A stretch of 10,772 nucleotides of DNA from Azolla caroliniana (taxonomy: Eukaryota; Plantae; Polypodiophyta): the NCBI GenBank assembly GCA_043228905.1, contig JBHGNT010001230.1, positions 1 through 10,772 on the forward strand, in the 5' to 3' direction. Within the stretch, counting starts at the first letter, position 1; each line of letters starts with the position of its first letter. The notes under the pieces were generated by a model. The model saw only the letters and a list, made by a program, of their open reading frames with translations, was not told the origin of the DNA and did no database searches. Below, piece after piece: positions 1 to 10,772 of this stretch. The translations under genes and the position numbers were made by a program.

Positions 1-1506
1 ATCGGGATTGAACTCGAAGATGATGACGGTGCGAACGGCCTTACTGAGGATTGGGCTAAAGTCGAAAGGGTATGCCGAAGACATGATGAAAGGAAGCTGA
101 GAATCTTGTCAACAACGACATGGCCCATGAAGGATGGTCGATTGAGGAAAAACGATGAAGCCAATATGAAGGCCGAAATACAACATGATGGTACCACGGG
201 AGAAAGAGTGGAACAAGACACCCACTCGTCTTGTGAAAGAACGATGGCGAAGGATAAGGCCGATAATTCAAGTGTAGAAGGAAATTTCGGGATACAAGTG
301 CCCGAGACATCGGGTCAAAAAGGGGTAAGCATAATAGATGTTTGCATAATTGATGCAGATAAAGAGTGTGAAGCGGATGTGATTAAGGAGGTAGCCACAA
401 AAGACGAAATCGAATCGGAGGTGGCTATGGACGAATCAATGGCGGATTGCCATATCGAGACTTCCCCACCACTGATTCCAGAGACTCCGGCGGTTGCAAT
501 CGAAAGGCAACGTGAGACCGAAGAGACGGAAGGTGGCGGAGAGAAAACGAATGTCGAAGCCGACGAATACGATGAAGAGATAGCCGAGAAGAATGCTAAG
601 GGTGAAACTACGAAAGAAGGTAATACCGAGGATTCATGCCAACAATATCTAGAGACTTCGGCGGTTGTGTCCGAGAACCAACGTGAGACCGGAGAGACGG
701 GAGGTGGCGGCGAGGAAGGTAAAGTCGGAAGTCGGTTCGGATGGAAAATGATCCATCCGAAATTCCAATCTAAAAGAAAGTGCGACAATGCGGAGGTCGG
801 GTCTACGACGGGAGAAGCGCGTAATACAGAGCACGCTCTACGGCGAATAAAGAAACGCGTGTTATGGCGAATAAAGAAGCACGCGCTACGGCGAGAAAAG
901 AAGCATGCATTACAACCACACGAGGACCGAACAACGAGCACATATCGGAGGACCTACGTGGCGAACAACGGAAAGAAGTGCCGAAAGTCGAACCGGACAA
1001 GGCAGGTGAAAACGAAGAAAAGAAAGCAAATCCGGACGAAAAGAAAAGAAAAGAAACCGACCCGAAAGAGCACTGAATCGGTAAAAACCGATCAACCGAG
1101 TCCGGATCGACCGAATACAAATCGGAAAGGAAGCCGAACTAAACGAAAGACGATCCGACGAGACCGAATCGGAAGTAAGCTAATCCGACTAAACCGAAAA
1201 TCCGAAAAGAAGTCGAGATTGATGAAGAAAAGAAAGAGGGCAAGAAAAGATACTACCGCGGATGACAAGGACCAAGCGGGCCATGCAAAAAGCGAACGAA
1301 GACTATGGTGGATCGGATGGCGACAATGGTTCGGGTGGAAAGAATGGATGTGCTCCAAATGGAGAGACAAAGTCAACATAACAAGAGAAGTCGAGGGTAC
1401 TACGAGCCGGCAACGAAACCAATCGGGTAGAGACCGGACGGAGGAGACTAACAAACACCAACAACTTCGGCACATACCGGAGGATGTGCGGGTTTGGAGG
1501 GGGTGA
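1..1506 (+). CDS. 5'-partial ORF of element A (at least 501 codons): probable gag C-terminal part, then acidic and K/R-rich low-complexity regions
   Basis: Frame 1 is open from base 1 (IGIELEDDDGANGLTEDWAKVERVCRRHD...) to TGA at 1504-1506, so the ORF track start at 106 is not the true start. No PR (DSG), RT (Y/FxDD), RH or IN motifs are present. The gag assignment of the first ~35 aa is a from-memory resemblance only. Confidence 0.55.
   Translation: MGIELEDDDGANGLTEDWAKVERVCRRHDERKLRILSTTTWPMKDGRLRKNDEANMKAEIQHDGTTGERVEQDTHSSCERTMAKDKADNSSVEGNFGIQVPETSGQKGVSIIDVCIIDADKECEADVIKEVATKDEIESEVAMDESMADCHIETSPPLIPETPAVAIERQRETEETEGGGEKTNVEADEYDEEIAEKNAKGETTKEGNTEDSCQQYLETSAVVSENQRETGETGGGGEEGKVGSRFGWKMIHPKFQSKRKCDNAEVGSTTGEARNTEHALRRIKKRVLWRIKKHALRREKKHALQPHEDRTTSTYRRTYVANNGKKCRKSNRTRQVKTKKRKQIRTKRKEKKPTRKSTESVKTDQPSPDRPNTNRKGSRTKRKTIRRDRIGSKLIRLNRKSEKKSRLMKKRKRARKDTTADDKDQAGHAKSERRLWWIGWRQWFGWKEWMCSKWRDKVNITREVEGTTSRQRNQSGRDRTEETNKHQQLRHIPEDVRVWRG
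480..714 (+). repeat. Imperfect ~64-bp in-frame direct repeat (480-543 and 651-714)
   Basis: AGAGACTCCGGCGGTTG...CAACGTGAGACCGAAGAGACGGAAGGTGGCGG vs AGAGACTTCGGCGGTTG...CAACGTGAGACCGGAGAGACGGGAGGTGGCGG, offset 171 nt. Confidence 0.9.
829..913 (+). repeat. 24-bp tandem repeat, ~3.5 copies (KHALRRIK-like)
   Basis: Units at 829-852, 853-876, 877-900 and a partial unit at 901-913, consensus AAGCACGCGCTACGGCGAATAAAG. Confidence 0.9.
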
Positions 1507-1507
1507 G
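1496..1507 (+). other. Polypurine tract of element A
   Basis: GGAGGGGGTGAG directly before the TGT LTR start. Confidence 0.75.
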
Positions 1508-1603
1508 TGTCGTAGTGTATTTTGTACACTACGTGAAAAACGTATATAGTATTAGATTCAATAAAAAATGAAGAAATAGAAGAAAATAGCAAAATAAATG
1601 GAA

Positions 1604-1677
1604 CATGCATAGGGCAAGATTCGAACCTTGCACCTCCATGTTAATAATGTAATGTCTTACCATTACACTAGCATTTC
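1604..1677 (-). pseudogene. tRNA-derived sequence (Pol III type-2 promoter module) inside LTR A
   Basis: A box TAGTGTAATGG (1670-1660) and B box GGTTCGAATC (1627-1618) at tRNA spacing, a GCAAG/CTTGC T-arm-like stem, and TTTT at 1594-1591. The acceptor and anticodon stems do not pair. Confidence 0.7.
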
Positions 1678-1735
1678 ATTAGTGTTAAAGCATAGATGTC
1701 CCACATAGAAAGGTAAATTCACGCTAGGATAAACA

Positions 1736-1891
1736 TTAGAAAAACGCATAACAAAAGAAAAAGCTACACATACACATCTAGCGTGCATGATAAAAAACGC
1801 ACAAGTTAGAAAAAAGCATGATCACTTTAGATAAAGCATATAGTCTATCTATAGGAAAAGCATGGGGTCTATAGTTAGAGAAAAAGCATGG
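1736..1891 (+). repeat. Dispersed short motif TAGAAAAA(C)GCAT, ~5-6 degenerate copies in LTR A
   Basis: ttagaaaaacgcat, ttagaaaaaagcatg, ttagataaagcat, taggaaaagcatgg, ttagagaaaaagcatgg. Confidence 0.65.
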
Positions 1892-2000
1892 ATTACTAAG
1901 ACTTCCTCATCACTACATAAGGATGGGGAGCACAATGTAATTGTGTGTGAAAAATATTTGGAAACTGGATATGTTTCTAAAAAACACCAATTAATAAACT

Positions 2001-2148
2001 ATACTCGTGGGATTCACGAGAATTCTATATCATTCTCTTTCAACCGAAGTTTATATTCTTATATTCATATTGATTAATCTAATACAATACACTTGTGGGA
2101 TTCACGAGTTTGCTATAACTCTTTCTTACAACATATTTATATTCTTAT
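2001..2148 (+). repeat. ~88-bp-period duplication in LTR A, each unit starting with a CTCGTG-GGATT-CACGAG hairpin
   Basis: Hairpins at 2004-2020 and 2091-2109, both followed by CAAC..TTTATATTCTTAT. Confidence 0.8.
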
Positions 2149-2235
2149 TAGCCTTAAAACTCTCCTCTTCCTAGTCCAAAACCCCAGCGGTTCCCACCCG
2201 ACTCACGCAACGATCTGGCGCCGAAAGGCACGACA

Positions 2236-4040
2236 ACGGTGACTTGATGAGAGGATCCCTCTAAAAAATGCCTCCATTGCATAAACGAGTCCACTATTGC
2301 CAATAGCTCCTTATCATGAATTTCATAATTGATTTCGGCGGCGTCAAACTTGCGTGAGTGAAAAGCCATAGGATGTAGCTTCTCATCATGACCCCGTTGT
2401 GACAGAATGCTCCCCAATGCGAAATCCGATGCGCCAGCTTCGATAATGAATGGTTGTTCCGGATCGACATGAGCTAGAATTGGAGCCGATGTAAATGCCT
2501 TTTTAAGACTCTCGAAAGCCATATCTACTTCTTTAGACCAAATAAACGATTATCCCTTCCTGGTAAGCTGTGTGAGAGGCAGAACGAGCTTTGAGTAATC
2601 TTGTATAAACTTCCGATAAAAATTGGCAAAGCCTAAAAAGCATTGCACATCCCGCACCGAGCGCGGAGCCTACCATTCTACCACCGTCTTGACCTTAGCT
2701 GGGTCCATGGATATGCCTTCTGATGAAATGAGGTAACCGAGAAATTCCACCTGGTTGCACCCGAAACTACATTTTTCTAGCTTTGCGTAAAGACCATGTT
2801 CTCGAAGTCGCTTTAGTACTAACAGTACATGAGAATCATGCTCTTCTTCGGTCTTTGAATAAACCAGTAGATCATCCAAGTAGATGATCAGACACACATC
2901 CAAGAGATCTCGGAATATATCATTTGCCATGTGCTGGAAGACTGTTGGCGCATTAGTGAGGCCGAACAGCATGACCGTATACTCGAAGTGCCCATATCTA
3001 GTGTGGAACGCGGTCTTCCATTCATCTCCTGGTCGGATACGTACAAGGTTATAGGCCCCCCGTAAGTTGATCTTTGTGAAGAACCTGGCACCATTGATCC
3101 GTTCTAAAAGACTTGAGATAAGGGGAAGTGCATACCTATTGCGGATTGTAACTTTATTCAAGCCACGGTAATCTACCACCAGACGAAGTGAGCCATCCTT
3201 TTTCTTGACGAAGAAAATGGGTGCGTCGGCTGGAGATTTCGAATGTCGAATGAATCCATTCTCCAAATTCTCCTCTATATAGGCTCGAAGGACTTCTAGC
3301 TCGGTTGGTGACAAATTGTAGATCGGTCCCCATGGTGGCTCTTTCCCCGGTTGTAAATCGATGGGGCAATCATATGGTTGATGGTGAGGAAGTGTATTGG
3401 CTCGTACTTTATCGAATACATCGGCATAATGATGATACTTCTTTGGAAGCTGAATGGTGGACTCCTTTCTAATGGTGTCGGAGAGTTTTAGTGATATTGC
3501 GAAGAGAAACATTTCTTCCTTGCGTCCTTCTTCCCACAACTGATGTAGTGAAATGGTGGCAATCTTCTGAGTAGATACTTGGGTTTGTCGACACTGGATT
3601 TCTCTTGTTCTCCAATGTATGTCTGGGTTATGTAACTCAAACCATGGTAATCCCAAAACGATGGGATGTTCTGGGATACTAATAATGTTAAATGATACTA
3701 CACATGCTAAGTTATCTAGGACAATATTAACGGGTTCTGACTCTTCTAAGATATTTCCGGAAGCAATGGGACGACCATCAATGACGACTACAAAGGCTAG
3801 ACACGGGAGTTTTCTAAGAGATATCTGATGAACTTGGGCAAAATTCCTATCCATAAAGCAAGAATTAGCTCCGGAGTCTAGAAGTGCTAAGACATGTACT
3901 GGAGGGGTACTTTTAGTACTAACTGTTACTTGGGCTACGAACACATTGCTAACTTGCTTAGAGGGAATGGAACCACTAATGGGTTGCACAGATCTACGAC
4001 TGTCCAACCAAACGGCTCCTATTTTGGCTGGACTTAGTCG
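2236..4040 (-). pseudogene. pol: pol of element B (protease, reverse transcriptase, partial RNase H)
   Basis: LLDSGA (3870-3878), YLDD (2871-2882) and NYEIHDKELLAIV in one frame with two nonsense codons (EW* at 2670-2672 and RKG*). Catalytic-position substitutions are KINL (D>N) and EAGAS (D>G). It is truncated at HQVTV by element A. Confidence 0.95.
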
Positions 4041-4046
4041 TTTAAC
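3969..4046 (-). promoter_or_regulatory. Programmed -1 ribosomal frameshift signal (slippery heptamer plus H-type pseudoknot)
   Basis: G_TTA_AAC (4046-4040) in gag phase, a 6-nt spacer, then an 11-bp stem GTCCAGCCAAA/TTTGGTTGGAC (4033-4023/4012-4002). Loop GGAGCCG can pair with TGGTTCC (3975-3969). The -1 frame reads RLSPAKIGAVWLDSRR into pol. Confidence 0.85.
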
Positions 4047-5151
4047 CCTTCTTCTAACTGACTAAGGACATCAAATTTGTTCGCTAGATCTAGGCTATTA
4101 GTACTATTAGTACTATCAGATATCCCTACTGTAATAGGCTCGGGTTTAGTACAATTAGAACTAACAACTATTTGGTTTACCTGTCTTCTTGGCCTATGGG
4201 GACAATTTATTGCAATGTGTCCTGGTCCACTACAATAGAGACATAGTCGATTTGTTCGGCGTTGCTGCTTTTCTTCTTCGGATAATGGCCCTCGATGACG
4301 TGTAGTGTCAATCTCCATCGGAGTCGGAATATTCAATGGAGGCGCATTATAGTACTCCCTCGGTAAAGGTTTTGCTACCATTGAGGCATAGGTGGGCTCT
4401 AATCTTGCCCTTGGCATCTGTAGCTGTCGTTCCGAACGTCGCTCAAAGAGGCGGTTATCACATCTCACCGCGCGACTGATTGCTTCTGTTAAGGACTTTG
4501 GCTCTTCAAGGAAAGTCAAGAGTAAATCCTTGACATCGTTGCGTAAACCATAACGAAATTGCTCCATCAACGCTTGATCATCCCAAGGGATGTCAGTGGC
4601 GAGTAGGCGGAAATCTGCAGCGTATGCAGAGGCTGGACGGTCTCCTTGGCGTAATCACCGGATTTTGTTGATTGCGGTCCTTATGCTGTCAGTATCCCCA
4701 AAGCATGCTTTAAACTCACCTATAAACTCTTCAAAGTTGTTGAGTAATGGAGACTCCTTTTCCAACAGTGGAGCGAACCATGCCAACGCTGAGCCACTTA
4801 ACAACGTCCCTACTAAACCCACTCGTGATGCATCGGTAGGATATCGGGAAGGATTCATTTGAATAACTAATCGTACCTGATTAAGGAACCCTCTAAATTG
4901 CGATCGTGTTCCATCGAACTTCGTGGGAAGGCCAATCTTGGGTTCCTTATAATAAGGGTGCTGATCCACCCGACCACCCCCGAGCGAAGGGATCAAGACA
5001 GACTCAAACCTCGATCAGCGTCCCATACCACTGTCGTGGCGTCGAGTCGCACTTGGTGCTGGCGCACTCGCTACTGTCAAGATTCGAACTCTTTCAAGCA
5101 TTGAAACTTCGAGAAAACAGATTGATATTCCTAAGCGCTAACTATGGCCAT
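4034..5151 (-). pseudogene. gag: gag of element B
   Basis: ATG at 5151 and zinc knuckle CLYCSGPGHIAINC. ORFs 4655-4996 and 4034-4570 are in the same frame, split by a CGA>TGA-type stop. There are two further stops and one frameshift near 5115. Confidence 0.9.
4954..5074 (-). repeat. 121-bp structured CpG-rich module, copy 1 (inside gag of B)
   Basis: Ungapped match to 9902-10022, 101/121 identical by manual count. Confidence 0.95.
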
Positions 5152-5208
5152 GGGATGAAAAGAAAAGAGGAATAAGTGATTAGTATGAAGAGAGAGAGAC
5201 AGAAGGAA

Positions 5209-5222
5209 AATTTGGTTCAAAC
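5209..5222 (-). other. Non-tRNA primer binding site of element B (probable self-priming)
   Basis: The LTR end TGACA is followed by GTTTGAACCAAATT with no TGG. TTGAACCAA is complementary to TTGGTTCAA at 5485-5477, near the predicted transcript 5' end. Confidence 0.75.
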
Positions 5223-5231
5223 TGTCAGGAA

Positions 5232-5309
5232 TAGTACTAAACAGAGAGAGGATTAGTACTAAACAAAGAGAGAATTAGTACTAGAGAAGGGAAGTACTAT
5301 CAGTACTAA
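5232..5309. repeat. AGTACT palindrome repeated five times in U5 of LTR B, first three with 22-bp period
   Basis: AGTACT at 5233, 5255, 5277, 5293 and 5302. Confidence 0.85.
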
Positions 5310-5376
5310 GAGGATGGGATTGCGTAAGACTCCTCAAGAGAGGAAGAGAGAAGAGGAAAGAGAGAGAGATAGCGAG

Positions 5377-5379
<3 letters not shown>

Positions 5380-5413
<34 letters not shown>
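5380..5413. repeat. (GA)17 microsatellite within LTR B
   Basis: Direct reading of the sequence. Confidence 0.97.
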
Positions 5414-5417
<4 letters not shown>

Positions 5418-5514
5418 GATAACATATTATATATTATAAGAGAAGTACAAAAGGGCTATGAGGCTAAAGACTGGCGTTGAACCAATTTGGTTCAACATAA
5501 TGCGTAGTGCCCTC

Positions 5515-5575
5515 TTTTATAGTGTTCTCAAGAGTGATCCTGAAGCTTCTCGAATATTCCAGAGAAATCTGGAAT
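5515..5575 (-). promoter_or_regulatory. LTR B promoter: TATA box plus heat-shock element array
   Basis: TATAAAA at 5521-5515. On the + strand, GAA(5542)-TTC(5547)-GAA(5552)-TTC(5557)-GAg-aTC-GAA(5572) lie in 5-bp phase. Confidence 0.75.
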
Positions 5576-5630
5576 ATACATTAATTTCCTATAATAAAAT
5601 GTAAATGAAAATAATATCCTACGTATTACA

Positions 5631-5700
5631 ATAGATGATATAATGGTCAAGAGCTCGACCCATATAACCTAAGGTCATGGGTTCGAGTCTTGCCATATCA
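5631..5700 (+). pseudogene. tRNA-derived A-box/B-box module in stub C
   Basis: A-box-like TGATATAATGG (5636-5646), variable-loop-like AAGGTC and B box GGTTCGAGTC (5680-5689). It aligns with the module at 1604-1677. Confidence 0.7.
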
Positions 5701-5705
5701 TGACA
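5631..5705 (-). mobile_element. Element C: 75-bp terminal stub of another LTR, inserted in pol of D and interrupted by B
   Basis: The D pol frame stops at ...ELKDL and foreign sequence begins TGTCATG at 5705 on the - strand. Orientation is inferred by analogy with LTR A. Confidence 0.6.
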
Positions 5706-7128
5706 ACAGGTCCTTGAGTTCCTTAAAGGCAAGGTCTAGTGTAGCATTCCACACAATAGGTTTTGTAGACTTACGCGTTTGACCTTTTAGAAGATCAGTA
5801 AACGGCGTCGTCAATTGGGAGTAATTACGAAGGGATTTTCGCAAAAACCCGACAAAACCAAGGAATGATCGAACTTCTCGAATATTCCAAATAGTGGGCC
5901 AAAGCTTGATTTTCTCGATGCGAGAAGGATCAATTTCAACTCCTCGTTCGGTTATGAGATGTCCAAGATAAGTAATTGATTTCTTGAAGAACTCACATTT
6001 TGAGATCTTCGCATAAAACTGTTTGTCACGGAATGTTTGTAAAACAAAGCGGACATGTTTAGCATGTTCTTGTAATGTACGGCTATAAATTAAAATATCA
6101 TCCAAGAAAATAACGACAAATTTTTCAAGTTGTTCTCAGAAAATGTCATTCATTTCTTGTTGAAATGTAGCCGGAGCATTGGTTAAACCAAACGGCATAA
6201 CCAAAAACTTATAATGGCCATAGCGCGTACGAAATGCCGTTTTAGGAACATCGTCCTCACTTATACGAATTTGATGGTAGCTAGTACGGAGATCAAGTTT
6301 CGTAAAATACCAAGCTCCTTGGAGATAGTCAATTAGATAATCAGCCTGGGGCAATGGATATGAATTCTTGATCGTCACTTTATTCAAGCGTCAGTAATTA
6401 ATACACATACTCCATGTGCCCTCTTTCTTTTTAACCAAGAGAACTGGTGCACCCCATGGAGATTTACTATAACGTATATAACCCATTCGTAAATAGTCCT
6501 TGAGTTGTTTAGATACCTCATCCTCTTCGGATTGACTTAAGTGATAAAGAGGTATACTTATTGGTGCAACACCAGGTACAATATCTATACGATGGTCTAT
6601 ATTACGTTTAGGAGGTAACCCATCTGGTAGTTCACTTGGAAAATATCACGAAAATCATTTAAGATTTCATGAAGTTGTTGTTGTTCAAAATATGTTAATT
6701 GAACCGAGACATACAATCGAGAGGGATTGTTTTTCTACACATTGAATAAAATGAGTACAATCGTTCAGTACAAATGTCATTGAATGATGAACCCAATCAA
6801 TAGATAAAGAAGAGCTTTTATTATAGAACCAGGGATAACCCAGTATTACATCAGTGGTACAAAGATTCATTACATGGAAGTCTACTTCCTCTATATAAGT
6901 ATCAATACAAAATCCTAATGAATGAATCGCCCCGTTGATGTATTGTACTCTTCCATCAGCCAAGTGCACCGTATAGGTGTGATCACTTACGGTGGGTTGG
7001 ATTCCCCATATTTGAACCAAACGATCATTCACAAAGTTGTGTGAGCTTCCTGAATCAAACAAAAAATCACACGAGAGATCCATTGATATACTCGTTTGCA
7101 CGTAGTAAATCATTGGGACCCAATACAT
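5706..7128 (-). pseudogene. pol: pol of element D (protease, RT, connection), truncated by C
   Basis: [54 protein letters not shown] (6097-6108) and VRSFLGF. Confidence 0.93.
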
Positions 7129-7199
7129 AATGAGGGAAAGAACATTGACAATTACTTAAATGATGTGTATAGACCTGAAGGACATTAGGAATCAGACCT

Positions 7200-8109
7200 T
7201 TATGGTCTGTAGCTTTAGCTTTGATGTCGTGCTCTTTCCGTTGGAGCTTTCGACATTGCCCTTTTGTATGACCCTTCTTTTTGCAGAATACGCAAAAAGG
7301 ATGTTGTTGCTTACAATCACGATCCCTGAATTCGTTGGGTGTCTTGCATTTCCCAACGAATTGCGATTGCTTAGTCCTGAGTGCTTCGTTGGGTTTGTTG
7401 TGGTCCTTCTTCGAAGTGTGTTGATAGTGAAGAACTATTCAACAGCCTCTTCGAAGGATTTTGGATCCTTATCGTGCACTATCTAGTGATAGTCTGAATT
7501 GGAGATGCCATTGACAAAACAAGCTATTAACCAATTGTCCCCTTCTAGACTCGATTTTTGGATTTGGGTTCTAGCATGGTGGACATAGTCTTCTAGCGAA
7601 GAAAATTTCTTGCTAGAGAGGTTCATTAAAGCTTGAGCTGCCTCGGTTCGAGAGGGAGGTTGCAAAAATTAACCCTTAAAAACTGTGACAAAATCTGTCT
7701 AGGTATCAGGCAATTTCCCCAAATTTCGGAGCCCACACCACCAAGTGGCGGCCTTACCCCCTAGTTCTCGGTTGACATATGCAATCTTCATACTATTTGG
7801 CGTGGGATAGAGCTCAAAATGAGACTCCCATCAGCCCAACCACGTGTAGATTACTTCTTCGGTTCTTTCCTTTTTTTCTTCCATAAATCGCTTAACGACA
7901 AATGATGGTTCACCCTGTCGCTCATCAGGTCTATTAGTCTCACATTGTAAACTAATGACACATGCCTCGAGAGCACTTTGAGATTGCGGAAGTTCGATCA
8001 TCTATTGAGCGGTGAAACTAAGGTATTGGGTTTTTTGTGAAAAATACATCTCAATGGACATTTGTCCATGAGGATTTCCTGGAGTTCCTTCCGCTTGAGT
8101 GGATGACAT
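7200..8109 (-). pseudogene. gag: gag of element D
   Basis: The frame from ATG 8109 (MSSTQAEGTP...) runs through LGGKAATWW, FVNGI and DPKSFEEAV with several stops. Zinc knuckle CVFCKKKGHTKGQC is at 7294-7253 after a frameshift. The 3' boundary is approximate. Confidence 0.8.
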
Positions 8110-9324
8110 TGGGTCGTTTTTTGAGCCATTGAATGATTATTTCTGGCAATGAAATAGGATAAGGTCAGACAAATAGTCATAACATCATGTCGTGATGTAA
8201 ACATATCATGGGCAAACATTAATCGATATCATGATCTCACGTCAATACCCCTCTAGACGTATGAGATGAGGTTGAAGATTAGGTTACTATGGTAACACAA
8301 AGGTGGTTTAAAAACCATGGGGGTGACAAATTAATGTCTTTCCCTGTTCTCTATATCGATTTTTTCATGGCGGCTCCCCGAGGCTCAACCATGTATGTTC
8401 GCGTCATGAATAGTTTATACATGAAAAAAATGTTAACAATAAACTATGTTTTGGTGCCCACATATGTGGTTTCGGCTCTTTAAGTCCTATTACGAGGACC
8501 CCGAAGTGTAGTTAGACCTCAAGTCTAAACATATGTTATAGTCATATGTATCAACGATGTTGTATGCTCTTGGTCATATTTGAACTCGAGACCTCAAGAA
8601 CAAATGCATTAAACACTTGAGCCAACCAAGTAGGTTGCTCTTCTTGAATGTTTAATATTTAATGCGTATAAGAGATATGCGAGGCATTTGCCCATATATG
8701 TTTTTTTAAAAGAAACATATATGTCAAGAGTCCTTATTTCCCCCTCGTTTACCACAAACTTTGTTGGTACGTTACCTAACCTCAAGTCTTGTAATTACGA
8801 TGGCAAACGCCAAAGTGCAACCTAATGGTTAAGCCAAATGAGCCCGCTTTTCGTAGTAGGCCCACGTGGCCCATCACATGGTTACGTCATTACGAATGCC
8901 TTCCGTAAGAATGATCTCATGGTGGCATCGTATCCATGTAATGAGGGAGGGATGTTGGATATGTGTGTCATAAGAGCGATCTCACATCAAGTGGGTCAAG
9001 CCCTACGTTCTCAACACCATTGTGGCTAATATTATTTCATTACGTAACAAAATCGAAGTCACCAATAGGGATGTCAACAATAAAAATTTGTTGAAAAAAG
9101 GGATGGTGACAACGCCATTCTCACAAAAATGTGAGGACGGCCACCAAGATCCTTTCCCCGAAAAGGAAAACATTCGATATTGAAATCATGTAATAACTTA
9201 TATACACATATGAATATTATCATATATATATATGATCAAATACGTATACTTGTGACCACATATGCATATATAAACGAAATCATAATATAAAATAGCCAAA
9301 AATGATGTAATCGAGATACATAAT

Positions 9325-9580
9325 CGAGGCATATACCCTCTACGCACATGAAACATCTAAAAATAAGGGTTAATCGTAATACGCAATTGAGGTATTGACC
9401 TCATATGCATACGACACCAAACACATATCATTTACATACAAATCAAGGAAATGACCTCATACACAAACGTAACATATGTTTGTGAACGTAATACGTAATT
9501 GAGGTATTAACCTCATACGCATACGACACTAATCACATATTAAATATATGTCAAATGAGGTATTGACCTCATGCACATAT
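9325..9580. repeat. ~56-bp-period tandem array with palindromic core TGAGGT-ATTR-ACCTCA in the leader of D
   Basis: Cores at 9388, 9444 (degenerate), 9500 and 9556, with a weaker one at 9325. 9375-9417 is nearly identical to 9487-9529. Confidence 0.85.
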
Positions 9581-9814
9581 GTACATGTTTTATATAACCA
9601 ATTAATTACCACTACAACATCATTGAATTAATGGAAAAAAAATTACATATGACCATATACATGATTAGAAGGGAGAAGAAAAAATAGAAAAAAAAACAAG
9701 AAAGATTACCGAAGTTCCTTTGTTGATTGTTGTCTGGATCAAGGCCGATCGCACATCAATCAATCACCATCAATCAAGAAGACAAAAGACAACAAAAGAA
9801 ACATTAGAACATGA

Positions 9815-9826
9815 GCTATGATACCA
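9815..9826 (-). other. PBS of element D, complementary to initiator tRNA-Met
   Basis: TGGTATCATAGC vs canonical TGGTATCAGAGC, 2 nt after the LTR end. Confidence 0.85.
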
Positions 9827-9828
9827 AC

Positions 9829-10281
9829 TATTAGAGATATGCCCTAATGTAAGCATATGATAAGGATAAAAGAATGATAGATAGAAAGGAGAGAGAGAAA
9901 GAAGGGTGCCAATCCACCTGACCACCCCCAAGCAAAGGGATCGAGACGGACTCTAGTGTCGATTGGCGTCCCATACCACCGCCATGACGTCGAGCCGTAC
10001 TTGGTGCTAGCGCACTCGCTACAAGAATTGACCCACCACAAGAACAGAGTCTCGACGTAGTCAAAAGATCATGAAATGAGGGTAGCCAGGCCTCTTATTT
10101 ATAGCGATACCCAAGGCCCCCAGGCAAGTTCACACTTGGCCTAATGGGTTGTCTCAATCCTGAGGATTAAAAGTAATCCTCCCCTTCTTTACACTCTCGT
10201 TTAACCCTCACACTTATCCACATGTATAGAATACTACAGTAAATTCTCACCATGGGATATTATATGGTCATGCCCGTAACA
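9829..10281 (-). repeat. 5' LTR of element D (453 bp)
   Basis: TGTTA (10281) ... TAATA (9829, TAACA with C>T), TATAAATA at 10103-10096, and an adjacent PBS. Confidence 0.75.
9902..10022 (-). repeat. 121-bp structured CpG-rich module, copy 2 (inside LTR of D)
   Basis: Ungapped match to 4954-5074. Confidence 0.95.
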
Positions 10282-10529
10282 TGTACATTAGATTAATTTG
10301 ACATTATCCTCCCAAGCATTGCAAGGTCAAACAAAATTCATTGTTTTTTATCAAATATATAAATGAGATGTTAGGAATGATAGTTGGCATGGGCCCTTCA
10401 CATTTAACCAATATGCAATTATTTAAATTTTGTATACATGTCATTAACATGACTAGTTATATGAGCACACATCATCATATTAAGCCAATAACATGTTGAA
10501 ACAACAATGCAAGACACACATGCTTCAAA

Positions 10530-10690
10530 CTTGCCACCAAATCCTAGAAGATTTACTTCAATCATATTGTTCCAAGGAACCAAGAAAATGGATAGAGTAT
10601 TTGCCTTTAGAAGGGTTTGAATATACTAGAAGTCATCATAATACCATTAACACGATTCCATTTCAAGCTCTATATGGGCAAGAATATCAC
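10530..10690 (+). pseudogene. Element E: degenerate Ty3/gypsy integrase core C-terminal fragment
   Basis: HQILEDLLQSYC..EPRKWIEYLPL..FEY...H.TI...PFQALYG matches the gypsy IN consensus NQILEDMLR.Y...W..YLPL.EFAYN...PF.ALYG. Boundaries are approximate. Confidence 0.8.
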
Positions 10691-10772
10691 TATATCGATA
10701 TGGTTCTCTTCATTCACCTCCGTTTTTACTTCAAGACATGAAATGGTCCCAGGGCTAGAGAGGAAAAACTTT

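What the first reader, a model, noticed from the sequence alone, without database searches (positions are those of the whole stretch)
5631..5705. Second, different LTR terminus carries a related outward-facing tRNA-like module
Seen: on the - strand the stub reads TGTCATG-ATATGGCAAGACTCGAACC...TCTTGACCATTATATCA, aligning with LTR A ATAGGGCAAGATTCGAACC...TCTT-ACCATTACACTA. The boxes and GGCAAGA are conserved, the anticodon region has diverged, and the distance from the LTR end differs (~7 vs ~100 nt). Two distinct LTRs in one window sharing this module suggests a lineage-wide feature. Here the B box is only 16 nt from the boundary with no T run, so Pol III would read out into flanking DNA (antisense to D pol). 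The 3' half loosely resembles fMet-type tRNAs (weak, from memory).
Basis: partly seen in the sequence, partly recalled or inferred. Interest (0 to 1): 0.7.

Follow-up and report, generated by a model that had tools for sequence, protein, structure and literature searches.

The report
Backward tRNA promoter in retrotransposon LTRs
Two very distant families of protein-coding plant jumping genes carry the same backward-facing relic of a tRNA gene near the start of their terminal repeats, which likely acts as an outward-pointing RNA polymerase III promoter, an arrangement described so far mainly in tiny non-coding elements.

Summary
The sequence, the A/B boxes and the likeness to LTR A are real. 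The anatomy proposed is wrong: 5631-5705 is no stub of a third element. It is the 5' tip (U3) of element B's own 483-bp LTR (5223-5705, minus strand). Contigs cross the supposed junction (25 of 32 listed pieces); ATAGA is not a TSD. B is a self-priming, Tcn1-like chromovirus family with open gag-pol in related contigs. The module sits antisense at the tip in all 57 B-type matches and about 100 nt in from the tip in family A, a non-chromovirus lineage whose Pol is only 23% identical. None of 69 matches is a free SINE. It is not a tRNA: the cloverleaf is lost and B's copy folds into a 19-bp hairpin (z -3 to -6.5). Family A keeps A box, B box and T-run terminator; B has no terminator. Best reading: a captured Pol III promoter that likely still works (0.45). 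Rivals: passenger, or replication hairpin. No expression data. fMet origin unsupported. Closest known: Helenus/TRIMp3 (sense, non-autonomous). The scan noted similar LTR modules in two other, probably fungal, genomes.

The parts
5223..5705 (-). 5' LTR of element B (483 bp, TGTCA...TGACA), Tcn1-like chromovirus
   Evidence: contigs bridge the whole tip; same 3' end in 10 other copies listed; PBS and gag follow in L007, L021, L022, L043
5636..5646 (+). A-box-like motif, antisense to B; this copy has A in place of consensus G10
   Evidence: 40 of 56 B-type copies match TRGY at the positions not fixed by the search pattern
5680..5690 (+). B box, antisense to B
5643..5696 (.). 19-bp hairpin (arms 5643-5663 and 5677-5696) built from the 3' half of the A box and the B-box arm; folds on either strand
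   Evidence: z -6.0 and -6.5; 7 other copies -3.1 to -6.1; 97.6% of 492 cells paired, no compensatory change
5515..5521 (-). TATA box of the LTR's Pol II promoter, about 115 nt upstream of the A box and pointing the other way (inferred)
   Evidence: same motif in 5 other copies
5477..5485 (-). predicted start of R, complementary to the PBS (self-primer)
   Evidence: 9-nt complement here; 7-12 nt in 4 of 5 other 5'-LTR copies
5207..5222 (-). self-priming type PBS (no tRNA complement seen)
2236..5151 (-). gag-pol of element B, broken in this copy; ATG at 5151; about 4951-5089 replaced by other sequence; interrupted by element A at 2235
   Evidence: 87-93% to L050, L043, L022
5706..5710 (+). flank at B's 5' end (ACAGG), inside the RT/RNase H junction of element D; a TSD cannot be checked because B's other end lies outside the window
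1508..2235 (+). 3' LTR of element A (non-chromovirus, Phygy-like), preceded by a PPT at 1496-1507
   Evidence: L027 joins RT-RH-INT to the same PPT and LTR start
1591..1670 (-). related module in LTR A: A box 1670-1660, B box 1627-1617, T4 at 1594

Best explanation
The stretch is the U3 tip of a coding Ty3/gypsy element's own LTR, and it carries a backward tRNA-derived A-box/B-box module that likely still works as an internal RNA polymerase III promoter pointing away from the element's own Pol II promoter. Shown: the module is a fixed part of the LTR, antisense, in two distant coding families, and has lost the cloverleaf. Inferred: one tRNA- or SINE-derived piece entered an LTR once and was captured again or passed to the second family by template switching; every round of reverse transcription copies it to both LTRs. 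Inferred and untested: TFIIIC binds the boxes; in family A Pol III would make a roughly 100-nt RNA with a 3' hairpin that ends at the T run and is antisense to U3; in family B it would make a hairpin RNA that runs out of the LTR, into host DNA at the 5' LTR and into the PPT and chromodomain region at the 3' LTR. The likely benefit is an open, nucleosome-poor edge next to the LTR's Pol II promoter in the heterochromatic nests where these elements land (tDNA barrier activity is recalled, not from a call).
For: Anatomy. Open gag and PR-RT-RH-INT-chromodomain ORFs in L007 and L050. Family A: TRGY kept at free positions in 9 of 11 copies while position 12 varies; the A-to-B spacer has the same length in 11 of 11 although its 5' half is as diverged as the flanks; free module positions beside the B box are 74-75% identical between copies against 43-55% in flanking U3; T4 lies 15-19 nt behind the module in 9 of 11; 2 copies not picked by the pattern still hold the module (E 3e-7 and 0.002); contig depth over the module is 3-8 times that of its flanks in 4 of 4 runs (depth is no copy number, so a weak hint). 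Family B: TRGY in 40 of 56. The two LTRs share nothing else (one 24-nt match, E 0.003).
Against: No expression or binding data. In B the 5' half of the A box is more variable (79% majority letter) than the rest of U3 (87-89%); 16 of 56 copies miss TRGY, among them the window's own abundant subfamily. B has no fixed terminator (first T4 at 32-883 nt or none in 8 PPT-linked copies). In B the boxes double as hairpin arms, so their conservation cannot be assigned to promoter function. The search pattern fixed the B box and part of the A box, so these positions prove nothing. The B-box CpG has decayed in a tenth to a third of family A depth, and both unselected A copies have damaged B boxes. In A the free A-box positions are only 57.5% identical pairwise, near the flank level. 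67 of 68 loci come from one small set of related assemblies.
Confidence: 0.45

Rival explanations
1. Passenger: an old SINE or tRNA fragment fixed in U3 and copied along without function; its apparent conservation comes from recent family bursts and from the search pattern.
For: B's A-box 5' half is not conserved above background and off-consensus subfamilies are abundant. Fewer variant sites in B's 5' stem arm (3 of 21) than in upstream U3 plus loop (22 of 78) is not significant (p 0.15). CpG decay in A's B box. An earlier scan note reached this verdict for a fungal LTR (e1-9852194, not checked).
Against: Retention in two lineages with 23% Pol identity, both antisense near the U3 tip; constant spacer length, higher identity than flanks and a kept T run in A; a 19-bp hairpin in B far beyond shuffles.
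Confidence: 0.27
2. Structural role: what is kept is a hairpin at the start of U3, just behind the PPT, that helps plus-strand priming, strand transfer or RNA packaging; the tRNA origin is incidental.
For: B's hairpin starts 10 nt from the LTR tip and folds on both strands; 97.6% of cells pair, changes on one side are mostly wobble-compatible, and the bulge and loop vary. Family A has a different hairpin at its tip (4 of 4 folded, z -0.35 to -2.8) and a B-box hairpin with 2 of 13 pairs compensated. PPT-adjacent U3 stem-loops are discussed in PMC3601003 (passages).
Against: No compensatory change in B (0 of 19 pairs; the 3' arm was fixed by the pattern). The A and B hairpins differ, and 3 of 5 A modules fold no better than shuffles (z above -2). 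It does not explain A's A box and terminator.
Confidence: 0.2
3. Landing pad or decoy: the TFIIIC site attracts other elements that target Pol III starts, as Ty3 does.
For: 2 of 44 B copies break 2 and 14 nt upstream of the A box (L028, L005). An earlier scan note proposes this for a fungal genome (e1-10420520).
Against: 42 of 44 copies are intact there; the two breaks lie at different places; the window's supposed insertion at 5630 does not exist.
Confidence: 0.04
4. tRNA-pairing site: in genomic RNA the sequence is complementary to a tRNA and could bind one at the 3' end, like Ty3's second primer-binding segment (recalled).
For: Antisense orientation in U3; many variants are transitions that wobble pairing tolerates.
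Against: B self-primes; in B the site is locked in a stable hairpin; position 12 takes all four letters and the anticodon-arm region is diverged.
Confidence: 0.04

Closest known systems
Helenus / TRIMp3 (Kojima 2024, PMC10886601; parts 1-4 of 6 of the text, searched passages and one supplement passage read)
   Same: tRNA-derived sequence inside LTRs, conserved around boxes A and B, not a functional tRNA; SINE insertion into an LTR proposed as origin; Pol III activity also unvalidated there.
   Different: Helenus are short non-coding TRIMs; in the one plant family (Helenus-1_SMo, supplement) the boxes are in the sense of the element. Here the carriers are coding gag-pol families with a TATA box, and the module is antisense, so it cannot transcribe the element. 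The paper notes that 'not a few' Repbase LTRs hold tRNA-like parts but analysed only TRIMs.
Cassandra TRIM (as described in PMC10886601)
   Same: Pol III promoter from a small RNA gene in both LTRs of a plant element.
   Different: 5S-derived, sense, non-autonomous, drives its own transcription.
Simian foamy virus LTR miRNA cassettes (PMC3993851, passages read)
   Same: A/B-box Pol III units with stem-loops and T-run terminators inside the LTR (U3) of an autonomous retroelement.
   Different: Retrovirus; proven miRNA products; not a backward tRNA relic. No small RNA is shown here, and family B lacks a terminator.
Tcn1 chromoviruses (PMC6317226 and PMC2864245, passages read)
   Same: Element B: PR-RT-RH-INT-chromodomain, no tRNA PBS, predicted self-priming, LTR of similar size to SM-Tcn1 (440 bp), nearer to fungal and vertebrate than to seed-plant relatives.
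   Different: No Pol III module is mentioned in the passages found ('polymerase III' 0 occurrences in both papers; 'tRNA-like' 0 in PMC6317226).
Phygy non-chromoviruses (PMC6317226, passages read)
   Same: Element A: no chromodomain; flanks fit the NCGN target preference.
   Different: No reference Phygy sequence was available, so the assignment is provisional.

Membership tests
Helenus / TRIMp3 | tRNA-derived sequence with boxes A and B inside the LTR | tested here: met
Helenus / TRIMp3 | short non-coding element (TRIM) | tested here: not met
   the LTR flanks gag-pol in L007, L050, L043, L022, L021 and in the window
Helenus / TRIMp3 | promoter oriented to transcribe the element | tested here: not met
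   antisense to PPT, PBS and ORFs in both families
Helenus / TRIMp3 | Pol III transcription | not testable with these tools
   no stranded reads or binding data were available
free tRNA-derived SINE | stands alone with its own flanks and tail | tested here: not met
   57 of 69 matches at the B LTR tip, 11 in LTR-A-like sequence, 1 unrelated (L048)
tRNA gene | cloverleaf, recognised by tRNA models | tested here: not met
   ARAGORN found none over a module in 60 of 68 loci scanned; a cloverleaf I drew pairs in 49% of cells, anticodon stem 6%
Tcn1 chromovirus (element B family) | chromodomain at the end of integrase | tested here: met
   PF00385 in L007 and L050
Tcn1 chromovirus (element B family) | no tRNA PBS; self-priming complementarity | tested here: met
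   7-12 nt complement in 5 of 6 copies
Tcn1 chromovirus (element B family) | RT-RH-INT clusters with Tf1/Sushi in a tree | tested here: inconclusive
   named fungal and vertebrate hits mostly 48-59% identical, seed-plant hits 38-51%; no tree with references was built
Phygy (element A family) | no chromodomain; NCGN target motif | tested here: met
   (L027); 7 of 12 flanks read NCGN and 4 more differ by one CpG-type change (read)
Phygy (element A family) | phylogenetic placement with reference Phygy | not tested
   no reference set; closest named relatives are liverwort and fern proteins at 58-71%
foamy-virus-type Pol III miRNA cassette | stem-loop with a terminator at its 3' base | tested here: inconclusive
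   layout met in family A (9 of 11), not met in family B
foamy-virus-type Pol III miRNA cassette | discrete processed small RNA | not testable with these tools
   only contigs could be laid

The most novel reading that the evidence does not exclude
A portable Pol III hairpin cassette has been exchanged between the LTRs of unrelated autonomous plant retrotransposons and is kept because it works for them: a built-in tDNA-type barrier and antisense small-RNA gene that protects or tunes the LTR promoter inside heterochromatin, a plant counterpart of the foamy virus LTR Pol III cassettes.
Probability: 0.2. Interest if true: 0.75.

Novelty: new variant of a known kind. Interest (0 to 1): 0.45.

Why it matters
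Pol III promoters in LTRs are described for tiny non-coding elements, where they drive the element, and for foamy viruses, where they make miRNAs. A backward module fixed in two abundant, distant, coding plant lineages cannot drive the element, so if it is under selection it does something else: insulation, antisense RNA or a replication structure. It would also mean that very many outward-facing Pol III promoters are scattered through the host genome. The question is directly testable with one long-read genome and Pol III/TFIIIC ChIP or small-RNA data. If it is a passenger, it still records sequence exchange between distant LTR families.

Tried and rejected
Third element C and TSD ATAGA: rejected. 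My own first guesses, a Helenus-like TRIM end and then a 631-bp LTR ending at 5075: rejected when related contigs placed the LTR end at 5223 and the gag ATG at 5151. fMet origin: no support; a proper ranking against plant nuclear and organellar tRNAs could not be run. No whole genome is held. Expression: no RNA holder listed. The lack of listed variants at 5673-5705 was not used: the fetched copies do vary there, so the table is likely blind near the LTR end. Pattern scans of viral contigs and prokaryotic genomes gave 0; protein scans of viral contigs gave nothing for B's integrase end and A's RT and 10 distant B relatives (42-52%) without the module. A profile search of the window and 68 loci found no third LTR family with the module. 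The purine-count PPT flag misfired; PPT-linked copies were counted (8 of 57). One B copy (L001) was dropped from the A-box count for lack of sequence (56 of 57), and L048 was left out as unrelated. TSDs could not be checked in short-read contigs. Earlier notes looked up by this sequence gave nothing. Ten paper searches listed no description of an antisense tRNA-like module in autonomous plant LTRs; the library lacks most subscription journals and Repbase reports, and I read listings only for most hits.

Full report
Setting. The window is a nest of Ty3/gypsy retrotransposons. Element D (gag-pol on the minus strand, tRNA-Met type PBS near 9826) is interrupted at 5705/5706 by element B; B is interrupted in its RNase H region by element A, whose 3' LTR is 1508-2235. 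No genome is held. The host was not determined; the element types and the named relatives (liverwort and fern proteins) point to a non-seed land plant (inference).

Observation. An A-box-like motif (5636-5646) and a B box (5680-5690) lie on the plus strand; LTR A has the same pair on the minus strand. The likeness exceeds chance: 2 of 300 shuffles reach the alignment score, and two box pairs occur in 1 of 300 shuffled windows. Neither is a tRNA gene.

The stub is not a stub. Laid on 5540-5800, contigs of four runs cross 5630/5631 without a break (25 of 32 listed pieces bridge it with 31 or more letters on each side) and stop at 5705, where 55-93 loose ends per run gather with low agreement. 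A pattern scan of metagenome contigs gave 69 matches in 68 loci: 57 at the tip of this LTR, 11 in LTR-A-like sequence, 1 unrelated. Eight of the 57 follow a PPT; the others follow unrelated flanks (42 distinct ones counted). Of 44 copies with at least 110 nt, 42 continue as the same LTR past the proposed junction. The LTR ends at 5223 with the inverted repeat of its start, then come a PBS and the gag ATG at 5151, as in L007, L021, L022 and L043. L007 and L050 hold open gag and PR-RT-RH-INT-chromodomain frames followed by PPT and this LTR. These high-coverage contigs are collapsed assemblies of many copies, and 67 of the 68 loci come from one small set of related assemblies, so they are not independent hosts. 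So 5631-5705 is the U3 tip of B's 5' LTR. The PBS is complementary to the sequence about 30 nt behind the TATA box in 5 of 6 copies, the self-priming layout predicted for Tcn1 (PMC6317226, passages).

Two distant carriers. L027 joins an RT-RH-INT frame without chromodomain to A's PPT and LTR start. Its Pol is 23% identical to B's. The two LTRs share only a 24-nt segment over the B box and the letters behind it (E 0.003), plus the A-box core and near-equal spacing. In both families the module is antisense and lies in U3: 11 nt from the tip in most B copies, about 100 nt from the tip in most A copies. The third LTR of the window lacks it, as do 10 of 10 distant Tf1/Sushi-type contigs. Shared descent along one lineage is therefore unlikely; capture of one SINE- or tRNA-derived source, or transfer between LTRs, is the simpler reading (inference). 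The source was not found; the fMet idea got no support.

What is kept. Family A: TRGY in 9 of 11 copies at positions that the pattern left free, one spacer length in 11 of 11, free positions near the B box 74-75% identical against 43-55% in flanks, the anticodon-arm part no better than flanks (54%), a T4 15-19 nt downstream in 9 of 11, and a B-box hairpin with 2 of 13 pairs compensated. Depth over the module is 3-8 times that of flanking U3 in 4 of 4 runs, a weak hint only. Against: pairwise identity at A-box positions 8-13 is just 57.5%, the B-box CpG decays, and both unselected copies have damaged B boxes. Family B: TRGY in 40 of 56, but the 5' half of the A box varies more than the rest of U3, and the window's own subfamily departs from consensus at G10. 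There is no fixed terminator. The cloverleaf is gone; instead the module folds into a 19-bp hairpin on either strand, z -6.0 and -6.5 here and -3.1 to -6.1 in 7 of 7 other copies, with 97.6% of cells paired but no compensatory change among 26 of 57 copies aligned. The lower variation of the stem is not significant (p 0.15). Because the pattern fixed the B box and part of the A box, these positions carry no weight.

Mechanism. Shown: a degenerate tRNA-type box pair, fixed antisense in U3 of two coding families. Most likely (0.45): it remains a TFIIIC/Pol III unit divergent from the LTR's Pol II promoter, giving a short antisense hairpin RNA in A and a read-out RNA in B, and likely keeping the LTR edge open in silenced nests (barrier activity of tRNA genes is recalled). 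Rivals: passenger (0.27); a U3 hairpin used in replication (0.2; A has its own tip hairpin; PMC3601003 passages); landing pad (0.04; 2 of 44 breaks); tRNA-pairing site (0.04).

Comparison. It works, if at all, like the promoter relic of Helenus/TRIMp3 (PMC10886601; parts 1-4 of 6, searched passages and a supplement passage) but fails membership: the carriers are coding and the module points backward. That paper says that not a few Repbase LTRs hold tRNA-like parts and analyses only the TRIMs, so unreported parallels probably exist. Foamy virus LTR cassettes (PMC3993851, passages) are the nearest proven case in an autonomous element. Ten searches listed no description of this arrangement in plants. 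Two earlier scan notes describe similar LTR modules in other, probably fungal, genomes (unchecked).

Verdict. New variant of a known kind; interest 0.45.

Noticed in passing
window 4951-5089: The start of B's gag is replaced in this copy by about 140 nt of other sequence; 124 nt of it are 83% identical to the LTR at 9899-10022, and the first 15 nt (5089-5075) carry a B-box-like 12-mer identical to the LTR A module. It looks like a template-switch or conversion product.
   Followed up: partly
window 5207-5222 and 5477-5485: Clear self-priming complementarity in a Tcn1-like family (5 of 6 copies); PMC2864245 found no such evidence for SM-Tcn1.
   Followed up: yes
window 1511-1533: LTR A starts with its own small hairpin right behind the PPT; the same stem is predicted in 3 other copies, though only weakly above shuffles.
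   Followed up: partly
window 1-1506: A 501-codon, charge-rich open frame without Pfam match runs up to A's PPT; only its last 15 codons match the end of the Pol frame in L027.
   Followed up: no
window 2215-2235: A PBS-like motif (TGGCGCC) sits inside the 3' end of LTR A, just before the terminus, in several copies with variation.
   Followed up: no
L013 near 2938: A B-type LTR breaks at position 147 and continues into plant telomere-type repeats.
   Followed up: no
L039 22-286: Another A-family LTR abuts B-family pol sequence, as in the window; A may often nest in B.
   Followed up: no
L021 1944-2019: A host-type tRNA-Arg(TCT) gene lies about 920 nt from a B 5' LTR.
   Followed up: no
L009, L046, L049, L050: The distance from LTR tip to module varies in steps of 5 nt (6, 11, 16) through gain or loss of a short repeat.
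   Followed up: no
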